Assembly: GCA_963677925.2 (NCBI GenBank) | Contig: CAXXYH010000004.1 | Span: 672,001 to 736,000 of the forward strand | Reading direction: 5' to 3' | DNA from: Spirochaetia bacterium | Lineage (GTDB): Bacteria > Spirochaetota > Spirochaetia > UBA9216 | Length of the DNA stretch: 64,000 nt | Shown: piece after piece, positions 1-64,000 of the stretch | Numbering within the stretch: position 1 is the first letter of the stretch | Layout of the letters: every line of letters starts with the position of its first letter | Notes under the pieces: generated by a model | The model's database searches: none | Told to the model about the DNA's origin: nothing | What the model saw: the letters and a program-made list of their open reading frames with translations, nothing else | Position numbers and translations under genes: made by a program

Positions 1-20
1 AGATATATTATGGAGTTCTT

Positions 21-1544
21 ATGGCACTTTTGAAGGTTCAGACAGAAGGCGGGCTGGTAGAAGGATTACCGGCAAATAATCAGGTGATTTCAGTTTTTAA
101 GGGAATCCCGTTTGCAAAACCTCCGGTTGGTGATTTGCGGTGGAGGGCTCCGGAACCGGTTGAACCCTGGGAAGGCAACTACGAGGCTTTCAGGTTCAGG
201 AATATATGTACTCAGCCGCGATTTGCATCAGAAGGCGGAAATACGCTGGCAGCTACAGAGTTTTATGTAGTGGAATTCCCAATGAGTGAAGATTGTCTCT
301 ATTTGAATGTCTGGACGCCGGCTGAAAGTGATACGGAAAAACTGCCGGTTGCGGTTTACATTCATGGTGGCGGTTACGAAACCGGCTTCAGTTATCTTAA
401 TGCTTATGATGGCGAGGGCTTCGCCAAAAGAGGTGTTGTCTTTGTAAGTATTGCATACAGGCTGAATTTCTTCGGTTTTCTTGCTCATCCTGAACTTGCT
501 GCCGAAGATCCTAACGGAAGTACCGGAAATTACGGTGAAATGGATCAGCTTGCCGCACTTGAATGGGTAAAACGGAATATCGGGGCCTTCGGCGGAGATC
601 CGGAGACTGTCACAATTTTCGGACAGTCGGCAGGAGCATCAAGTGTCCAGAATATATGCGCCAGTCCTCTTTCTAAAGGGCTTTTTAAGAGAGCTATTAT
701 GCAGAGCGGCGGCGGTTTATGCCGGAATGGTGTTCTTGAGCCCCTGGATCAGGATACGGCTTACGCCATGGCAAAAGATTTTATGGAATTTGCAGGCTAT
801 AAAAGCATTGAGGAAGCCCGGAAAGCTGCAGATCTAGAAATGCTGGAAAAATATCAGGCGTTCACAAAAGCACGCGGACTGTTTATGCCTGTTTTTGCAC
901 CTTCAGTAGATGGTTATGTCCTGCCCGATAAGGCATATAAGGCTTTCAGGGCCGGAAAGCATCCTGATATCGATTATATGGTAGGTTCGACTGCAGATGA
1001 AATGAGGAATAAAAATGCCGTGGCTCCGCCTTTCGAAAATATAAAGAAAGCAGCGGAACAGCGGTATGGAGAGTTAGCAGAAGCTTACCTGACTGCAATT
1101 GATGCTTCAGATCCTGAAAAATGCAGACCGTATTTTGAAGATTTTTTTGCTGATGAGACTCTTGCCGGAAGTCTCGGCTGGTGTGAGAATCAGCTGCTTC
1201 TGGGGCGGCGTCCAAGCTACATGTACCATTTCTCCTATGTTCCGCCCGGAGCAGAGGAGGTCGGAGCTCATCATTCGGTAGAACATCATTATGTTTTCCA
1301 GACTCTGGTTCGTTCTTTCCGTCCCTATACGGGGTTTGATTTTGACCTGTCCGAAGAGCTGGCAGGTTACTGGGCAAATTTTGTGAAGACCGGAAATCCG
1401 AACGGTGAAGGACCGGAAACATGGTCTCCGTATACAAAAGATTCACCGAAGGCTCTCCTGATCGACAGGAAGCGGGAAATGGTTAAAATGCAGCCGAGCC
1501 GAAAAGTCTGCTTTATGCGGGATTTTTCTCTTGTGAAGTTTTAG
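21..1544 (+). CDS. Type B carboxylesterase/lipase (p-nitrobenzyl esterase-like)
   Basis: FKGIPFAKPP..LRW, SEDCLYLNVW, HGGG oxyanion motif, GQSAG nucleophile elbow, candidate triad Glu (GSTADE) and His (AHHSVE); SD GGAG upstream. Confidence 0.92.
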   Translation: MALLKVQTEGGLVEGLPANNQVISVFKGIPFAKPPVGDLRWRAPEPVEPWEGNYEAFRFRNICTQPRFASEGGNTLAATEFYVVEFPMSEDCLYLNVWTPAESDTEKLPVAVYIHGGGYETGFSYLNAYDGEGFAKRGVVFVSIAYRLNFFGFLAHPELAAEDPNGSTGNYGEMDQLAALEWVKRNIGAFGGDPETVTIFGQSAGASSVQNICASPLSKGLFKRAIMQSGGGLCRNGVLEPLDQDTAYAMAKDFMEFAGYKSIEEARKAADLEMLEKYQAFTKARGLFMPVFAPSVDGYVLPDKAYKAFRAGKHPDIDYMVGSTADEMRNKNAVAPPFENIKKAAEQRYGELAEAYLTAIDASDPEKCRPYFEDFFADETLAGSLGWCENQLLLGRRPSYMYHFSYVPPGAEEVGAHHSVEHHYVFQTLVRSFRPYTGFDFDLSEELAGYWANFVKTGNPNGEGPETWSPYTKDSPKALLIDRKREMVKMQPSRKVCFMRDFSLVKF

Positions 1545-1572
1545 CCCTTGCATTCTTTATTAAAATAGAAAT

Positions 1573-1614
1573 TTAAAAAGGCTGATCGGAAAGGTTTCCG
1601 GTCAGCCTTTTTAA
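1573..1614. terminator. Bidirectional intrinsic terminator
   Basis: AAAAAGGCTGATCGGAA...TTCCGGTCAGCCTTTTT hairpin with A- and T-tracts on both sides, between convergent genes. Confidence 0.85.
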
Positions 1615-1633
1615 TTTGCATTGAAAAGTTTAA

Positions 1634-3922
1634 TCAGTTTATAGAGTAGAGAACTTCAGTTTTGATGATATCCAGAAGCTCAAGGACCGAGCTGTCTGTC
1701 TCTGTTCTTTTTAAATTTTCAACAACCCTGTTCAGTACAGTTTTATCTGTGCTCTCTGACAGAGAAACAATAAATTCTGTGAGCTCCGGGTTCCTGCCTT
1801 CCAGAAGCATTCCTTCATAACCTTCTTCAGTTCCTGTCAGATAAAACGCATAGGTCAGCCGTCTCTGGCTGGAAATGTCCGTGAGTATGCTGCCCAGTTC
1901 AATGCCCTTTGAAATAAAATCTGATGACCGGAGTTCTCCCAGTATTTCACAGATGAGCAGGGCGATTGAAGAGTTTTTCTTAAGGTCCATTTTCTCAAGA
2001 GTATCTGCAAGCTGACTTATTCTTTCCGGATCTGAGAGACCTATTCTGAGCAGTGTCTGAATTGCCTCTTCCCTTATGGCAGAATCTCTTTCCCTGGAAG
2101 CAAGACTTATCAGTTTTTCTATCGATTCATCACTCAGGTTCTTCATCTGTCCAAGTGACCTTACAGCGTAAAATCTCAGTTGAGCATATTTCTCATCCCT
2201 CATTGTTGCGGCTGTTATTAGAGTCAATTCGACGTTGATGCTGGGGTTATCATACCCGCAGGCGCCCAGAGCCCTTACAGCATTAACCCTTACATCAAGG
2301 GGTTCGGTTTCGTTGGAGACCATTTTATTGAGTGCTGTTGTAATAAGCGCATTATTTTCTGGTCTTATTCTGTAAAGAGCCTGAGTTGCGTATCTTTTTA
2401 CCTCGGCGTCTTCGGAAGCCAGCATTTTGAGGAGGGTCGCGATAGCCGAGCTGTCTGGCAGTTCTGAAAAAAGCCTGGCCGCCTGACGCTGAAACTCCGG
2501 ATCAGTGTTTGTTGCTGAAAATCTTGCAAGACTTCCAATAAGGGAAGTGGAGTCGGTTTTGTAAATGGCCTTTGCTGCCATGTATGCCGCATTTTTAATT
2601 TCGGTATCTGCAGAAGAAAGGGCATCGAGTACTCCATTGATCCCTTTTGAACCTTCGGGGTGTACCCCTATGGTTTCAAGGCAGCTGATTTTCAATTCTG
2701 TTGATGTCTGCGGGCTTTGCAGGAGGGCAATTATTGACGGAACGATTGCCGGATTATTTATATTCTTTGATTTTTCTACGAGGGTGAGCAGGACTGTTTC
2801 GGAACGTTCGGTTTTGAACAGCCTTACAAGAGAGCCTACTGTAGCCTGGTCACTGAAAGATGAAAGACCGCTGATTGCGGTGATTCTTAACGCCGGATCG
2901 GCGGAGTTCAGGTATTCTGAAAGCGCAGTTGAGATTCTGCGGTCGGCTGTCCCGTATGCTGCTATTTTTCCCAGAGATTCAAGTGCCGCTTTCAGCACTG
3001 CCGGAGGTAATTCTTCTTCCTTCAGAATATTGAAAAGCGGAATGAGGCTTTCCTTTGCTCCCATCGAGCCAAGGGCTCTGATAATTTCTACCTTAAGCGG
3101 TTCTTCAGGATTTTCGTCCAGTTTTGTCAGCAGCAGATCCATAGCTTCAAGGTTTCCGATAGCGCCCAGACTTCTGATACTTTCAATGGCATAAGTGCTA
3201 TCGGAGGTCATCGGCATTATATATGGGATGGCTCTGCTGGAGCGCAGCAGTCCAAGGGTATAGAGCGCTGTGTTGATAGCTTCCTGATCGGCCTGTTCCC
3301 GCAGCAGACTGTTTATAAGTGTTGACTCAAGGATTTCCTTTTCCTTTCCCGTCATCGGTTCAGGAACGGGATAGCCTTTTTCAAGCATATCGTACAGTTT
3401 GCCTTTGGCAGTTTTAAACTCCGTTTCAGCCCCGCTTCCTTCTCTCTTATAGGCACTGTCCATTACGGCTAGATAGGAAGACATTTCATCCATGGCTTTC
3501 CTGCGCGCTGAATTAGGCAGATAAAGACCGTAATCACCCATTGCAATCCGCTTTTCTATGAGCTGACTTATTGCTGCGCCGTAGTTCAGTCCTATTAGCT
3601 CATTGATTGTGCCTTCGGGACTTTCCAGGGCATCTCTGACTTCTTCAAGTGTTCTTACCGGGAAATACCTGTAGTTTTTTCTGATAAATTCAAGTGTTTC
3701 CTGAACCTGAATCTGATCATCCTGAACAAGATAGTCTGATATCTGCTCATCCATATCATCAAGCCGATCCATGGAGCCGTTTTTGTTCAAATCAATATAG
3801 CCGTTTCTGAGTTCAGGAAAGATCGAACGAAGCTGGTTTCCCAGAGGGGTAGAGACAATATCAGAAAACAGGGGATTAATGATTATTATGCCAGTAATTA
3901 GAAGAAGGAGTTTTCGTTTCAT
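1634..3922 (-). CDS. Exported HEAT/PBS-lyase-like repeat protein with an N-terminal EF-hand-like loop
   Basis: N-terminal signal peptide; many repeats of the type 'RxxAVRALGx', 'IIRALGSMG', 'ALESLGKI'; DLNKNGSMD loop. Confidence 0.8.
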   Translation of the reverse strand: MKRKLLLLITGIIIINPLFSDIVSTPLGNQLRSIFPELRNGYIDLNKNGSMDRLDDMDEQISDYLVQDDQIQVQETLEFIRKNYRYFPVRTLEEVRDALESPEGTINELIGLNYGAAISQLIEKRIAMGDYGLYLPNSARRKAMDEMSSYLAVMDSAYKREGSGAETEFKTAKGKLYDMLEKGYPVPEPMTGKEKEILESTLINSLLREQADQEAINTALYTLGLLRSSRAIPYIMPMTSDSTYAIESIRSLGAIGNLEAMDLLLTKLDENPEEPLKVEIIRALGSMGAKESLIPLFNILKEEELPPAVLKAALESLGKIAAYGTADRRISTALSEYLNSADPALRITAISGLSSFSDQATVGSLVRLFKTERSETVLLTLVEKSKNINNPAIVPSIIALLQSPQTSTELKISCLETIGVHPEGSKGINGVLDALSSADTEIKNAAYMAAKAIYKTDSTSLIGSLARFSATNTDPEFQRQAARLFSELPDSSAIATLLKMLASEDAEVKRYATQALYRIRPENNALITTALNKMVSNETEPLDVRVNAVRALGACGYDNPSINVELTLITAATMRDEKYAQLRFYAVRSLGQMKNLSDESIEKLISLASRERDSAIREEAIQTLLRIGLSDPERISQLADTLEKMDLKKNSSIALLICEILGELRSSDFISKGIELGSILTDISSQRRLTYAFYLTGTEEGYEGMLLEGRNPELTEFIVSLSESTDKTVLNRVVENLKRTETDSSVLELLDIIKTEVLYSIN

Positions 3923-4064
3923 TGCATCATCCTAAAGAAAGAAATGATTCTTGGCAACTCAAAAAAAAGTATTGGAAAAATTATCATGATTGAATAACTT
4001 GGATAATCATTATAGACTGTGCCTCTGCGTTTAAATCTGCGTAAAACAAAATTAAGAGGAAGAT

Positions 4065-6197
4065 ATGAGCTTAAAACAAACTGTAGACTTTAAAAAAAGT
4101 TCTTTCTCAATTCCGTTGATCATTACAATTATGGGTGTTCTGGTTATTTCATTCTTACTTCAGTATCTGCTTATTTCATCAAGGATAGCTGATGAAGTAA
4201 AGAAAACTCAGTCGGTGAATTTCCGTACAATCACCATGTCTCTAAGCGAAATTCTGGAGCTGCAGCTCAATTACAATGAAAAACTGGCTTCGTCCTTTGC
4301 GGATAGTATAAGCCGATACCTGACGGCTGAAGATGAAGAATTATCAAACAAAGGGGAAGTTTTCGAACTCATTTCGGAACTTAAAGCTGTAAATGGAAAC
4401 TTTGAATCTGTATTTATTCTTGATAATTATGGAATAGTCAAATCTTCAACATATTCCGACAGCCTCCTGGGGTCTGACCTGTCTCACCGTGAGTATTATG
4501 TAAAGATTTTAAGCAACATGGGAAATTCGTTCACTTCAAGCGGGGCACTGCAGTCTGCGGCAACTGGAAATCCAACTATAGTACATGCCGCACCGCTTTT
4601 CAAAAATGGGGAATTTGTCGGAGTTCTGGGTATTTCACTGGATTTAACGGCCCTTGGAAAAGAATTTATTACATCCAAGAAAATCGGGGAAACCGGTTAT
4701 CCATATGTACTGGATAAGCGGGGGCTTGTATTGATTCACCCTTCAGATGATATTGTTTTTACTTCGGCTCAGGAGATCGACCCGTTCTTTCAGGATGTTG
4801 TTGACAGCCGGGAAGACATTCAGGAGATAAACTATATACTCGGCGGATCTGCAAAACAGGGAGTGTTTGTAAAGATGCCTGAAACAGGATGGATAGTCTG
4901 CCTTGCAATTAATGAAAGTGAATCATACAGCTCAATATATATTTTAAGAATTCTTCTGATTATATCCGGAATTGTTATGCTTGTTTCCATAAGTCTGATT
5001 CTGCTGTTTTACATAAGGAAGAACCTTGTAAAGAAACTTTCTGATGTTGAAAAAATTATTTTTAAGGCTTCTGGGGGAGATATTTCAGGACGCGGAATAG
5101 TCCGCGGAAGAGATGAGATTGCAAGTATGACTTCATTTTTTAATAATTTTATGGAATCACTGACTGGATTTTTCACCCGCCTCAACGATAACCTTGGAGA
5201 GCTTGATGATGCTGGAAAGGAGCTTTCTGTTAATATGGAAGAAACTGCAGCTGCCGTTTATCAGATAAGTACAAACGTCTCCAATTCCCGAAAGCAGATA
5301 TCCATGCAGGAAAACTATGTCCGGGAAACAGATCTGGCAGGCCGTGAGATTACGGACAGCATTAATGCTCTGGTACAGATAATTGAAAAACAGCAGATGG
5401 ACCTTCAGCAGGGGGCAAGTGCTATTGAAGAAATGATTGCGCAGATAAGAAACATATCAGCTTCTACTGATGATTCTGCAGAGATTATGAATGAACTGAA
5501 ACTTTCTTCCAGTGCCGGAAAAGATAACATAGATAAGGTGAGCGAACTTGTCGGTACTATTGCTGCGCAGTCAGCGAAACTCGAAGAAGCAAATACAATC
5601 ATTGCCGGAATAGCCTCGCAGACCAACCTGCTTGCCATGAATGCTGCTATCGAGGCTGCTCATGCAGGTGATGCAGGCCGCGGTTTTGCTGTTGTTGCTG
5701 ATGAGATAAGGAAGCTTGCCGAGCAGTCCACCCTCCAGTCAGGTGAAGTAAAGCAGAGCATATCTGAGATCAGTTCGACTATAACCGAAGTAGTAAAGAG
5801 CTCTGACATCTCAAATAATTCATTTCAGGATATTCTTGGAAGAATTAATTCCATTGACAGGCTTACCGGTGAAATCAAGTCTTCGGTGCAGGAGCAGGTC
5901 TCAGGCGGAACGCAGGTTCTACAGTCTCTTGAAGAGATGAAAACATCGGGCATGGAAGTGGGTGCAGGTTCAAAAAAAATGATGAAAAACAATACAAAGA
6001 TTCTTGAGTCAATTAAATCACTGATTAGAATTTCAGATGAGGTCTCCATGGCCATTGCCGAGATTGGCAGCGGAATGGATGAAATAAATCAGTCTGTTGT
6101 AAATGTGAAGGAGCTTGCCTCAACGAATATGAAGAGTGTTAATGATGTCAGGCGTAACGCTCTTTTTTACAGGACTGATCCGGACTCTCTCAATTAA
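4065..6197 (+). CDS. Methyl-accepting chemotaxis protein (dCache sensor, HAMP)
   Basis: Two TM helices, Cache motifs ([17 protein letters not shown]), signalling hairpin [38 protein letters not shown]. Confidence 0.95.
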
Positions 6198-6228
6198 GCA
6201 GAGATTATCAACTTGAAAAACTTGTTAT

Positions 6229-7947
6229 CTATGACAATGAATATAGGGTAATTGGTTTTGATTTCCCTCTTACAGTGACCGGTTCATTTTTTACAGCTGC
6301 TATCTGCCTTATGTATTCATTCGAAAGATGCGAATAGGTTGATTCACTGATTAAAATATCGGTCTCGTAAACCTTTGTCTGACTCTCGATCCTTGATGCT
6401 ACGTTAACGGTGTCCCCGATTACCGTATATTCTTTCCGGTCTTCCGAGCCGACATTTCCTGCGATAAGTGTTCCGGTGTGAACTCCGATTCCATGCCTGA
6501 TTGGCGGATATTTCCCTGCACTATTGAACATATCAAGGGCTTCCCGCATTTCAAGGGCGGCAGTAACCGCCGATTCTGCGTGGGATTCGAGACCGAATAC
6601 CGGAGAAAATACAGCCATAATACAGTCACCTATAAACTTATTGACGACTCCGTGGTTGTCTGAGATTGGTTTTACCATATAAGAGAAATAATCATTTAAA
6701 AAATCAATAAGTTCCCGGGGAGTGTAGCCTTCACTGATAGATGTAAAACTTCTGATGTCGGCGAACATAACAGTAGTTTCAATCTCCTCTCCGGCCAGAT
6801 CAATACCGCTGGTGTCTATAAGCTTTTTTGCTATTTCTATCGAGACAAATTTTCCGAATGTATCACGCAGTTTTTCTCTTTCCTCAAGGCCCTCGACCAT
6901 CATGTTGAAATGCCCCTTAAGCTTTCCGATTTCATCGGCCGAAAGAACTGAGGACCTTGTTGTAAAATCACCCTTTGCAACGGTCTGCATTCTTTCAATA
7001 AGGATGTTGATAGGTCCCTGAATATTCCTGCGGAAAGTGAATATTGAAAAGAACTGTGCTGTAATGAAGAACAGGTTAACAAGAAATATAATGATAATCG
7101 GACCGAATATCTGTCCTGTTACTACGAGGTCTGGCTGAGAGCCTTCAGCGATGGCTTTAAACATCCATGAATTAAATACAACCGGTATGTAAATGCTTAA
7201 TACAAGGGGTATTATTCCAAGCGATACTATCAGCAGCAGAACCCTTGCTGTGAGGTTAAGTGTAAATCCCTTTTTCAGTGAATACAGTTTGCTGTTTCTG
7301 AAAACCTGTGCGGCAATACCCCTGTTAATGTATCTGGTTGTGTGCCAGGAGTTGATGAACCCGGCAAGACTTCCATACATTATGGCAGAGGCTATGAAGT
7401 TTGAAATTACCTTTCCGGTAATTTCCATGCCGTCAATATCTCTAATAATCAGCTTGATAATCAGGTTCCAGATTGCACCAATCCAGGGAAGAACAAACAT
7501 AAGTACAGGCAGGTTAAGTACTCTTTTTACTGTTTTTTCATCAGGTTCACCATCTTCTTTGAAATTATACCGGTATACAGGAATCAGGTAGATTATTATA
7601 AAAAGAAACATAAATCCGACAGGGTTTCTGGTTCTGTAAAAGAAATATTCTTCTGAAAGACGCTCGTTCACACTCCGATCATCTTCGACTCCGAATTCAT
7701 TTCTGAGCGATTTCTCAAGTTTAATATCGGACTCTGTTCTTGTTTCAAAATCAGGATTTTCCTTATGTTCATTCATTACTTCCAGAATCTGGTCAGAATT
7801 GTTTTTGACATATTTTGCCATTTCTTCAAAGGGCATATTTGAGTAGAATTCAAAAAAGCCTGAAAGAATGGAACTGAGTATTATTGAAATTAAAAAAAGC
7901 AGGTAAAGGGGGATAAACAGTTTTTTAAGAAACAACCTTAAATTCAT
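6229..7947 (-). CDS. Membrane-bound class III adenylate/guanylate cyclase with HAMP domain
   Basis: FADIRSFT, KFIGD, GIGVHTG, YTVIGDTVNVASR motifs; several TMs plus HAMP. Start at 7947 preferred (SD AAGGA); the ORF track gives 7962. Confidence 0.92.
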   Translation of the reverse strand: MNLRLFLKKLFIPLYLLFLISIILSSILSGFFEFYSNMPFEEMAKYVKNNSDQILEVMNEHKENPDFETRTESDIKLEKSLRNEFGVEDDRSVNERLSEEYFFYRTRNPVGFMFLFIIIYLIPVYRYNFKEDGEPDEKTVKRVLNLPVLMFVLPWIGAIWNLIIKLIIRDIDGMEITGKVISNFIASAIMYGSLAGFINSWHTTRYINRGIAAQVFRNSKLYSLKKGFTLNLTARVLLLIVSLGIIPLVLSIYIPVVFNSWMFKAIAEGSQPDLVVTGQIFGPIIIIFLVNLFFITAQFFSIFTFRRNIQGPINILIERMQTVAKGDFTTRSSVLSADEIGKLKGHFNMMVEGLEEREKLRDTFGKFVSIEIAKKLIDTSGIDLAGEEIETTVMFADIRSFTSISEGYTPRELIDFLNDYFSYMVKPISDNHGVVNKFIGDCIMAVFSPVFGLESHAESAVTAALEMREALDMFNSAGKYPPIRHGIGVHTGTLIAGNVGSEDRKEYTVIGDTVNVASRIESQTKVYETDILISESTYSHLSNEYIRQIAAVKNEPVTVRGKSKPITLYSLS

Positions 7948-8013
7948 TGGTATTTCCTTCATTATCTAATTATTATTAGTATAATTATATAGTATTGTAA
8001 TCGGAGGGACTGT

Positions 8014-8988
8014 TTGAAAAGTATAAAAAAAACTGAAACAGTGTTTATTATCAGTGTAATCATAAGTGCAGTTATAGTTCTGATAACCTGGCTTCTAGGC
8101 TGGCGGCTTGAGGCTGTTCCTCATTTACCCGATAAGGGAGCGTCATGGTATTACTGGCAGCTGGCAAAGCCTGAAACCGCCGCCAGACTGAGTGCCTGGA
8201 TTGGTTACGGGCTGCATCAGCTTTTCATATGGATTGTTTTTTATAAGGCCAGAAATGAAAAACCTCATCCCGATACTGTAAGCAAATTCAACGCCGCTCT
8301 CCTTATCATAAACCTTCTGTTTATTTTTCTTCATCTTATTCAGACCCATGTCTGGTATGACGGACTTGCACAGGATGTTCCAATCTGGACTTCCCAGGGC
8401 TCAGTAATTGTAATGCTTGTTCTGATGCTCGTAATGCTAACGCCAAGACGCGGCTTTTTTCTCGGGATCAAAATCGGACTTCCTGCAAAGGGTGTAAAAT
8501 TTCTAAACGCCGTTCACGGCGTCTTTATTTCATGGGCACTGGTGTATACATTCTGGTTTCATCCCATGGAAGGAACCTATGGTCTGCTTTCCGGCTTCTT
8601 TTACATGTATCTGCTTTTTACCCAGCTGAGTATGTTCAATACCAGGATACATTTCAACATGAAGTGGCTTGTACTTCTTGAATCAATGGTTGCCGTGCAC
8701 GGAACACTTATAACACTTCAAAAGGAAAATCCTATCTGGCCGATGTTTTTTTCGGGTTTTCTTTTCATGATTGCATTTACCTACGTTTATGGTCTTACTA
8801 AAAAGCGGGTATTAAGAATAGGTACCCTTGTTCTTTATGTTATTGCAGTAGCTGTCATGTATTATTTCCGGGGATACGATCACCTTTATGAGGTCAGTTT
8901 TATTCCGGTTGCTCTGTACGGCGGAGGGCTTGCTCTGATAATTCTGATGAAGCTTGCTGGAAAAATTTTGGAAAGGAGAGCCGGTTAA
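8014..8988 (+). CDS. Polytopic membrane protein of unknown function with several intramembrane His residues
   Basis: TTG start with strong SD GGAGG; about 9-10 hydrophobic segments; HLIQTHVWYDGLAQDV motif. Confidence 0.75.
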   Translation: MKSIKKTETVFIISVIISAVIVLITWLLGWRLEAVPHLPDKGASWYYWQLAKPETAARLSAWIGYGLHQLFIWIVFYKARNEKPHPDTVSKFNAALLIINLLFIFLHLIQTHVWYDGLAQDVPIWTSQGSVIVMLVLMLVMLTPRRGFFLGIKIGLPAKGVKFLNAVHGVFISWALVYTFWFHPMEGTYGLLSGFFYMYLLFTQLSMFNTRIHFNMKWLVLLESMVAVHGTLITLQKENPIWPMFFSGFLFMIAFTYVYGLTKKRVLRIGTLVLYVIAVAVMYYFRGYDHLYEVSFIPVALYGGGLALIILMKLAGKILERRAG

Positions 8989-8994
8989 CATATT

Positions 8995-10569
8995 ATGCCG
9001 ATTATTGAACGTAAAACTCTGGACAGGGTAAATACTGAAGATGTTCTTTATCTGGATGCCGGAAACCTGATGAAAGCCGGCCAGAAGGTAGGTGAAAAGA
9101 TCTCAAGCCTGGCAAAATACAATGTTTCGCATATAACTGTAATTGCTCCGACGAGGGAGGAAAGAGCCGCTCTCAATGATGATAAACTGAAAGAGCATAT
9201 CAGCAATTACATTGAAATCGGAAAAAGAAAATCTCATGATGATTTGAGATTTAATCTCAAGAATACACTGCTTAATTTTCATGAACTTTACTCGGAAAAA
9301 GACAGAATTTTTTCAATACCCGGAAAACGATCATATCTTGAAACAGGCGATCTGCTGTCAGCAAAGATTGAATCTTTGAACTACAATCATGTGCAGGCTG
9401 GAAGTTTCCGTCTGATTGATAAATATAAATTAAAGTATATAGGTGAAATAATCACCAAGTATCAGTCCTTCTATGATAAGTTAAAGCCAATCGAAAAAGG
9501 TGAAAAGGAATCTAAGGGTGCTGTTAACAGAATACATATGAATTCGATCCGGCTTAACAGTATGTATGATGATTCAAAACTTGCATCACTTGGTGATTCT
9601 CTTGTTAATCAATCTATAGACATTGCGCTCCTGTTTCTGCATACCTTCATTAATATTAATAAAAAGCGGATTATTGAGGGCCGTCCGTTATCTGAGTCCC
9701 GATGGGATCCCTCTCAGAAGAAGTCAAATCAGGGGATATATCAGTATAAGCCTGAATTGATTTTTGAGGCTGTTATCGGGGCACTTCTTCATAATGTAGG
9801 TGAGGCACACAGTCTGGTTCATCAGATAATTTCCGGGAAGCCGTATTTTTCAGATCAGAGCAAAAATGATCAGATGAAAATAAAGCAGATTCAGAAATCA
9901 ACCAATGTATTGAAACACCTATTGGACAGGGATGACATTTCATCGATAACCAGGATGATAGCAGTGATGCAGAAGGATTATCCTGACGGCACAGGATATC
10001 CTTCACCTAACGAAAACCGGTATTTATTTGAGTTTGTTCGTTTATTTCAAATCATCGAATTCTATGACCATATGACAAATCCGGTATTATCAAAAACCGT
10101 TTTCAGCCGCATGGATGTTATAAATTATATAAAGGAGAATTCAGGAGTATATAATTATTCCGGAGATAAATTTGTTCCGCAGAAAAAGTTTGATTCCATG
10201 CTTGTAGATGAATTTCTGGACATTCTTGCTCCTTATGAGATAAATGAAAAGGTTTATCTTTATGAAAAGAAAAAAAGAAACCACCCTATGTACGTAGGGA
10301 AGGTTGTCTCATATCCTGATTCATATTTCCCGATGGTTGCAATTCTCAAGGACGAGAAGAATAACAGGGCGTATCGGGACGGAACTGTTTTTATGCATAT
10401 TCCTTCTTCCACCCTTTTCATTAAATCAAAAGACGGGAAAATAGAAAAGAAGAAAAATACCTGGATATCAAACCTTGAGATATTTGATAAGAACCTGAAT
10501 GCCGGAGATATTCTTGAGTACAGGGATATGATTTTCGGTTCGGAAAGGCCGCTGAGCAAACATCTGTAA
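8995..10569 (+). CDS. Degenerate HD-GYP-like protein
   Basis: GALLHNVG (HD changed to HN), QKDYPDGTGYP (HHE lost), IIEFYDHMT; starts 6 nt after the upstream membrane-protein gene. Confidence 0.7.
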   Translation: MPIIERKTLDRVNTEDVLYLDAGNLMKAGQKVGEKISSLAKYNVSHITVIAPTREERAALNDDKLKEHISNYIEIGKRKSHDDLRFNLKNTLLNFHELYSEKDRIFSIPGKRSYLETGDLLSAKIESLNYNHVQAGSFRLIDKYKLKYIGEIITKYQSFYDKLKPIEKGEKESKGAVNRIHMNSIRLNSMYDDSKLASLGDSLVNQSIDIALLFLHTFININKKRIIEGRPLSESRWDPSQKKSNQGIYQYKPELIFEAVIGALLHNVGEAHSLVHQIISGKPYFSDQSKNDQMKIKQIQKSTNVLKHLLDRDDISSITRMIAVMQKDYPDGTGYPSPNENRYLFEFVRLFQIIEFYDHMTNPVLSKTVFSRMDVINYIKENSGVYNYSGDKFVPQKKFDSMLVDEFLDILAPYEINEKVYLYEKKKRNHPMYVGKVVSYPDSYFPMVAILKDEKNNRAYRDGTVFMHIPSSTLFIKSKDGKIEKKKNTWISNLEIFDKNLNAGDILEYRDMIFGSERPLSKHL

Positions 10570-10581
10570 AAGAAGTAATAA

Positions 10582-11325
10582 TTAAAATCCAAGCTCTTCG
10601 GCAATCATTATCACATGGAAGTCCGAGTCTGTGGGCCGCCTGTGAATGATATTTGTAATGTTGCAGTAGCGCACTTCTGAGCGGCAGTCCAGACATCTGC
10701 CGCTTTTGTTGCAGGCAAGTTCATTATGGTATTTGATGTTGTTCATCTGCGCGGCAGTATCGTGTATCCTGTCCATGCCTGTGTTCAAATCCTTAACAAG
10801 TTTGTTGGCTCCGGCTACTATAATAATGCGGTCGGAACCGTAGCAGCTTCCTGCAACTCTGTTGCCGCTTCCATCTATGTTTATAATCTGTCCGTCCATT
10901 GTGACGGCGTTAGCTCCCAGTATAAAAACATTTGAGACCAGGTAATTCATCAGGATCTCTCTTGTTTCCTGCTCGTTCCCGATTATTTTGAAACCGGGAG
11001 TTTTATTGTCGAATGCCGGTTTATTTACAGCGCAGGTATGAGGTATAGCAACACAGTTTTTCTTTTCCAAATCGTCATCAAGTTCAAGGGAGAAAATTGT
11101 ATGAGAATCTCCAAATCCGACTGTGCTGTTTTCCGGTATCAGACTTAGAAGAAGTTCTTTTGCATCAGCTGCTGATTCGCAGAAGTGAGCTTCAAAATTA
11201 TTCTTTGACAGATTCTTCACTGCAATACGGCATTGCTGCTTCAAATAATCAGATCTGATTTTTTCTCTGCTGCAATCCTCTTCTTTAAGCTTTGGAAATT
11301 TCAGTTTTCGTAAATCAAGCATCAT
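10582..11325 (-). CDS. LUD (lactate-utilisation) domain protein
   Basis: VGFGDS, GANAVTMDG..NIDGSGNRVA, C-terminal Cys cluster (C..SGRCLDC....RYC). Confidence 0.85.
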   Translation of the reverse strand: MMLDLRKLKFPKLKEEDCSREKIRSDYLKQQCRIAVKNLSKNNFEAHFCESAADAKELLLSLIPENSTVGFGDSHTIFSLELDDDLEKKNCVAIPHTCAVNKPAFDNKTPGFKIIGNEQETREILMNYLVSNVFILGANAVTMDGQIINIDGSGNRVAGSCYGSDRIIIVAGANKLVKDLNTGMDRIHDTAAQMNNIKYHNELACNKSGRCLDCRSEVRYCNITNIIHRRPTDSDFHVIMIAEELGF

Positions 11326-11386
11326 AGCCTCCCGATGATGCTATTCTAACTTAAATTTCGATTTATACAAAATATATTGGTTCTAT

Positions 11387-13006
11387 TTATAAATCATCAC
11401 AGTCCTCATCATCAGGCTCGGCACAGCCTCTCTGTCCCGGAGCCGGCAGAGCTTTCGTCTTTCTGTTTTTTACATGACAGGATTTAAGGTTGAAGAAATT
11501 TATCTGCTCTTCAATGTCCTTGACCTGATCTGCCAGAGTTGTCGCTGTTGCGGACATTTCCTCAGCACCGGCAGCATTCTGCTGAATGATATTGTCCAGC
11601 TGCATGATAGCAGAGTTGATCTGATCCACTCCGCTGCTCTGCTCAGCACTTGCCTGACTGATTTCCCGGATCAGGGCTGATGTCTTTTGAATATCAGGAA
11701 CAAGCTTTCCAAGCCTGTCTCCTGCATCGGTTGAAAGTTTTACTGTTTCTATTGAAAGCTGACTTATCTCTGCTGCTGATATCTGACTTCGCTCAGCAAG
11801 TTTTCTGACTTCAGAGGCGACTACTGCAAAGCCCTTTCCGTGGTCGCCTGCTCTGGCCGCCTCAATAGCTGCATTCAATGCCAGAAGATTTGTCTGTCGT
11901 GCTATTTCCTCAATAATGACTATTTTCTCAGCAATCTGCCTCATTGAATCAACAGCCATCACCACTACTTTACCGCTTTCTTCGGCATCAGCGGCTACAT
12001 TAGCTGCAATTTTCTCGGTTTCTTTCGAGTTGTCGGCGTTCTGTCGGATACTGGAGTTCATTTCTTCCATAGACGCAGAGACTTCTTCAACAGCAGAGGC
12101 CTGGTTTGATGCTCCGGAGGAGATTTCATCAGCAGCCAGCAGAAACTGCTCACTGCTTATTGAGATCTGTTCTGAGGTTTCTCCTATTCCGCCTATAATG
12201 TCGCAGAGTGAAAAAATCATTGAGTCGATGGCCCGGGCCAGATCTCCGGTTTCATCCTTCATTTTCATATTCTTTTCAGGAACATCAATTTCAAGATTTC
12301 CCTGTGAAATTTCCTGAGTGAGCCTTACCCCGCTAACAATCGGTGAGGCAATTTTTTTACTTATTATCCATGCTGCAATAATTCCGGCCACTGAAAGGAT
12401 GATTGTCAGTACCATAAGCAGCAGGATGATATTTCTTGCCAGCCTGTCGGCCAGGTCAGTTATGTCGTCATTCGGAATACCAACATAGAGGATTCCTATT
12501 ATTTCACCTGCTGAATCATGCAGGGGATTGTAGGCTGTTAAATAGTTTTTGCCCAGGATATTTGCCGAACCCAGAAACCTTGTGTCGGCCATAATAGGGG
12601 CATATGCTGCACTTGCTTTACCGAGAAAGGTTCCAACCGCACGTGAACCGTCATCCTTTTTTATATTGGTTATAATTCTTATAAAATCATCCCCTTCCTT
12701 TTTGAACACTGTTGCGGTGATATCCAGTCTGCTTCCAAAATCGTCAATGAAATCAAAATCATCGACCGGTGAGCCTGATTCATCATACATAATTTTGTCC
12801 TGAATATATGCTGAACCGAATCTTTTATCAAAGGCAATTATTAGTGATTCTATATCACCCTTCACCTTCATATTCAGAGCAGCAGTTGAGATGTCTGTAC
12901 TCAGTTTTTTCATGCCCATGTAGGCGACAGAGAGGCCGCCTAGTGTTATGACAAGAACAATTATTACAATAAACAGTATTATCTTATTGGTAATGGATAC
13001 CCGCAT
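11387..13006 (-). CDS. Methyl-accepting chemotaxis protein (Cache3/Cache2-fusion sensor)
   Basis: ATVF...[10 protein letters not shown]....GSRAVGT, YLTAYNP..GILYVG sensor; [20 protein letters not shown]. Confidence 0.95.
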
Positions 13007-13162
13007 CAGCAGCTCCTGAAAAAATTATTAGAGTTTCTAATATATATGTTAGTGTCCGGAGATATGGTAATCAAGTTATTAAGATTAATAACGGCTTTAT
13101 GATTAGCAGCTGAAGATGAAACAAATGCAATTATTTTCCGATTATTTTAAATTAATCTAAAA

Positions 13163-13206
13163 AATAAAAAGAGTACCGGGGCAATCCATGCTGCTTCGGT
13201 ACTCTT
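13163..13206 (-). terminator. Intrinsic terminator of the hydrogenase operon
   Basis: On the minus strand AAGAGTACCGAAGCA-loop-TGCCCCGGTACTCTT followed by TTTATTTTT. Confidence 0.8.
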
Positions 13207-13234
13207 GAGTTATACATGCTTTAATAATGAATTG

Positions 13235-15040
13235 TTAAATTATCTTCTCAGTTGTTATTTCTTCCCAAATTTCTTTAATGCTGTGTTTTACCTTTCTTTT
13301 TCTGTCGGAATATGTGGTGTGCAGAAGTCTGTGGGATTTATGGGAAAGCGGTTCACCAAGAAAATCATCGTATATTTTTTTTATCATAGGATTTCGGTGA
13401 GACTGGCGAACGGGCAGAGATTTATCCAGGATATACAATCCCTTCTGTCTTAGAGTTTTTCGTGTCTGGTAGGCTCCTTTGATTCTCGGCTGTCCTCCTC
13501 CGGATATACATCCTCCGGGACAGGCCATCACTTCAATGAAAAGATGATCAGCTTTTCCGGCTTTTATTTTCTCAAGTACTTCTCTTGCAGCTTTCAAGCC
13601 TGTAGCAATTCCTACTTTAACCTTTCCGTATTCTCCGCCGAGGTCTATTTCTGCCTCCCTGAAACCTTCAAGGCCCCTGACTTCTCTGATGTCTACTTTT
13701 TCAAGATCTTTCCCGTTTACAATTGAGTAAACAGTTCGAAGAGCCGCCTCCATGACACCTCCGCTTGCACCGAATATTACCGCGGCTCCGGAGTAGTCAC
13801 CCATCCAGCCGTTGTCGTATTCAGAATCAGGCAGATCTGCAAGCCAGACACCTTCACGTTTAAGCAGCCTGCTGAACTCTCTGGTTGTAAGGACTACGTC
13901 CACATCAGGCTTTCCGTTTGTGCTCATCTCCGGTCTTTTTGCTTCTTCTTTTTTCGCGGTGCAGGGCATTATTGATATTACCTTCATGAATTTAGGGTCT
14001 ATTCCAAGTTTTTCGGCAAGATAAGATTTTGATACTGCTCCGAACATCTGCTGAGGTGATTTTGCAGTTGAAAGATGGGGAAGCAGTTCAGGATAATTTT
14101 TTTCAACAAAGTTAATCCAGCCTGGCGAGCATGATGTGAGCATGGGGAATTTTCCGCCTGTTTTTATCCGTTCAAGAAGTTCAGACCCTTCTTCCATGAT
14201 GGTCAGATCAGCGGTGAAATTCGTATCAAGGACTACATCACCCCCTATTTTTTTGATGGCCGAAATAATCTTACCCTCTACCGATTCTCCGGAAGTCATA
14301 TGGAACTCTTCACCCAGTGCTACACGTACCGCCGGTGCAACCTGAAATACGGTAAATACTCCGGGTGTATACAGGTAGTCTACTACTTCTTCGGTATCAT
14401 CACGTGCTGCAAGTGCTCCGACAGGACACACAAGGGTACACTGTCCACAGCTGACACAGTTTGAGCTTCCAAGAGCAAGACTGTCTTTTATACCGATTTC
14501 TGTTGTAAGTCCCTTGTCGGTGAAGACTAAAACATCAGTTTTTTGAATCTCCCTGCAGACTTCCACGCATCGCAGGCAGCGTATACATTTACTCATGTCG
14601 CGGACAATTGCTGCGGAAGAAATTTCCCTGGTCCTTCCCCTGTAGAAATGCGGATAATTGTAATGGGTGTGTTCGAGTCCGACAAACTGAGCAACCTCCT
14701 GCAGTTCGCAGTCACCGTGCCGTATGCATGAAGCGCAGTCCTGGTTGTGGTCTGCCAGCAGCAGTTCAACCTGAAGACGCTGGCGCTCTCTGACAAGTCT
14801 GGTTCTTGTAAGCACTTCCATTCCTTCTTCCATCGGTGTATCGCAGCTTGTAACAATCTGGTGCTCACTGGAACTTTTTCTTTTGATGTCAACAAGACAA
14901 ACCCTGCAGGTTCCCGGTGTATGATTCAGGCAGGTCATAGCGCAGAGAGTAGGAATGAATTGACCATATTTTAAAGCAGTTTCAAGAATTGTTTCATTCT
15001 GACTAAATTCGACTTCTTTTCCGTTGATATATGCTTTCAT
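13235..15040 (-). CDS. hydA: [FeFe]-hydrogenase catalytic subunit, group A
   Basis: H-cluster motifs TSCSPGW, MPCTAKKEE, EVMACPGGCISGGGQP; N-terminal 2Fe-2S, His-ligated 4Fe-4S (HNQDCASC...C) and 2x4Fe-4S domains; C-terminal small-subunit segment. Confidence 0.96.
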   Translation of the reverse strand: MKAYINGKEVEFSQNETILETALKYGQFIPTLCAMTCLNHTPGTCRVCLVDIKRKSSSEHQIVTSCDTPMEEGMEVLTRTRLVRERQRLQVELLLADHNQDCASCIRHGDCELQEVAQFVGLEHTHYNYPHFYRGRTREISSAAIVRDMSKCIRCLRCVEVCREIQKTDVLVFTDKGLTTEIGIKDSLALGSSNCVSCGQCTLVCPVGALAARDDTEEVVDYLYTPGVFTVFQVAPAVRVALGEEFHMTSGESVEGKIISAIKKIGGDVVLDTNFTADLTIMEEGSELLERIKTGGKFPMLTSCSPGWINFVEKNYPELLPHLSTAKSPQQMFGAVSKSYLAEKLGIDPKFMKVISIMPCTAKKEEAKRPEMSTNGKPDVDVVLTTREFSRLLKREGVWLADLPDSEYDNGWMGDYSGAAVIFGASGGVMEAALRTVYSIVNGKDLEKVDIREVRGLEGFREAEIDLGGEYGKVKVGIATGLKAAREVLEKIKAGKADHLFIEVMACPGGCISGGGQPRIKGAYQTRKTLRQKGLYILDKSLPVRQSHRNPMIKKIYDDFLGEPLSHKSHRLLHTTYSDRKRKVKHSIKEIWEEITTEKII

Positions 15041-15049
15041 GCTGTTCTC

Positions 15050-17032
15050 CTATCTCTCTGTAATTACCATCGATACTCTATAGCATTTCAGGCAGCGGTT
15101 TGCTTCCTTATATGCCTGTTCAACAGTGATGTTTTTTTCCACTTCCTCAAAAATCTTTTTTCTTACAACCGGATCTATTTCGTCTGCTATGATCCGGTTT
15201 GTAGCTTTGACAGGTACAGCAAGATAGTCTTTATCATTTTTTGATATTTCTTTAATCATACTGCTCATCCGCTCCGCAGGATCAAAGAGAACTCTTCCAT
15301 GTGTCAGATAATCGTTGATAGATTTTGCCGCTCTCATGCCGAGTGTCATCGCCTCAATAAGTGTCGCCGGTCCTGTTGTACAGTCGCCTCCGGCGAAAAC
15401 ACCTTTTTGTGTTGTTTCTAGTGTCATTGGATTGGTCTCGATCATTCCCCACTTATTGAGTTCAATCTCATCTTTCGGTGAGAGGAATGAGTGGTCAACC
15501 TTTTGGCCAATCGCAGGGACAACCATGTCGCAGTTCATTACAAACTCAGAGCCGTCTTCCGGTGAAACGCTGCGTCTGCCTCCTGCGTCGGGTTCGCCGA
15601 GTTTCATCTTGATTAATTTAAGTCCTGTCACATGATTATCTTCTGAAAGTATCTGAATCGGGTGAGTCAGAAAGTGAAAAATGACGCCTTCTTTTTCCGC
15701 GGCTTCAATTTCTTCATGATCTGCGGGCATTTCATCTCTTGAGCGGCGGTAGACCAGATGTACCTCATCCGTTCCCATTCTCAGCGCAGAACGGGCGCAG
15801 TCCATTGCTACGTTTCCGCCGCCGACTACGATAGTTTTTTTACCAAGTTCGACATCTATTCCGATATTTAGATAGTAGTGATTAATGTAAAGCAGAAAAC
15901 TGATGCCGGATTTATATCCTCCCATTGAACGGTGTTCTCCGGGGATTCCAATCATCTTTCCGGAGTGAGCCCCTATTCCCAGAAAAAAGGCCTTGTATCC
16001 CCTTTTTTTAAGATCTTCAAGTGTGAAATTGGTTCCCATTCTCTGGTTGTAATGAATTTTCCCTCCAAGGGTTTCAATAATTCCTATCTCCTTCTGCAGA
16101 ACTTCAGACGGAAGCCGGTAATTAGGGATTCCCACTGAAGCCATTCCTCCCGGTTCCGAATGAGCTTCAAAGATATCTACAGTGTAGCCCATAAGCAGCA
16201 GGTGATAAGCGGCATTGATGCCCGCCGGTCCGGTTCCTATTATTGCAACCTTTAAATCATCTGGTTTTCGTTCGGATATCAGGTTTTGATCAAACCACTT
16301 TTCTGATATGTATTTCTCACGTTCAGCAACAAACCGTTTAAGCAGTTTTATGCCGACAGGCTGATCAACCATATTTCTGCGGCATGCAAATTCACAAAAT
16401 CTTACACAGACTCTTCCGCAGGTCTCGGCCATCGGGTATTTTTGCAGAATAACGCTTACCGAATGCGTCAGTTTTCCATCCTTGATATAATTGATATATC
16501 TAGGCACTTCGACCTTGGCCGGGCATGCCTCTATGCAGGGTGCTGTTATATAGGTATAAGCTGCCTGTTTTCTATATTTGTCAATGTTTTTGATCTCCGA
16601 CTCCAGCTCATGTCTGAAATAGGTTAATATCTTCTGCAGTGCGACCGTAGCAGTCTGACCAAGTCCGCAGAGACTTGTTGTTCTGATGTGTTCAGAAAGA
16701 AGTTCGAGTTCATCAAGTGTTTCAATACCGGCTTTACCATTTATGATGTCCTCAAGTTTTTGTTTAATTATATTTGTTCCAACTCTGCACGGGGTGCATG
16801 CTCCGCAGCTTTCTTTTGCCGCACGGCTTATATACGTCATTGCTGCATCAAGCAGATTAACGCCCTCGTCAAATATGAAGAATCCTTTCCATCCAAAGAA
16901 AGCTTTTACCGGGTTTCCTGGATTAAATTCTACAAAATTTGAAAATCTTCTGCTGTCTTCAATTTCAAACAGCCGCTTCCTCCGGTTGTCAACTATTTCA
17001 TTATCCCAGACACCGAATATTACTTTGCTCAT
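15050..17032 (-). CDS. GltD/SudA/NfnA-like FAD Fe-S oxidoreductase with an N-terminal NuoF-type 4Fe-4S domain (hydrogenase partner subunit)
   Basis: ESCGACTPCRVG...SLCGLG, PCIEACP, CGRVCVRFCEFAC, FAD motif IIGTGPAG, nucleotide motif GGGNVAMD..VYRRSR, C-terminal EANRCLKC. Confidence 0.9.
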   Translation of the reverse strand: MSKVIFGVWDNEIVDNRRKRLFEIEDSRRFSNFVEFNPGNPVKAFFGWKGFFIFDEGVNLLDAAMTYISRAAKESCGACTPCRVGTNIIKQKLEDIINGKAGIETLDELELLSEHIRTTSLCGLGQTATVALQKILTYFRHELESEIKNIDKYRKQAAYTYITAPCIEACPAKVEVPRYINYIKDGKLTHSVSVILQKYPMAETCGRVCVRFCEFACRRNMVDQPVGIKLLKRFVAEREKYISEKWFDQNLISERKPDDLKVAIIGTGPAGINAAYHLLLMGYTVDIFEAHSEPGGMASVGIPNYRLPSEVLQKEIGIIETLGGKIHYNQRMGTNFTLEDLKKRGYKAFFLGIGAHSGKMIGIPGEHRSMGGYKSGISFLLYINHYYLNIGIDVELGKKTIVVGGGNVAMDCARSALRMGTDEVHLVYRRSRDEMPADHEEIEAAEKEGVIFHFLTHPIQILSEDNHVTGLKLIKMKLGEPDAGGRRSVSPEDGSEFVMNCDMVVPAIGQKVDHSFLSPKDEIELNKWGMIETNPMTLETTQKGVFAGGDCTTGPATLIEAMTLGMRAAKSINDYLTHGRVLFDPAERMSSMIKEISKNDKDYLAVPVKATNRIIADEIDPVVRKKIFEEVEKNITVEQAYKEANRCLKCYRVSMVITER

Positions 17033-17040
17033 AAATGCTC

Positions 17041-17487
17041 CTAAAAATAGAGAACTTCGGGTGTTTTTCCCGCTCTTCGCAGAGAGTCAATGAATCCTTC
17101 AAAAATCTTTGTTTTATTTATACCGTTTTTGGGATTTATGGCCGTACCGCGATAAATTTTTGTAAGATCACATCTGTTTATGATCTCTTTCAATACTCCC
17201 GCTGCATTGTCGGGGCAGACATTTTTATTGTAAATTTCAGAGAAAGCTTTAAGAGTCACTGAACCTTCACATACCAGCATTCCGTCAAGGTATCCATAAG
17301 GCGGTATTTTACGGCTCATAGTTTCAAGATGAATTATTGCTTTTTTTTCTATATATCTTTCGAAGATCGAACAGATCGTTCCTCCGAGTATTACTTTCTC
17401 TGCCTTTTCCGTCATAAAACAATCAAAAGCTTTTCTGTCAAGCCCCGGTGATGACGGAGGGCCGATGAAAAGAACCAGTTTCTTCAT
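17041..17487 (-). CDS. Stand-alone protein resembling the C-terminal domain of HfsC/SpoIIE-like hydrogenase-associated phosphatases
   Basis: FIGPP, KVILGGT, IPPYG, VCEGSVTL, GTAINP pattern matches that domain; no PP2C catalytic domain; ATG abuts the upstream TGA. Confidence 0.7.
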   Translation of the reverse strand: MKKLVLFIGPPSSPGLDRKAFDCFMTEKAEKVILGGTICSIFERYIEKKAIIHLETMSRKIPPYGYLDGMLVCEGSVTLKAFSEIYNKNVCPDNAAGVLKEIINRCDLTKIYRGTAINPKNGINKTKIFEGFIDSLRRAGKTPEVLYF

Positions 17488-17736
17488 TCACCCCTCAGCT
17501 TTTAATACATTCTGCAGGAAAAAAGTCTCTGCTTCATCGGGTACGGTTTCGAATACCTCATCATTGATTCTTACTAGTACATTTTTTTCTGAGCATTTAC
17601 CCAGGCAGAATGAGCCCTTGAGATTGATGGAATTTTCAAGTTTATTTTTTGATATCATCTTCTTAAAAATCCTGATCACTTTCTCCGACCCCCTTAAATG
17701 ACAGGATGTTCCTATACAGACTGTCAGTTCGACCAT
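17488..17736 (-). CDS. Thioredoxin-like (2Fe-2S) ferredoxin, NuoE/HydC/HfsA type
   Basis: CIGTSCHLRGS...FCLGKC; start corrected to ATG 17736 behind SD AAGGAGG (the ORF track starts at 17799). Confidence 0.88.
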   Translation of the reverse strand: MVELTVCIGTSCHLRGSEKVIRIFKKMISKNKLENSINLKGSFCLGKCSEKNVLVRINDEVFETVPDEAETFFLQNVLKAEG

Positions 17737-17973
17737 AAAACCTCCTTTTGATTCTGGTTGAGTGATTATATTCGAAAATTTGTCTGTGATGGTCGACAAA
17801 TGTCTGATTAATCAATGTCAGGACAATGTCTTGGCGGTATCTTTTTTAGGGTATTTTATGATTTAGCTCTAATTTGATTTTTCAGATTATCCGGCAGATC
17901 GGCTGTCCTGTTCGCGGATCTCAGCTGCAGGGTTGTTGTAGATAAGTTTTTATTTAAAAACTATAATAGCCCC

Positions 17974-18339
17974 ATGGGATTATACTGGAAAGATCTTGAA
18001 ATACTGCCTGGAATGCTTTTAGAGGTTGAGCTTGTTCGGCCGGATGCCTTTGATGAAGAGGGCCGGCCCCTCAGGCTTACATGGCAGATACTGGACTTCG
18101 GAATAAGGCTGCCGGATGATGCCTACCTGCTTTATAAAACAGGTAAGAAATTTCCGCTTAAAAAAGTTGTTAAAAGCAGAAGGCTTCAGTCACTGATTGA
18201 AAAGGGGCAGCTTCTGCAGCTTCCTGCCGGTACGGATTATATGGTTGTAGAAGAAGGACATAACGGCACTTCTGCCGGAAAGAAATGCTGCAACCTTGAT
18301 ATGCTGGCTGCTGTCAGGAGTATTCGGGTACTGGTGTGA
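17974..18339 (+). CDS. Hypothetical protein (121 aa)
   Basis: Only sizeable ORF in the gap; TATAAT 6 nt before the ATG; 3' end overlaps a convergent gene. Confidence 0.65.
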   Translation: MGLYWKDLEILPGMLLEVELVRPDAFDEEGRPLRLTWQILDFGIRLPDDAYLLYKTGKKFPLKKVVKSRRLQSLIEKGQLLQLPAGTDYMVVEEGHNGTSAGKKCCNLDMLAAVRSIRVLV

Positions 18340-18976
18340 GAATTCTGCTTATCAGCTTTCGCATAAACGGAAGCATCTTCCTGGCTATCCCTCCTACCAG
18401 AAACACTGCAACCAGAGTTCCTTCTCTTACTCCATGTATTGTGTCGAAAAAATAAATTGAGAAAATACAGCTTAGTGTAACTACCGCGGCATCAAAGCCG
18501 ATTTTTATCTTTCCGAATTCAACTTTTGCAACTTCGGCTATTGCATTAGTTGCACCCTCAGGCGGCAGGACTATAACATCAGCAGCAAGCTCCATACTTA
18601 CCCCGACAGCGGCAAGTACGCAGCTTATAAGCATCACAATAAACCGATAATGGTATACTGCCGGCGTCAGCCATGATGTGATATAGATTGAAAAGTCTAC
18701 AAGGTAGCCGAAGAGGAAGGCTACCGGCAGCTGAATAAGGTGTATCGGCTTAAAACGCTTTCGAAGCAGAATAATCTGAAGCATTACCATTGCAAAATGA
18801 AATACAATAGTGAATTGTCCAATTGTAAGTTTTTCGGTAAGGCTCAGTACAAATGGGAGTGTAGAGATCGTCGATATCCCGAGATTTGCCTTTACAGAGA
18901 GGGCTGAGCCCAGAGAGAGCAGCCAGATCCCCAGTATAAAAAATGTGTAGCGTGTAAATATTTCTTTGAATTTCAT
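18314..18976 (-). CDS. YczE/YitT-like membrane protein
   Basis: KANLGIS...LPFV, GVREGT motifs, about 6 TMs. Confidence 0.85.
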   Translation of the reverse strand: MKFKEIFTRYTFFILGIWLLSLGSALSVKANLGISTISTLPFVLSLTEKLTIGQFTIVFHFAMVMLQIILLRKRFKPIHLIQLPVAFLFGYLVDFSIYITSWLTPAVYHYRFIVMLISCVLAAVGVSMELAADVIVLPPEGATNAIAEVAKVEFGKIKIGFDAAVVTLSCIFSIYFFDTIHGVREGTLVAVFLVGGIARKMLPFMRKLISRILTPVPEYS

Positions 18977-18985
18977 GTTCTATCT

Positions 18986-19177
18986 TTACAGTATCTTCTG
19001 GACCCGGCCAATCTGACCGTCTTCAAGTCTGACTTTTATCCCGTGCGGGTGGTTGGGTGATTTAGTAAGAAGATCGGCAACCACTCCTTCGGTAAGTTTT
19101 CCGGTACGCTGGTCCTTTTTTAAAACAATCGCAACCTTGATCCCGGGTTTTATATTTGCTCTGACTTTTCCGTCCAT
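18986..19177 (-). CDS. YwbE family small protein
   Basis: IVLKKDQRTGKLTEG...HPHGIKVRLEDGQIGRV. Confidence 0.9.
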   Translation of the reverse strand: MDGKVRANIKPGIKVAIVLKKDQRTGKLTEGVVADLLTKSPNHPHGIKVRLEDGQIGRVQKIL

Positions 19178-19187
19178 ATGTTTGTTC

Positions 19188-19817
19188 CTATGTATTTAAT
19201 ATCACAGATGAATTAATAATTTTAATTCCATCTGATTCCATCTTTGAGAACGCAGATTTTACTCCGTCAGGTGTGACTCCGGCGCATGCGTCCCTGATGA
19301 CGAAAACCGGCCCGGCTGCATTGAGCTGCATTGCATCTGCTGCAGTGTTCAGGACGCAGACATCGGTGGCTATTCCGCAGATGTAAATTTCAAGCTGTTC
19401 ATCTGAAGAAAATTTGCTTTTAAGAAATCCGAAAAGTCCTGTATTGTTTTTCTTTTCGTTGTCAAAGAATGCAGAATATGAATCAATATCCGGGTTTGTT
19501 CCCTTTCTGATTATGCAGTCGACAGGATTCAGGTTAACAGAGGGTCTGAATTCCGCACCGCGTGTCCCCTGTTCACAGTGATCCGGCCATACAATCTGTC
19601 CTGCTTTGTCGTTCATTTCATATGGTTCGGTTCCGTAGGTGCTTGCAAATGACACATGATCTGCAGGATGCCAGTCCTGAGTCGCAACGACGCAGTCAAA
19701 TATTCCGCTGGTTGACAGTTTGTTAATAACAGGAATAATCTTGTCACCGTCAGAAACAGCGAGACTTCCCCCCGGGCAGAAGTCATTCTGGACATCTACA
19801 ATAATCAATGTTTTCAT
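19188..19817 (-). CDS. pncA: Nicotinamidase/pyrazinamidase
   Basis: VDVQNDFCPGGSL, TQDWHP..H, WPDHC, KG...DSYSAF, GIATDVCV. Confidence 0.93.
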   Translation of the reverse strand: MKTLIIVDVQNDFCPGGSLAVSDGDKIIPVINKLSTSGIFDCVVATQDWHPADHVSFASTYGTEPYEMNDKAGQIVWPDHCEQGTRGAEFRPSVNLNPVDCIIRKGTNPDIDSYSAFFDNEKKNNTGLFGFLKSKFSSDEQLEIYICGIATDVCVLNTAADAMQLNAAGPVFVIRDACAGVTPDGVKSAFSKMESDGIKIINSSVILNT

Positions 19818-19898
19818 CCCAGCATATTATGCCTGATCGCGTGCGAGGGTCAATATTTCTGTTTACTGTATAGTGAGATTATAATTATAATATTTACC

Positions 19899-21338
19899 AT
19901 GAACAGCAATGATATTTCGAATCAGGATGCAAAAAGAGTCTTCCACTTACCGGAAAAGCTTGAAAATTCACTACTTTATCAGATTATTGAAAATTCGCAT
20001 GACGGAATTATTGTAACCGATAATACCGGGCGGGTTCTTCTTGCAAATCCTCCGGCTGCAAATTTCATGAATCGTACTGTCGAGGATCTTCTAGGGTATA
20101 ATGTCAGGCTTCTGGTTGAAAAGGGATTTTACAGTCAGTCTACCATTCTTGAGACAATACAAACAGGACAGCCGGTAACAAAACTTATAACAATACCAAG
20201 CGGGAAAAAGGTTCTTTCCACAAGCATTCCTGTTCTCAATGATGATAATACCGTTAACCTGATTGTTACTACTACGATAAATCAGGATCTGGTTGATACT
20301 TATGTAGATGCGATTGAACAGGAAAAGACAAAATCAGAAAAATATAAAAGTGCCGCCAATTATCTTGATGGTCTTGAATCAAGGGCCAATGAGGTTGTCT
20401 TTAAAAGCGAAAAGATGAAACGGATAATTGATGAGGCGGGGATGATTGCCCGAACGGACAGTACTGTACTGATAACTGGAGAATCAGGAACGGGAAAGGA
20501 AGTGATTGCAAGATTTATTCACAGAAACAGCTTTCGATCCAGGGAACCCTTTATTCCGGTTAACTGTGCTGCAATACCCGAAGAATTGATGGAATCTGAA
20601 TTTTTCGGGTATGACAAAGGGGCTTTTTCCGGAGCAAATTCAAGAGGTAAGCTGGGATTTTTTGAAATGGCTGATAAAGGAACTCTGTTTCTTGATGAAA
20701 TCGGAGAGCTGTCTTTAAACCTGCAGTCCAAACTGCTGAGGGTCCTTGAGACAGGAGAGTTTCAGCGGGTAGGCGGCGTTACGATAAAAAAATCGGATGT
20801 CAGGCTTGTCTCGGCAACAAATAAAGATCTTGCATCAATGGTCACCCGCGGGGTTTTCAGGGAGGATTTGTATTACAGGCTTAATGTGATCCCCATTTCC
20901 ATACCGCCGCTGAGGGAGAGGCCTGAAGATATTCTGAAGCTTTCTGATAAGTTTTTAAAGGAATTCAACGCGAAATTCGGGACTGATAAGGCTTTTTCAA
21001 AGAACCTTCTTGTTAATTTTATGAACTACAGCTGGCCGGGTAATGCGAGAGAACTAAGGAACCTGATAGAAAGACTTGTTATTATTTCCAGCGGAAAAGA
21101 ACTGAACTATGATTTTAAGGGTGATTATTGCTCGGAAAAAGATACTGTTGAGTCAAGGCTTGATAAAAAAGGAACTGAATTTGTTCCTCTTAAGGATGCC
21201 GTTAAGACGTATGAGCAGACTTACATAAAAGCTGCAGTAGATTCCTGTAACGGTAAAATTTCAGCGGCGGCAAATCTGCTTGGAATTCACCGGACAATGA
21301 TATATCGAAAGCTTGAATCTTTTTCTTTAGATGATTAG
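19899..21338 (+). CDS. Sigma-54-dependent enhancer-binding protein (PAS-AAA+-Fis HTH)
   Basis: N-terminal PAS; GESGTGKE, GAFSGA, LFLDEIGE, FREDLYYRLNV, WPGNAREL; C-terminal AANLLGIHRTMIYRKL. Confidence 0.95.
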   Translation: MNSNDISNQDAKRVFHLPEKLENSLLYQIIENSHDGIIVTDNTGRVLLANPPAANFMNRTVEDLLGYNVRLLVEKGFYSQSTILETIQTGQPVTKLITIPSGKKVLSTSIPVLNDDNTVNLIVTTTINQDLVDTYVDAIEQEKTKSEKYKSAANYLDGLESRANEVVFKSEKMKRIIDEAGMIARTDSTVLITGESGTGKEVIARFIHRNSFRSREPFIPVNCAAIPEELMESEFFGYDKGAFSGANSRGKLGFFEMADKGTLFLDEIGELSLNLQSKLLRVLETGEFQRVGGVTIKKSDVRLVSATNKDLASMVTRGVFREDLYYRLNVIPISIPPLRERPEDILKLSDKFLKEFNAKFGTDKAFSKNLLVNFMNYSWPGNARELRNLIERLVIISSGKELNYDFKGDYCSEKDTVESRLDKKGTEFVPLKDAVKTYEQTYIKAAVDSCNGKISAAANLLGIHRTMIYRKLESFSLDD

Positions 21339-21342
21339 GTTT

Positions 21343-21403
21343 TGTAGTATAATCACTACATATGTAGCAAATATGCTACAATAGATGTTGCAAAATTGCT
21401 ACA
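21343..21403. promoter_or_regulatory. Three tandem TGT-N12-ACA palindromes (upstream activating sequences)
   Basis: TGTAGTATAATCACTACA (21343), TGTAGCAAATATGCTACA (21363), TGTTGCAAAATTGCTACA (21386); about 125-190 nt upstream of a sigma-54 promoter, next to an EBP gene. Confidence 0.8.
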
Positions 21404-21527
21404 TGTAAAAATCATAATAAAATAAACTCAGTGTAATAAAGTCTGAAATTTAATAAATACCAGCTATTTTTCCAATTTTTCTCTCCTAATCAACGGTTTC
21501 TATAATTAATTCAAATAAAAAATTGAT

Positions 21528-21545
21528 TTGGTATGTAACTTGCAT
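21528..21545 (+). promoter_or_regulatory. Sigma-54 (-24/-12) promoter
   Basis: TTGGTATGTAACTTGCAT: GG-N10-GC spacing, upstream of the GntP permease. Confidence 0.82.
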
Positions 21546-21587
21546 TTATGACTTCGAAAATATCATTTAGATAAGGAGAAGAATTAA

Positions 21588-22889
21588 ATGAGTATTGTTT
21601 TGAGTGGACTGGGAATCCTGTTCGGATTTCTGCTGCTGATGGTCGGCGCCTGGAAGAAGATTAACCTTCTTGTTGTAACGCTGGCAGCAACCGCAGTAAT
21701 TGCAATTTTTAACGGATTGAATATCGCCGAAGTCTGGGCCGGAACCTATATGGAGGGGTTCACTAGTTTTGCAGGCAAGTATCTGCTTCTTTTCTGTTTT
21801 GGTTCGCTGTTCGGTAAAATCATTGAAGACAGCGGAGCCGGCTGGAGAATTGCTAATACAATTGCCTCAAAAACCGGTCATAAAAAAGCCCTGGGTGCTC
21901 TTACCCTTGTAACTGCCCTCCTGCTTTACGGCGGTGTAAGTATATTTGTAATTGTATTTTTCATTCTGCCAATCGGAAAGAGCCTGTTTAAGAAGATCGG
22001 TATTCCCTGGTATCTCTTCCCTGGAATCGCAATGATCGGAACAATTCCTGCAGTCGGAATGCTTCCCGGAACTCTGCAGATCCTGAATATTATTCCTACA
22101 AACTTCCTTGGTACTACTCTGACGGCCGGAGCCGGCGTCGGTCTTGTTGCAACTGTTGTATATTTTCTGATGGCTTATTTTTATACAAGACGTGTCATTA
22201 GAACCAATGCCGGTAACTTTAATCTTGCAGATTTCAATACAGGGCATGATGTAGAATTAAATGAGGAAGAGCTGAATTCAAGAGCTCCGAATGTTATCTT
22301 TTCTCTTATTCCCATTGCTGTTGCGCTTATCCTGATAAATGTATTCAAGATAAATATTATTATCGGAATGCTTCTTGCCAGCGTTGTCGGTATTGCCCTG
22401 TTCTGGAAATCTCTCGGAGGTTCAAAGTTCTGGTCTACAATAAATACTGGCATCGCAAACGGTATTGCTCCGGTTATTTATGTTTCTGTTGTAGTCGGTG
22501 TCGCCCGAACCGTAGCTGCAGTTCCCTTCTTTGATGTAATGAAAGATGCACTTCTTAATCTGCAGGCTAACGGTCTTATAAAAGTGATTGCAACCACATC
22601 TGTTCTTTCCGCAATGACCGGATCTTCATCCGGAAGTATGACGATGATCCTTGATCTTTTCAGCCAGGATTTTCTGTCCTGGGGATACGCACCTGGCCTT
22701 CTGCACAGATTGATCTCTGTTGCCGCTCTGGGGTTTGATTCTCTGCCATGGAATTCTGTAGTTGTTGTCTTCTTTACCTTAAGCGGGGTTTCATATGCAA
22801 AGGGATATAAGCATGTTTTTGCCTATACCGTAGTTATGCCTTTAATATGTGCATTCCTTATTATTGCCATATCACCAATATTTTATTAA
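21588..22889 (+). CDS. GntP-family (H+/organic acid) permease
   Basis: FGKIIEDSGA, LLYGGVSIFV, PGTLQILNIIP, TGSSSGS, DSLPWN; many TMs; SD AAGGAG. Confidence 0.88.
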   Translation: MSIVLSGLGILFGFLLLMVGAWKKINLLVVTLAATAVIAIFNGLNIAEVWAGTYMEGFTSFAGKYLLLFCFGSLFGKIIEDSGAGWRIANTIASKTGHKKALGALTLVTALLLYGGVSIFVIVFFILPIGKSLFKKIGIPWYLFPGIAMIGTIPAVGMLPGTLQILNIIPTNFLGTTLTAGAGVGLVATVVYFLMAYFYTRRVIRTNAGNFNLADFNTGHDVELNEEELNSRAPNVIFSLIPIAVALILINVFKINIIIGMLLASVVGIALFWKSLGGSKFWSTINTGIANGIAPVIYVSVVVGVARTVAAVPFFDVMKDALLNLQANGLIKVIATTSVLSAMTGSSSGSMTMILDLFSQDFLSWGYAPGLLHRLISVAALGFDSLPWNSVVVVFFTLSGVSYAKGYKHVFAYTVVMPLICAFLIIAISPIFY

Positions 22890-22901
22890 ACAGGAGTTTT
22901 A

Positions 22902-23342
22902 ATGAGTAATTCAGAAACAAAGAAATATCTGATCCAGGAACTTCATGATCCAAATATGGGATCACCTGAGTTTCAGGAGATGTATAAAAAGTTTTCAAAC
23001 AGGATATTGTGGATAGATTCAAAGGTAGTACCCGGAGCCTTCCAGATGAATACTGCATGGTATTATGCAGTACCTGAGAAAAATCCCGTCTTTGAAGAAC
23101 ATGTTCACGATTATGACGAGATGATAGGATTTTTCGGATCCAATCCTGATGAGCCGTATAATCTGAACGCGGAAATCGTCGCCGGAATTGATGGCGAGAT
23201 GCATACAATCACCAGGTCCTCACTGATATTTATTCCGGCAGGTATGCCTCATATGCCCCTGTCGCTTAACAGGGTTGATAGACCTATCTTTCATTTTTCA
23301 GTAGTAATGAACCCCGAATACTCCGACGGGGCTTATAAATAG
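22902..23342 (+). CDS. Cupin-fold metal-binding protein
   Basis: HVHDYDE motif 1 and IFIPAGMPH motif 2. Confidence 0.78.
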   Translation: MSNSETKKYLIQELHDPNMGSPEFQEMYKKFSNRILWIDSKVVPGAFQMNTAWYYAVPEKNPVFEEHVHDYDEMIGFFGSNPDEPYNLNAEIVAGIDGEMHTITRSSLIFIPAGMPHMPLSLNRVDRPIFHFSVVMNPEYSDGAYK

Positions 23343-23368
23343 AAGAAAAGTTGTAATTTCGTTGCTTA

Positions 23369-23402
23369 CATTACAGGTAATATACTAATATTACCTGTAA
23401 TG
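23369..23402. promoter_or_regulatory. Perfect 15-bp inverted repeat overlapping the start codon at 23400
   Basis: CATTACAGGTAATAT-acta-ATATTACCTGTAATG. Confidence 0.6.
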
Positions 23403-24215
23403 ACTAATAAAACACTGCAGTCCTTTCTGCCCCGCAAGGGAATAACAATTATCAGCGGTTACACCGATGCAGATATGCTTGTCTATGTAGCAGCCTATGA
23501 ACTTGATAAAGATAACAGTATCGAGATCAGTTTTCCGAAGGGCCATCGGTTTAAAGATGGTCAGTTTGTGACTCTGCATCTTGATAACAGATCCGGAGTT
23601 GAAGAATACGATTCAGATTTACGGGTTTACCGGACATCCTACCGGGGAATTGTTTCAAATATTAAGGGAAATTATATAAAAGTCCTGCCGAAAGAATTCA
23701 TGTGTTACTATTCCAATGATTGTGTCATAAAGTATGTGTCGCCTGATTTTGAATATGATTTGGTAAATGAAATAAATCCCCTGCCGGAATCCGGAATAAA
23801 ACATTCCGAACTTCGCTGGACCGGAAGAGAGTACGAGAATAAGCTGGGAGTTTTAATTACACGGCTGAAAGAGTATCCTCACTCTTCTTTAATGGCTTTT
23901 CTTTCCACTGAATGTGATGACATTTTTCTGATTACCCTGAAGAGTCTGTTTAAGTCTTCGGTAATTCACCGGGATAACAGATGCTGTTTTGCGATTGACC
24001 ATAGATCGGATTTCGTTTTTGAAAAAGCCTATGACTGGAATTACACAATTTTGGAGGCAGATGCATACACCGTGTCTGACAGTAATCCTGTCTTTGAAGA
24101 GATTCAGTCGAGGTTTGTTGATAAGAACCCGTGGGAAGCTTCATTTTTTCTCAGTCCTGAAGTTGAAATGTTTCATCTGAAACCGACTAAAATACTGATG
24201 CCCGATACAATATAG
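23400..24215 (+). CDS. Hypothetical protein with a C-terminal pyridoxamine-5'-phosphate-oxidase-like (split-barrel) domain
   Basis: GVLIT....PHSSLMAF.......IFLIT....KS..IHRDNRCCFAID pattern typical of FMN split barrels. Confidence 0.6.
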   Translation: MTNKTLQSFLPRKGITIISGYTDADMLVYVAAYELDKDNSIEISFPKGHRFKDGQFVTLHLDNRSGVEEYDSDLRVYRTSYRGIVSNIKGNYIKVLPKEFMCYYSNDCVIKYVSPDFEYDLVNEINPLPESGIKHSELRWTGREYENKLGVLITRLKEYPHSSLMAFLSTECDDIFLITLKSLFKSSVIHRDNRCCFAIDHRSDFVFEKAYDWNYTILEADAYTVSDSNPVFEEIQSRFVDKNPWEASFFLSPEVEMFHLKPTKILMPDTI

Positions 24216-24223
24216 GAGATCTT

Positions 24224-25408
24224 ATGCAACTTTCACTTAAGGAATATTTTATTTCTCTTTCCTCACTTCTGGATTTTCTGGAGGTGGAAATGCATTCCAG
24301 ACCTACAAATCACTGTAAACGGGTCGCTCTTTTTGCGCTGAAGCTGGGCAGTGAAATTGGGCTGGATGAAAATGACAGGTTTAGTCTTGGCGCCCTTGCC
24401 CTCCTGCATGATCTTGGTGCGTCGATGGCTGTGCTGATCCAGAAAATGGAAAAGCAGAAAAATCCTGATATTGAAGTTTTTCCTGATCACTGCAAAGCCG
24501 GGGCTGATCTTGTATCCGGCATTCCGTTTCTGGCAGATCAATCAGATGTGATTTTGTATCACCACGAACGATATGACGGCAAAGGCTATTACGGCGTAGA
24601 TACCGTTCCGCTGTTTTCGAGTATAATAACCATAAGCGACAGGATTGATATGGAGCTGTTTAATAAGGCTACAGGAATGGAAGCAACCAGAAAGCTGCTT
24701 GAAAAAGAAAAGGGCAGGATTTTTTCTCCGGAAATTGCGGAAGCCGGACTTCATTCATTAAGCAGCTGCAATATGTTTCAAACTCTGGACGATGCAAATG
24801 TTCTGTCCGGAATCAACGCGGAACTGCCGGAAAAGATGATCTCCGCATCAGGAGAAGAGATTCTTGAAATGACTCAGCCTTTTTCAAATATTGTTGATGC
24901 AAAATCACCCTTTACCAGGAATCATTCCTCTCAGCTCACTGATAAAGTTTCTGCGATGTGTGCATATTATAAGTTTGACAGAGAAAAAACTATTAAGATG
25001 CTTATTGCAGCTAATCTTCATGATATAGGGAAACTGGCGGTACCGAACAGGATTCTTGAAAAGAACGGAAAGCTGACTCCGGAAGAATTTGATGTTATTA
25101 AAACACATACTTATTACACCAGAATTGCCCTTCAGCAGATCACCGGCTGGGAGGATATCACCGACTGGGCTTCTGATCATCATGAAAAGTTGAACGGAAA
25201 AGGATATCCGATAGGCAAATCTGCAGATCAACTGTCATTTGAAGCAAGGCTTATGGCATGTCTGGATATCTATCAGGCGCTATCTGAAGACAGGCCTTAT
25301 AAGCAGGGGTTCTCAAATGAGAAGTCTTTCGGGATCCTTGATGAATGTGTTGCCAGAAATGAGATCGACGGTTCTATCGTTGAGGATATGAAAAAGGTTT
25401 TTGTTTAA
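24224..25408 (+). CDS. Tandem-HD HD-GYP phosphodiesterase
   Basis: First domain HCKRV..LLHDLG..HHERYDGKGY; second domain HS..LHDIGK..HHEKLNGKGYP..DIYQALSEDRPYK. Confidence 0.9.
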   Translation: MQLSLKEYFISLSSLLDFLEVEMHSRPTNHCKRVALFALKLGSEIGLDENDRFSLGALALLHDLGASMAVLIQKMEKQKNPDIEVFPDHCKAGADLVSGIPFLADQSDVILYHHERYDGKGYYGVDTVPLFSSIITISDRIDMELFNKATGMEATRKLLEKEKGRIFSPEIAEAGLHSLSSCNMFQTLDDANVLSGINAELPEKMISASGEEILEMTQPFSNIVDAKSPFTRNHSSQLTDKVSAMCAYYKFDREKTIKMLIAANLHDIGKLAVPNRILEKNGKLTPEEFDVIKTHTYYTRIALQQITGWEDITDWASDHHEKLNGKGYPIGKSADQLSFEARLMACLDIYQALSEDRPYKQGFSNEKSFGILDECVARNEIDGSIVEDMKKVFV

Positions 25409-25501
25409 ATCATGGCTGTTTTGAATATCTCTTAGACGGAATCTTATTCAAATCAGCGATGGAAATTCCGGGTTGAAAAAGCTAACATTCTTCCTGTTAT
25501 T

Positions 25502-26842
25502 ATGCAGGATATATTTAAAGAAGGTGTTCACCTCAAACCATTCTACAGATTTATTTTCCCGTCCATTATCCAGATGGTTTTCATGTCCATCAATTATATC
25601 ATTGACGGTATTCTCATTGCCAATTTCCTGGGGATAAACGCCTTTGCCGCTTTGAACCTCTGCTACCCGGTGGAGTCGCTGATATGGGGCCTGTCCGTGA
25701 TGCCTGCAGCCGGAGCCGCCGCTCTAATTGCAATTCTTCTCGGCGAAGGAAAAACAGAAAAGGCCAATAGCCGCTTTACTCTGATATGTCTTGTTGCTCT
25801 GGGCATCGGCCTGCTGTATACACTGGTTGTCTATGTGTTTATGGAGCAGATTCTGAATCTCCTCGGGGCAACCGGACTGCTGCGTGAAAACAGCAGAACC
25901 TATCTGATGATAGCAAATATCGGAACACCCTTTGCATTTCTGGGAGTAATCCTCGGCTTTTTTATCAGGGTTGACGGCAGCCCCAGATTTACGCTTCTGC
26001 AGAATGCGGCAGGAGGGGTTGCCCTTGTCGGTCTTGATTTCCTGCTGATGGGTAAGCTCGGCTGGGGGATAGAAGCTCCGGCAATTGCAACACTTGCCTG
26101 GCTTGTTGTGAAAGCTGTTTTAGGTTTCTGGTATTTTCTGCGTCATAACAAGACTCTTAAATTTGTTAAACCGCAGTGGGACGGTAAATTTGTCAGGGAT
26201 TCTCTGGTTAACGGGTCCTCCGAGCTGGTCTCGGAAAGTTCTGCCGGGCTGGTTGCTTTTGTATTCAATCTGCTTGCTCTTCATTATGTAGGAGAAGCTG
26301 GAGTTGCTGCAATCGGTATAATCATGACAGTAAATTTTCTTCTCATCTCTCTTTACTTCGGTTATATCTCCGGAGCAAGTCCGCTTATCAGCTACTACTA
26401 CGGAGCCTCGGAATTCAAGATAGTAAATACAATTCACAGATGGTCAAAAAATCTGCTGCTTGTCAGTTCCGTTGTAATTGCAGGTTTAACATTTATCTTT
26501 GCCGAAAATCTTGTTTCAATTTATGAATCGAATGAGAGCGAGGTTTTCCGGATTGCAGTAACCGGGATGCGTTTTCTGGCCGCAGGACTTCTTTTCGGCG
26601 GTGTGAACATTTATGCCTCGGGATTTTTTACCGCATATGGAAACGGCTTGATTTCTTCGATTATTTCGTTTTCGCATTCAATTGTTTTTACCCTGCTCTT
26701 CGGTCTTGTGTTCACCGCGGTAATGGGATTTGACGGAATATGGTTATCGATCTGTACCGCGGAGTTTTTGACGCTGATTATTTCACTTGTATGTTTTTAT
26801 ATTTTCAGAAACAAGTATAGATATTCATTTTTTAAGAGCTGA
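25502..26842 (+). CDS. MATE family efflux transporter
   Basis: IDGILIANFLG...AALNL, RVDGSP, PLISYYYGA; about 12 TMs. Confidence 0.9.
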   Translation: MQDIFKEGVHLKPFYRFIFPSIIQMVFMSINYIIDGILIANFLGINAFAALNLCYPVESLIWGLSVMPAAGAAALIAILLGEGKTEKANSRFTLICLVALGIGLLYTLVVYVFMEQILNLLGATGLLRENSRTYLMIANIGTPFAFLGVILGFFIRVDGSPRFTLLQNAAGGVALVGLDFLLMGKLGWGIEAPAIATLAWLVVKAVLGFWYFLRHNKTLKFVKPQWDGKFVRDSLVNGSSELVSESSAGLVAFVFNLLALHYVGEAGVAAIGIIMTVNFLLISLYFGYISGASPLISYYYGASEFKIVNTIHRWSKNLLLVSSVVIAGLTFIFAENLVSIYESNESEVFRIAVTGMRFLAAGLLFGGVNIYASGFFTAYGNGLISSIISFSHSIVFTLLFGLVFTAVMGFDGIWLSICTAEFLTLIISLVCFYIFRNKYRYSFFKS

Positions 26843-26896
26843 TTATAAAAGTATCAATTCTGTGATATTCTTGATCCGCAGGACTGCGGAACAGAT

Positions 26897-27853
26897 ATGA
26901 TTAAAGAAGAGGAAATAGAATATCCGGAAGGGAGTCCGCTTTCATTCAGGATATATTCTGTTGAACATTATCATGTACATTTTCACTCCGACTCGCTTGA
27001 GCTGATACTCTGCCTTGAAGGTTCGGTCTTTATTCAGAACTGTTCCGAGACCAGAAAGCTAACTGCCGGACAAATTTATAGCATTGATATGCCGGACATT
27101 CATCACCTTTACTCAGAAGAGCCAAATGTTATTGTTTCTTTCTACATCAGGCTCAGTCCGTTTTATTCCCGCTGGCCTGAGCTCAGGCACATATGGTTTG
27201 CCTGCAACCCTTCCAATCTCAGTCCTGTAAAAAGGAAGGCGCTTGAGAGAATTGAAGAACTGGTACTTTTTACTGTATACAGGACAGTTTCCGGCGAAAC
27301 TCAGGCCGTGACAGAAGCTGAAAAATCAGCCCTTGAGATTCTGCAGCTGCTGATAGATTATTTTAACTACTATTATTTTAATAAGGATGCAGTCAGTCAT
27401 AATCCGGATACAATCAGGCGTTTCAACAGGATAATATCCTACTGTCAGGAAAATTACCGGAATAAGATTACACTGTCCGATATTGCTGAAAATGAAAATC
27501 TGAATAAATTCTACATATCGCAGCTGCTTCGCAACAGCAGCTTCGACGGTTTCAGCAGGGTTTTGGGATATATCAGATGTCTGCATGCTGTGCACCTTCT
27601 TCTTACAACTGAAGATTCAATTGAACAGATTTCCGGGGAATGCGGCTTCTCGGATCTAAAGTACTTTTACAGGCAGTTCCGTGAATGGTGGAAATGTACC
27701 CCGAATGAATTCCGGATAAGGCACGAAGAATACCTGAATGAGCCGGAAATTTTCAGCGATGTCAATGAAGCCGAAGTAAAAACTCTTCTTGGTAATTATA
27801 TTCTTTCCAGGATGATGATCAGGTGGTCACCATCCGGTACTATTCAACCATGA
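26897..27853 (+). CDS. AraC family transcriptional regulator
   Basis: N-terminal cupin (HFHSDSLEL); C-terminal LLLTTEDSIEQISGECGFSDLKYFYRQF...TPNEFR. Confidence 0.92.
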   Translation: MIKEEEIEYPEGSPLSFRIYSVEHYHVHFHSDSLELILCLEGSVFIQNCSETRKLTAGQIYSIDMPDIHHLYSEEPNVIVSFYIRLSPFYSRWPELRHIWFACNPSNLSPVKRKALERIEELVLFTVYRTVSGETQAVTEAEKSALEILQLLIDYFNYYYFNKDAVSHNPDTIRRFNRIISYCQENYRNKITLSDIAENENLNKFYISQLLRNSSFDGFSRVLGYIRCLHAVHLLLTTEDSIEQISGECGFSDLKYFYRQFREWWKCTPNEFRIRHEEYLNEPEIFSDVNEAEVKTLLGNYILSRMMIRWSPSGTIQP

Positions 27854-29189
27854 ACTGACCCATCATCCCTGAGTCCTCATGTTCAAGCAGATGGCAGTGA
27901 TACATGTACAGGCCGGTATAATCCCTGAAGCTTACACCAATTACAGCCGTATCTCCCGCGTTAAGAAGGATTGTGTCTTTGGGGCCGGCGTAAAGCGGAT
28001 CCGGTTTTCTGCCGTTGAAAGACAGCACCGTAAACTGAGTATCATGAACATGGAACGAGTGGGGTATGTTCATCATTCCCATCCCTATGTTGCGTACTGT
28101 CCAAATTTCTTCCGAATCAGCCGGTACTGTGAGGTTGATTTTACTCATATCCATCTGCTGTCCGTTTATAGTGAATACTCCCATTCCGCGTGTTTCCATA
28201 TTGAATGTCCGTTCTTCAAGCGATTTGTCTGTATAATCCGGATGGCGGTATATGAATGTTTCGGGGTGATCAAAGAATCTGCCGGTCTCCCTGCTGCTGT
28301 TTACCGTTAATGCCTCGAAACTTCCTCCGCCGCTTATTTCAACGATCAGTTCTTTTGATTCTTTTTTTGAAAAGTCTGCGAGTATTTCATAGCGTTCGCC
28401 CGGAGACATTATCAGAGATTTTGTTTTTACCGATTCAGGCAGGAAGCCGCCGTCAGAGGCAATCACTGTAAAATTTGACCTGTCTGAGAATGAGATTCTG
28501 TAGATCGAAGAATTGGAACCGTTAAGTATTCTGAACCGGTAAGTGCCTTTTTTGACATCCAGGACAGGCTCATATGAACCGTTAACCAGGACTGCATTTC
28601 CGATGTATCCGTGCATCAAATCGGATCTGTACGGCTGATAATCGAAGCTGCCGTCGCGATTGAATCTTCTGTCCTGCAGAATCAGCGGAATATCGTTTAT
28701 TCCGTATTCTTTCGGGATATCCAGACTGTCGGAATATTCGTCATCAATTATAAACATTCCTGCAAGTCCCCGGTAGACATGCTCGGCGGTTTTTCCCATG
28801 AGGTGCGGATGGTACCAGAGCGTAGCAGCCTGCTGTTTTATTGTGAATACCGGGTTGAAGCTTTCACCTGCTTTTATAATCTGGTGGGGGCCGCCGTCAA
28901 ACTCCGCCGGAATATGCATTCCGTGCCAGTGCACCGTTGTGTTCTCATCAATGTTATTGTTGATGCTTATGTCAGCGAGTTCGCCGTTTCTGTAGCGGAT
29001 TGTCGGTCCCAGATAATTACCGTTGAACCCGAGTGTTTCGCTGGTTCCGAAGGGCAGAGCAAGCTTTCCCTGCCGAATATTAAGTTCGATTTCCGTTCCG
29101 GAAAGTATCGGAGGGATTGGGAGCTCTTCTGCTGATACGGTAAAAACCGCTATCAGCAGAACAGATAATGCCAAAAGAAGCTTTTTCAT
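27840..29189 (-). CDS. cueO: Multicopper oxidase (CueO-like)
   Basis: All four copper motifs: HWHG, WYHPH, HSFHVH, HCHLLEHEDSGMM; signal peptide; lies in the copper operon. Confidence 0.88.
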   Translation of the reverse strand: MKKLLLALSVLLIAVFTVSAEELPIPPILSGTEIELNIRQGKLALPFGTSETLGFNGNYLGPTIRYRNGELADISINNNIDENTTVHWHGMHIPAEFDGGPHQIIKAGESFNPVFTIKQQAATLWYHPHLMGKTAEHVYRGLAGMFIIDDEYSDSLDIPKEYGINDIPLILQDRRFNRDGSFDYQPYRSDLMHGYIGNAVLVNGSYEPVLDVKKGTYRFRILNGSNSSIYRISFSDRSNFTVIASDGGFLPESVKTKSLIMSPGERYEILADFSKKESKELIVEISGGGSFEALTVNSSRETGRFFDHPETFIYRHPDYTDKSLEERTFNMETRGMGVFTINGQQMDMSKINLTVPADSEEIWTVRNIGMGMMNIPHSFHVHDTQFTVLSFNGRKPDPLYAGPKDTILLNAGDTAVIGVSFRDYTGLYMYHCHLLEHEDSGMMGQFMVE

Positions 29190-29219
29190 CTTCGGCCTCC
29201 AAAAAATTACTTGAAATAA

Positions 29220-29477
29220 TTATCTTGATTCCAGAATCTGTTTCTTCTCGAGAAACTCATCCTTGTCAATTTCACCGTTCACGAATCTGCGCTGCAGAGT
29301 TTCAAGCGGTGTTTCTTCACCCTTTTCAGAGAATGTAGTTCCGCTCTTTTTAAGTATAAGAAATAAAATCACTAAAAAAAGAGCGGCACCGATAATCATC
29401 ATAATAATTCCTCCGTAATTGAATCTTCCAAACCCGGACAGTCCGCTGCAGGTCTGCCAGAAACCGTTTCCGAACAT
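29220..29477 (-). CDS. SHOCT-domain membrane protein
   Basis: One TM plus PLETLQRRFVNGEIDKDEF. Confidence 0.88.
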   Translation of the reverse strand: MFGNGFWQTCSGLSGFGRFNYGGIIMMIIGAALFLVILFLILKKSGTTFSEKGEETPLETLQRRFVNGEIDKDEFLEKKQILESR

Positions 29478-29489
29478 CTAAACCTCCTT

Positions 29490-31928
29490 TCAGACCGGGT
29501 TGTAGCCGGCCTGCTTGACTGCATCCTTTACAGCCTCTGTCAGGGCTGCATTTTCTGCCGCAGCCTTAAATGCAAGTTCTTTCTTTTCAAGATCTACTTC
29601 CGCAGATTCTACTCCGCTGACAGACATTGCCGCTTTTTCAACCGCCATTTTACAGTGGTTGCATGTCATTCCATCTACTGTAATTTTTTCAGTCATTTGA
29701 TCCTCCCTGGATTCATTTGTTTTTACTGGTGTTATTTTTTTCAGTTTGAATTTCTTCAGACTGAGTGAATTTGATACTACTGATACCGAGCTGAACGCCA
29801 TTGCGGCACCGGCAATTATCGGGTTGAGAAATCCGAGTGCGGCAAAGGGAATTCCTATCGAGTTATAGAAAAATGCCCAGAACAGATTCTGCCGGATCTT
29901 CGCCATCGTTTTACGTGAAAGCAGTATTGCCGCTGATATTTCCCTCAGGTCTCCTCTCATAAGAGTTATGTCTGAGGATTCCATGGCTATGTCCGAGCCG
30001 GATCCCATTGCGATACCTATGTCGGCAGTGGCCAGCGCCGGGGCATCATTTATTCCGTCTCCGACCATGGCGACGATTTTCCTGCTGTTCTGAAGTTTTT
30101 TAACTTCGTCGGCCTTCTGTTCCGGCAGGACTTCTGCAAGTATATTTGTAATTCCGGCCTGTTCCGCGATCGCTGCAGCAGTGATTCGGTTGTCTCCGGT
30201 TATCATGTATACTTCTATACCCAGCTCTTTCAGGCGTGCTATCCCTTCCCTGGAATCCGGTTTTATACTGTCCGCAATTGCAAGCAGACCGGATGGATTT
30301 CCGTTTTCTGACATCACTATTACAGTATTGCCCTTTGATTCAAGTTCTGTTTTCCTGGACAGAAATGTTTCAGTGCTGATTCCTTTTTCCTGCATAAAGG
30401 AGGTCGTTCCTATCAGGTATTCTGCACCGTTTAATTTTCCGCTGATTCCCTTTCCCGGAACTGCATTAAAGTCTGAGACCTGCAGCAGAGCAAGGTTTTT
30501 GCTGTCCGCGGCATCAACTACAGCCAAAGCAAGCGGGTGTTCTGAATTCTTTTCCAGAGATGCGGCTGCGGTCAGAAGTGAATCTTCATCCGCCCCGGCA
30601 GTGAGCGGGACAATCTTCTGAAGCGCAGGTTTGCCCATGGTAATGGTTCCGGTTTTATCCAATACAACTGATGTTATTTTTCCGGCGTTCTGAAGTACTT
30701 CTCCGTTTTTAAGTAGTATTCCCCGCTGAGCACCTATCCCGGTTCCCACCATAATTGCTGTTGGGGTAGCAAGGCCGAGAGCACAGGGACATGCTATTAC
30801 AAGAACCGCCACCGCGGGTACTATCGCTGAAAAAACTGATCCGCTTATTACCCACCACAATATGAAGGTAAGAACCGCTATTCCGAGCACTATCGGAACA
30901 AAAACTGCCGCAACCTTGTCTGCCAGTTTCTGGATAGGAGCCTTTGAGCCCTGTGCTTCCTCTACTATCGATATGATTCGGGAAAGAACTGAATCACTGC
31001 CTACATGCTCCGCTTCGAATTTTACTGAACCGTAGCCGTTGATAGATCCGCTTACGACCCTGTCCCCGGCCTGTTTCTCAACCGGCATGCTTTCGCCTGT
31101 TATTACGCTCTCATCGGCGGTTGTGTTTCCGTCAGTGATTATTCCGTCTACCGGAAAACGTTCGCCGGGTTTGACCAGAACGACATCACCTGGAATAACA
31201 TCCTCGATGGGGACCTCTATCTGCTCTCCATTGCGTTCAATATGTGCGGTTTTAGGCTGGAGCCCCATCAGTTTTTTTATCGCCTCGGAGGTTTTTCCTT
31301 TTGCTTTCATTTCAAGGTATCTGCCCAGAAGCACCAGAGTGATAATTATGGCCGAGGCTTCAAAATACAGGCCGGCAGATTCAAAACCGATCCGGGACGC
31401 TATAAAACCGTTGAAGATACTGAATAAATATGCGGTTGAAGTTCCAAGCACTACAAGTACATCCATACCCGGGCTTCCGGATTTTACGGTCTTCCATGCT
31501 ACTTTGTAGAATTCTCTTCCTATCCAGAACTGAACGGGAGTTGCAAGAACCAGCTGAATAAGCGGGTTATGCAGAAACATCAGCGCTTCAATTTTAAGTA
31601 TAGAAGCAAACATAGCTATAAGAAGCGGAATGCTGAGTATTACCGAAATAATGGTTTTTCTTTTAAGAGAATTCAGCTCTTTCTGTTTTACATTTTCTTC
31701 TTTGTCGCTTCCCGGGTCGGGAAGGGCAGCGGCATATCCTGCATCTGATACAGACCTTATTATGTCCTCTATATTAGTTTTATCAGGATCATAGCTGACT
31801 GTTGCTTTTTCTGTGGCAAGATTAACCGAAGCCAGCTCAATACCTGAGCCGCTTTTTATTCCTTTTTCTACATGGGCTACGCATGACGCACAGGTCATAC
31901 CCTGAATATTAAGTTGTACAATTTCCAT
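29490..31928 (-). CDS. copA: Cu(I)-translocating P1B-type ATPase with N- and C-terminal HMA domains
   Basis: GMTCASC, TGES, CPCALGLA, DKTGT, SEHP, GDGINDAP, YN, MAFSS, C-terminal GMTCNHC. Confidence 0.95.
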   Translation of the reverse strand: MEIVQLNIQGMTCASCVAHVEKGIKSGSGIELASVNLATEKATVSYDPDKTNIEDIIRSVSDAGYAAALPDPGSDKEENVKQKELNSLKRKTIISVILSIPLLIAMFASILKIEALMFLHNPLIQLVLATPVQFWIGREFYKVAWKTVKSGSPGMDVLVVLGTSTAYLFSIFNGFIASRIGFESAGLYFEASAIIITLVLLGRYLEMKAKGKTSEAIKKLMGLQPKTAHIERNGEQIEVPIEDVIPGDVVLVKPGERFPVDGIITDGNTTADESVITGESMPVEKQAGDRVVSGSINGYGSVKFEAEHVGSDSVLSRIISIVEEAQGSKAPIQKLADKVAAVFVPIVLGIAVLTFILWWVISGSVFSAIVPAVAVLVIACPCALGLATPTAIMVGTGIGAQRGILLKNGEVLQNAGKITSVVLDKTGTITMGKPALQKIVPLTAGADEDSLLTAAASLEKNSEHPLALAVVDAADSKNLALLQVSDFNAVPGKGISGKLNGAEYLIGTTSFMQEKGISTETFLSRKTELESKGNTVIVMSENGNPSGLLAIADSIKPDSREGIARLKELGIEVYMITGDNRITAAAIAEQAGITNILAEVLPEQKADEVKKLQNSRKIVAMVGDGINDAPALATADIGIAMGSGSDIAMESSDITLMRGDLREISAAILLSRKTMAKIRQNLFWAFFYNSIGIPFAALGFLNPIIAGAAMAFSSVSVVSNSLSLKKFKLKKITPVKTNESREDQMTEKITVDGMTCNHCKMAVEKAAMSVSGVESAEVDLEKKELAFKAAAENAALTEAVKDAVKQAGYNPV

Positions 31929-31937
31929 AATGACTCC

Positions 31938-32261
31938 CTATTTTGTCATTTTCCGGACAGTAGCTAAAAGCTCATCAATAACTTCATCGCTGCCTTCGCG
32001 AATCTGTTCTACAACACAGCTTTTCATATGTGCTTCAAGCAGCGACATCTTCACACCGTTAATTGCTGACTGTACAGCCATGAATTGGTGAAGAATATCG
32101 TCACAGTAGACGTCTTTTTCAATCATTCCGGAAATACCGCGGATCTGCCCTTCAATTTTTTTCATCCGTGTAATCATATTCGCTTTCTGCTCATATGAGT
32201 GATGAGCCTTTCTGGTTCCGCCTGTATTTTCAGCAAGGATATGGCAGCTATTTTCGTTCAT
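31938..32261 (-). CDS. csoR: CsoR/RcnR-family copper-sensing repressor
   Basis: RMKKIEGQIRGI..M...YCDDIL...H..SC ligand set; directly upstream of copA. Confidence 0.92.
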   Translation of the reverse strand: MNENSCHILAENTGGTRKAHHSYEQKANMITRMKKIEGQIRGISGMIEKDVYCDDILHQFMAVQSAINGVKMSLLEAHMKSCVVEQIREGSDEVIDELLATVRKMTK

Positions 32262-32388
32262 ATTTATTCTCCCTGTTCAGATCGCAGCAGTCTAGTCGTC
32301 CTTTTCCATAAAGATCTTCATTAACCTTTGCGAGTCTGTCCAGATAATTTTTCCACTTTCTGCTGATGGAATTAAGTACTCTCTTCAT
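32248..32388 (-). CDS. 46-aa LDCC-motif putative metal-binding microprotein (absent from the ORF track)
   Basis: Hand translation MKRVLNSISRKWKNYLDRLAKVNEDLYGKGRLDCCDLNRENKYERK*; SD GGAGG 7 nt upstream; overlaps the csoR start. Confidence 0.8.
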   Translation of the reverse strand: MKRVLNSISRKWKNYLDRLAKVNEDLYGKGRLDCCDLNRENKYERK

Positions 32389-32402
32389 TTCCATACCTCC
32401 AG

Positions 32403-32419
32403 ATACCCCCAGGGGGTAT
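32403..32419. promoter_or_regulatory. CsoR operator
   Basis: ATACCCCC-A-GGGGGTAT, the C-tract/G-tract palindrome typical of CsoR sites, just upstream of the copper operon. Confidence 0.88.
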
Positions 32420-32455
32420 GTTTATAAGCTAATAAACATTACTTAAATTGTCAAG

Positions 32456-34480
32456 TTAAGAATTGGAGGGAAGAGGAATGATTAATGTAAATTCTGATCC
32501 TTCAGCATTACTGTAAGTAAGTTCTGCGTTTATCTGAGTTGTAAGTTCATCAACGAGCTGAAGACCAAGAGAGGAATCCCGGCTGCTGCTGAAATCAAAA
32601 CCGCGGCCGTTGTCATCTACTGTGAGTTTGATCTCATCCGGATTTAATCTAATGCAATTTACTGATATCTGCTTTTCATTTTTCATAATAAAAGCATATT
32701 TAATACTGTTGGAAATCAGTTCGTTTAGAATCAGGCCGAGTGTAACCGCGAGATCTATTGTTACTGACTCCCGGCAGCAGTCGACTGAAAACTTCAGATC
32801 CTTTACAGTTTCATCCGACAGGATTGAAATAAGAGAGGTTATGTATTCGCTGAGATCTATGTTGGATAAAGCTGTAGTCTCATACAGCTGTTCATGTGCG
32901 GTAGCCATGGCCAGAATCCGGTTCTGACTTTTTAATAGGGCATCCAGGGCTTTGGGATCTGTAATTCCCGGAATCTGGAGATTAAGCAGACTGGATATTA
33001 TCTGCAGATTATTTTTTACTCTATGATGAACTTCCTGAAGCAGAGTATTTTTTTCCGTAAGTGATTTTTTCAGCTGAAGTTCGGTGTTTTTCCTTGTTGT
33101 AATATCCCGGAAGATGCTCAGCAAAGTAGTTTTTCCCATCAGTTCAATACCGGCGGAATTAATTTCATAGTATTTTGAGCCCCCGGCCAGAACGATTTCG
33201 CTCTCAAATTTGCCTGGTGTATTATTTTTAATGAATTCGGGATTCAACATTTCAGGAGTTTTCAGCAGCAGATTCTGCTCGATTTTTGCTGCCATGTTTG
33301 TCCGGAAAATCCGCCCCCTTGTATCGTGCACAAAGATCATATCAGGAATATTTTCAAACAGTGTTTTAAACAGCTTCTCATTCTTTTTTCTGAAGTAGAA
33401 ATTGAATGCGAGAAGGATGACAAGTATTGAAAGCACAATTATTACCGAAGTGATAAACCAGAATAAGCCTGGAGAGTTATGGTAAAGAGTATCAGGTTTA
33501 TTCAGTATCACGCTGTTCAGGGGTATATCATAAGAGCTGATTCCGTATTTCCTCATTATCTCATAATCAAAATACGGATATACATCCTTATTCCTGGAGA
33601 TTGGAATACTGTCGGCTGGATTTCCGTTGAGAATCTGTATTGCCGCTTCCGCCAGCCATGTACCCTGCTGTTCAGATTTAACAACTATTCCTCCTAATGT
33701 TCCGTCAGTAATTGTAAAATCATATATTGCAAAAACCGGCCCGGCTGCTGCTTTTACTATTACCGGAATAATTACGGAAGGATCGAAGGTTCTGTCATTT
33801 CCGTCTCTCCAGAAACTGATATGAAGTACTGCGCTTTTCCTGGGGAGACTCTTAAGGTCGTCAATTAACTGTTCAAGCGGGATGTTGAATAATTCAATAA
33901 ACTGCAAATCTGTAGAAAACGGGCTTGATTCTGATCTTAGTTCTATAAGATCGGATACTGCAGAAGGTGTTGAATCAGATATTATCGCAATGGTTTCCAC
34001 CTCAGGAAACAGTTTTTCAATAAGCTCAATATTACTGGTGAAATCTGAAACTTCAGCCACTCCAGTGATATTTATTTCCTTATCAAGTTCATATAGATCA
34101 ATATTATTGATACCGGCAAATACGCAGGGTACACCTGGGAATAACTCATCCCTGTATTTCAGCAGAAACCTCAGGGCATTATCATCAGTACAAAGTATGA
34201 CTTCAAATTGATGGCCAAGATATTTTCTTTTTATGTATTCAAGGAAAATCGATTCCATTTTTTCAGGTCTGTTTCTTTTTGTGTCATAATATTCTTTGTC
34301 TATCGAAATGAATGGATAATCCTGCCTCAACCGCCTGGTAATGGTTCGATCGATAGCCTCTGTCCATGGAAAATCAGGGTGATAAGAATGAATCAGAAGA
34401 ACCTTTGGCGGCTCTGCCTGTGCATAAACACATAGAACTGTACAAATGATTAGCAGGCAGAAGCTGACAGTTTTTCTCAT
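32456..34480 (-). CDS. Sensor histidine kinase (periplasmic binding-protein-like sensor, TM, PAS, HisKA_2, HATPase)
   Basis: IHSYHPDFPWT sensor, EVHHRVKNNLQ, NELISNSIKYAF, DNGRG; start at 34480 preferred (TATAAT 6 nt upstream, followed by a signal peptide). Confidence 0.9.
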   Translation of the reverse strand: MRKTVSFCLLIICTVLCVYAQAEPPKVLLIHSYHPDFPWTEAIDRTITRRLRQDYPFISIDKEYYDTKRNRPEKMESIFLEYIKRKYLGHQFEVILCTDDNALRFLLKYRDELFPGVPCVFAGINNIDLYELDKEINITGVAEVSDFTSNIELIEKLFPEVETIAIISDSTPSAVSDLIELRSESSPFSTDLQFIELFNIPLEQLIDDLKSLPRKSAVLHISFWRDGNDRTFDPSVIIPVIVKAAAGPVFAIYDFTITDGTLGGIVVKSEQQGTWLAEAAIQILNGNPADSIPISRNKDVYPYFDYEIMRKYGISSYDIPLNSVILNKPDTLYHNSPGLFWFITSVIIVLSILVILLAFNFYFRKKNEKLFKTLFENIPDMIFVHDTRGRIFRTNMAAKIEQNLLLKTPEMLNPEFIKNNTPGKFESEIVLAGGSKYYEINSAGIELMGKTTLLSIFRDITTRKNTELQLKKSLTEKNTLLQEVHHRVKNNLQIISSLLNLQIPGITDPKALDALLKSQNRILAMATAHEQLYETTALSNIDLSEYITSLISILSDETVKDLKFSVDCCRESVTIDLAVTLGLILNELISNSIKYAFIMKNEKQISVNCIRLNPDEIKLTVDDNGRGFDFSSSRDSSLGLQLVDELTTQINAELTYSNAEGSEFTLIIPLPSNS

Positions 34481-34663
34481 AGTTACATTATAGAATTCCT
34501 CAGAAGCTATCGCCAGTAAACTGTGATATAATTTCAATCATGAAAATAAAGTCTATTATTCTCATGCTTATTCTGATAGCCTGTTCGCTATCTTTGTACG
34601 GAAATCCGGCATGGCCTGGCCTTGCTGCGGTTTATACTACTAAATATTAAAAAGTGAGTTGTT

Positions 34664-37600
34664 ATGAAAAAAATCATTCTTTTAATCATTATCTCAATTC
34701 TGGTCTTTTCGTGCAGTGAAAAAGCCGAACAAACGGCTGTACAGGCTGATGCAGAAACAGTAGAGCTTTCAGGGTTTGATGGTACGGCTGTCGGCCGTGA
34801 TATGTCCAAACTGGTTGGCGGTCCGTCAAAAGAAGTATCGGATGAAGGCTACACCAGAGAAGGTTTTGATTTGTCGGCGACAACAGTAAACTACTTTTCT
34901 GCAGATGCGCTGGATACTGCTGATTTTGTTATCGAAGATGATGGCCGGAGCTTTGAAATTACCGATTTCGGACCGGATGGTCAGCTTCCCCGTGAGAACA
35001 GAAAACCGGTCATCTATGTAACTTTTTCACATGCTATGGTGCCGGTTGGAAAACTGGGAGCGCCGCTTTCTGTGTTTGAGGGCCTATCAATTTCTCCCGA
35101 ACTGAAAGGAACCTATCACTGGTACGGTACACGGACTCTTAGCTTTGAACCTGATGAGCTTCTGCAGAGCCAGCAGGAGTACACGGTTACAGTCAGCAGT
35201 GACCTGCAGTCTCTCGGAAAGAAGTCGCTTGCAGTAGATTTCAGCTTCAGTTTTAAGACTGAGCCCCTGGACATTGCCGGGATGCGGCCCGGTACCTATG
35301 ACAGGGTATGGGATGATTTTTATAATGTTCCCCCTGAATTTTCTCAGCATATTCTGCTTTCATTTACTGAACCGGTAGATCCAGTTTATATAAAATCTTT
35401 CATAAAAATCAGATCCGGACAAAAGGATTTTTCATTCAGGGTTTCAAGACCGGAAAGTGAAGAGCAGGAGCTTGATGAAAATTATATTTCAAGAACTCTT
35501 CAGCTGGAGCTCGATGAGGCTCCTCCCTTTGATTCGGATATTAATGTTGTGCTTGAAGCGGGCGCCGCCTCGGCTGAAGGAAAAAACGGCAGGCCGGGGG
35601 CCGTTTTCAGAAAATATCATACCCTCAAGCCTTTCAGGTTTGTGTCGGAGAGCACTTATTCATACGCCTTTCCCCGAAGCCGTACCGGCACAATTAACCC
35701 TGTTTTTATTGAAATGTCCCAGCCTGTAAACAGTGCCGGTGCAATTGATTTAATAAGTACGTCATTTGGAGTAATTGAAGACTGGGCTGACAAGGTGGAA
35801 ATCTGGGAAAATATAATCAGGATAAACGATCTGCCCGTTGAGTACGGCAAAAATTACGAAGTAGTTCTTAAAGCCGGGCTCTCAGATATCTATGGTCAGG
35901 AGCTTCAAACAGACAGGGCTGTAGAAATCTATGTGCCGGAAGCCTCGCCCTATGCCTATTTCCCGGGCGGCAGTGTTTACCGCGATACCGACTACAACTT
36001 CAGAATGCTTGAATCACAGTTTGCCCCTAAGGTGATCTATGAGTATCAGAATATTTCCGAGGGGCAGATGGCTGTTAACCCGGTTTCAAACCTCTACAGC
36101 AATATAAGAACTGATCTGACTCCGGTTGATTTTGCCGACAGCCTAAAAAATGAGGCTAATTACAAAATCCTTGATCTTAGCCCCTGGCTGAATGAAGACG
36201 GTTTTGGTTCGGTGCAGCTGAACTGGAACTTTGTTAATCCCAGCACAAGCCGCTACAAGAATGATTACAGGCAGAACCTCGTAGTTCAGGTTACCGATCT
36301 CGGTGTAACCGTAAGATACGCATATAATACCATTCTTGTCTGGGTTAACAGTCTTACAGACGGAGAGCCGGTTGCCGCTGCCGATGTTTCAATAAAAGTC
36401 GGCGGAAGTGATAAAACAATGCTGACTGATGCTGACGGCCTCGCTGTTTTTAAACTTACCGGTTATGAAAACAAGAATGTCTACAGCAGCCGCTATCATT
36501 CACGGTTCAGCAATCCTCTTACAGTTACGGTTAACGGAGATCGGGCTGATTTCCTGCCGTCCGGAACCCACAGCGCCTGGCATTTCGGTGTGTATTCAGG
36601 TGCCGGACCCTGGGCCGGTAACGACCCCGAGCCGGTTACCTTCTTTTTTACAGATCGCGGGCTCTACAGGCCGGGTGAAACCCTGACGTTCCGGGGAATA
36701 GACCGTGATATCAGGCTCGGCGATTTCGAATCCTACACCGGCGATTTTCAGCTTAATGCAAAAAAGCAGGAATGGCGGGCTAAACCCTTTAACGAAATAA
36801 CCGGTTCAACAACAACTGAAGGCGGATTCTACGGAAAGATAGACCTGCCTGAGGATCTTGAGCCCGGAACCTATCAGCTGGCCTACAAGAGATCAGGCGG
36901 TACAGGAGAGACAAGGCTTACCTTTGAAATAGCTAACTTCCGCAGACTCAATTTCGAGGTCAGCTCAAAGGTTCCACAGCGGCTGTTTATTCAGGGTGAT
37001 ACAGTTTCTGTTCCTGTTAAGGCCTCCTACCTGGCCGGCGGCGCAATGGCTAATGCTGATTACAGCTACTTCTGGACCCGGCAGCCGGCATGGTTTCATC
37101 CGGAAGGCGAAAAATACAGCGACTGGGTTTTCGGTCCCGATCATTCAGGGGGAACTCAGAATCTTACTCATAAAGCCGGAAAACTTAATGCCTCCGGAGA
37201 AGTCCGTGCAGAACAGGAAACCGGCGATGAAACCATCGAAGGCCAGCCTTTCAGGTATGTACTTGAGACGAAAGTTGAAGATATCGACCGCCAGGAGGTT
37301 TCAAGCAGGGCTTCGGTTCTGGTTCATCCGGGCAGTTACTATATCGGAGCAAGACTGACCTCCGGCAGCAAGGGCTGGTGGTCGCGTTTTGTCGCTGAAG
37401 ATACCGAGCAGACCGCCGAGTTTATTCTTGTAGACCCGGAAGGCGGTGAGGTTTCAGCAGAGGCCGAGATTATAGTGGAGCTTATTCAGAGGTCCTGGGT
37501 TACGGCTCAGCAGCAGGGAGTCTACGGACGAATAAATACCCGCTATACCCTGGTTGAGAAAGTTGTTGATACACAGACTGTAAAGCACAGCGGGGGAACA

Positions 37601-40537
37601 TCAACTGTTAAATTTAAGCCGACAGAGGCCGGCTCCTATATTCTCCGCTCGAAGGCCCTTGATGAAGAGGGCAGGACGATAGTCACTGATTTGAGGCTAT
37701 ATGCAACCGGTGCTTCCTGGATAAAGTGGGCTAACTCCGGAGCCGATGATATAAATCTTATTGTTGATAAATCACTGTACAGCGTCGGCGAAACAGCGAG
37801 AATCCTTGTGCAGTCTCCGCTCCCTGACGGAAAGTATCTGATGACTGTAGAGCGCGAGGGAATATTCGAAGAAAAGATTATTAGCTTCGAAGGTTCAACC
37901 GGTGTTATTGAGCTTCCGATAACTGAAGATCATGTGCCGGTAATCTATGTTGCCATCTGTTCACAGCAGGAAAGAACCTCAACTGCAGAATCCTACTTTG
38001 ATCCGGATTTGGGCAAACCCAAGGGCTACTTTGGAATTACTGCAGTCAATGTTTCCACAGCTACCAGAGAGCTGGATATTGAGGTGATTCCCGATAAAAA
38101 GATACACAGGCCCGGTGAGCAGATGGAGGTAGTGCTGAAGGTTACAAAGGACGGAAAGCCTGTCGCCGATTCAGAGATGATTTTTCTGGCTGTGGACAGG
38201 GGCGTTCTTGATCTTATCAACTACCATGTTCCTAATCCCCTGACACATTTTTATGACCCTGATAATTTCAGATTTGCAGTAGCGGGCGATGATTCACGCA
38301 GACTCCTTCTGGATCCGGTGACTTACGATGTTTCGGAACTTCAGGGGGGGGATGGCGATAAACTCAACCGTCGTGAGGATTTTGTTCCTCTTGCTGTCTT
38401 TGAACCCTTTCTGAAGACCGATTCAAAGGGTGAGGCTCATGTCAGTTTTGAGCTTCCCGATACACTTACAACCTACAGAGCAACTGCCATCGCCCTTGAA
38501 AATGCAGATATCGGCTTCTCGGAATCGGAATTTCTGGTACAGAATCCTATAAATGTCAGAACCGCCCTGCCGCGGAAACTCCGGTACCGGGATACTACGA
38601 TAGGCGGTCTGATTCTTCAGAATCTTGATTCCGAATCTCATAAAATGACAGTTTCTATAAAAGCCGACGGAATCTCGATTGGTGATTCTGAGAAGAAATC
38701 TGTAACTGTCCCGGCTGAATCATCATATGAAATGACCTGGCTCCTGATGGCTGAACAGACAGGAACAGCTGAACTTGTATTTACTGTAAACTCCGATGTT
38801 CTTAATGAAGAGCTTGTGCAGAAGCTTGAAATAGAGACTCCCCTTGTTAAAGAGGCGTTTACGACAATCGGAAGCACCGACACCTTCTTTGAGGAAGCGC
38901 TTGTTCTTCCTTCCGCCGTACAGCAGGATTTCGGGAGCCTTTCCTTTCAGCTTGATTCAACCAGAATGCCGCTTATACGCGAACCTCTCAGTCTTCTTGC
39001 CGACTACAGGCTGTCCGGAACCTCTTTCCTTCTTCCATACGGCTACAGGGCTCTGCCCGGGCTTCTCTTCGGCGATGCTGCTTCAAAGATGCTCCCTGAA
39101 TCAGCAATAGATCCCGAGGGCCGCGCAAAAGTGTATTTTACACGGGCAGCCAATTACCAGTGGTCGGACGGCGGAATACGAATGACCTCCGGCGGAATAT
39201 CAAGTTCTCCGAGAGCCTCGGTTCAGGCGGCAGGACTGCTGAATATTGCAAAGACAAAGGGCTATACTTCTGTGATTCCTGAAAATCTGGACCAGGGTAA
39301 ATTATATAAATACCTTTCGGATCTGGCGAAAAATGAAAAGATACCGCTTTATTTCAGAACACGGGCAGCTGCAGAGCTTGCTGAGGCAGGCCGTCCTGTA
39401 CCTGAAACTGTACGGGCTCTAGAAGGCTATGAAGACAGCCTCGGACTCTCGGGTTACGGATACCTGGCAATTGCCGAACTTGCACAGGGCAGCAGGACAA
39501 AGGCTGAAGAAATCTGGGGAAGGATGAAGAACTTTCTTGCGATAAGCACCCAGAGCGTAGATCTTGAAGAAACTTATGAGGCTGCCGGATATTTTGATTC
39601 GGAGATAGAACAGCTGTCTCTTATACTTAAGGTTGCGGTACTGATGGATGAGTCCGATGATATGGTAAGCCGCCTTTCTGAAAGCATCGGAAGAAGGATC
39701 CAGGCTGCAAGATGGTTAAGCTATCCGGACTGCGAAGCTGCCGCAGCAGCCTTCGGTACAGCCTTTAAGGATGAGAGCGGTGAAGATACCGATTTTACCG
39801 CTTCAATTAAAATCTCTGAAACAGCTGTTGCTTCTGAATCCTTTGAAGGAATTTCTGAAAATCCCTTTGTTAAGGAACTCTCTCTGAATGGACCTGAACT
39901 TGGAGTCCTGGAAAAAAATAAACCCTATATAATGCGATTTGAGAAGGACGGAAAGGGTAAGCTTTATTACACGTCAACGATAGAGTATGCGCTGCCCTCT
40001 GAAATTGTACAGCCGAGGGATGAAGGATTGTCTGTCTACACGGTCATTGAAACTCTGGATGGTGAAGAAGTTTCTGCTGATAATATTGTGCTGGGTGAAA
40101 CATACCGCTGCAGGGCCTTCATCAGCTCTGATCGTGACCGCAGTTTTCTTACTCTGTCGGTTCCTGTTCCATCAGGAGCAGATATAATTGATTCAACATT
40201 CGTGACAAGCTCAAGCTATGCCGATGAAGGCGGCGTTAACTCGGAAGAATGGACACGGGAAACGGTATACGGTGATAAGCAGAGTTTTATCGCAGAAGGC
40301 ACAATCAACTTTGAATACGGCGGATGGTGGATGCACTACTACCGCCCGGAGATGCTTGTTTACGATAATGAGATGATCTACCAATGGGAGTACTTTTATA
40401 AGGGAGAACGCCGGGTCTCTTTTCTGTTCAAGGCAACAACTCCGGGTCTGTACCCTGTACCGCCGGCTCAGGCCTCTCTGATGCTTGAACCTGAGGTTTT
40501 CGGACGAACCGGCGGCGGTCTGTTTGTGATACAGTAA
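34664..40537 (+). CDS. Bacterial alpha-2-macroglobulin family lipoprotein
   Basis: LVFSC lipobox; FTDRGLYRPGE, AVDRGVL, LPDTLTTYR, PAQASLMLEPEVFGRT; upstream of pbpC; no CxEQ motif. Confidence 0.92.
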   Translation: MKKIILLIIISILVFSCSEKAEQTAVQADAETVELSGFDGTAVGRDMSKLVGGPSKEVSDEGYTREGFDLSATTVNYFSADALDTADFVIEDDGRSFEITDFGPDGQLPRENRKPVIYVTFSHAMVPVGKLGAPLSVFEGLSISPELKGTYHWYGTRTLSFEPDELLQSQQEYTVTVSSDLQSLGKKSLAVDFSFSFKTEPLDIAGMRPGTYDRVWDDFYNVPPEFSQHILLSFTEPVDPVYIKSFIKIRSGQKDFSFRVSRPESEEQELDENYISRTLQLELDEAPPFDSDINVVLEAGAASAEGKNGRPGAVFRKYHTLKPFRFVSESTYSYAFPRSRTGTINPVFIEMSQPVNSAGAIDLISTSFGVIEDWADKVEIWENIIRINDLPVEYGKNYEVVLKAGLSDIYGQELQTDRAVEIYVPEASPYAYFPGGSVYRDTDYNFRMLESQFAPKVIYEYQNISEGQMAVNPVSNLYSNIRTDLTPVDFADSLKNEANYKILDLSPWLNEDGFGSVQLNWNFVNPSTSRYKNDYRQNLVVQVTDLGVTVRYAYNTILVWVNSLTDGEPVAAADVSIKVGGSDKTMLTDADGLAVFKLTGYENKNVYSSRYHSRFSNPLTVTVNGDRADFLPSGTHSAWHFGVYSGAGPWAGNDPEPVTFFFTDRGLYRPGETLTFRGIDRDIRLGDFESYTGDFQLNAKKQEWRAKPFNEITGSTTTEGGFYGKIDLPEDLEPGTYQLAYKRSGGTGETRLTFEIANFRRLNFEVSSKVPQRLFIQGDTVSVPVKASYLAGGAMANADYSYFWTRQPAWFHPEGEKYSDWVFGPDHSGGTQNLTHKAGKLNASGEVRAEQETGDETIEGQPFRYVLETKVEDIDRQEVSSRASVLVHPGSYYIGARLTSGSKGWWSRFVAEDTEQTAEFILVDPEGGEVSAEAEIIVELIQRSWVTAQQQGVYGRINTRYTLVEKVVDTQTVKHSGGTSTVKFKPTEAGSYILRSKALDEEGRTIVTDLRLYATGASWIKWANSGADDINLIVDKSLYSVGETARILVQSPLPDGKYLMTVEREGIFEEKIISFEGSTGVIELPITEDHVPVIYVAICSQQERTSTAESYFDPDLGKPKGYFGITAVNVSTATRELDIEVIPDKKIHRPGEQMEVVLKVTKDGKPVADSEMIFLAVDRGVLDLINYHVPNPLTHFYDPDNFRFAVAGDDSRRLLLDPVTYDVSELQGGDGDKLNRREDFVPLAVFEPFLKTDSKGEAHVSFELPDTLTTYRATAIALENADIGFSESEFLVQNPINVRTALPRKLRYRDTTIGGLILQNLDSESHKMTVSIKADGISIGDSEKKSVTVPAESSYEMTWLLMAEQTGTAELVFTVNSDVLNEELVQKLEIETPLVKEAFTTIGSTDTFFEEALVLPSAVQQDFGSLSFQLDSTRMPLIREPLSLLADYRLSGTSFLLPYGYRALPGLLFGDAASKMLPESAIDPEGRAKVYFTRAANYQWSDGGIRMTSGGISSSPRASVQAAGLLNIAKTKGYTSVIPENLDQGKLYKYLSDLAKNEKIPLYFRTRAAAELAEAGRPVPETVRALEGYEDSLGLSGYGYLAIAELAQGSRTKAEEIWGRMKNFLAISTQSVDLEETYEAAGYFDSEIEQLSLILKVAVLMDESDDMVSRLSESIGRRIQAARWLSYPDCEAAAAAFGTAFKDESGEDTDFTASIKISETAVASESFEGISENPFVKELSLNGPELGVLEKNKPYIMRFEKDGKGKLYYTSTIEYALPSEIVQPRDEGLSVYTVIETLDGEEVSADNIVLGETYRCRAFISSDRDRSFLTLSVPVPSGADIIDSTFVTSSSYADEGGVNSEEWTRETVYGDKQSFIAEGTINFEYGGWWMHYYRPEMLVYDNEMIYQWEYFYKGERRVSFLFKATTPGLYPVPPAQASLMLEPEVFGRTGGGLFVIQ

Positions 40538-40543
40538 GGATCC

Positions 40544-42802
40544 ATGATCAGAAAACGCATCATTGTCTTTCCTGCAGCAGCCCTTCTCCTGTTTCTAACC
40601 GGATGGCTGCTGCTCAAGTTTACTCCATATCCGCAGTGGGATTCGTTTTCCCAAAGACCCTACAGTCCGGTGCTGACTGATGTTCAGGGCACTGAGCTGC
40701 GGGTTCTTCCTCTTGATAATGGTCTTCGAAGGATCTACAAACCTCTTGAAGATTATCCTGATTACCTTGTCGATATTTTTATTGCTGCTGAGGATCACCG
40801 TTTTTACCATCATCCCGGAGTAGATGTTATGGCGATAATGCGTGCAGCGAAACAGAATGCTGATGCCGGACGTATTGTCTCCGGGGCTTCAACAATTTCA
40901 ATGCAGCTTGCCGGAATGGCTGTGGCTGAAGCAGGAGCTGGAGATGTAAATCTGCATAGTAAACTTTCTGAAGCCTACGGTGCTCTTAGGCTTGAGGCTC
41001 GATATTCAAAGAAGGAGCTGCTTGAGATATGGCTTGCATCGCTTCCATTCGGACACAATGTCGAAGGTGCAGCTGCTGCGGCAAGACATTACTTTGGTAC
41101 GGAAGTTAAAAATCTTTCACCAGAGCAGGCGCTTCTGCTTGCTGTAATTCCCCGCCGGCCGGAACTTTATGCCCCCTCCGCCCATCCGGATAAAGCCGTT
41201 GAGGCTGCATTGGCACTTAGTCTGCAGCTGACCTTCGAAATATCTGAAGATTGCCTTCGGGATGCTGCTGCCGGGGCTTCTGATGCCGAGGCTTACTGGC
41301 CGAATGAGGCCCCCCATTTTGTTAACTGGGTACAGTCGCAATTAACCCCGGATTTTTATACAACGGGGATGCCGGTACGGACAACTCTGGATCTTGAAGC
41401 CCAGCATATTCTTCAGTCGGCGCTCAACGCCAGGGTAGAAACTGCAGGACATTACCGGATAAGCAACGGTGCCGGACTGGTAATCGATGCCCAAACCGGA
41501 GGAGTCCTTGCCTGGGCGGGATCTACTGATTTTTATAACGACAGTATATCGGGCCAGATTGACGGGGTCCGGATTCTCAGACAGCCGGGGTCAACGCTTA
41601 AACCCTTCCTCTATTCGCTTGCTCTGGAATCAGGGTTCACGGCGGCTTCAATACTGCCTGATATCCCTATGACCTTCGGTAATGAAGAGGTTTATATTCC
41701 CCAGAACTATAACCAGAGGTTCAACGGCCCTGTAAGGCTGCGGACAGCCCTTTCTTCATCATTGAATATTCCGGCGGTCTATCTCGCAGAAAAACTTGGT
41801 GTCAGCGTGTTTGCAGATCTTCTGATTAGCCTCGGCTTTGAATCACTGAAGTCTCAGCGGAACAGCCTGGGTGTGGGGATAGCCCTTGGAAATGCAGAGG
41901 TTTCTCTTTTTGAACTTGTGCAGGCGTACTCGGTCTTTCCCGGAAACGGAATTCCGGCAGCAGTTCACTGGCAGGCTGAATACCAGGAGTCAGTTTCTGG
42001 GTCGGTTCAAACCGAGGTTGTCTGCGGGGACAGGGTTTTCAGCACTGATACTATGTTTTTAATACGTGATATTCTATCGGACAATGTTTCCCGTATTCTT
42101 GCCTTCGGCCGCCGCAGAATGGGAACTGAGGGTTTTGATGCAATGCTTAAAACCGGAACCTCCAATCAGTTCAATAACATCTGGGCTGTGGGTGCAACAC
42201 CTTCGGTTGTCTGCGGGATATGGATGGGTAATTTCTCCGGCGAGACGGTCATAGGCAGCCCGGGCAGCGGACTGCCCGCTGAGGCTGTCACCTCAGTGCT
42301 GAACAGTCTCCAGAAGGGTGAAAAGTTTCCGCAGCCTGCCGGTCTTCACCAGGTTGCAGTTTGTCCTATCTCTGGCGGCGCAGTAACGGATGCCTGCCCG
42401 TCCTCTATGTCAGAATGGTTCCGTATTGCTGAAGAGCCTGAACCCTGCAGTTTTCACCGTAAAGAGGGCGGCATGAGCAGCATAGTTTATCCGCCGGAGT
42501 ACAGCAGCTGGGCTCAGATGTACGGGATTGATTTTAAGACAGAAGCCAGTGGCACAGGGCTTTCCATTACAGCTCCGGCGGACGGTTCGGTCTTCTTTTA
42601 CGACAGCTCCCTTCCGGCCGGCGGGCAGGCCGTGCCGGTTGAAGTTCAGGGAAGGGCTTATGCTGTTCTTTCTGTAAATGGAAAAAGAGTAAGCGAGGGA
42701 CAGCTCCCTCTCCGCTGGTTTCTGCCTGTGAAGCCGGGAACCTATATCCTCGAGGCAGAAACTGCAGACGGCAGGGATTCTGTAACGGTCAGAATACGCT
42801 GA
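40544..42802 (+). CDS. pbpC: Penicillin-binding protein 1C
   Basis: Transglycosylase EDHRFYHHPGVD and GASTISMQLA; transpeptidase STLK, SLN, KTGT; PBP1C C-terminal domain; adjacent to the macroglobulin gene. Confidence 0.93.
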   Translation: MIRKRIIVFPAAALLLFLTGWLLLKFTPYPQWDSFSQRPYSPVLTDVQGTELRVLPLDNGLRRIYKPLEDYPDYLVDIFIAAEDHRFYHHPGVDVMAIMRAAKQNADAGRIVSGASTISMQLAGMAVAEAGAGDVNLHSKLSEAYGALRLEARYSKKELLEIWLASLPFGHNVEGAAAAARHYFGTEVKNLSPEQALLLAVIPRRPELYAPSAHPDKAVEAALALSLQLTFEISEDCLRDAAAGASDAEAYWPNEAPHFVNWVQSQLTPDFYTTGMPVRTTLDLEAQHILQSALNARVETAGHYRISNGAGLVIDAQTGGVLAWAGSTDFYNDSISGQIDGVRILRQPGSTLKPFLYSLALESGFTAASILPDIPMTFGNEEVYIPQNYNQRFNGPVRLRTALSSSLNIPAVYLAEKLGVSVFADLLISLGFESLKSQRNSLGVGIALGNAEVSLFELVQAYSVFPGNGIPAAVHWQAEYQESVSGSVQTEVVCGDRVFSTDTMFLIRDILSDNVSRILAFGRRRMGTEGFDAMLKTGTSNQFNNIWAVGATPSVVCGIWMGNFSGETVIGSPGSGLPAEAVTSVLNSLQKGEKFPQPAGLHQVAVCPISGGAVTDACPSSMSEWFRIAEEPEPCSFHRKEGGMSSIVYPPEYSSWAQMYGIDFKTEASGTGLSITAPADGSVFFYDSSLPAGGQAVPVEVQGRAYAVLSVNGKRVSEGQLPLRWFLPVKPGTYILEAETADGRDSVTVRIR

Positions 42803-42852
42803 CAATATATGATCGCCGGCACAGCTGCTGCTGAGACTTGAATTAGCGCATT

Positions 42853-44235
42853 TCAGTATTCCTGCATCGGCTTATCTGCCTTAGTTGCAAGCAGTCTTGC
42901 TGATATCTTTTTTGCTTCATTCAGAAGCCCCCTGTAATCAGCTGTCAGAAGTTTTCCGTCTTCGACTAACATTCTGCCGCTAACAATTACACTGTGGATA
43001 TTTCTGCCGTCCAGACTGTAGAGGATGTCTGCATAAAGGTTGTTTCCAGGAAACATCGAGGGGGTCTCTGTATCAATAAGGACAAGGTCGGCCGGGGCTC
43101 CGGGCACAATCTTTCCGTAGTTCGGAAGGCCCAAAGCTCTTCCTCCGCTGAACAGCAGCGGCAGAACTTCTCCTATCCCTGCTTTCTCGGCATTTCCTGA
43201 AGAGCTTTTTCCCATGAGGGCTGCAAGCCTTGCGGCTTCAAAAAGGTTCAGAGTTGAATTGCTGGCCGCCCCGTCAGTTCCGAGTGCGACTGCAGCTCCT
43301 GTCTCAAGAGTCCTGGGCAGGAAGTTATGGGAATCACCGAAGCGAAGATAGGTTTTAGGGCAGTGGGCTGATATGCAGCTGCTTTCTGCCAGTATTTTCA
43401 AATCACTGTCGGTGGCATAATAAGAGTGAGCAAGTATGGTCGGCAGGTCGTCAAAGGATGCACTGCCGGCAGCGGACCCGGCATTTATGCACGGCCGGAG
43501 TACCCCCGTATCACGAAGAACCTCTATCGGGGTTTTTCCGTGTGCATTCATCGAAGCTCTTACCTGAGCCTCTTCCTCTGATACATGGATATGCAGCTTC
43601 ATTTTTTCATCAGCTGCAATGCTTGCAATGCGTTTCAGAAAATCATCCGGACAGAGATAGGGTGAGTGCGGTCCCATTGATATATTAATCAGCGGTGACT
43701 TGCCGCGGTATGCGGAATTGAAAGCAAGGGCTTTTTCAAGCTCGGGATCAACCTGATCTCCGAAGCCGAAAACAGCCCAGCAGAGGTCGGCCCGCATTCC
43801 AAGCTCAGCATATGCCTGCCATGCTCTGTCCATTGCAAAGTAATGATCTGCAACGGCGGTAATTCCGTTTAAAAGCATCTCGGCCCCGCCTAAAAGTGTT
43901 CCGGTGTATACGTCATCGGGTGTAAGACTCTGCTCATAGATCCATATATGCTTATTAAACCACTCTGCAGAATTGCAGTCTTCTGCGGTTCCCCGAAGCA
44001 GAGTCATTGCCGTGTGGGCATGCATATTGACCATTCCCGGAATCAGGACCATGCCCCGGCCGTCAATTATGCTTTCGTTGGTATCGGCTTCTGTATCGGA
44101 ACTGTTTGAATACGCTTCAACCGATACGATGTAACCCTTATCGATTTTGACGGTCATCCCTTCTGAAATGCTCAGATCAAAAAAATCCGGAATTCTTACA
44201 TTCCGGATTTCAGTTACTGTATTTGATTTTTTCAT
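42853..44235 (-). CDS. Amidohydrolase of the MTA/SAH/nucleoside deaminase type
   Basis: NMHAHTAM, PHSPY, HIHVSE, LGTDGAASN, GAPADLV. Confidence 0.85.
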   Translation of the reverse strand: MKKSNTVTEIRNVRIPDFFDLSISEGMTVKIDKGYIVSVEAYSNSSDTEADTNESIIDGRGMVLIPGMVNMHAHTAMTLLRGTAEDCNSAEWFNKHIWIYEQSLTPDDVYTGTLLGGAEMLLNGITAVADHYFAMDRAWQAYAELGMRADLCWAVFGFGDQVDPELEKALAFNSAYRGKSPLINISMGPHSPYLCPDDFLKRIASIAADEKMKLHIHVSEEEAQVRASMNAHGKTPIEVLRDTGVLRPCINAGSAAGSASFDDLPTILAHSYYATDSDLKILAESSCISAHCPKTYLRFGDSHNFLPRTLETGAAVALGTDGAASNSTLNLFEAARLAALMGKSSSGNAEKAGIGEVLPLLFSGGRALGLPNYGKIVPGAPADLVLIDTETPSMFPGNNLYADILYSLDGRNIHSVIVSGRMLVEDGKLLTADYRGLLNEAKKISARLLATKADKPMQEY

Positions 44236-44237
44236 AA

Positions 44238-45185
44238 TCAGCCTGCGAGTTTTTTATCGAGTTTCCTGACTGCATCCATCATGATGGACATGAACAGATC
44301 ATTGTCGACCTTCATGGCCACCTTGCAGTTAGGAGTTTTGCCTGTTACTCCGTACACGTCAGCCACGGTCTGGCCCCTTGTCAGTTCTCCCTGTGTTTCA
44401 ATATCTACAAACATGGTTTCAAGTTCAACGACCTTAGGGTTGATGAGTGTAGCCACGGTAAGTGCATCATGAATGGGAGCACCTTCAATGCCGAAATAGT
44501 TCAGGTTTGCCTGGGCAAAGAACTTCATAAGCGGTCCTACCACCGATGAAATCTTTCCGCCCCAGCTGCTGATTTCTTCTGTCTGTGCAAAACTCATCAG
44601 AGACTTGTTTGTTACATCCAGTCCGACCATGGTGACCGGCAGGCCGGAAAGGAATACTTCGCGGGCGGCTTCAGGATCAACAAAGATGTTGAATTCGGCT
44701 CCTGGTGTCATGTTGCTGTCGTATACGGCGCCGCCCATGAGGACAACTTCTTTTACATTCTTTTTAATCTCAGGCGCTTTGATAAATGCAAGGCCTATGT
44801 TGGTAAGCGGCCCGGTCGGAACCAGGGTAACCTTCTCTGCAGAGGCTTTTACGGTGTCGACTATGAAATCAACAGCATGGCAGTCAAGAAATGGTGCGTC
44901 GGGATTCGGGAGTTCCGCACCGTCCAGGCCGGAGGTTCCGTGAATCTGCGGTGCAGTGATAAGTTCTCTGATAATGGGCCGGTCTGCGCCGCGCGCAAGC
45001 GGGATGTCATGCCGATCTATCAGGGTAAGAACCCTGCGGGCATTCTCAAATGTTTTTTCGCCGGTTTGATTTCCGGCCACTGTGGTTATCCCCAGTATTT
45101 CAAGCTCCGGGCTTGCTGCGGCAAGCATTATTGCCATCATGTCATCATGCCCCGGATCGCAGTCAAGTATTATCTTTGTGCTCAT
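44238..45185 (-). CDS. Inosine/uridine-preferring nucleoside hydrolase
   Basis: DCDPGHDD, IHGTSGL, PTGPLTN, AEFNIFVDPEAA, HD. Confidence 0.95.
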   Translation of the reverse strand: MSTKIILDCDPGHDDMMAIMLAAASPELEILGITTVAGNQTGEKTFENARRVLTLIDRHDIPLARGADRPIIRELITAPQIHGTSGLDGAELPNPDAPFLDCHAVDFIVDTVKASAEKVTLVPTGPLTNIGLAFIKAPEIKKNVKEVVLMGGAVYDSNMTPGAEFNIFVDPEAAREVFLSGLPVTMVGLDVTNKSLMSFAQTEEISSWGGKISSVVGPLMKFFAQANLNYFGIEGAPIHDALTVATLINPKVVELETMFVDIETQGELTRGQTVADVYGVTGKTPNCKVAMKVDNDLFMSIMMDAVRKLDKKLAG

Positions 45186-46171
45186 CAGTTTGCTCCTTCA
45201 GGCGTTTGTCCGGTATCCGTCCCGGAGTTTTCTTTATCTTCTTCGACAGAAACATCAGCTTCCTTCTTCTTTTTGATAGCACGGCCCGAGAATACGGCAA
45301 GTGCTACGACTGTTATAAGATAAGGAATCAGCTGGATCAGCTCTGAGGGGATGTTCAGCGATGCAATATATATTGCAACAGCAGATACGAGGGCAAAAAA
45401 CAGTGAGGAAATCATTGTGCCTACAGGCATCATTCCGCCGAGTGTTGCCGCTGCAATTGCGATGAATCCTCGTCCTGCGGTCATGTCCCGGCTGAACCAT
45501 GAAACATAACCCATTGAAAGGTAGAGCCCGCCGAAGGCGGCGAACATTCCCGAAAGCATTAAAGCGTAGGTCTTTGTTCTATTGACGTTTATTCCAACAG
45601 ATTCAGCCGCATTCGGGTTCTGGCCTACAGCCCGTATCCGCAGCCCCAGCGGAGTCTTGAACATCAGAATATAGAACAGAAAGACTGAAATAAGGGCAAG
45701 ATATGTAAGGACATTGTGTCCGCTTATTATTTCACCCAGAACAGGGATTTTGTTTATCAGCGGAATTTCAATATTAGGGAATACCAGGCTTTTAAGCGAT
45801 GAGGTTGATCCCTTGTCTCCGGTAAACATATAAAGCAGGAAGATTGTGATTCCCGATGCGAACATGTTCAGCGCGACCGCGGACAGGAAGATATCAGCCT
45901 TAAGCTTCAGATGGAAATAAGCAAGAATCAGGCACAGAAGAACCCCTGCGGCAATTCCTGCCAAAAGAGCAAGCCAGAGGCTTCCGGTGAATGCTCCGAC
46001 TATTACGCCGAAAAAGGCTGCTATAAGCATGGCCCCTTCCATAGCGATGTTCTGTGAGCCGGCCATTGTACTGACAGCAATTCCGAGAGCCGGAAAAAGC
46101 AGAGGGGTCATAACACGCAGGATTGCAAAGCCGAAGTTTACCGAGAAAAAGCTTTTGAAAAGTTCATTCAT
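45185..46171 (-). CDS. Nucleoside ABC transporter permease (NupC-like)
   Basis: NIAMEG, GLRIRAVGQNPNAAESVGINV, GRGFIAIAA, LIPY. Confidence 0.92.
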   Translation of the reverse strand: MNELFKSFFSVNFGFAILRVMTPLLFPALGIAVSTMAGSQNIAMEGAMLIAAFFGVIVGAFTGSLWLALLAGIAAGVLLCLILAYFHLKLKADIFLSAVALNMFASGITIFLLYMFTGDKGSTSSLKSLVFPNIEIPLINKIPVLGEIISGHNVLTYLALISVFLFYILMFKTPLGLRIRAVGQNPNAAESVGINVNRTKTYALMLSGMFAAFGGLYLSMGYVSWFSRDMTAGRGFIAIAAATLGGMMPVGTMISSLFFALVSAVAIYIASLNIPSELIQLIPYLITVVALAVFSGRAIKKKKEADVSVEEDKENSGTDTGQTPEGAN

Positions 46172-47232
46172 TTTGCAGCCTCCTCGCGTTCAGCCTGGCG
46201 TCTGGTAATCCGGTACTTCCACTGTCCTAGGAAGGCCTCTGCTGTAATCAGAAGGATAATGAGCGACTGAATTACGTTTACAAGTTCAGCCGGAACATCC
46301 CCCATCAGGTTCAGCACCTGTCCCCCGACGCGGAGGTAGGCAAGAAGCAGTGATGAAAAAATTATAAGGATTGGGTGGCTTCGGCCTATGATGGCAACGA
46401 TAATTCCGTCCCAGCCGTAGCCGGGCTGGTTCTGCCAGAGAAAGCGTCCGTGTATACCCATAACCTCACTCATTCCGCCGATTCCTGAAATAAAACCGAG
46501 CAGGACCTGTGAAAGGATTATTACCTTTATGATGTTGATACCGCCGAAGCGGGCAAAGTTTTTATTGTATCCGGTCTGCCTGAACTCATAACCGCTTGTT
46601 GTGTGGTAAAGAAAGTAGTAGGCGGCCAGGGCTATAATCAGCGCAAGAATGATACCGAAGTGCATTCTCGTTCCCGGCAGAAACTGTGCAAAAAGCGCTG
46701 TTTCGGGAAGCCTCAGCGATACCAGGAATCCGGCATCCTTGTCACGGAAGTGAGAGTTGATCAGGTATAAACTGAAATAGAATGCGACATAGTTCATCAT
46801 AAGCGATGATACAAGTTCGCTGGCGTTCCATTTTGCCTTCAGGATACCCGGAATCAGACTCCATACAGCACCCGTTACACCGGCTACTATGAGAACCAGA
46901 GGTATGTGAAGAATAGCGGGCATGTTGGTTGAAACAGCAAAGGCTGTTCCGACTGCCGCTGCAATTATAAATGAACCTTCGGCACCCAGGTTGAACTGGT
47001 CGGCCTGAAATGATACCGCAATGGCGACACCGCAGAATATCATCGGCGCGGCCATTTCAAATATATTGAAAAGTCTTCCCTTTGAAGCTATCGGTCCGGT
47101 AAAGAAGTATTTCAGCGACTCTCCGGGATATTCACTTATCAGGTAGATCATCAGTATCGTTACAACCACACCGATAATCAGGGCGATCATTACGCGGATA
47201 AGCGTAAAATATTTAAGAATCCATTTTTCCAC
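46168..47232 (-). CDS. Nucleoside ABC transporter permease (NupB-like)
   Basis: FNLGAEG, ELVSSLMMNY, GYGWDGIIVA. Confidence 0.92.
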   Translation of the reverse strand: MEKWILKYFTLIRVMIALIIGVVVTILMIYLISEYPGESLKYFFTGPIASKGRLFNIFEMAAPMIFCGVAIAVSFQADQFNLGAEGSFIIAAAVGTAFAVSTNMPAILHIPLVLIVAGVTGAVWSLIPGILKAKWNASELVSSLMMNYVAFYFSLYLINSHFRDKDAGFLVSLRLPETALFAQFLPGTRMHFGIILALIIALAAYYFLYHTTSGYEFRQTGYNKNFARFGGINIIKVIILSQVLLGFISGIGGMSEVMGIHGRFLWQNQPGYGWDGIIVAIIGRSHPILIIFSSLLLAYLRVGGQVLNLMGDVPAELVNVIQSLIILLITAEAFLGQWKYRITRRQAEREEAAK

Positions 47233-48763
47233 TTGCCGCCTCCTCTTTTTTTACTCCAAGCATATAGGGGCCAAGATCTACATCGTTTATCTTTGAAGCA
47301 TCCTTGAAATGTCCGGTAATCTGTCCGTTGTATATTGCAATTACCCTGTTTGAAAGTTTAAGAACTTCATCAAGGTCTGCAGATATCAGGAAGATTGCCT
47401 TGCCTTCATCCCTGGCTTTTTTCAGCAGGTTGTGAATAAGTTCTTCCGAGCCTATATCGACACCCCTGGTAGGCTGTGATGCAATTATTACTTCCGGGTT
47501 TGAAGTAAGTTCCCTTGCAACTACAACCTTCTGAATGTTACCGCCTGAGAGTGAGCCTACGCTTGTTTTTGAGTTCTTTGTAAGAATGTTAAACTGCTTA
47601 ATCAGGTCTTTGCTTTGCTGCGCTATGAATTTCCAGTTCAGTTTACCCTTTGAACTGTATTTATCCATGTAATATCTGTCTACTATGAGGTTTTCTTCAA
47701 CGGATGTAACTTCGGCAACCCCGTTCTCCATACGGTCTTCGGGTATATGAGCGATACCCTGTTCTCGTACCTGTCTCGGTGTTTTCTTAAGAAGCGAGAC
47801 CCCGTCAAGTGTTACCGAACCGGAATCCGGCTCAAGAAGCCCGGCTATGATTTCGGCCAGCTCAGACTGTCCGTTGCCTTCAACACCGGCAAGACCCAGA
47901 ATCTCTCCGGCACGGATATCAAAATCTATACCTTTCAGGACTTCCACATTGTCCTCGTCGGTATATCTGAGGCCTCTGACCGCAAGCTTTGTTTCTCCGA
48001 TATTTTCGGGAGCCGGGATTCTTTCGGTATTTATTTCACGCCCGACCATCAATGATGCTATTTTTTCTTCATCAAGACCTTCCATGTCTCTGGTAACAAT
48101 AGCCTTTGCATCACGCATGACAGTTATGCGGTCGGCTACACGTGTTACTTCGGAAAGCTTGTGAGTTATAAAGATTATGGTTTTTCCGGCAGCCTTGAGC
48201 CCGTCAAGGGTTTTGAATAGAACGTCCGTTTCCTGGGGGGTAAGAACTGCGGTCGGCTCATCAAGAATCAGTATCTCTGCATTCCTGGCGAGGGCTTTAA
48301 GAATTTCCACTCTCTGCCTAACGCCGATGGCCAGATCCTTTATCTTCTTTTCTGCGGGAACGGCAAGGCCGTATTTCTCTGCTGCCTCTTTGCAGACTTT
48401 GACCGCTGACTGGGAATCAAGAAAGAGTTTTCCCTTTTTCGGCTCCATGCCGAGAACAAGATTTTCCGCGACCGTTAGATCGGGAGCAAGCATAAGGTGC
48501 TGGTGCACCATTCCTATTCCGGCGGCTATAGCGTCACGCGGATTGGAGAAGCTTACTTTTTTCCCCTTGTATGTGATACTTCCGTCCTGATACGGAGTAA
48601 TGCCGAAAAGGACTTTCATAAGGGTGCTTTTACCGGCACCGTTTTCACCTACGAGGGCATGGATGCTGTTTTCCTGCACATCCATAGATACATTCCGGTT
48701 TGCTATAACCCCGTCGGGATAGACCTTGAAAATATCTTTTATCTCCAGGATGTTGTTTTTCAT
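47213..48763 (-). CDS. Nucleoside ABC transporter ATP-binding protein with two NBDs (NupA-like)
   Basis: GENGAGKS, ILDEPTAVL, LSGGNIQK, QPTRGVD. Confidence 0.95.
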   Translation of the reverse strand: MKNNILEIKDIFKVYPDGVIANRNVSMDVQENSIHALVGENGAGKSTLMKVLFGITPYQDGSITYKGKKVSFSNPRDAIAAGIGMVHQHLMLAPDLTVAENLVLGMEPKKGKLFLDSQSAVKVCKEAAEKYGLAVPAEKKIKDLAIGVRQRVEILKALARNAEILILDEPTAVLTPQETDVLFKTLDGLKAAGKTIIFITHKLSEVTRVADRITVMRDAKAIVTRDMEGLDEEKIASLMVGREINTERIPAPENIGETKLAVRGLRYTDEDNVEVLKGIDFDIRAGEILGLAGVEGNGQSELAEIIAGLLEPDSGSVTLDGVSLLKKTPRQVREQGIAHIPEDRMENGVAEVTSVEENLIVDRYYMDKYSSKGKLNWKFIAQQSKDLIKQFNILTKNSKTSVGSLSGGNIQKVVVARELTSNPEVIIASQPTRGVDIGSEELIHNLLKKARDEGKAIFLISADLDEVLKLSNRVIAIYNGQITGHFKDASKINDVDLGPYMLGVKKEEAASGKMDS

Positions 48764-48820
48764 ATTTCCTCTTTTATTAGGAAGTAAGACCCCTTAAATG
48801 ATAGTGGGGTTCGCTGATGT

Positions 48821-48854
48821 AAAAGAAACCCGGAACAGGCTACGCTGTCCCGGG
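48821..48854 (-). terminator. Intra-operon hairpin/partial terminator after the BMP gene
   Basis: Minus strand CCCGGGACAG-loop-CTGTTCCGGG followed by TTTCTTTT. Confidence 0.7.
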
Positions 48855-48871
48855 CATATGTATTAGTAAAA

Positions 48872-49948
48872 TTAGAAAGCGGATGAAACCTTGATTTCTC
48901 CGGCAAGAATTTTCTGTTCAATTTCATCAATCTTTGCCTGGAATTCTTTGGGTACTACCTTGAGGTAGTTTTCATTTTTGGCAATACCTACACCGCCTTC
49001 AGCAATACCGAGGTATTCAGCTTCGCCGTAAACAAGTGTTCCTTCCTGATGCATCTTGATTCCTCTGTAGAGAGAGTTACCGACATTTTTAAGCATTGAA
49101 GTGATGATATTTGCAGCCTTTTCAGGATCGCTTTCCGCAAAAAGAGCATACTGGTCAGAGTCTACACCGAAGGTGTATTTGCTTCTTTCTTTTGCAGCAT
49201 CGAGTCCGCCGAGTCCGGTTTCTCCTGCTACGTTAAAAGAAATGTCTGCGCCCTGGTCAAAGAATGCAAGGGTAAGCTCTTTACCCTTTGCAGGGTCATT
49301 CCATGCTCCGGCGTATGCAACTTTAACGTCGATTGCAGGGTCAATGTAGGCAGCGCCTTCCATGTATCCGATTTTGAAGTCGTTGATAACATCAATATCC
49401 ATACCGCCGAGGAATCCGATTGTCTTGTCTTTATTTGCTTTAGGCATTGATGATTCAGTAATCATTGCTCCAAGAGCTCCTACGAGGAATGATGCCTCAT
49501 TCTGCATATACATGATTGAATATACGTTGCCGAGGTTTCCGTTGCTGTAGGTTACTGTTGTGTCGTATGTAAAAAACTTTTTATCCGGATGCTGGGGAGC
49601 CAGCTTTTCAAGAATCTCCTGGGTCTGCCAGGTTCCTGCAATGATTATGTCCCAGTCACCTTCACAAAGCTGAGTAATATCCGGTTCCCATCTTGAAGCG
49701 TCGTAACCGCCCTCAATTACCTTAGCTCTGATTCCGAGATCCTTTTCAGCTCTTTTTACACCGTCTGATGCAGAGTCAAAAAAAGATTTGTCGCCGAGTG
49801 TTCCGTTAAGATACAGAACAACCTTAAGCTGTTCAGCCTTTGCTGAGCCGTCTGTTGAAGCGCCTTCCTGACTTCCGCCTGCGAATACGGTTGTGCCTGC
49901 GAATACCATCAGGATGCAGATGAGTACTGAAATGATAGTTTTTTTCAT
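48872..49948 (-). CDS. BMP/PnrA-family nucleoside-binding protein
   Basis: GTLGDKSFFDS, SFLVGALGA, AGETGLG, GVDSDQ, TSMLKNV; start corrected to 49948 (SD GGAGG). Confidence 0.93.
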   Translation of the reverse strand: MKKTIISVLICILMVFAGTTVFAGGSQEGASTDGSAKAEQLKVVLYLNGTLGDKSFFDSASDGVKRAEKDLGIRAKVIEGGYDASRWEPDITQLCEGDWDIIIAGTWQTQEILEKLAPQHPDKKFFTYDTTVTYSNGNLGNVYSIMYMQNEASFLVGALGAMITESSMPKANKDKTIGFLGGMDIDVINDFKIGYMEGAAYIDPAIDVKVAYAGAWNDPAKGKELTLAFFDQGADISFNVAGETGLGGLDAAKERSKYTFGVDSDQYALFAESDPEKAANIITSMLKNVGNSLYRGIKMHQEGTLVYGEAEYLGIAEGGVGIAKNENYLKVVPKEFQAKIDEIEQKILAGEIKVSSAF

Positions 49949-49978
49949 TCCATAATCCTCCAATTTAAGTATTACTTC

Positions 49979-50007
49979 AATTGTAGTTTGCTTCATACTT
50001 TATGTAA
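49979..50007 (-). promoter_or_regulatory. Sigma-70-type promoter of the nucleoside operon
   Basis: Minus strand TTTACA-N17-TACAAT. Confidence 0.55.
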
Positions 50008-50121
50008 ACCAAAAAGTTGCTTATATCTTCCTGTCGTTTTTGAATTAAAATATTTAATTGCTCATGTTTGAATCGCGGGAGATCGATTTTATTTATATAA
50101 AAGTATATTGAAGGAGAAAAA

Positions 50122-50847
50122 ATGAAATTAAAAATCAAAATTGCAGCTGTCATAGCTCTGATAGCTGCTGTCTATGGATGTGAATGGTTTAGTGCCGCAG
50201 ATACTGCTCTGGAAGAGGCTGTGCAGGGAACCTGGCTGATTTCTGTTCCGAGTGCTTTGATTTCAGTTCCCGGGGTAAAAAGAGTTTTTAACGGTGATAA
50301 TTACGAAATTTATTACTATAATACAGACAATTCCAGTTATTATCTGGTTGAATCCGGTACATTTAAATTCAGCGGCGGAGTGATGATTGAAACAGCTGAA
50401 AAATTATACAGCAGCGGAGCTCTAGTCGATGCCGGTGTTGGATACCTCGTTAAATATGAACATCCATCCTTCTATGTGAACGGGAATATTCTCGCCGAAA
50501 TCTCATATACGGGCACTTCCGATGACCTCATAGGTGTATGGACAAAAGACCTTGAAGGTCCCTACTATGCGATGGGAAGTGACGGTTTATACAGATATTC
50601 AGAATACAGGGATTATGTTCTTGAATTTGACTCGAATTCGGGACATGCGGATTACACAGGTTCTATATATAGAGAGTCTGGTGAGCTTTATGAAAAGAAC
50701 TCTTATTATAAAAATTATTATGAAGTTACGTATTCAGGAACTGAGTGGTCATATACAGATTATACAGATACCTTCCATGTAAAAAGTAAGATCATCGCTG
50801 AAGAAAATCAAAACAGGCTATTATTTTCATATTATGAAAAACAATAA
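50122..50847 (+). CDS. Tyr-rich lipoprotein of unknown function
   Basis: AVYGC lipobox, SD AAGGAG, two GxW motifs (VQGTW, LIGVW). Confidence 0.75.
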   Translation: MKLKIKIAAVIALIAAVYGCEWFSAADTALEEAVQGTWLISVPSALISVPGVKRVFNGDNYEIYYYNTDNSSYYLVESGTFKFSGGVMIETAEKLYSSGALVDAGVGYLVKYEHPSFYVNGNILAEISYTGTSDDLIGVWTKDLEGPYYAMGSDGLYRYSEYRDYVLEFDSNSGHADYTGSIYRESGELYEKNSYYKNYYEVTYSGTEWSYTDYTDTFHVKSKIIAEENQNRLLFSYYEKQ

Positions 50848-50866
50848 ATTCCCCTACGCGGCGGGC

Positions 50867-51091
50867 TTAATGTCCGCCGCACATTCCTGAACCGCAGCAT
50901 CCCTGCTGAAATCCCCCTCCGCATCCGCCGGCACAGTCCGGTTTTACAGAGCCTGTTGAAAATCCGAATGTGCTGAATTTTTTAGTCAGTTCGGTACTCC
51001 CGCAATTTTCGCATTTTATTTCAGTATCAGAGTTCACTAAAAGTTCAAAGTCACAGCCGCATTTGCTGCAATTATATTCATAAATAGGCAT
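50867..51091 (-). CDS. FmdB-family zinc-ribbon protein with a Cys/Gly tail
   Basis: MPIYEYNCSKCG..FE...CENCGS; start corrected to 51091 (SD GGAGAGG). Confidence 0.88.
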   Translation of the reverse strand: MPIYEYNCSKCGCDFELLVNSDTEIKCENCGSTELTKKFSTFGFSTGSVKPDCAGGCGGGFQQGCCGSGMCGGH

Positions 51092-51099
51092 GCCCTCTC

Positions 51100-51417
51100 C
51101 TATAGCCCCAGCTGTTTGCGCCGGTTTGATAATACTGTACCTTCTGCGCATGCAGCCAGATCAAGCACGCAGGGGGCTGTAAGCCGATATTCAACCCTGG
51201 TTCCTGATTTCTCATCATCAACCAGGCCCGCATCTTTAAGCTGTGAAAGATGCTTCGATGCCGCAGATTTGGGTATTCCTGCCTCTTCCGCCAGTTCGCA
51301 TACACACCACGGCTTCTCCTTGAGTTTCTGCAGGAAGTAGATTCTCATCGGATGTGATAATGCTTTAAACATATGTGCCCGCCATTCCGCATGGTCCATT
51401 TCTTCTTTACTGATCAT
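51100..51417 (-). CDS. ArsR/SmtB family regulator
   Basis: FKALSHPMR, CVCEL, SKHLSQLKDAGLV; ATG at 51417 preferred. Confidence 0.92.
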   Translation of the reverse strand: MISKEEMDHAEWRAHMFKALSHPMRIYFLQKLKEKPWCVCELAEEAGIPKSAASKHLSQLKDAGLVDDEKSGTRVEYRLTAPCVLDLAACAEGTVLSNRRKQLGL

Positions 51418-51425
51418 ACTATAAG

Positions 51426-51506
51426 GTTTCAAATTCTGGAAACTTTGTCAATATGAAGCCTATGGGCTATTGACTTTTTTGCTGCAAAGTTTCTTAATAA
51501 GGAAAC
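51426..51506. promoter_or_regulatory. Two GTTTC-N8-GAAAC palindromes in the divergent promoter region (putative ArsR operators)
   Basis: GTTTCAAATTCTGGAAAC at 51426-51443 and GTTTCTTAATAAGGAAAC at 51489-51506, each just downstream of a TTGAC -35 element. Confidence 0.65.
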
Positions 51507-51536
51507 AAAGAAACTTTTTAACTTTCAGGAGATAAT

Positions 51537-51776
51537 ATGAAATTACAGGTACTTGGAAGCGGCTGTGCAAAATGCAAAATGCTTGAGGCTTCAGTTATAG
51601 AAGCAGTTAAAACCATGGGAGCAGATGCTGAGGTAGTCAAGGTTACTGATATTGATGAAATTCTTGACATGGGTGTAATGATTACTCCGGCGCTTGCGAT
51701 TGACGGAGATGTTAAATCATCCGGAAAGGTTCTTACCCCGGCTGAAGTTCAGGATTTTATAAAAGCGGCTCTTTAG
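51537..51776 (+). CDS. Small thioredoxin-like redox protein (MTH895 type)
   Basis: LGSGCAKC, GVMITPALAIDG. Confidence 0.92.
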   Translation: MKLQVLGSGCAKCKMLEASVIEAVKTMGADAEVVKVTDIDEILDMGVMITPALAIDGDVKSSGKVLTPAEVQDFIKAAL

Positions 51777-51794
51777 GAACAGGAACAAAACAGT

Positions 51795-52985
51795 ATGGCA
51801 AAAAAGGAACTTGGTCCGAATAAACTGCTTATCATAACCGCTGCGGTTTTTCTCGCAGTGTATTTTATACCCTTTGACACTGCCCGTGTATCCGGTGCAA
51901 TTCAGGAAGCCTTTCTGATGCTCAGTGATTACGCAAGGGAGCATGTGCTGCTCTGTCTTGTTCCCGCGATGTTTATTGCAGGCGCAATCACTGTATTTCT
52001 GAACCAGCAGTCGGTTATCAGATTTTTGGGGCCGAAGGCTCCAAAGGCTGTTGCCTACAGTGTGGCTTCTGTCTCCGGTGCGATCCTCGCTGTCTGCTCC
52101 TGTACAGTACTGCCCCTGTTTAAAGGAATATATAAAAAGGGAGCAGGACTTGGTCCGGCGGTAAGCTTTCTGTACTCCGGTCCTGCAATAAATATTCTGG
52201 CAATAGTCATGTCCTACAAGGTTTTCGGATGGCAGATAGGCCTTGCCAGAATGGCCGGGGCTGTACTTTTTGCCGTGATAATAGGCCTTGTTATGCAGTT
52301 TCTATTCAGAAAGGATGAAGAGAAAAGAATGGGTGATGAGCGGATGTTTCAATATCAGGATTCCGGTGAAGAAAGAACTCTTCCCCAGATGATGATCTAC
52401 ATGTTTTCCATGATCGGAATTCTTGTCTTTGTTAACTGGGCTAACTCAAAGGGCGGAAGCAGAATCTGGGATATGATTTATAGCTATAAATATTTTATCA
52501 CTGCAGCCTTTGCTCTTATTCTTGTTTTTTCGCTTGTCCGCTGGTTTTCAAAAATGGAACTGAAAATATGGCTGACTGCTACAAGGGACTTTGCCCTGCA
52601 GATTCTGCCCTATCTATTCTTTGGCGTTCTGGTTGCCGGTTTTCTTTTAGGCAGGCCGGGACATGATGCGCTTATTCCGACCGACTGGGTTGCGTCGCTG
52701 GTCGGAGGCAATTCCGTTTTTTCAAATCTAATCGCATCGGTAGCGGGAGCTTTTATGTATTTTGCGACCCTGACCGAAGTTCCTATTCTTCAGGGGCTGA
52801 TTGGCGCGGGAATGGGGCAGGGCCCGGCACTCGCACTGCTGCTTGCCGGACCGTCTTTATCGCTCCCTTCCATGCTGGTGATCGGCGGTGAGCTCGGTTT
52901 CAAAAAGACTGCCGTTTATGTTCTGCTTGTTGTCATACTTTCAACAGCAGCCGGTTTAATTTTCGGCTCGTTCACTGGTCTATAA
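51795..52985 (+). CDS. DUF318/ArsP-family permease
   Basis: EHVLLCLVPA, AVCSCTVLP, SGPAIN, MYFATLTEVP, LLLAGPSLSLP. Confidence 0.9.
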   Translation: MAKKELGPNKLLIITAAVFLAVYFIPFDTARVSGAIQEAFLMLSDYAREHVLLCLVPAMFIAGAITVFLNQQSVIRFLGPKAPKAVAYSVASVSGAILAVCSCTVLPLFKGIYKKGAGLGPAVSFLYSGPAINILAIVMSYKVFGWQIGLARMAGAVLFAVIIGLVMQFLFRKDEEKRMGDERMFQYQDSGEERTLPQMMIYMFSMIGILVFVNWANSKGGSRIWDMIYSYKYFITAAFALILVFSLVRWFSKMELKIWLTATRDFALQILPYLFFGVLVAGFLLGRPGHDALIPTDWVASLVGGNSVFSNLIASVAGAFMYFATLTEVPILQGLIGAGMGQGPALALLLAGPSLSLPSMLVIGGELGFKKTAVYVLLVVILSTAAGLIFGSFTGL

Positions 52986-52991
52986 TTCGTT

Positions 52992-53016
52992 TGAATAAGA
53001 GGCTTCCTCTTATTCA
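52992..53016. terminator. Hairpin between convergent genes
   Basis: TGAATAAGAGG-ctt-CCTCTTATTCA, perfect 11-bp stem. Confidence 0.6.
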
Positions 53017-53035
53017 GACATAAAAAGCTTGCTTT

Positions 53036-53362
53036 TTATGTCCCCTCACAGCCGCAGCCTACATTTCCTTTCAATATTTCCTTCCAGTCGCCTAATACAT
53101 CATGGGTCCAGCAGTCGTCAGCACCGGCTGCTTCTCTCATGACGAGTGCAAGGATATATGAAAGCTCTTTAACTGTAGCTCCAGCATCCATAGCACCTTT
53201 GAAATGTTTAAGTACACAGGGTTTTGATCTTGCCTTGATTGAAAGGGCAAAGCATATGAACTGGTATGTCTTCTCATCGATGGTTCGTTTCTCCCTGTAA
53301 AGGGCATCCATCTCATCAAGCTGCCCGGCAAACTCCGGGAAAAATTCTTCAAGCATCCGCAT
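53036..53362 (-). CDS. Carboxymuconolactone decarboxylase/AhpD-like protein
   Basis: IDEKTYQFICFALSI..RSKPCVLKHFKGAMDAGAT..EL pattern; C-terminal CGC. Confidence 0.82.
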   Translation of the reverse strand: MRMLEEFFPEFAGQLDEMDALYREKRTIDEKTYQFICFALSIKARSKPCVLKHFKGAMDAGATVKELSYILALVMREAAGADDCWTHDVLGDWKEILKGNVGCGCEGT

Positions 53363-53487
53363 TTTATTACTCCTTGACTGATTTTATAATGTATCTATCT
53401 GTTTGGAAACCGGAATTAATAATGTTTGAATTCGGTATCCGGATATCATAAAATTCCTGTAGTTGGATTTTTACGGAGTGTTTGCAG

Positions 53488-54798
53488 ATGAGAAAATTCT
53501 CTTTCAGAGATAACATAATTTTTCAGTATACTGTTGTTTCTTTTTTAACAACCTTGATAATTGCAGTGTTTCTGGTTCTGCTGATGATGGGACGAATACA
53601 GAGTCAGCTTATACGATCACATGGTCAGTTCTACCGTGAATTTATAAGCGCAATCTCTGAAAACTACCGGGAAATACTTCCCGTTTTCAATGGATATGAC
53701 CCTGCCGGAACTGATGATCATGCGGGAACAGAACATGATCATGAGACTGCAGATGTCTGGGATCACTTCCGGCAGGATTTGCGGCAGTATCCTTATATCG
53801 AAAAACTGCTTCTCATCAATAAAATGAATGAAACAGTCTGGGTTTATCCGGAAACTTCCGATTTTGAGAATATTAATTCCGCTGTCAGAATTGGTGATAC
53901 AAATCCGGGCGGTATTAATTATATAATAAATGAGGAATCATCCGACCTTGTTGTGTCTTATTTTCTTCCGGTCAGGGATGGAGAAGAACTTGTTGGAATG
54001 GCCGAGATTAAAATCAGAAATAACAATCTCAGAGACGCTATAAATGAAAGCCGACTTACTTTTGCGGGCTATATCTTTGCCGGCGGAGCAGTATTTTATT
54101 TAAGCGTGTTTCTGCTCTTTCTCCGTCTTTATCTGAAGCAGAAATCCGCACTGGACAGACTTGAAAAAAGCCAGAAACTTACAATTCAGACCATGTCTCT
54201 GCTGGCTGAACTTAAGGATAATGACACAAGTGAGCATGTTCAGAGAACCAGTAAATACTGCCGGGTTCTGGCAGAGGAGCTGGCGCAGAATAGCAGGTAT
54301 CGGAGTTATATAGATGAACATTATATAAAAGATCTGGAACGTTCAGCACCGCTCCATGATATAGGCAAGGTTGGTATACCGGAGAAAATTCTGTTGAAAC
54401 CGGGCAGGCTCACAGATGAAGAATTTTCTGTTATTAAAAAACATCCGCTTCTAGGGGCAAAAGTGCTTAAGGAGGTTATGGACTCTACAGAGTTCCGTTC
54501 ATACTTTGAAATGGCCTACCAGATTGTTCTGAATCATCATGAAAACTGGAACGGTTCAGGATATCCGCAGGGCTTGAGTGGTGAAGATATTTCCCTGTCT
54601 GCAAGAATTATGTCTATTGCTGATGTCTATGATGCTCTGACTACCGAGCGGCCGTATAAGGAAGCTTTTTCGCATGAAAAGGCAGTCGAAATTATTCTGG
54701 GAGACAGCGGCCGTAAATTTGATCCTGCTCTTATTGACTGCTTTATCAGAGTAAATGATGAGTTTAAACGGATTTCGGAGGCAAAGTTTATTTTCTGA
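53488..54798 (+). CDS. Membrane-anchored HD-GYP phosphodiesterase
   Basis: Two TMs with a periplasmic sensor; DTSEHVQR, LHDIGK, HHENWNGSGYP, ADVYDALTTERPYK. Confidence 0.92.
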   Translation: MRKFSFRDNIIFQYTVVSFLTTLIIAVFLVLLMMGRIQSQLIRSHGQFYREFISAISENYREILPVFNGYDPAGTDDHAGTEHDHETADVWDHFRQDLRQYPYIEKLLLINKMNETVWVYPETSDFENINSAVRIGDTNPGGINYIINEESSDLVVSYFLPVRDGEELVGMAEIKIRNNNLRDAINESRLTFAGYIFAGGAVFYLSVFLLFLRLYLKQKSALDRLEKSQKLTIQTMSLLAELKDNDTSEHVQRTSKYCRVLAEELAQNSRYRSYIDEHYIKDLERSAPLHDIGKVGIPEKILLKPGRLTDEEFSVIKKHPLLGAKVLKEVMDSTEFRSYFEMAYQIVLNHHENWNGSGYPQGLSGEDISLSARIMSIADVYDALTTERPYKEAFSHEKAVEIILGDSGRKFDPALIDCFIRVNDEFKRISEAKFIF

Positions 54799-54809
54799 TT
54801 ATTCAAATC

Positions 54810-55925
54810 TCAGTAGGTTTTCTCCAGCCAGGCAAGATAACCTGCGCTGATTTTTTCTGCAGTCTCTCCAGTGACCTGTTCGAAGGCTGAATGAAGTACC
54901 GGCTGCAGAATTGATTCCGAATCTTCAGATTTAGCCCGATCGAAGAAATCCTCACCGGCACAGGCTTCAAGTATTTTACGGTGTACATCATCACCCCAGG
55001 TTTCCGCCATATATTTCACTATCAGCGCCGAAATACCGTAAAAACATGATATTTCCTTCTCGTCTGTCATGGAGGCCATGTCAATACTCTCAAGCTTTGC
55101 GATATTCCAGGCTGCATCAGAACGTGAAAGCCTGCCGCTTTTTATAAAATCACCTCCGAACACTGCACCGTTGCCGTAGTGGACAGCAAGACCTTCAGCG
55201 TACCAGCCTGCCAGATAGTTTCTGCTTATTTTCAGTGTAATGTGATGAACAATTTCATGCCTTATTGTTCCCTCATACGGAGGAATTGCGGGATGACCGG
55301 TCCAGATTTTCAGTGACTCATTTGCCTCTCCCCAGGCGGTGAACTGCCGTTCGATTATAGGGTATGTTCGCTGTCTAAGCAGTTCTCTGTCGGTATACAG
55401 CTTCACCGGAAAGTTCTCATCAACACCGGTGCCGAACAGATCCGATAATATTTCATTTGAATTTATAAGGTACCTTTCAAATGACTGCAGGTTATTTTCA
55501 TTCCCCCTGTAAAAGATTCTGAATCCGTCAATATCATGTCTTAAAAAATCCAGATCACAGTCCAGCCATCTGCCGTCCTGATAACGGTAGACAATGTTAT
55601 AGTTAAAGTCAAAGTTTTCACCGGCATATATGTGTTTCTGATTGATGTGCACAATTACAGTTCTGCTGTCAATCTGCTCGACCCCGGTAATATTAAAGGA
55701 CAGGTTTTGAAAATCATTATTGGCCATATACCAGAACCAGGCATAGCTTTCATTGCGGTAGTAGCTGTCTTCGGTGCTCAGCGTGGACATGTATAAATCT
55801 GAATCGGAGGTATTGATTGCTGTAATTTTATCATTCCATGATTCAGTAAGCTTTTCTTCCACCGAAACACAGGAAAAAAATATTGCCGTCAGAAAAACGA
55901 TTACTGTAAAAAATTTCTTTTTCAT
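54810..55925 (-). CDS. Lipoprotein zinc metallopeptidase (gluzincin, peptidase MA-like)
   Basis: FFSC lipobox; HEIVH...WYAEGLA. Confidence 0.78.
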   Translation of the reverse strand: MKKKFFTVIVFLTAIFFSCVSVEEKLTESWNDKITAINTSDSDLYMSTLSTEDSYYRNESYAWFWYMANNDFQNLSFNITGVEQIDSRTVIVHINQKHIYAGENFDFNYNIVYRYQDGRWLDCDLDFLRHDIDGFRIFYRGNENNLQSFERYLINSNEILSDLFGTGVDENFPVKLYTDRELLRQRTYPIIERQFTAWGEANESLKIWTGHPAIPPYEGTIRHEIVHHITLKISRNYLAGWYAEGLAVHYGNGAVFGGDFIKSGRLSRSDAAWNIAKLESIDMASMTDEKEISCFYGISALIVKYMAETWGDDVHRKILEACAGEDFFDRAKSEDSESILQPVLHSAFEQVTGETAEKISAGYLAWLEKTY

Positions 55926-55975
55926 AATGGAATTATTATAACATGATATAATCCTTCAAAAGGAGAGTAGTTGTT

Positions 55976-56251
55976 TTGTTCGAGATTAATGAGCTGCTTA
56001 ATATTATCATTGACATCGTAAGTTTTTCGTTTCTGCTTATTGCCGGTTCAAAGGTGAATTTTCAGCGTTTTAAGCTCATTATTCTTGCAGTTATCTTTGT
56101 TGTCCTCAGCCATACCGCGACTGTTGTGGAGGGCTTTTTACTTCCAAATTTTTTTAATGTCCTTGAACACTTATTTTTGTTGTCCGCGATGATAACTCTG
56201 CTCTTCGCTGTCTCAAGAATTGCCTTTAAAGGTGAAAGTTCCGGTGCCTGA
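55976..56251 (+). CDS. Small 3-TM membrane protein
   Basis: TTG start with SD AGGAG; three hydrophobic helices; stop codon overlaps the kinase GTG start region. Confidence 0.75.
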   Translation: MFEINELLNIIIDIVSFSFLLIAGSKVNFQRFKLIILAVIFVVLSHTATVVEGFLLPNFFNVLEHLFLLSAMITLLFAVSRIAFKGESSGA

Positions 56252-57197
56252 TATCATTATAATAATTAATGCAGCAGGAATTCTTGCAGGTTTTGCAGGT
56301 ATTTTTCTGATTATAAAAGCGATATTCAGAAAGCGTTTTGTCTGGCAGAGCGGTATTTTTCTTCTGATTCCTGTCCTTGTTCTCATCTTTGTATTTACGG
56401 CAAATGTTTTTGAATATGAGCAGCTATATATCAATATGGATCAGTATGAGGAGTATCTTGAACTGATGATAATTCCTGCTCTTCTTATTTTTCTGTATTC
56501 GCTTGTTACAGAGGAGGAGCTGAAAGAAAAAGTGAAACGTGAGCAGGAACTTGAAAGAATGGTTAAGGAACGAAATCTGTTCATTCAGGAACTGCAGCAC
56601 CGTATAAAAAATAATCTTCAGCTTATAAGCAGTTTTATTAATCTTCAGATTGGTAATTCTGATGAACGTGAAATTATGGATGCACTGGGAGCGGCAGTTA
56701 ATAGAATTGATTCACTTGGTGTTGTGCAGAATGTACTCTACGACATAGATGATTTTTCAAATATCAGGATAGAGTCATGTTTCGGTGAGGTTATAAGAAA
56801 TCTTGTCGGATATTTTGAAATTGATACCCGAGAGACACTTGTTGAGCTCTCTGATAAGGGTATAACTGCCGCGATGGATGCTGTTGTGTCATGCTGTGTC
56901 ATAATTAATGAACTTGTAAGCAATATCTTCCGGCATGTTAAAAGTCATGTTAAGAGATGTGTCATAAAAATTGATGTAGATCGGAGTTCTGACGGTATGC
57001 TTATCTTCAGGCTTTCCGACAATGGGCCTGGATTAAGTGAGAATATCAGCTTTGGGAAGACTCCGGGCCTTGGCCTTTTAATAGTTGATGTTGTGACTCA
57101 GCAGATAGGCGGAACTGTTGAGATAATCAGGGGCCGCGGGACGGAATTCCGTTTTAAAATCCCTGCAGAAGCAAAAAAAGTTATTGAAAAAAATTAA
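56244..57197 (+). CDS. Sensor histidine kinase (3-TM sensor, HisKA_2, HATPase)
   Basis: ELQHRIKNNLQ, NELVSN, DNGPG, GLGL; in-frame GTG at 56244 preferred. Confidence 0.9.
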   Translation: MPDIIIIINAAGILAGFAGIFLIIKAIFRKRFVWQSGIFLLIPVLVLIFVFTANVFEYEQLYINMDQYEEYLELMIIPALLIFLYSLVTEEELKEKVKREQELERMVKERNLFIQELQHRIKNNLQLISSFINLQIGNSDEREIMDALGAAVNRIDSLGVVQNVLYDIDDFSNIRIESCFGEVIRNLVGYFEIDTRETLVELSDKGITAAMDAVVSCCVIINELVSNIFRHVKSHVKRCVIKIDVDRSSDGMLIFRLSDNGPGLSENISFGKTPGLGLLIVDVVTQQIGGTVEIIRGRGTEFRFKIPAEAKKVIEKN

Positions 57198-57250
57198 AAA
57201 GATAAATACCTTATATATGATAAATAATATATTAAATCTGAGGTGTTTAA

Positions 57251-57919
57251 ATGAAAAAATATATTCCTGTGATTTTACTTTTCCTTGTTATCTTTTCATG
57301 TGCCGCTGATGAATCGGCATCCAATACTGAGGCTGACGGTTATATTAAAAACGGTCTGAGATATGTAGAGATTCCTGAAAAAAGCAATCAAATTCAGTTG
57401 AAAGTATACAGGGGGGATTATGTTGTTTTTCAGCCCTCTGAAAGCGATTCCGCTGTACTGAGTATTCCGGACCTGGATATAAGTGAGACTGTTTATAAAT
57501 CATCTGATGACGCAGCCTATATTAAAATGAAAAGCGCCGGTGAGTTTGAATTTACCATCGGGGGTAAAAAGGGCACTGTTACAGTTACAGAATTTGAAGC
57601 TGAAAGCTATAAGGCTGTTTCAGCGGAAGATGCATATAATCTGATTAAGTCGGCAGATCCCGTTATTCTTGATGTGAGAACCCAGGGTGAATACGACAGC
57701 GGGCATCTGGAAGGTGCGGTTCTGATTCCGGTTCAGGTGCTCGAACAGAATATGTCAGTGCTGGAACAGTTTAAAGATGAGAATGTCCTTGTTTACTGTG
57801 CGTCCGGAAACCGAAGTACTGTGGCTTCAAAGCTGCTTCTTGAAGCAGGATTCTCGCGTCTGTATAACATGCGCTACGGTATTAGGGAGTGGCTGCAGAA
57901 GGGCTATCCGGTAGAATAA
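57251..57919 (+). CDS. Rhodanese-domain lipoprotein
   Basis: IFSC lipobox; LDVRT..EY..GHLEGA, YCASGNRS; extra beta-rich N-terminal domain. Confidence 0.88.
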   Translation: MKKYIPVILLFLVIFSCAADESASNTEADGYIKNGLRYVEIPEKSNQIQLKVYRGDYVVFQPSESDSAVLSIPDLDISETVYKSSDDAAYIKMKSAGEFEFTIGGKKGTVTVTEFEAESYKAVSAEDAYNLIKSADPVILDVRTQGEYDSGHLEGAVLIPVQVLEQNMSVLEQFKDENVLVYCASGNRSTVASKLLLEAGFSRLYNMRYGIREWLQKGYPVE

Positions 57920-57930
57920 TCCATCTGCGC

Positions 57931-59223
57931 TTATTTGCAGGTCATTATATCGAGAATGAGTTTATCAGTTTCAGCCATTCCCTGTGACGCGATCACCGCC
58001 AGGTTTTTAATGGTCTTTTCGATGTCCTTCTCGATTATGCCTTCATACTCGGTTACATAGAGATTATGCACTGCAAGGATAGCTGACTGCATTGCTGCGC
58101 TTACAGAGGTTGATACCTTAAGCGCACAGCCGGCTTTTGCTCCGTCGCAAATCATTCCCGCAATATTGCCAATCATGTTCTTGATGGTGTGCTTGACGCA
58201 GTTGGCATCGCCGCCCATCAGAAAAACTACGCCGGCACTGGCTCCTGTTGCCGCTGAGACAGCTCCGCAGAATGCCGAAAGCCGGTCCATGAAGGTTTTC
58301 AGGTGTATTGCTACCAGATTTCCCATAAGCAGAGCTCTTTCAGTTTTTTCCCTGGAAGCTCCCAGCTTTCCTGCAACCGCGGTAATGGGAACAGAAACTG
58401 TGATTCCCTGATTGCCGCTCCCAGAGTTGCTCATGACAGGCATCATACTTCCGGCCATTCTGGCGTCAGAAGCAGCTGCGGCGCGTGACATTGCATAGGT
58501 GGTTATGTCCTGCTTGATTATGTCTTTGTCGATGCAGTGGACAACGGTCTTTCCCACCTGCAGCCCGTAGCTTCCTTTCAGTCCTTCATCGGCAATTGCA
58601 TCGTTAAGAGCTGCTCCGTCAAAAATAAACTGAACTGCCGGACGGATTTTTTCCAGATCGCAGGCTGATGCGAATTCGAATATTTCTTCCACCGTTGTAA
58701 GTACTTCATCATGGGCTTCGGTGAATTTCTGAAGTTCGGCTGTGTTGTCTAGGATGATGTTTTTATCAGCTGCCATGTAGATAAAATTTGTGTGGTGTCC
58801 GGCAATGATGACAGAGGCCTTGTGTTCTCCGGCAAGTGCGACTGCCTCTATGTACAGCTTTTCAGGTGTATCCTTTTTATGGATTGTTACGAAATCTTTG
58901 AATACAAGCTGCTTTGCCTGCTCAACTATGGGTGCTGAAATACTTTTAAGCACTTCAAGCTCTGCATTTGCATCTCCGCCTATTGCTCCCAGGGCTGCTG
59001 CAATATGAAGTCCGACAGTATCTGTGCCGGGGATCCCGACACCCATTCCGTTTTTGATGATATTACCGCTTGCATAGATATCAATTTTTTCAGGCTTTTT
59101 TTTCAGCAGTTCGGCGGCCTTCGCTGAAGCTAGAGCGACTGCAATTGGTTCGGTGCATCCGAGTGCCGGTTTTACTTCCTTCTGAAGAAGTCCTATAAGT
59201 ATGTCGGTTTTATTGCTGTTCAT
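57931..59223 (-). CDS. cyuA: L-cysteine desulfidase (CyuA/YhaM family)
   Basis: PALGCTEP, KNGMGVGIPG, SDARM, NSGSGNQG, LSAFCG, GMICDGAKAGCALK. Confidence 0.9.
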   Translation of the reverse strand: MNSNKTDILIGLLQKEVKPALGCTEPIAVALASAKAAELLKKKPEKIDIYASGNIIKNGMGVGIPGTDTVGLHIAAALGAIGGDANAELEVLKSISAPIVEQAKQLVFKDFVTIHKKDTPEKLYIEAVALAGEHKASVIIAGHHTNFIYMAADKNIILDNTAELQKFTEAHDEVLTTVEEIFEFASACDLEKIRPAVQFIFDGAALNDAIADEGLKGSYGLQVGKTVVHCIDKDIIKQDITTYAMSRAAAASDARMAGSMMPVMSNSGSGNQGITVSVPITAVAGKLGASREKTERALLMGNLVAIHLKTFMDRLSAFCGAVSAATGASAGVVFLMGGDANCVKHTIKNMIGNIAGMICDGAKAGCALKVSTSVSAAMQSAILAVHNLYVTEYEGIIEKDIEKTIKNLAVIASQGMAETDKLILDIMTCK

Positions 59224-59284
59224 AAAGGCTTATTCTATATTCAGATTCAGATATTTACAATCTGTGATTTTGTTTCGCAGTAAT

Positions 59285-59319
59285 AAAAAAGGAACATCCG
59301 GACCTCTGCCGGATGTTCC
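59285..59319 (-). terminator. Intrinsic terminator of the NMT1 ABC operon
   Basis: GGAACATCCGG-N7-CCGGATGTTCC stem with a T-tract on the minus strand; a second hairpin lies at 59368-59386. Confidence 0.85.
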
Positions 59320-59416
59320 AGGTTGATCCATGTGTTATGCAAAACAGATTTTTAAATGTAGATGGAACAGCCGTCAGAGACGGCTGCACCAAATGAAGCG
59401 TTAAGTAGCTTTCTTA

Positions 59417-60517
59417 CTAGTCGAGTTTGTATACAAGAACCAGACCTGATCTCTGGAATACCTGAGCAACTTCAATAAGATCCATACCGCCTGCATTTGC
59501 CGCGATAAGGTTTGAAACCCATGTTACACCGAAGTCAACCTGACCGGTGTAAACAGCGGTTGTTTCACCGATGTCGCCGCCGCCGGGAATTACAGTTACA
59601 TCAAGGCCGACTTCGCTGTAGTAGCCCTTGTCGAGTGCAACGTAGTAACCCATGAACTGCGCCTGGGGAAGCCATTTAAGCTGAATACTTACTTCTGTTT
59701 TTTCCGGGCTGAATGTTCCGTCGGAAGCCATTGCTGCTTCCCAGTATGAGCTGTCTGCAAGATCATCTGCTGAAAGCTCTGCAAGAGCTTCAGCCGCTAC
59801 AGAGTCATCGAGTTTGATGTATGTTTTTGCAAGTTCAAGAGTCTGTGCAAGCGCAGAGTCAACAATCTTTCCGTAGTCAGTTACAGTTGCGCCTGAAGTA
59901 TCGGTTTCAACCAGTTTCTTAACTTCTGATGCCATGTAAGCCTGGTGTTCGGCTGAAACTGAAGATCCGTAGTTGAAAACGATTTCAGCTGCTTCTTCAA
60001 CATTGTTCACCGCATATTCCCAGCCCTTCATTGATGCGTAGATAAATGCTTTTACTGTTTCAGGGTTTGCTGCTGCGAACTCTGCGGTTGTGAAGATGTT
60101 GTCTTCAAGCATTGCAACACCTTCATCATTCATGTCGATGTATGAAACCGTATCTCCGTATCCGTAACCGCCTGCATAGCTGTTTTTTACAAGACCAAGT
60201 TCATTGTAGGTCATTGCTGATGCAAGAAGGATTGAATCGTCATCAAATCCGTCCATATCAAAAGCCTGGCTGAGATATGTAGTAGGCTGACCGTACTTTG
60301 AAAGCAGTGCCTGGATTTCGTATTCGTTACCAAGACCCCAGTTACCAACCTGGCCCTTGCCGGCTGCGTCTACAACGATGCTTTCAACTGATGCATCTGC
60401 TGAATAATAGGAGCTTCCCTCTTCAGATTCCTGGCTTCCTGAAGCGAAGAGCGGTGATGCGGCCATTACGCTGATTAAGAGTAAAGACCCGATTGTAAGT
60501 AAATTAAACCTTTTCAT
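59417..60517 (-). CDS. NMT1/THI5-family ABC substrate-binding protein, apparently circularly permuted
   Basis: The segment LKWLPQAQFMGYYVALDKGYY..VGLDV, normally N-terminal, sits at the C-terminus; GNWGLGNEYE, AMTYNE and ASMKGWEY come first. Confidence 0.85.
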   Translation of the reverse strand: MKRFNLLTIGSLLLISVMAASPLFASGSQESEEGSSYYSADASVESIVVDAAGKGQVGNWGLGNEYEIQALLSKYGQPTTYLSQAFDMDGFDDDSILLASAMTYNELGLVKNSYAGGYGYGDTVSYIDMNDEGVAMLEDNIFTTAEFAAANPETVKAFIYASMKGWEYAVNNVEEAAEIVFNYGSSVSAEHQAYMASEVKKLVETDTSGATVTDYGKIVDSALAQTLELAKTYIKLDDSVAAEALAELSADDLADSSYWEAAMASDGTFSPEKTEVSIQLKWLPQAQFMGYYVALDKGYYSEVGLDVTVIPGGGDIGETTAVYTGQVDFGVTWVSNLIAANAGGMDLIEVAQVFQRSGLVLVYKLD

Positions 60518-60571
60518 GTAAATCCTCCGTCATGAATAGTTGGGTTTATTATTTCAGTTGAAAAACTCCAG

Positions 60572-61381
60572 TTACCGGCGTCCTTTCAACAAAATATTCT
60601 CAAGAAGCAGCAGCAGAATATACATGGTTACACCAATGCCGAATGCTGCCGTTATATACGCCCATGCTGTTGAGTACTGGGCAAGAACTATGTTTTCACG
60701 AATCTGCCTTCCTACACCGATGATGTATTCGGCAAAGTATTCGCTGACCATAGCACTGATAATACTTCCGGGAACGCTTACCCGGAGTGCTGTAAAAATA
60801 TAGGGAACACTGTTGGGGACCCTCAGTTTAAGAAAGATAGTCATCCTGTTTGCTGCAATTGAATGCATCAGGTCCTCTGAAAAAGGCTTGAGTTCAGAAA
60901 ATCCCCTGAAGGCATTGATGCTCATCGCCACTGTACAGGTAATCATTACAACAAGCATCTTGGCCAGCATGCTGCGGATGTTGGGATCCCGGCTGAAGTC
61001 CTTTGTCAGATTGGTCATGATAGGGGCTATAGCGATGATCGGGATGGCATTGAAAGCTGATACGATTGTGAGTCCGCCGGCGCCCCACTTGGGGAAGGCT
61101 GTTGCAATGATTGCAAGCAGGTATCCGAGAACCGAGCCCATCAGCAGTCCGCCAAGTGCGACAGTTACTGTAGCCTTAACATTTTTAAGGATAGAACCGG
61201 TGTTGTCTGCAATGATGTTTGCGATTCGTCCGGGCAGGGGGAGTGTAAAAGTATCTGCCCCGATTATCTTGTGCAGGGCCTGGGTCTGCCAGAGCATTAT
61301 TACGAATATTCCGAATGCTACCGGAAAGAAGATGGACGTAAACCTGTCCTTGTTGAATTTCAGTGTATTATTTCTGCTCAT
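60572..61381 (-). CDS. ABC transporter permease (SsuC/TauC class)
   Basis: AIPIIAIAP, KLRVPNSVPYIFTALRV, MVSEYF. Confidence 0.92.
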   Translation of the reverse strand: MSRNNTLKFNKDRFTSIFFPVAFGIFVIMLWQTQALHKIIGADTFTLPLPGRIANIIADNTGSILKNVKATVTVALGGLLMGSVLGYLLAIIATAFPKWGAGGLTIVSAFNAIPIIAIAPIMTNLTKDFSRDPNIRSMLAKMLVVMITCTVAMSINAFRGFSELKPFSEDLMHSIAANRMTIFLKLRVPNSVPYIFTALRVSVPGSIISAMVSEYFAEYIIGVGRQIRENIVLAQYSTAWAYITAAFGIGVTMYILLLLLENILLKGRR

Positions 61382-61393
61382 ATGACTTTCCTG

Positions 61394-62206
61394 TTAACCT
61401 GCTGTTCTTTTGCCCGGCGATACTATTTTTTCAAGCAGCGACATAAGCTGATAACTGAGTATTCCGATTATTGCGCTTACAAACACTATCTGCCAGAAGA
61501 CATAGATGCTCATAGCGTGTTTAAGCGATTGTGAAAGCATTGTTCCCAGTCCGCCGCCGCCCTGAAGCGTATCGACAAGGATTGATGCGGTGATTGCAAA
61601 GGGCGCAGCAATTTTCAGTCCTGTAAAAAAGTATGGAAGACAGGACGGCAGCAGCAGCTTGGTGTAAATGTGAATCTGAGACGCTGCTATAGAGTGCATG
61701 AGTTCGTGCTTTTCCTTTTCAACAGCCTTCAATCCGGCAAGTGTATTGGTAGCTACGGGATAGAATGTCAGTATTGCTGCAATTACAATCCGGCTTTTAT
61801 CAATATCCTTTGTAATTGCAAGTACAATCGGAGCCATACCCAGAATCGGGATCATCTGGATCATCATCAGGTACGGGAATGCTGTCTTTTCAATCGGAAC
61901 AAACATTCTCATTAAAAGCGCCAGGGTAAATCCCACAGCAATTCCAATAAGAAAGCCGATTCCTGCACGGTAAAGGGTGATGCCTGCGTTGCTCATTACC
62001 AGCTGCAGGGCTGTCTGCTTGTTTGCCACCATCGCTGAACTGAAAACCGATTCAATTATCTGATAAAGGTGGGGGAGTACATTCTCGGGAGTTCTTTTTG
62101 AGCCCGCGATGAACGTGGCTCCGATTTCCCAGAGACCTACAAGACCGAGTCCCCATACAAGTGTTACAAGCTTACTCTGATGTTTTGATTGTTTTACGCC
62201 AGCCAC
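61394..62206 (-). CDS. ABC transporter permease (SsuC/TauC class)
   Basis: QMIPILGMAP, TFYPV, KLLLPSCLPYFFTGLK; GTG start with SD GAGGGAG. Confidence 0.92.
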   Translation of the reverse strand: MAGVKQSKHQSKLVTLVWGLGLVGLWEIGATFIAGSKRTPENVLPHLYQIIESVFSSAMVANKQTALQLVMSNAGITLYRAGIGFLIGIAVGFTLALLMRMFVPIEKTAFPYLMMIQMIPILGMAPIVLAITKDIDKSRIVIAAILTFYPVATNTLAGLKAVEKEKHELMHSIAASQIHIYTKLLLPSCLPYFFTGLKIAAPFAITASILVDTLQGGGGLGTMLSQSLKHAMSIYVFWQIVFVSAIIGILSYQLMSLLEKIVSPGKRTAG

Positions 62207-62208
62207 TG

Positions 62209-62988
62209 TCAGACTCCCTCAAAACTGTGGCGGACTTTGGTTACAAGTTTCGCAAACTCAGGATTATCCTTGGAGTCAAGGCTTCTGGGTCTGGGGATAT
62301 CAATATCAACTACAGCGGAAACCCTGCCGGGGTGGGGTGAGAGAACTACAACCCTGTCCGATAGGAATACTGATTCCTGAATATTATGAGTAACAAAGAG
62401 TATGGTCTTGTTTGTCTTCTGCCAGATTCTCAGGAGATCCATGTGCAGCTTTTCTTTTGTGAATTCATCAAGTGCGGAAAAGGGTTCGTCCATAAGAAGT
62501 ATTTCCGGATCAATGGCAAGCGCACGTGCAATTCCTACTCTCTGCTGCATTCCTCCGCTGAGCTGGTGGGGATATTTGTCGCCGAATTCGGTAAGCCCAA
62601 CAAGTTCAAGTGTTTCTTCAATTCTTCGATGTCGTTCTGCCTTTGGGATGCCAATAACCTCCATGGGCATGGAAATATTTTTTCTGACAGTCCTCCATTC
62701 AAAAAGAACCGGACTCTGAAAGACAAAACCATATTTCTGGCGCTGTCGAACTTCACTTGGCGTCATTCCCTTAACGGAGATGATTCCTGAACTTGGTGGC
62801 TGAAGATCTGCTATTGCGCGAAGCAGGGTTGTTTTGCCGCAGCCCGAAGGGCCTACAAGAGAGACAAACTGTCCCTCTTTAATGTCAAGATTAATGTCGG
62901 TAAGCGCGTGTACCTCGCCGGTTCCGTCCTGGTCAGGAAAAGTAACACATAATCCTAATATTTTAATTTCTGTATCATTAGTCTGCAT
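62209..62988 (-). CDS. ABC transporter ATP-binding protein (SsuB/TauB class)
   Basis: GPSGCGKT, LSGGMQQR, LLMDEPFSALD, VTH; ATG at 62988 preferred over TTG at 63000. Confidence 0.95.
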   Translation of the reverse strand: MQTNDTEIKILGLCVTFPDQDGTGEVHALTDINLDIKEGQFVSLVGPSGCGKTTLLRAIADLQPPSSGIISVKGMTPSEVRQRQKYGFVFQSPVLFEWRTVRKNISMPMEVIGIPKAERHRRIEETLELVGLTEFGDKYPHQLSGGMQQRVGIARALAIDPEILLMDEPFSALDEFTKEKLHMDLLRIWQKTNKTILFVTHNIQESVFLSDRVVVLSPHPGRVSAVVDIDIPRPRSLDSKDNPEFAKLVTKVRHSFEGV

Positions 62989-62999
62989 ATGGGGATACA

Positions 63000-63017
63000 A
63001 TGCAAATTACATGCCAA
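63000..63017 (-). promoter_or_regulatory. Sigma-54 (-24/-12) promoter
   Basis: Minus strand TTGGCATGTAATTTGCAT: GG-N10-GC, close to consensus. Confidence 0.8.
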
Positions 63018-63141
63018 AAAAACCTGACTTCTGTAGTAAGGATGAAATTCGCTGTGTTTAATGAAAAATATTGTAGTAATCGTGACGATTAAGTGTGATT
63101 TCGAAGGGAAATATGATTTTTAACAAAAATGTAAAAAACAA

Positions 63142-63185
63142 AAATGAATGATAAAGCTACATTAATGTAACTTTATCATTCATTT
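63142..63185. terminator. 44-nt near-perfect palindrome downstream of purU (terminator and/or operator)
   Basis: AAATGAATGATAAAGCTACATT|AATGTAACTTTATCATTCATTT with one mismatch; T-rich run follows on the minus strand. Confidence 0.55.
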
Positions 63186-63207
63186 AAAACAAATTTGTAG
63201 GTTGATA

Positions 63208-64000
63208 TTATTTGAAAATGATTGTGTGATTGTTTGAAACAAAAACCCTGTCGTCGAAAACCATTTCCATTGCCTTTGCAAGAACAGCTTTTTCAACATC
63301 GCGCCCTGCCCGTGCCAGAGCTTCAGCATTCTGCTTGTGTGTAATGTTGATGACATTCTGCTCAATTATCGGCCCGTCGTCGAGATCCTGATTCACAAAG
63401 TGGGCTGTTGCCCCGATAATCTTGACTCCGCGCTCATATGCCTGCCGGTAGGGATTTGCCCCTATGAATGCCGGAAGGAAGGAATGGTGGATGTTGATAA
63501 TCTGATCAAGGTAATGATCTGTGAATGATGAAGAAAGGATTCTCATATATTTTGCAAGTACAATATATTCCGGACTGTACTGATCAATAATGTTTATGAT
63601 CTTTCTTTCATGTTCTTCCCTGCTGATGTTTTCATGGCTGATGTAATGATAGGGAACGCCCATCTTTTCGGTAAACTCTCTGAGTGAATCATAGTTGCTG
63701 ATTACAGCCAGGATGTTTGCATTGATATTGTTGAAAAAGTGTCTGACAAGAATATCTCCAAGGCAGTGATGTTCCTTTGTTGCCATAACAATGATATTCT
63801 TTTTTCTTTTTCCATGAAGTTTAATGTCCGCTTCTTCACCGAGTGCTTCTTTAAGATCGTCGTACATGACTCCGGAATCAAAGGTTCCGTTAAACTCTGT
63901 TCTCATGAAAAAGCGTGAAGCCTCGCTGTCGGTATACTGATCGCTTTCAACAACATTGACATTATGATTCAGCAGAATATGAGTAATATCATGTACCAGT
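63208..64000 (-). CDS. purU: Formyltetrahydrofolate deformylase (5' end outside the window)
   Basis: FFMRTEF, KEHHCLGD, LAKYMRIL, INIHHSFLPAFIGANPYRQAYERGVKIIGATAH, LDDGPII; frame is open to the window edge. Confidence 0.95.
   Translation of the reverse strand, partial: LVHDITHILLNHNVNVVESDQYTDSEASRFFMRTEFNGTFDSGVMYDDLKEALGEEADIKLHGKRKKNIIVMATKEHHCLGDILVRHFFNNINANILAVISNYDSLREFTEKMGVPYHYISHENISREEHERKIINIIDQYSPEYIVLAKYMRILSSSFTDHYLDQIINIHHSFLPAFIGANPYRQAYERGVKIIGATAHFVNQDLDDGPIIEQNVINITHKQNAEALARAGRDVEKAVLAKAMEMVFDDRVFVSNNHTIIFK

Follow-up and report, generated by a model that had tools for sequence, protein, structure and literature searches.

A natural circular permutant of the NMT1/THI5 substrate-binding protein family that can be traced in sequence

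Circular permutation is already known in other families of ABC binding proteins. OpuAC of Bacillus subtilis (2b4l/2b4m), a glycine-betaine binding protein, is reported as a circular permutant of ProX-type proteins (CPSARST paper, PMC2395249). Tp0684 (MglB-2) of Treponema pallidum is a circularly permuted ‘Type Ic / Cluster Bc’ glucose-binding protein with homologues in spirochaetes and Gram-positive bacteria (PMC4990184). These known permutants (OpuAC/ProX and TpMglB-2) are old events, and they have mostly been seen in structures only. Here, we describe a permuted substrate-binding protein (SBP) of the NMT1/THI5/ThiY family (PF09084). What is new is a member of this family whose permutation can be traced in sequence; among the matches listed in a search of the open-access literature, there was no description of a circularly permuted NMT1 protein.

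The protein shares with OpuAC a type II binding-protein fold, and the chain order of OpuAC matches that of our structural model. The two nevertheless belong to different families (12–14% identity) and differ in ligand class, as far as the likely ligand of our protein goes, and the OpuAC permutation is ancient and was found by structure alone, whereas the NMT1 event is visible in sequence. Tp0684 is likewise a natural permutant of an ABC binding protein, in which the first strands of the N-lobe have moved to the C-terminus. As described in PMC4990184, however, its fold is Type I (cluster B) and not the type II of NMT1 proteins, its permutation adds a fourth hinge crossing where our protein is cut at the hinge, and its permuted part is poorly similar to canonical proteins, whereas both parts of our protein align well. 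The closest relatives are the canonical NMT1/THI5/ThiY proteins (solved examples are 4nmy and 3ix1), with which it shares sequence homology and ABC partners of the NitT/TauT type. It differs from them in carrying their N-terminal ~90 residues at its C-terminus and in beginning at lobe 2.

The gene lies at 59417..60517 of the 64-kb stretch of DNA that we analysed (the window), on the minus strand, as do all the features given below. The open reading frame is intact and encodes 366 amino acids, from an ATG start to a stop codon at 59417-59419, and by reading of the sequence a Shine-Dalgarno-like GGAGG (60524-60528) sits six bases 5′ of the ATG. Sequence reading and comparison with the family give a signal-peptide-like N-terminus of about residues 1–25 (MKRFNLLTIGSLLLISVMAASPLFA; 60443..60517), with a putative cleavage site near residue 25. 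After a short acidic/Ser linker, the block of conserved homology begins at about residues 37–42 (YYSADASVESIVVDAAGKGQVGNW). A first-pass annotation, made from the DNA sequence alone, had correctly described the reading frame, the Shine-Dalgarno site and the signal peptide as intact, but its start of the mature protein near residue 53 is too late. Since the signal-peptide-like segment contains no cysteine, the SBP of the window is probably soluble in the periplasm rather than anchored as a lipoprotein.

Three kinds of alignment give the same picture of the segment order. The Pfam NMT1 profile (PF09084) matches the protein with 93 bits (gathering cut-off 20.5; E 3.2e-26) in two stretches, and the better of these pairs residues 286–364 with profile positions 2–80 of 216, so that the start of the family profile falls at the end of the protein. 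The colinear arrangement with the profile, in which the N-terminal LxW..Q.QF block comes first, is absent, whereas a canonical relative matches PF09084 in a single colinear stretch (3–216 of 216). In phmmer searches against the PDB, the relatives 4nmy, 3ix1, THI5 and THI13 were found with E values of 5e-18 to 1e-4. The best of them, 4nmy_A (E 5e-18), aligns in two pieces, query 275–342 with chain 7–73 and query 139–200 with chain 194–259; ThiY (3ix1_A) does the same, query 276–355 with chain 5–84 and query 120–181 with chain 171–233. Alignment to a canonical relative from genome G024 pairs canonical residues 44–133 with query 275–364 and canonical 136–348 with query 42–266. This places the cut between canonical residues 133 and 136, with about eight residues (267–274) joining the old termini.

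The swapped order is thus confirmed as a real rearrangement, and the earlier reading of the gene as a natural circular permutant, with two local matches in swapped order, a cut just after the first hinge strand and a short linker between the old termini, is borne out: two segments homologous to the family stand in rotated order and together cover the whole domain. From the alignments, segment A comprises about residues 41–266 (59720..60397) and corresponds to canonical NMT1 from about residue 136 to the C-terminus; in the predicted secondary structure it contains lobe 2, then the strand that returns to lobe 1, and the C-terminal helices. The linker of the old C- and N-termini, GTFSPEKT, takes up about residues 267–274 (59696..59719), of which G267, E272 and K273 are conserved across the permuted clade. 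Segment B, residues 275–366 (59420..59695), corresponds to the canonical N-terminal part, about 44–133, and contains predicted strands and helices of lobe 1, the last element being the first hinge strand, LVLVYK.

An AlphaFold2 model built with canonical rows, which were aligned to segment A only, reached a mean pLDDT of 94.6 and a pTM of 0.92, and its strands alternate with helices in two blocks. With rows of the permuted clade only, AlphaFold gave a pLDDT of 64.9 and left lobe 2 unresolved, and that model was discarded. The retained model is, as predicted, a normal two-lobed alpha/beta binding protein. Each of its top matches in searches that depend on chain order is either a type II binding protein or a LysR effector domain, and the best is OpuAC (2b4l; Z 11.1–11.2, rmsd 4.7–4.9 Å, 211 residues over model residues 1–316; Foldseek E 3.7e-5), with later matches at Z 9.0 or below. 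No solved structure of the NMT1 family appears among the top 50 order-dependent matches. Because both programs used, Foldseek and VIA-align, depend on the order of the chain, this is no argument against homology. In the predicted fold, the chain would begin in lobe 2 and cross once into lobe 1 through the return strand and the C-terminal helices; it would then pass through the eight-residue linker, where the ancestral termini are joined, into the ancestral N-terminal part of lobe 1, and stop two to three residues past the first hinge strand. The permuted protein is accordingly modelled, and expected, to have only one covalent crossing between the lobes.

The protein is not the single case as which it was first treated. 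It belongs to a large and highly conserved permuted clade that is common to hundreds of bacterial species. The best 120 homologues are 68–99% identical over 89–100% of the query and have the same order, which answers the earlier proposal to look for such relatives. Among GTDB contigs, with one genome per species, a relative is encoded at 397 of 431 pattern matches; in each of the 80 loci that we kept, the query is spanned from residue 45 or earlier to residue 363 or later. A search of the ESM Atlas returned only clusters of NMT1-type ABC binding proteins. At least 83 of the 120 family members carry a lipobox-like motif. The idea that the permutation moves the tether point to the other lobe does not apply to the cysteine-free SBP of the window; in the lipobox-bearing members, the anchor would attach via lobe 2.

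The SBP gene closes an ABC importer cassette. Immediately 5′ of it, also on the minus strand, lie the genes of permease B (BPD_transp_1, 269 aa; 60572..61381), permease A (BPD_transp_1, 270 aa; 61394..62206) and the ATPase (ABC_tran, 263 aa; 62209..63000), partners of the NitT/TauT type, so that the transporter operon is as complete as the first-pass annotation had stated. A terminator-like hairpin with an 11-bp stem followed by a T-run (59291..59319), about 100 nt 3′ of the SBP stop codon, is likely to mark the end of the four-gene unit. The promoter-like site 5′ of the ATPase gene (63070..63099) is a consensus match only, of a kind no commoner in the region than in shuffled sequence, and a search for RNA evidence of expression listed no data set that carries the gene. 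The four genes occur in the same order in 76 of the 80 loci, and the remaining four are cut by contig ends.

The wider neighbourhood suggests what the cassette is for. Across the 80 loci, clustering of the neighbouring genes yields an amidohydrolase of the dihydropyrimidinase type (72 loci), a PreA-like DHO_dh + 4Fe-4S protein (71), a class-III aminotransferase and an Fe-ADH-like protein (62 each), an M20 amidase (56) and a PucR regulator (48). In Anaerocolumna xylanovorans (locus L036), the neighbours score above the NCBIfam cut-offs as dihydropyrimidinase (479.9 versus 393), PreA (566 versus 335) and hydantoinase/carbamoylase amidase (379 versus 204). Strict anaerobes have a reductive pyrimidine cluster, PydAc/B/C/D/E, with a ferredoxin-dependent PydAc (PMC7332683). 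As in the clostridial cluster described there, the neighbours include a PreA-like FMN/4Fe-4S protein that lacks an FAD domain, a dihydropyrimidinase, an M20 carbamoyl-amidase, a class-III aminotransferase and an Fe-ADH-type reductase. Judged by gene set, the four-gene cassette sits inside this clostridial reductive pyrimidine-degradation (Pyd) cluster in most genomes. In contrast to our loci, the passages of PMC7332683 that were searched describe no embedded cassette or permuted SBP, and the words ‘transport’, ‘permease’ and ‘ABC transporter’ do not occur in them. The window itself departs from the common arrangement: its cassette has a gene for a PurU-like formyltransferase on one side and one of the SDH_alpha family on the other, with no adjoining Pyd genes, and the nearest Pyd-like genes of the same genome are on contig C3, 41–60% identical to the cluster representatives.

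Because the cassette and its canonical sisters sit in the Pyd cluster, the ligand is likely to be uracil, thymine or a close derivative from their catabolism, as far as can be told from gene context, and ThiY is a pyrimidine-binding protein according to the title of 3ix1. The neighbouring genes do not allow uracil or thymine to be told apart from dihydropyrimidines, hydantoins, N-carbamoyl-beta-alanine or beta-alanine. A search for Rfam families at the gathering score found none in the 64-kb window or in nine related loci, and so gave no riboswitch clue to the ligand. The SBP would then deliver a pyrimidine base to a heterodimer of the two permeases (PermA/PermB). The matches listed in our open-access literature search contained no description of a uracil/thymine ABC importer of the Pyd type.

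The canonical relatives allow the origin of the permutation to be approached. In a script-called survey of segment order, the best 150 cluster representatives (at 50% identity) from 8638 matches comprise 113 of canonical order (B-A), 28 single-piece fragments, six A-B and three tandem (B-A-B-A) proteins. As only one of the six A-B representatives is full length (P0121), the permuted form appears as one tight clade. Separate trees of the A and B parts, from quick searches without bootstraps and with only 95 columns in the B alignment, place the 20 permuted rows in a single clade (SH-aLRT 100 in the A tree and 97 in the B tree), and in both trees this clade falls within one and the same set of seven canonical rows (support 94 for A and 91 for B). 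Because both trees give a single clade within the same seven relatives, one gene was permuted once. To the canonical relative P0125, the B part is 57% and the A part 50% identical. The canonical sisters share both the ATPase-permA-permB-SBP layout and the Pyd context, and their operon position is the same in at least six loci (L107, L108, L110, L112, L113 and L117).

We propose that the permutation arose once, in an ancestor of canonical order that already served a two-permease ABC cassette within the Pyd cluster, and that the whole cassette later spread between Bacillota and Spirochaetota. Tandem duplication, fusion and trimming would be the most likely route to the permuted form. The search for tandem-duplicated intermediates that had been suggested earlier yielded no close one. 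The three B-A-B-A proteins (P0152, P0171 and P0226) are 23–38% identical to the query parts and do not lie near the permuted clade; among proteins of 642–2000 aa there were three matches and no B-A-B-A relative, which is weak evidence; and none of the canonical sister loci examined has two adjacent SBP genes.

The same sisters provide a reference for the effect of the rearrangement. The two divergent permeases, to which the first-pass annotation had tied the permutant, are no feature of it, as the canonical sisters carry the same two-permease layout. We compared identities in 10 permuted and 7 canonical cassettes, values that are not phylogeny-corrected. In the permuted group, the SBP is more conserved (A part 74.6%, B part 80.6%) than its own ATPase (68.1%), and in the canonical sisters the reverse holds (SBP 60–61%, ATPase 72.4%). 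In the same set, the permeases are 45–48% identical between the groups versus 63–68% within the permuted group, whereas the ATPase, at 67.3% between the groups, does not separate them. That the permeases diverge and the ATPase does not is a suggestive hint, at the level of sequence, that docking may be altered.

Several other explanations deserve consideration. That the swapped order is an artefact of misassembly, of a frameshift or pseudogene, or of a wrong ORF call, we regard as effectively refuted and of negligible probability. Judged by a near-identical locus (L026), the window comes from a metagenome-assembled genome, where misjoins are possible, but the same order is found in the 80 kept loci of independent assemblies, among them the complete genomes of the cultured strains Lacrimispora sinapis JR3 and Anaerocolumna sp. 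AGMB13025. Misassembly had been named at the outset as something to exclude, and Logan contigs from two runs, which belong to two studies, run through the gene unbroken and without joints. The contig from the second study, with 67 differences over ~1.4 kb, covers the whole gene, and those checked by hand (59549 to 59588) fall at third codon positions. Many columns are, moreover, invariant across 58 aligned members. We also think it very improbable that the gene is a chimera in which the last two thirds of one NMT1 paralogue were joined to the first third of another, unrelated NMT1 gene. The slightly closer relationship of the B part to canonical relatives (57% versus 50% for the A part, to P0125) would fit such an origin, as would the difference in nearest canonical rows (P0125 for A, P0131 and P0134 for B). 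Yet both trees nest the permuted clade in the same seven sisters, these sisters agree with that clade in operon position and Pyd context, and the cut at canonical residues 133/136 is seamless; a fusion of very recent tandem copies would be indistinguishable from the duplication route to permutation. A similar idea has been suggested for part of T. pallidum MglB-2.

Given a single permutation of one gene, its function could still be other than we propose. Salvage of the thiamine pyrimidine (HMP/FAMP) in the manner of ThiXYZ, or a THI5-like HMP-P synthase activity, would replace the catabolic importer, which we find improbable. The best-characterised solved relatives are indeed the FAMP-binding ThiY and THI5/THI13, UniRef names some members “Thiamine pyrimidine synthase”, and the window cassette is not beside Pyd genes. 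The signal-peptide-like N-terminus, the lipoboxes of homologues and the ABC operon nevertheless misfit a THI5-type enzyme, which is cytoplasmic and has no transporter. There is also no TPP riboswitch or other Rfam match in the window or the nine related loci, and it is a dihydropyrimidinase-type gene that recurs in 72 of 80 loci, with no conserved thiamine cluster emerging from the neighbour clustering. For the pyrimidine importer that we favor, we give serious weight, only a little short of an even chance, to the permutation being neutral, with ligand, docking and dynamics as in the canonical sisters and no adaptive change at the hinge or in docking. The shared operon position, two-permease layout and Pyd context are in line with this, and eight residues of lobe 2 (W60, Q84, Y104, N105, E106, D139, W166 and Q192) are conserved in at least 90% of 104 permuted and canonical rows. 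The stronger conservation of the permuted SBP relative to its ATPase, reversed in the sisters, and the splitting of both permeases but not the ATPase speak against neutrality, although with 10 and 7 cassettes and no correction for phylogeny they are suggestive only.

We therefore hold it very probable that the gene encodes a functional, secreted SBP of the NitT/TauT type, that its chain is a genuine circular permutation within the NMT1/THI5/ThiY family, with a single origin, and that its cassette has Pyd ancestry and most likely a pyrimidine ligand. Distinctly more speculative, and on present indications unlikely as a whole, is a ‘nicked-hinge’ Venus-flytrap, in which the cut in the first of two hinge strands would leave a single covalent crossing between the lobes, with the lipid anchor on the opposite lobe in Gram-positives. 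Mechanics and docking geometry would then have changed so far as to drive co-adaptation of both permeases but not the ATPase, and to place the SBP under unusually strong constraint, above that on its own ATPase.

For the annotation of this family, colinear profile methods cover only part of the permuted proteins, which go under the name “thiamine pyrimidine synthase” in some databases. A conserved place in the Pyd cluster points to a uracil/thymine ABC importer in anaerobes, including gut-associated Clostridia. The permutation event itself can be traced in sequence, because canonical sisters such as P0125 and those of L107-type loci are still 50–57% identical, and the monophyletic clade and its extant sisters share the same pathway context. 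As these sisters work in the same operon position and the same pathway, the permuted and canonical proteins would, if our reading is true, form a natural experiment on how chain connectivity relates to SBP dynamics and transporter coupling. The pair would offer a clean system in which the rewiring of the hinge may be set against ligand binding, open–closed dynamics and permease docking.

The gene for the substrate-binding protein (SBP; 59417-60517, minus strand) is intact: its 366 codons open with ATG, a GGAGG lies six bases 5' of the start, and the N-terminus passes from a basic start through a hydrophobic core to ...PLFA/SGSQ, in line with the first-pass annotation, which had called ORF, ribosome-binding site and signal peptide intact. 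It had also taken the transporter operon to be complete, and the SBP gene indeed closes a minus-strand series of four, after those for an ABC ATPase (62209-63000), permease A (61394-62206) and permease B (60572-61381). A promoter-like site (63099-63070) and a terminator-like hairpin after the SBP gene (59319-59291), both on the minus strand, are consensus matches only.

Upstream of this cassette, a Formyl_trans_N protein resembling the formyltetrahydrofolate deformylase PurU (63208-63906, minus strand) is encoded; its ORF gives 232 aa from the listed ATG, and a longer open frame reaches the window end. A 20-pair, AT-rich terminator-like hairpin (63185-63142, minus strand), again a consensus match only, follows it. 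Downstream, past the hairpin after the SBP gene, lies the gene for a 430-aa SDH_alpha-family protein (PF03313, E 3e-60; 57931-59223, minus strand), which is not conserved beside the cassette in other genomes, except in the near-identical locus L026. Farther away, 56220-57197 (plus strand) encodes a histidine kinase (HisKA_2/HATPase_c) whose N-terminus looks membrane-like; the ORFs listed around it include no response regulator. Behind it, 57251-57919 (plus strand) encodes a secreted-looking protein that carries a rhodanese domain at its C-terminus. A 371-aa protein (54810-55925, minus strand), for which Pfam gives nothing at E ≤ 1e-5, has a signal- or lipoprotein-like N-terminus (...FFSC) and an HEIVHH motif; it is perhaps secreted and metalloprotease-like, of a kind not yet characterised.

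The SBP matches the Pfam NMT1 profile (PF09084) with 93 bits (cut-off 20.5), split into two stretches; the better one lies C-terminally, where residues 286-364 correspond to profile positions 2-80 of 216. A phmmer search against all PDB sequences gave six distinct relatives at E ≤ 1, and the swap is directly visible in two of them: in 4nmy_A, chain residues 7-73 match SBP 275-342 and 194-259 match SBP 139-200, and in ThiY (3ix1_A), 5-84 match SBP 276-355 and 171-233 match SBP 120-181. Both searches agree with the swapped block order first read from the sequence, which is present in this gene far beyond chance.

For comparison we used a 348-aa canonical protein from another genome (G024), which has one colinear NMT1 match (3-216 of 216). 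SBP residues 42-266 align to its residues 136-348, the last being its final residue (segment A), and SBP residues 275-364 to its residues 44-133 (segment B); the canonical order is B-A and the permuted order A-B. The cut is seamless: the SBP ends in ...RSGLVLVYKLD where the canonical protein has ...DSPLLLVSKKS, and the canonical sequence after the cut, AGIESAADLAGKRIGSW, is found as ASVESIVVDAAGKGQVGNW near the N-terminus of the SBP. The short linker proposed between the old termini measures about eight residues in this alignment (267-274, GTFSPEKT), of which G267, E272 and K273 are conserved within the permuted clade, and a strand of the LVLVYK type lies within a few residues of the C-terminal end in all 120 close homologues.

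That the order is a product of misassembly is excluded by widespread same-order homologues (a search for which had been suggested as a check) and by unbroken contigs from two studies. A word-indexed protein search with the SBP scored 7998 candidates, of which 3952 reached E ≤ 0.001; the top 120 of these are 68-99% identical over 89-100% of the query, are 361-414 aa long and have named sources that include Spirochaetales, Sphaerochaetaceae, Candidatus Moduliflexus, Anaerocolumna, Mobilitalea and Herbinix. In a one-genome-per-species collection, a relative is encoded in 397 of 431 pattern matches, and the 80 loci kept of these (69 Bacillota, 6 Spirochaetota, 5 unlabelled) include complete genomes of cultured strains. 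Logan contigs from two runs of two studies cover the gene unbroken and without a joint: one, perhaps the source of the window, is identical to it, and the other shows 67 differences. Separate maximum-likelihood trees of segments A and B rule out a fusion of unrelated genes. They were built from 20 permuted and 76 canonical rows chosen for good coverage of both segments; 18 of the 114 candidates had segments too short to be kept. The tree search was quick in both cases, branch support is by SH-aLRT alone, and the alignment for B is just 95 columns long. The permuted rows form one clade in each (SH-aLRT 100 for A, 97 for B), enclosed by the same seven canonical rows (P0125, P0131, P0134, the G024 protein, P0132, P0163 and P0137; support 94 and 91). 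Because the enclosing rows are shared, both halves have one ancestry in these trees, which identify a permutation of one gene with a single origin.

An exhaustive HMMER search of 1.84 billion cluster representatives gave 8638 matches at E ≤ 0.001. When segments A (residues 50-265) and B (270-366) were located in the best 150 of these, 113 rows had the canonical arrangement, 28 were fragments with one segment only, 3 were B-A-B-A tandems and 6 were A-B, only P0121 among the last being full length. The closest canonical protein among the best 150, P0125, shows 57% identity in segment B and 50% in segment A. Of 399 genomes scored in a sample of one class, 13 matched it at E ≤ 1e-30: 12 with the A piece only, as expected of the permuted form, and one, G024, colinearly. 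The A-then-B order was verified in G001, G002, G003 and G336. The permutation would have come about when tandem copies were fused and then trimmed, the original signal peptide being retained. No duplicated intermediate was found near the clade among the best 150 representatives, longer proteins and canonical sister loci. B-A-B-A tandems do occur elsewhere in the NMT1 family, so the raw material for such a route exists in nature: P0152 (629 aa, named as an archaeon MAG), P0226 (649 aa) and P0171 (2077 aa), whose segments are about 23-38% identical to the query parts and not close to the permuted clade.

The order ATPase, permease A, permease B, SBP holds in 76 of the 80 related loci, the other four being truncated by contig ends. 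Clustering of the flanking ORFs gave neighbour counts that are floors, given short contigs and shadow ORFs picked in some high-GC loci: an amidohydrolase in at least 72 of the 80, a DHO_dh protein with a 4Fe-4S dicluster in at least 71, a class-III aminotransferase and an Fe-ADH-like protein in at least 62 each, an M20 amidase in at least 56 and a PucR-family regulator in at least 48. They typically run PucR, aminotransferase, ADH, the cassette, amidohydrolase, PreA-like, M20. At the L036 locus of Anaerocolumna xylanovorans, NCBIfam models identify three of these neighbours above their cut-offs, as dihydropyrimidinase (TIGR02033, 479.9 against 393), PreA (NF006183, 566 against 335) and hydantoinase/carbamoylase-family amidase (TIGR01879, 379 against 204). 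By their family assignments, the neighbours are the reductive pyrimidine degradation (Pyd) gene set of strict anaerobes, PydAc, PydB, PydC, PydD and PydE, as given in PMC7332683, in the searched text of which neither 'transport' nor 'permease' occurs. We infer that the ligand is uracil or thymine, or, less likely, a dihydropyrimidine or other pathway intermediate. Among the permuted metagenome cassettes (L121-L186) that lie within full Pyd clusters, many have record titles naming gut metagenomes; gut-associated Clostridia thus seem often to carry the putative importer of uracil or thymine.

A metagenome scan with P0125 yielded 80 loci, 66 permuted and 14 canonical. In six of the 14 (L107, L108, L110, L112, L113 and L117), genes of dihydropyrimidinase and PreA type come immediately after ATPase, both permeases and SBP; in L116 an amidohydrolase lies upstream, and no Pyd gene was seen downstream in L114 (12.6 kb). 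Another six of the 14 are contigs below 5.4 kb. At the G024 locus, PucR, amidohydrolase, ATPase and two permeases accompany the canonical SBP, and an M20 gene and one for an OYE-type flavoprotein are close by. Since canonical sisters with two permeases occur in Pyd clusters, the permutation arose inside an existing Pyd-linked two-permease transporter, and on this comparison it does not account for the two divergent permeases. In lobe 2, residues W60, Q84, Y104, N105, E106, D139, W166 and Q192 show at least 90% conservation over all 104 rows, permuted and canonical alike, consistent with an unchanged ligand class.

In the window's own genome (5.04 Mb, four contigs; window at C4:672001-736000) the cassette does not adjoin Pyd genes, being flanked by the PurU-like and SDH_alpha-family genes. 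A dihydropyrimidinase-like gene (C3:289581-290972, 58% identity to the L002 protein) and an M20 gene (C3:1925754-1927013, 50% identical) are encoded elsewhere. About 4 kb apart lie a PreA-like gene (C3:351085-352278, 60% identity to the cluster representative) and a class-III aminotransferase gene (C3:356592-357923, 59% identity to the Pyd-cluster representative); C3:351085-357923 may be a partial Pyd locus detached from the transporter. The genome has one permuted SBP copy and, by tblastn at E ≤ 1e-8, no canonical paralogue. Cassette proteins of Spirochaetota and Bacillota are 65-85% identical, which we read as probable horizontal transfer of the whole cassette.

AlphaFold2 with the shallow permuted-clade alignment alone performed poorly (pLDDT 64.9). 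With 64 canonical proteins added, which MAFFT placed on segment A only (checked), residues 51-366 were modelled with mean pLDDT 94.6 and pTM 0.92. The predicted fold is two-lobed; by the model's DSSP string (protein number = model number + 50), a beta-alpha block, lobe 2 (56-128), is followed by a strand (139-144) and an extended helical stretch (145-264); after the linker, another block of beta-alpha type (275-352) leads to a final strand (359-364). The lobes would be joined by a single covalent crossing, because the new termini sit at the canonical first crossing. Among order-dependent structural matches, structures of OpuAC from Bacillus subtilis rank first, both in Foldseek (E 3.7e-5) and in VIA-align (Z 11.1-11.2 and rmsd 4.7-4.9 A for 211 aligned residues, spanning model 1-316), with Z ≤ 9.0 for every other family. 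Despite clear sequence homology, the top 50 matches include no solved structure of the NMT1 family; order-dependent alignment is expected to miss such structures, and their absence does not speak against homology. Circular-permutation relations among glycine-betaine binding proteins, including 2B4L, 1R9L and 1SW1, are described in the CPSARST paper (PMC2395249); by this and the ordered OpuAC match, the NMT1 clade has reached an OpuAC-like chain order independently.

The first-pass annotation had proposed a moved tether point that could alter docking to the permeases. A lipobox-like motif (regular expression) occurs in at least 83 of the 120 members; the window protein, whose N-terminus has no Cys at all, and 36 others lack it. 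The idea thus fails for the window protein and could matter only in Gram-positive members. Ten permuted and seven canonical cassettes, small samples uncorrected for kinship, gave mean pairwise identities within permuted, within canonical and between types of 68.1%, 72.4% and 67.3% for the ATPase; 68.4%, 57.6% and 48.0% for permease A; 62.6%, 53.5% and 45.3% for permease B; 74.6%, 60.3% and 55.5% for SBP segment A; and 80.6%, 61.0% and 57.0% for segment B. Cassette type separates the permeases and the SBP, not the ATPase. In permuted cassettes the SBP (75-81%) is more conserved than its own ATPase (68%), the reverse of the canonical sisters (60-61% against 72%). This pattern fits a co-adapted SBP-permease interface under tighter constraint after permutation.

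Naturally permuted ABC binding proteins are known already from OpuAC and ProX (PMC2395249) and from Treponema pallidum MglB-2, whose fold is type I and for which 'Type Ic/Cluster Bc' was proposed (PMC4990184). In the literature covered, which takes in few subscription journals, we found no permuted NMT1/ThiY-type protein and no Pyd-cluster ABC importer described. The main interest of the event is that it is recent enough to allow a direct comparison of the permuted proteins with canonical sisters of the same pathway.
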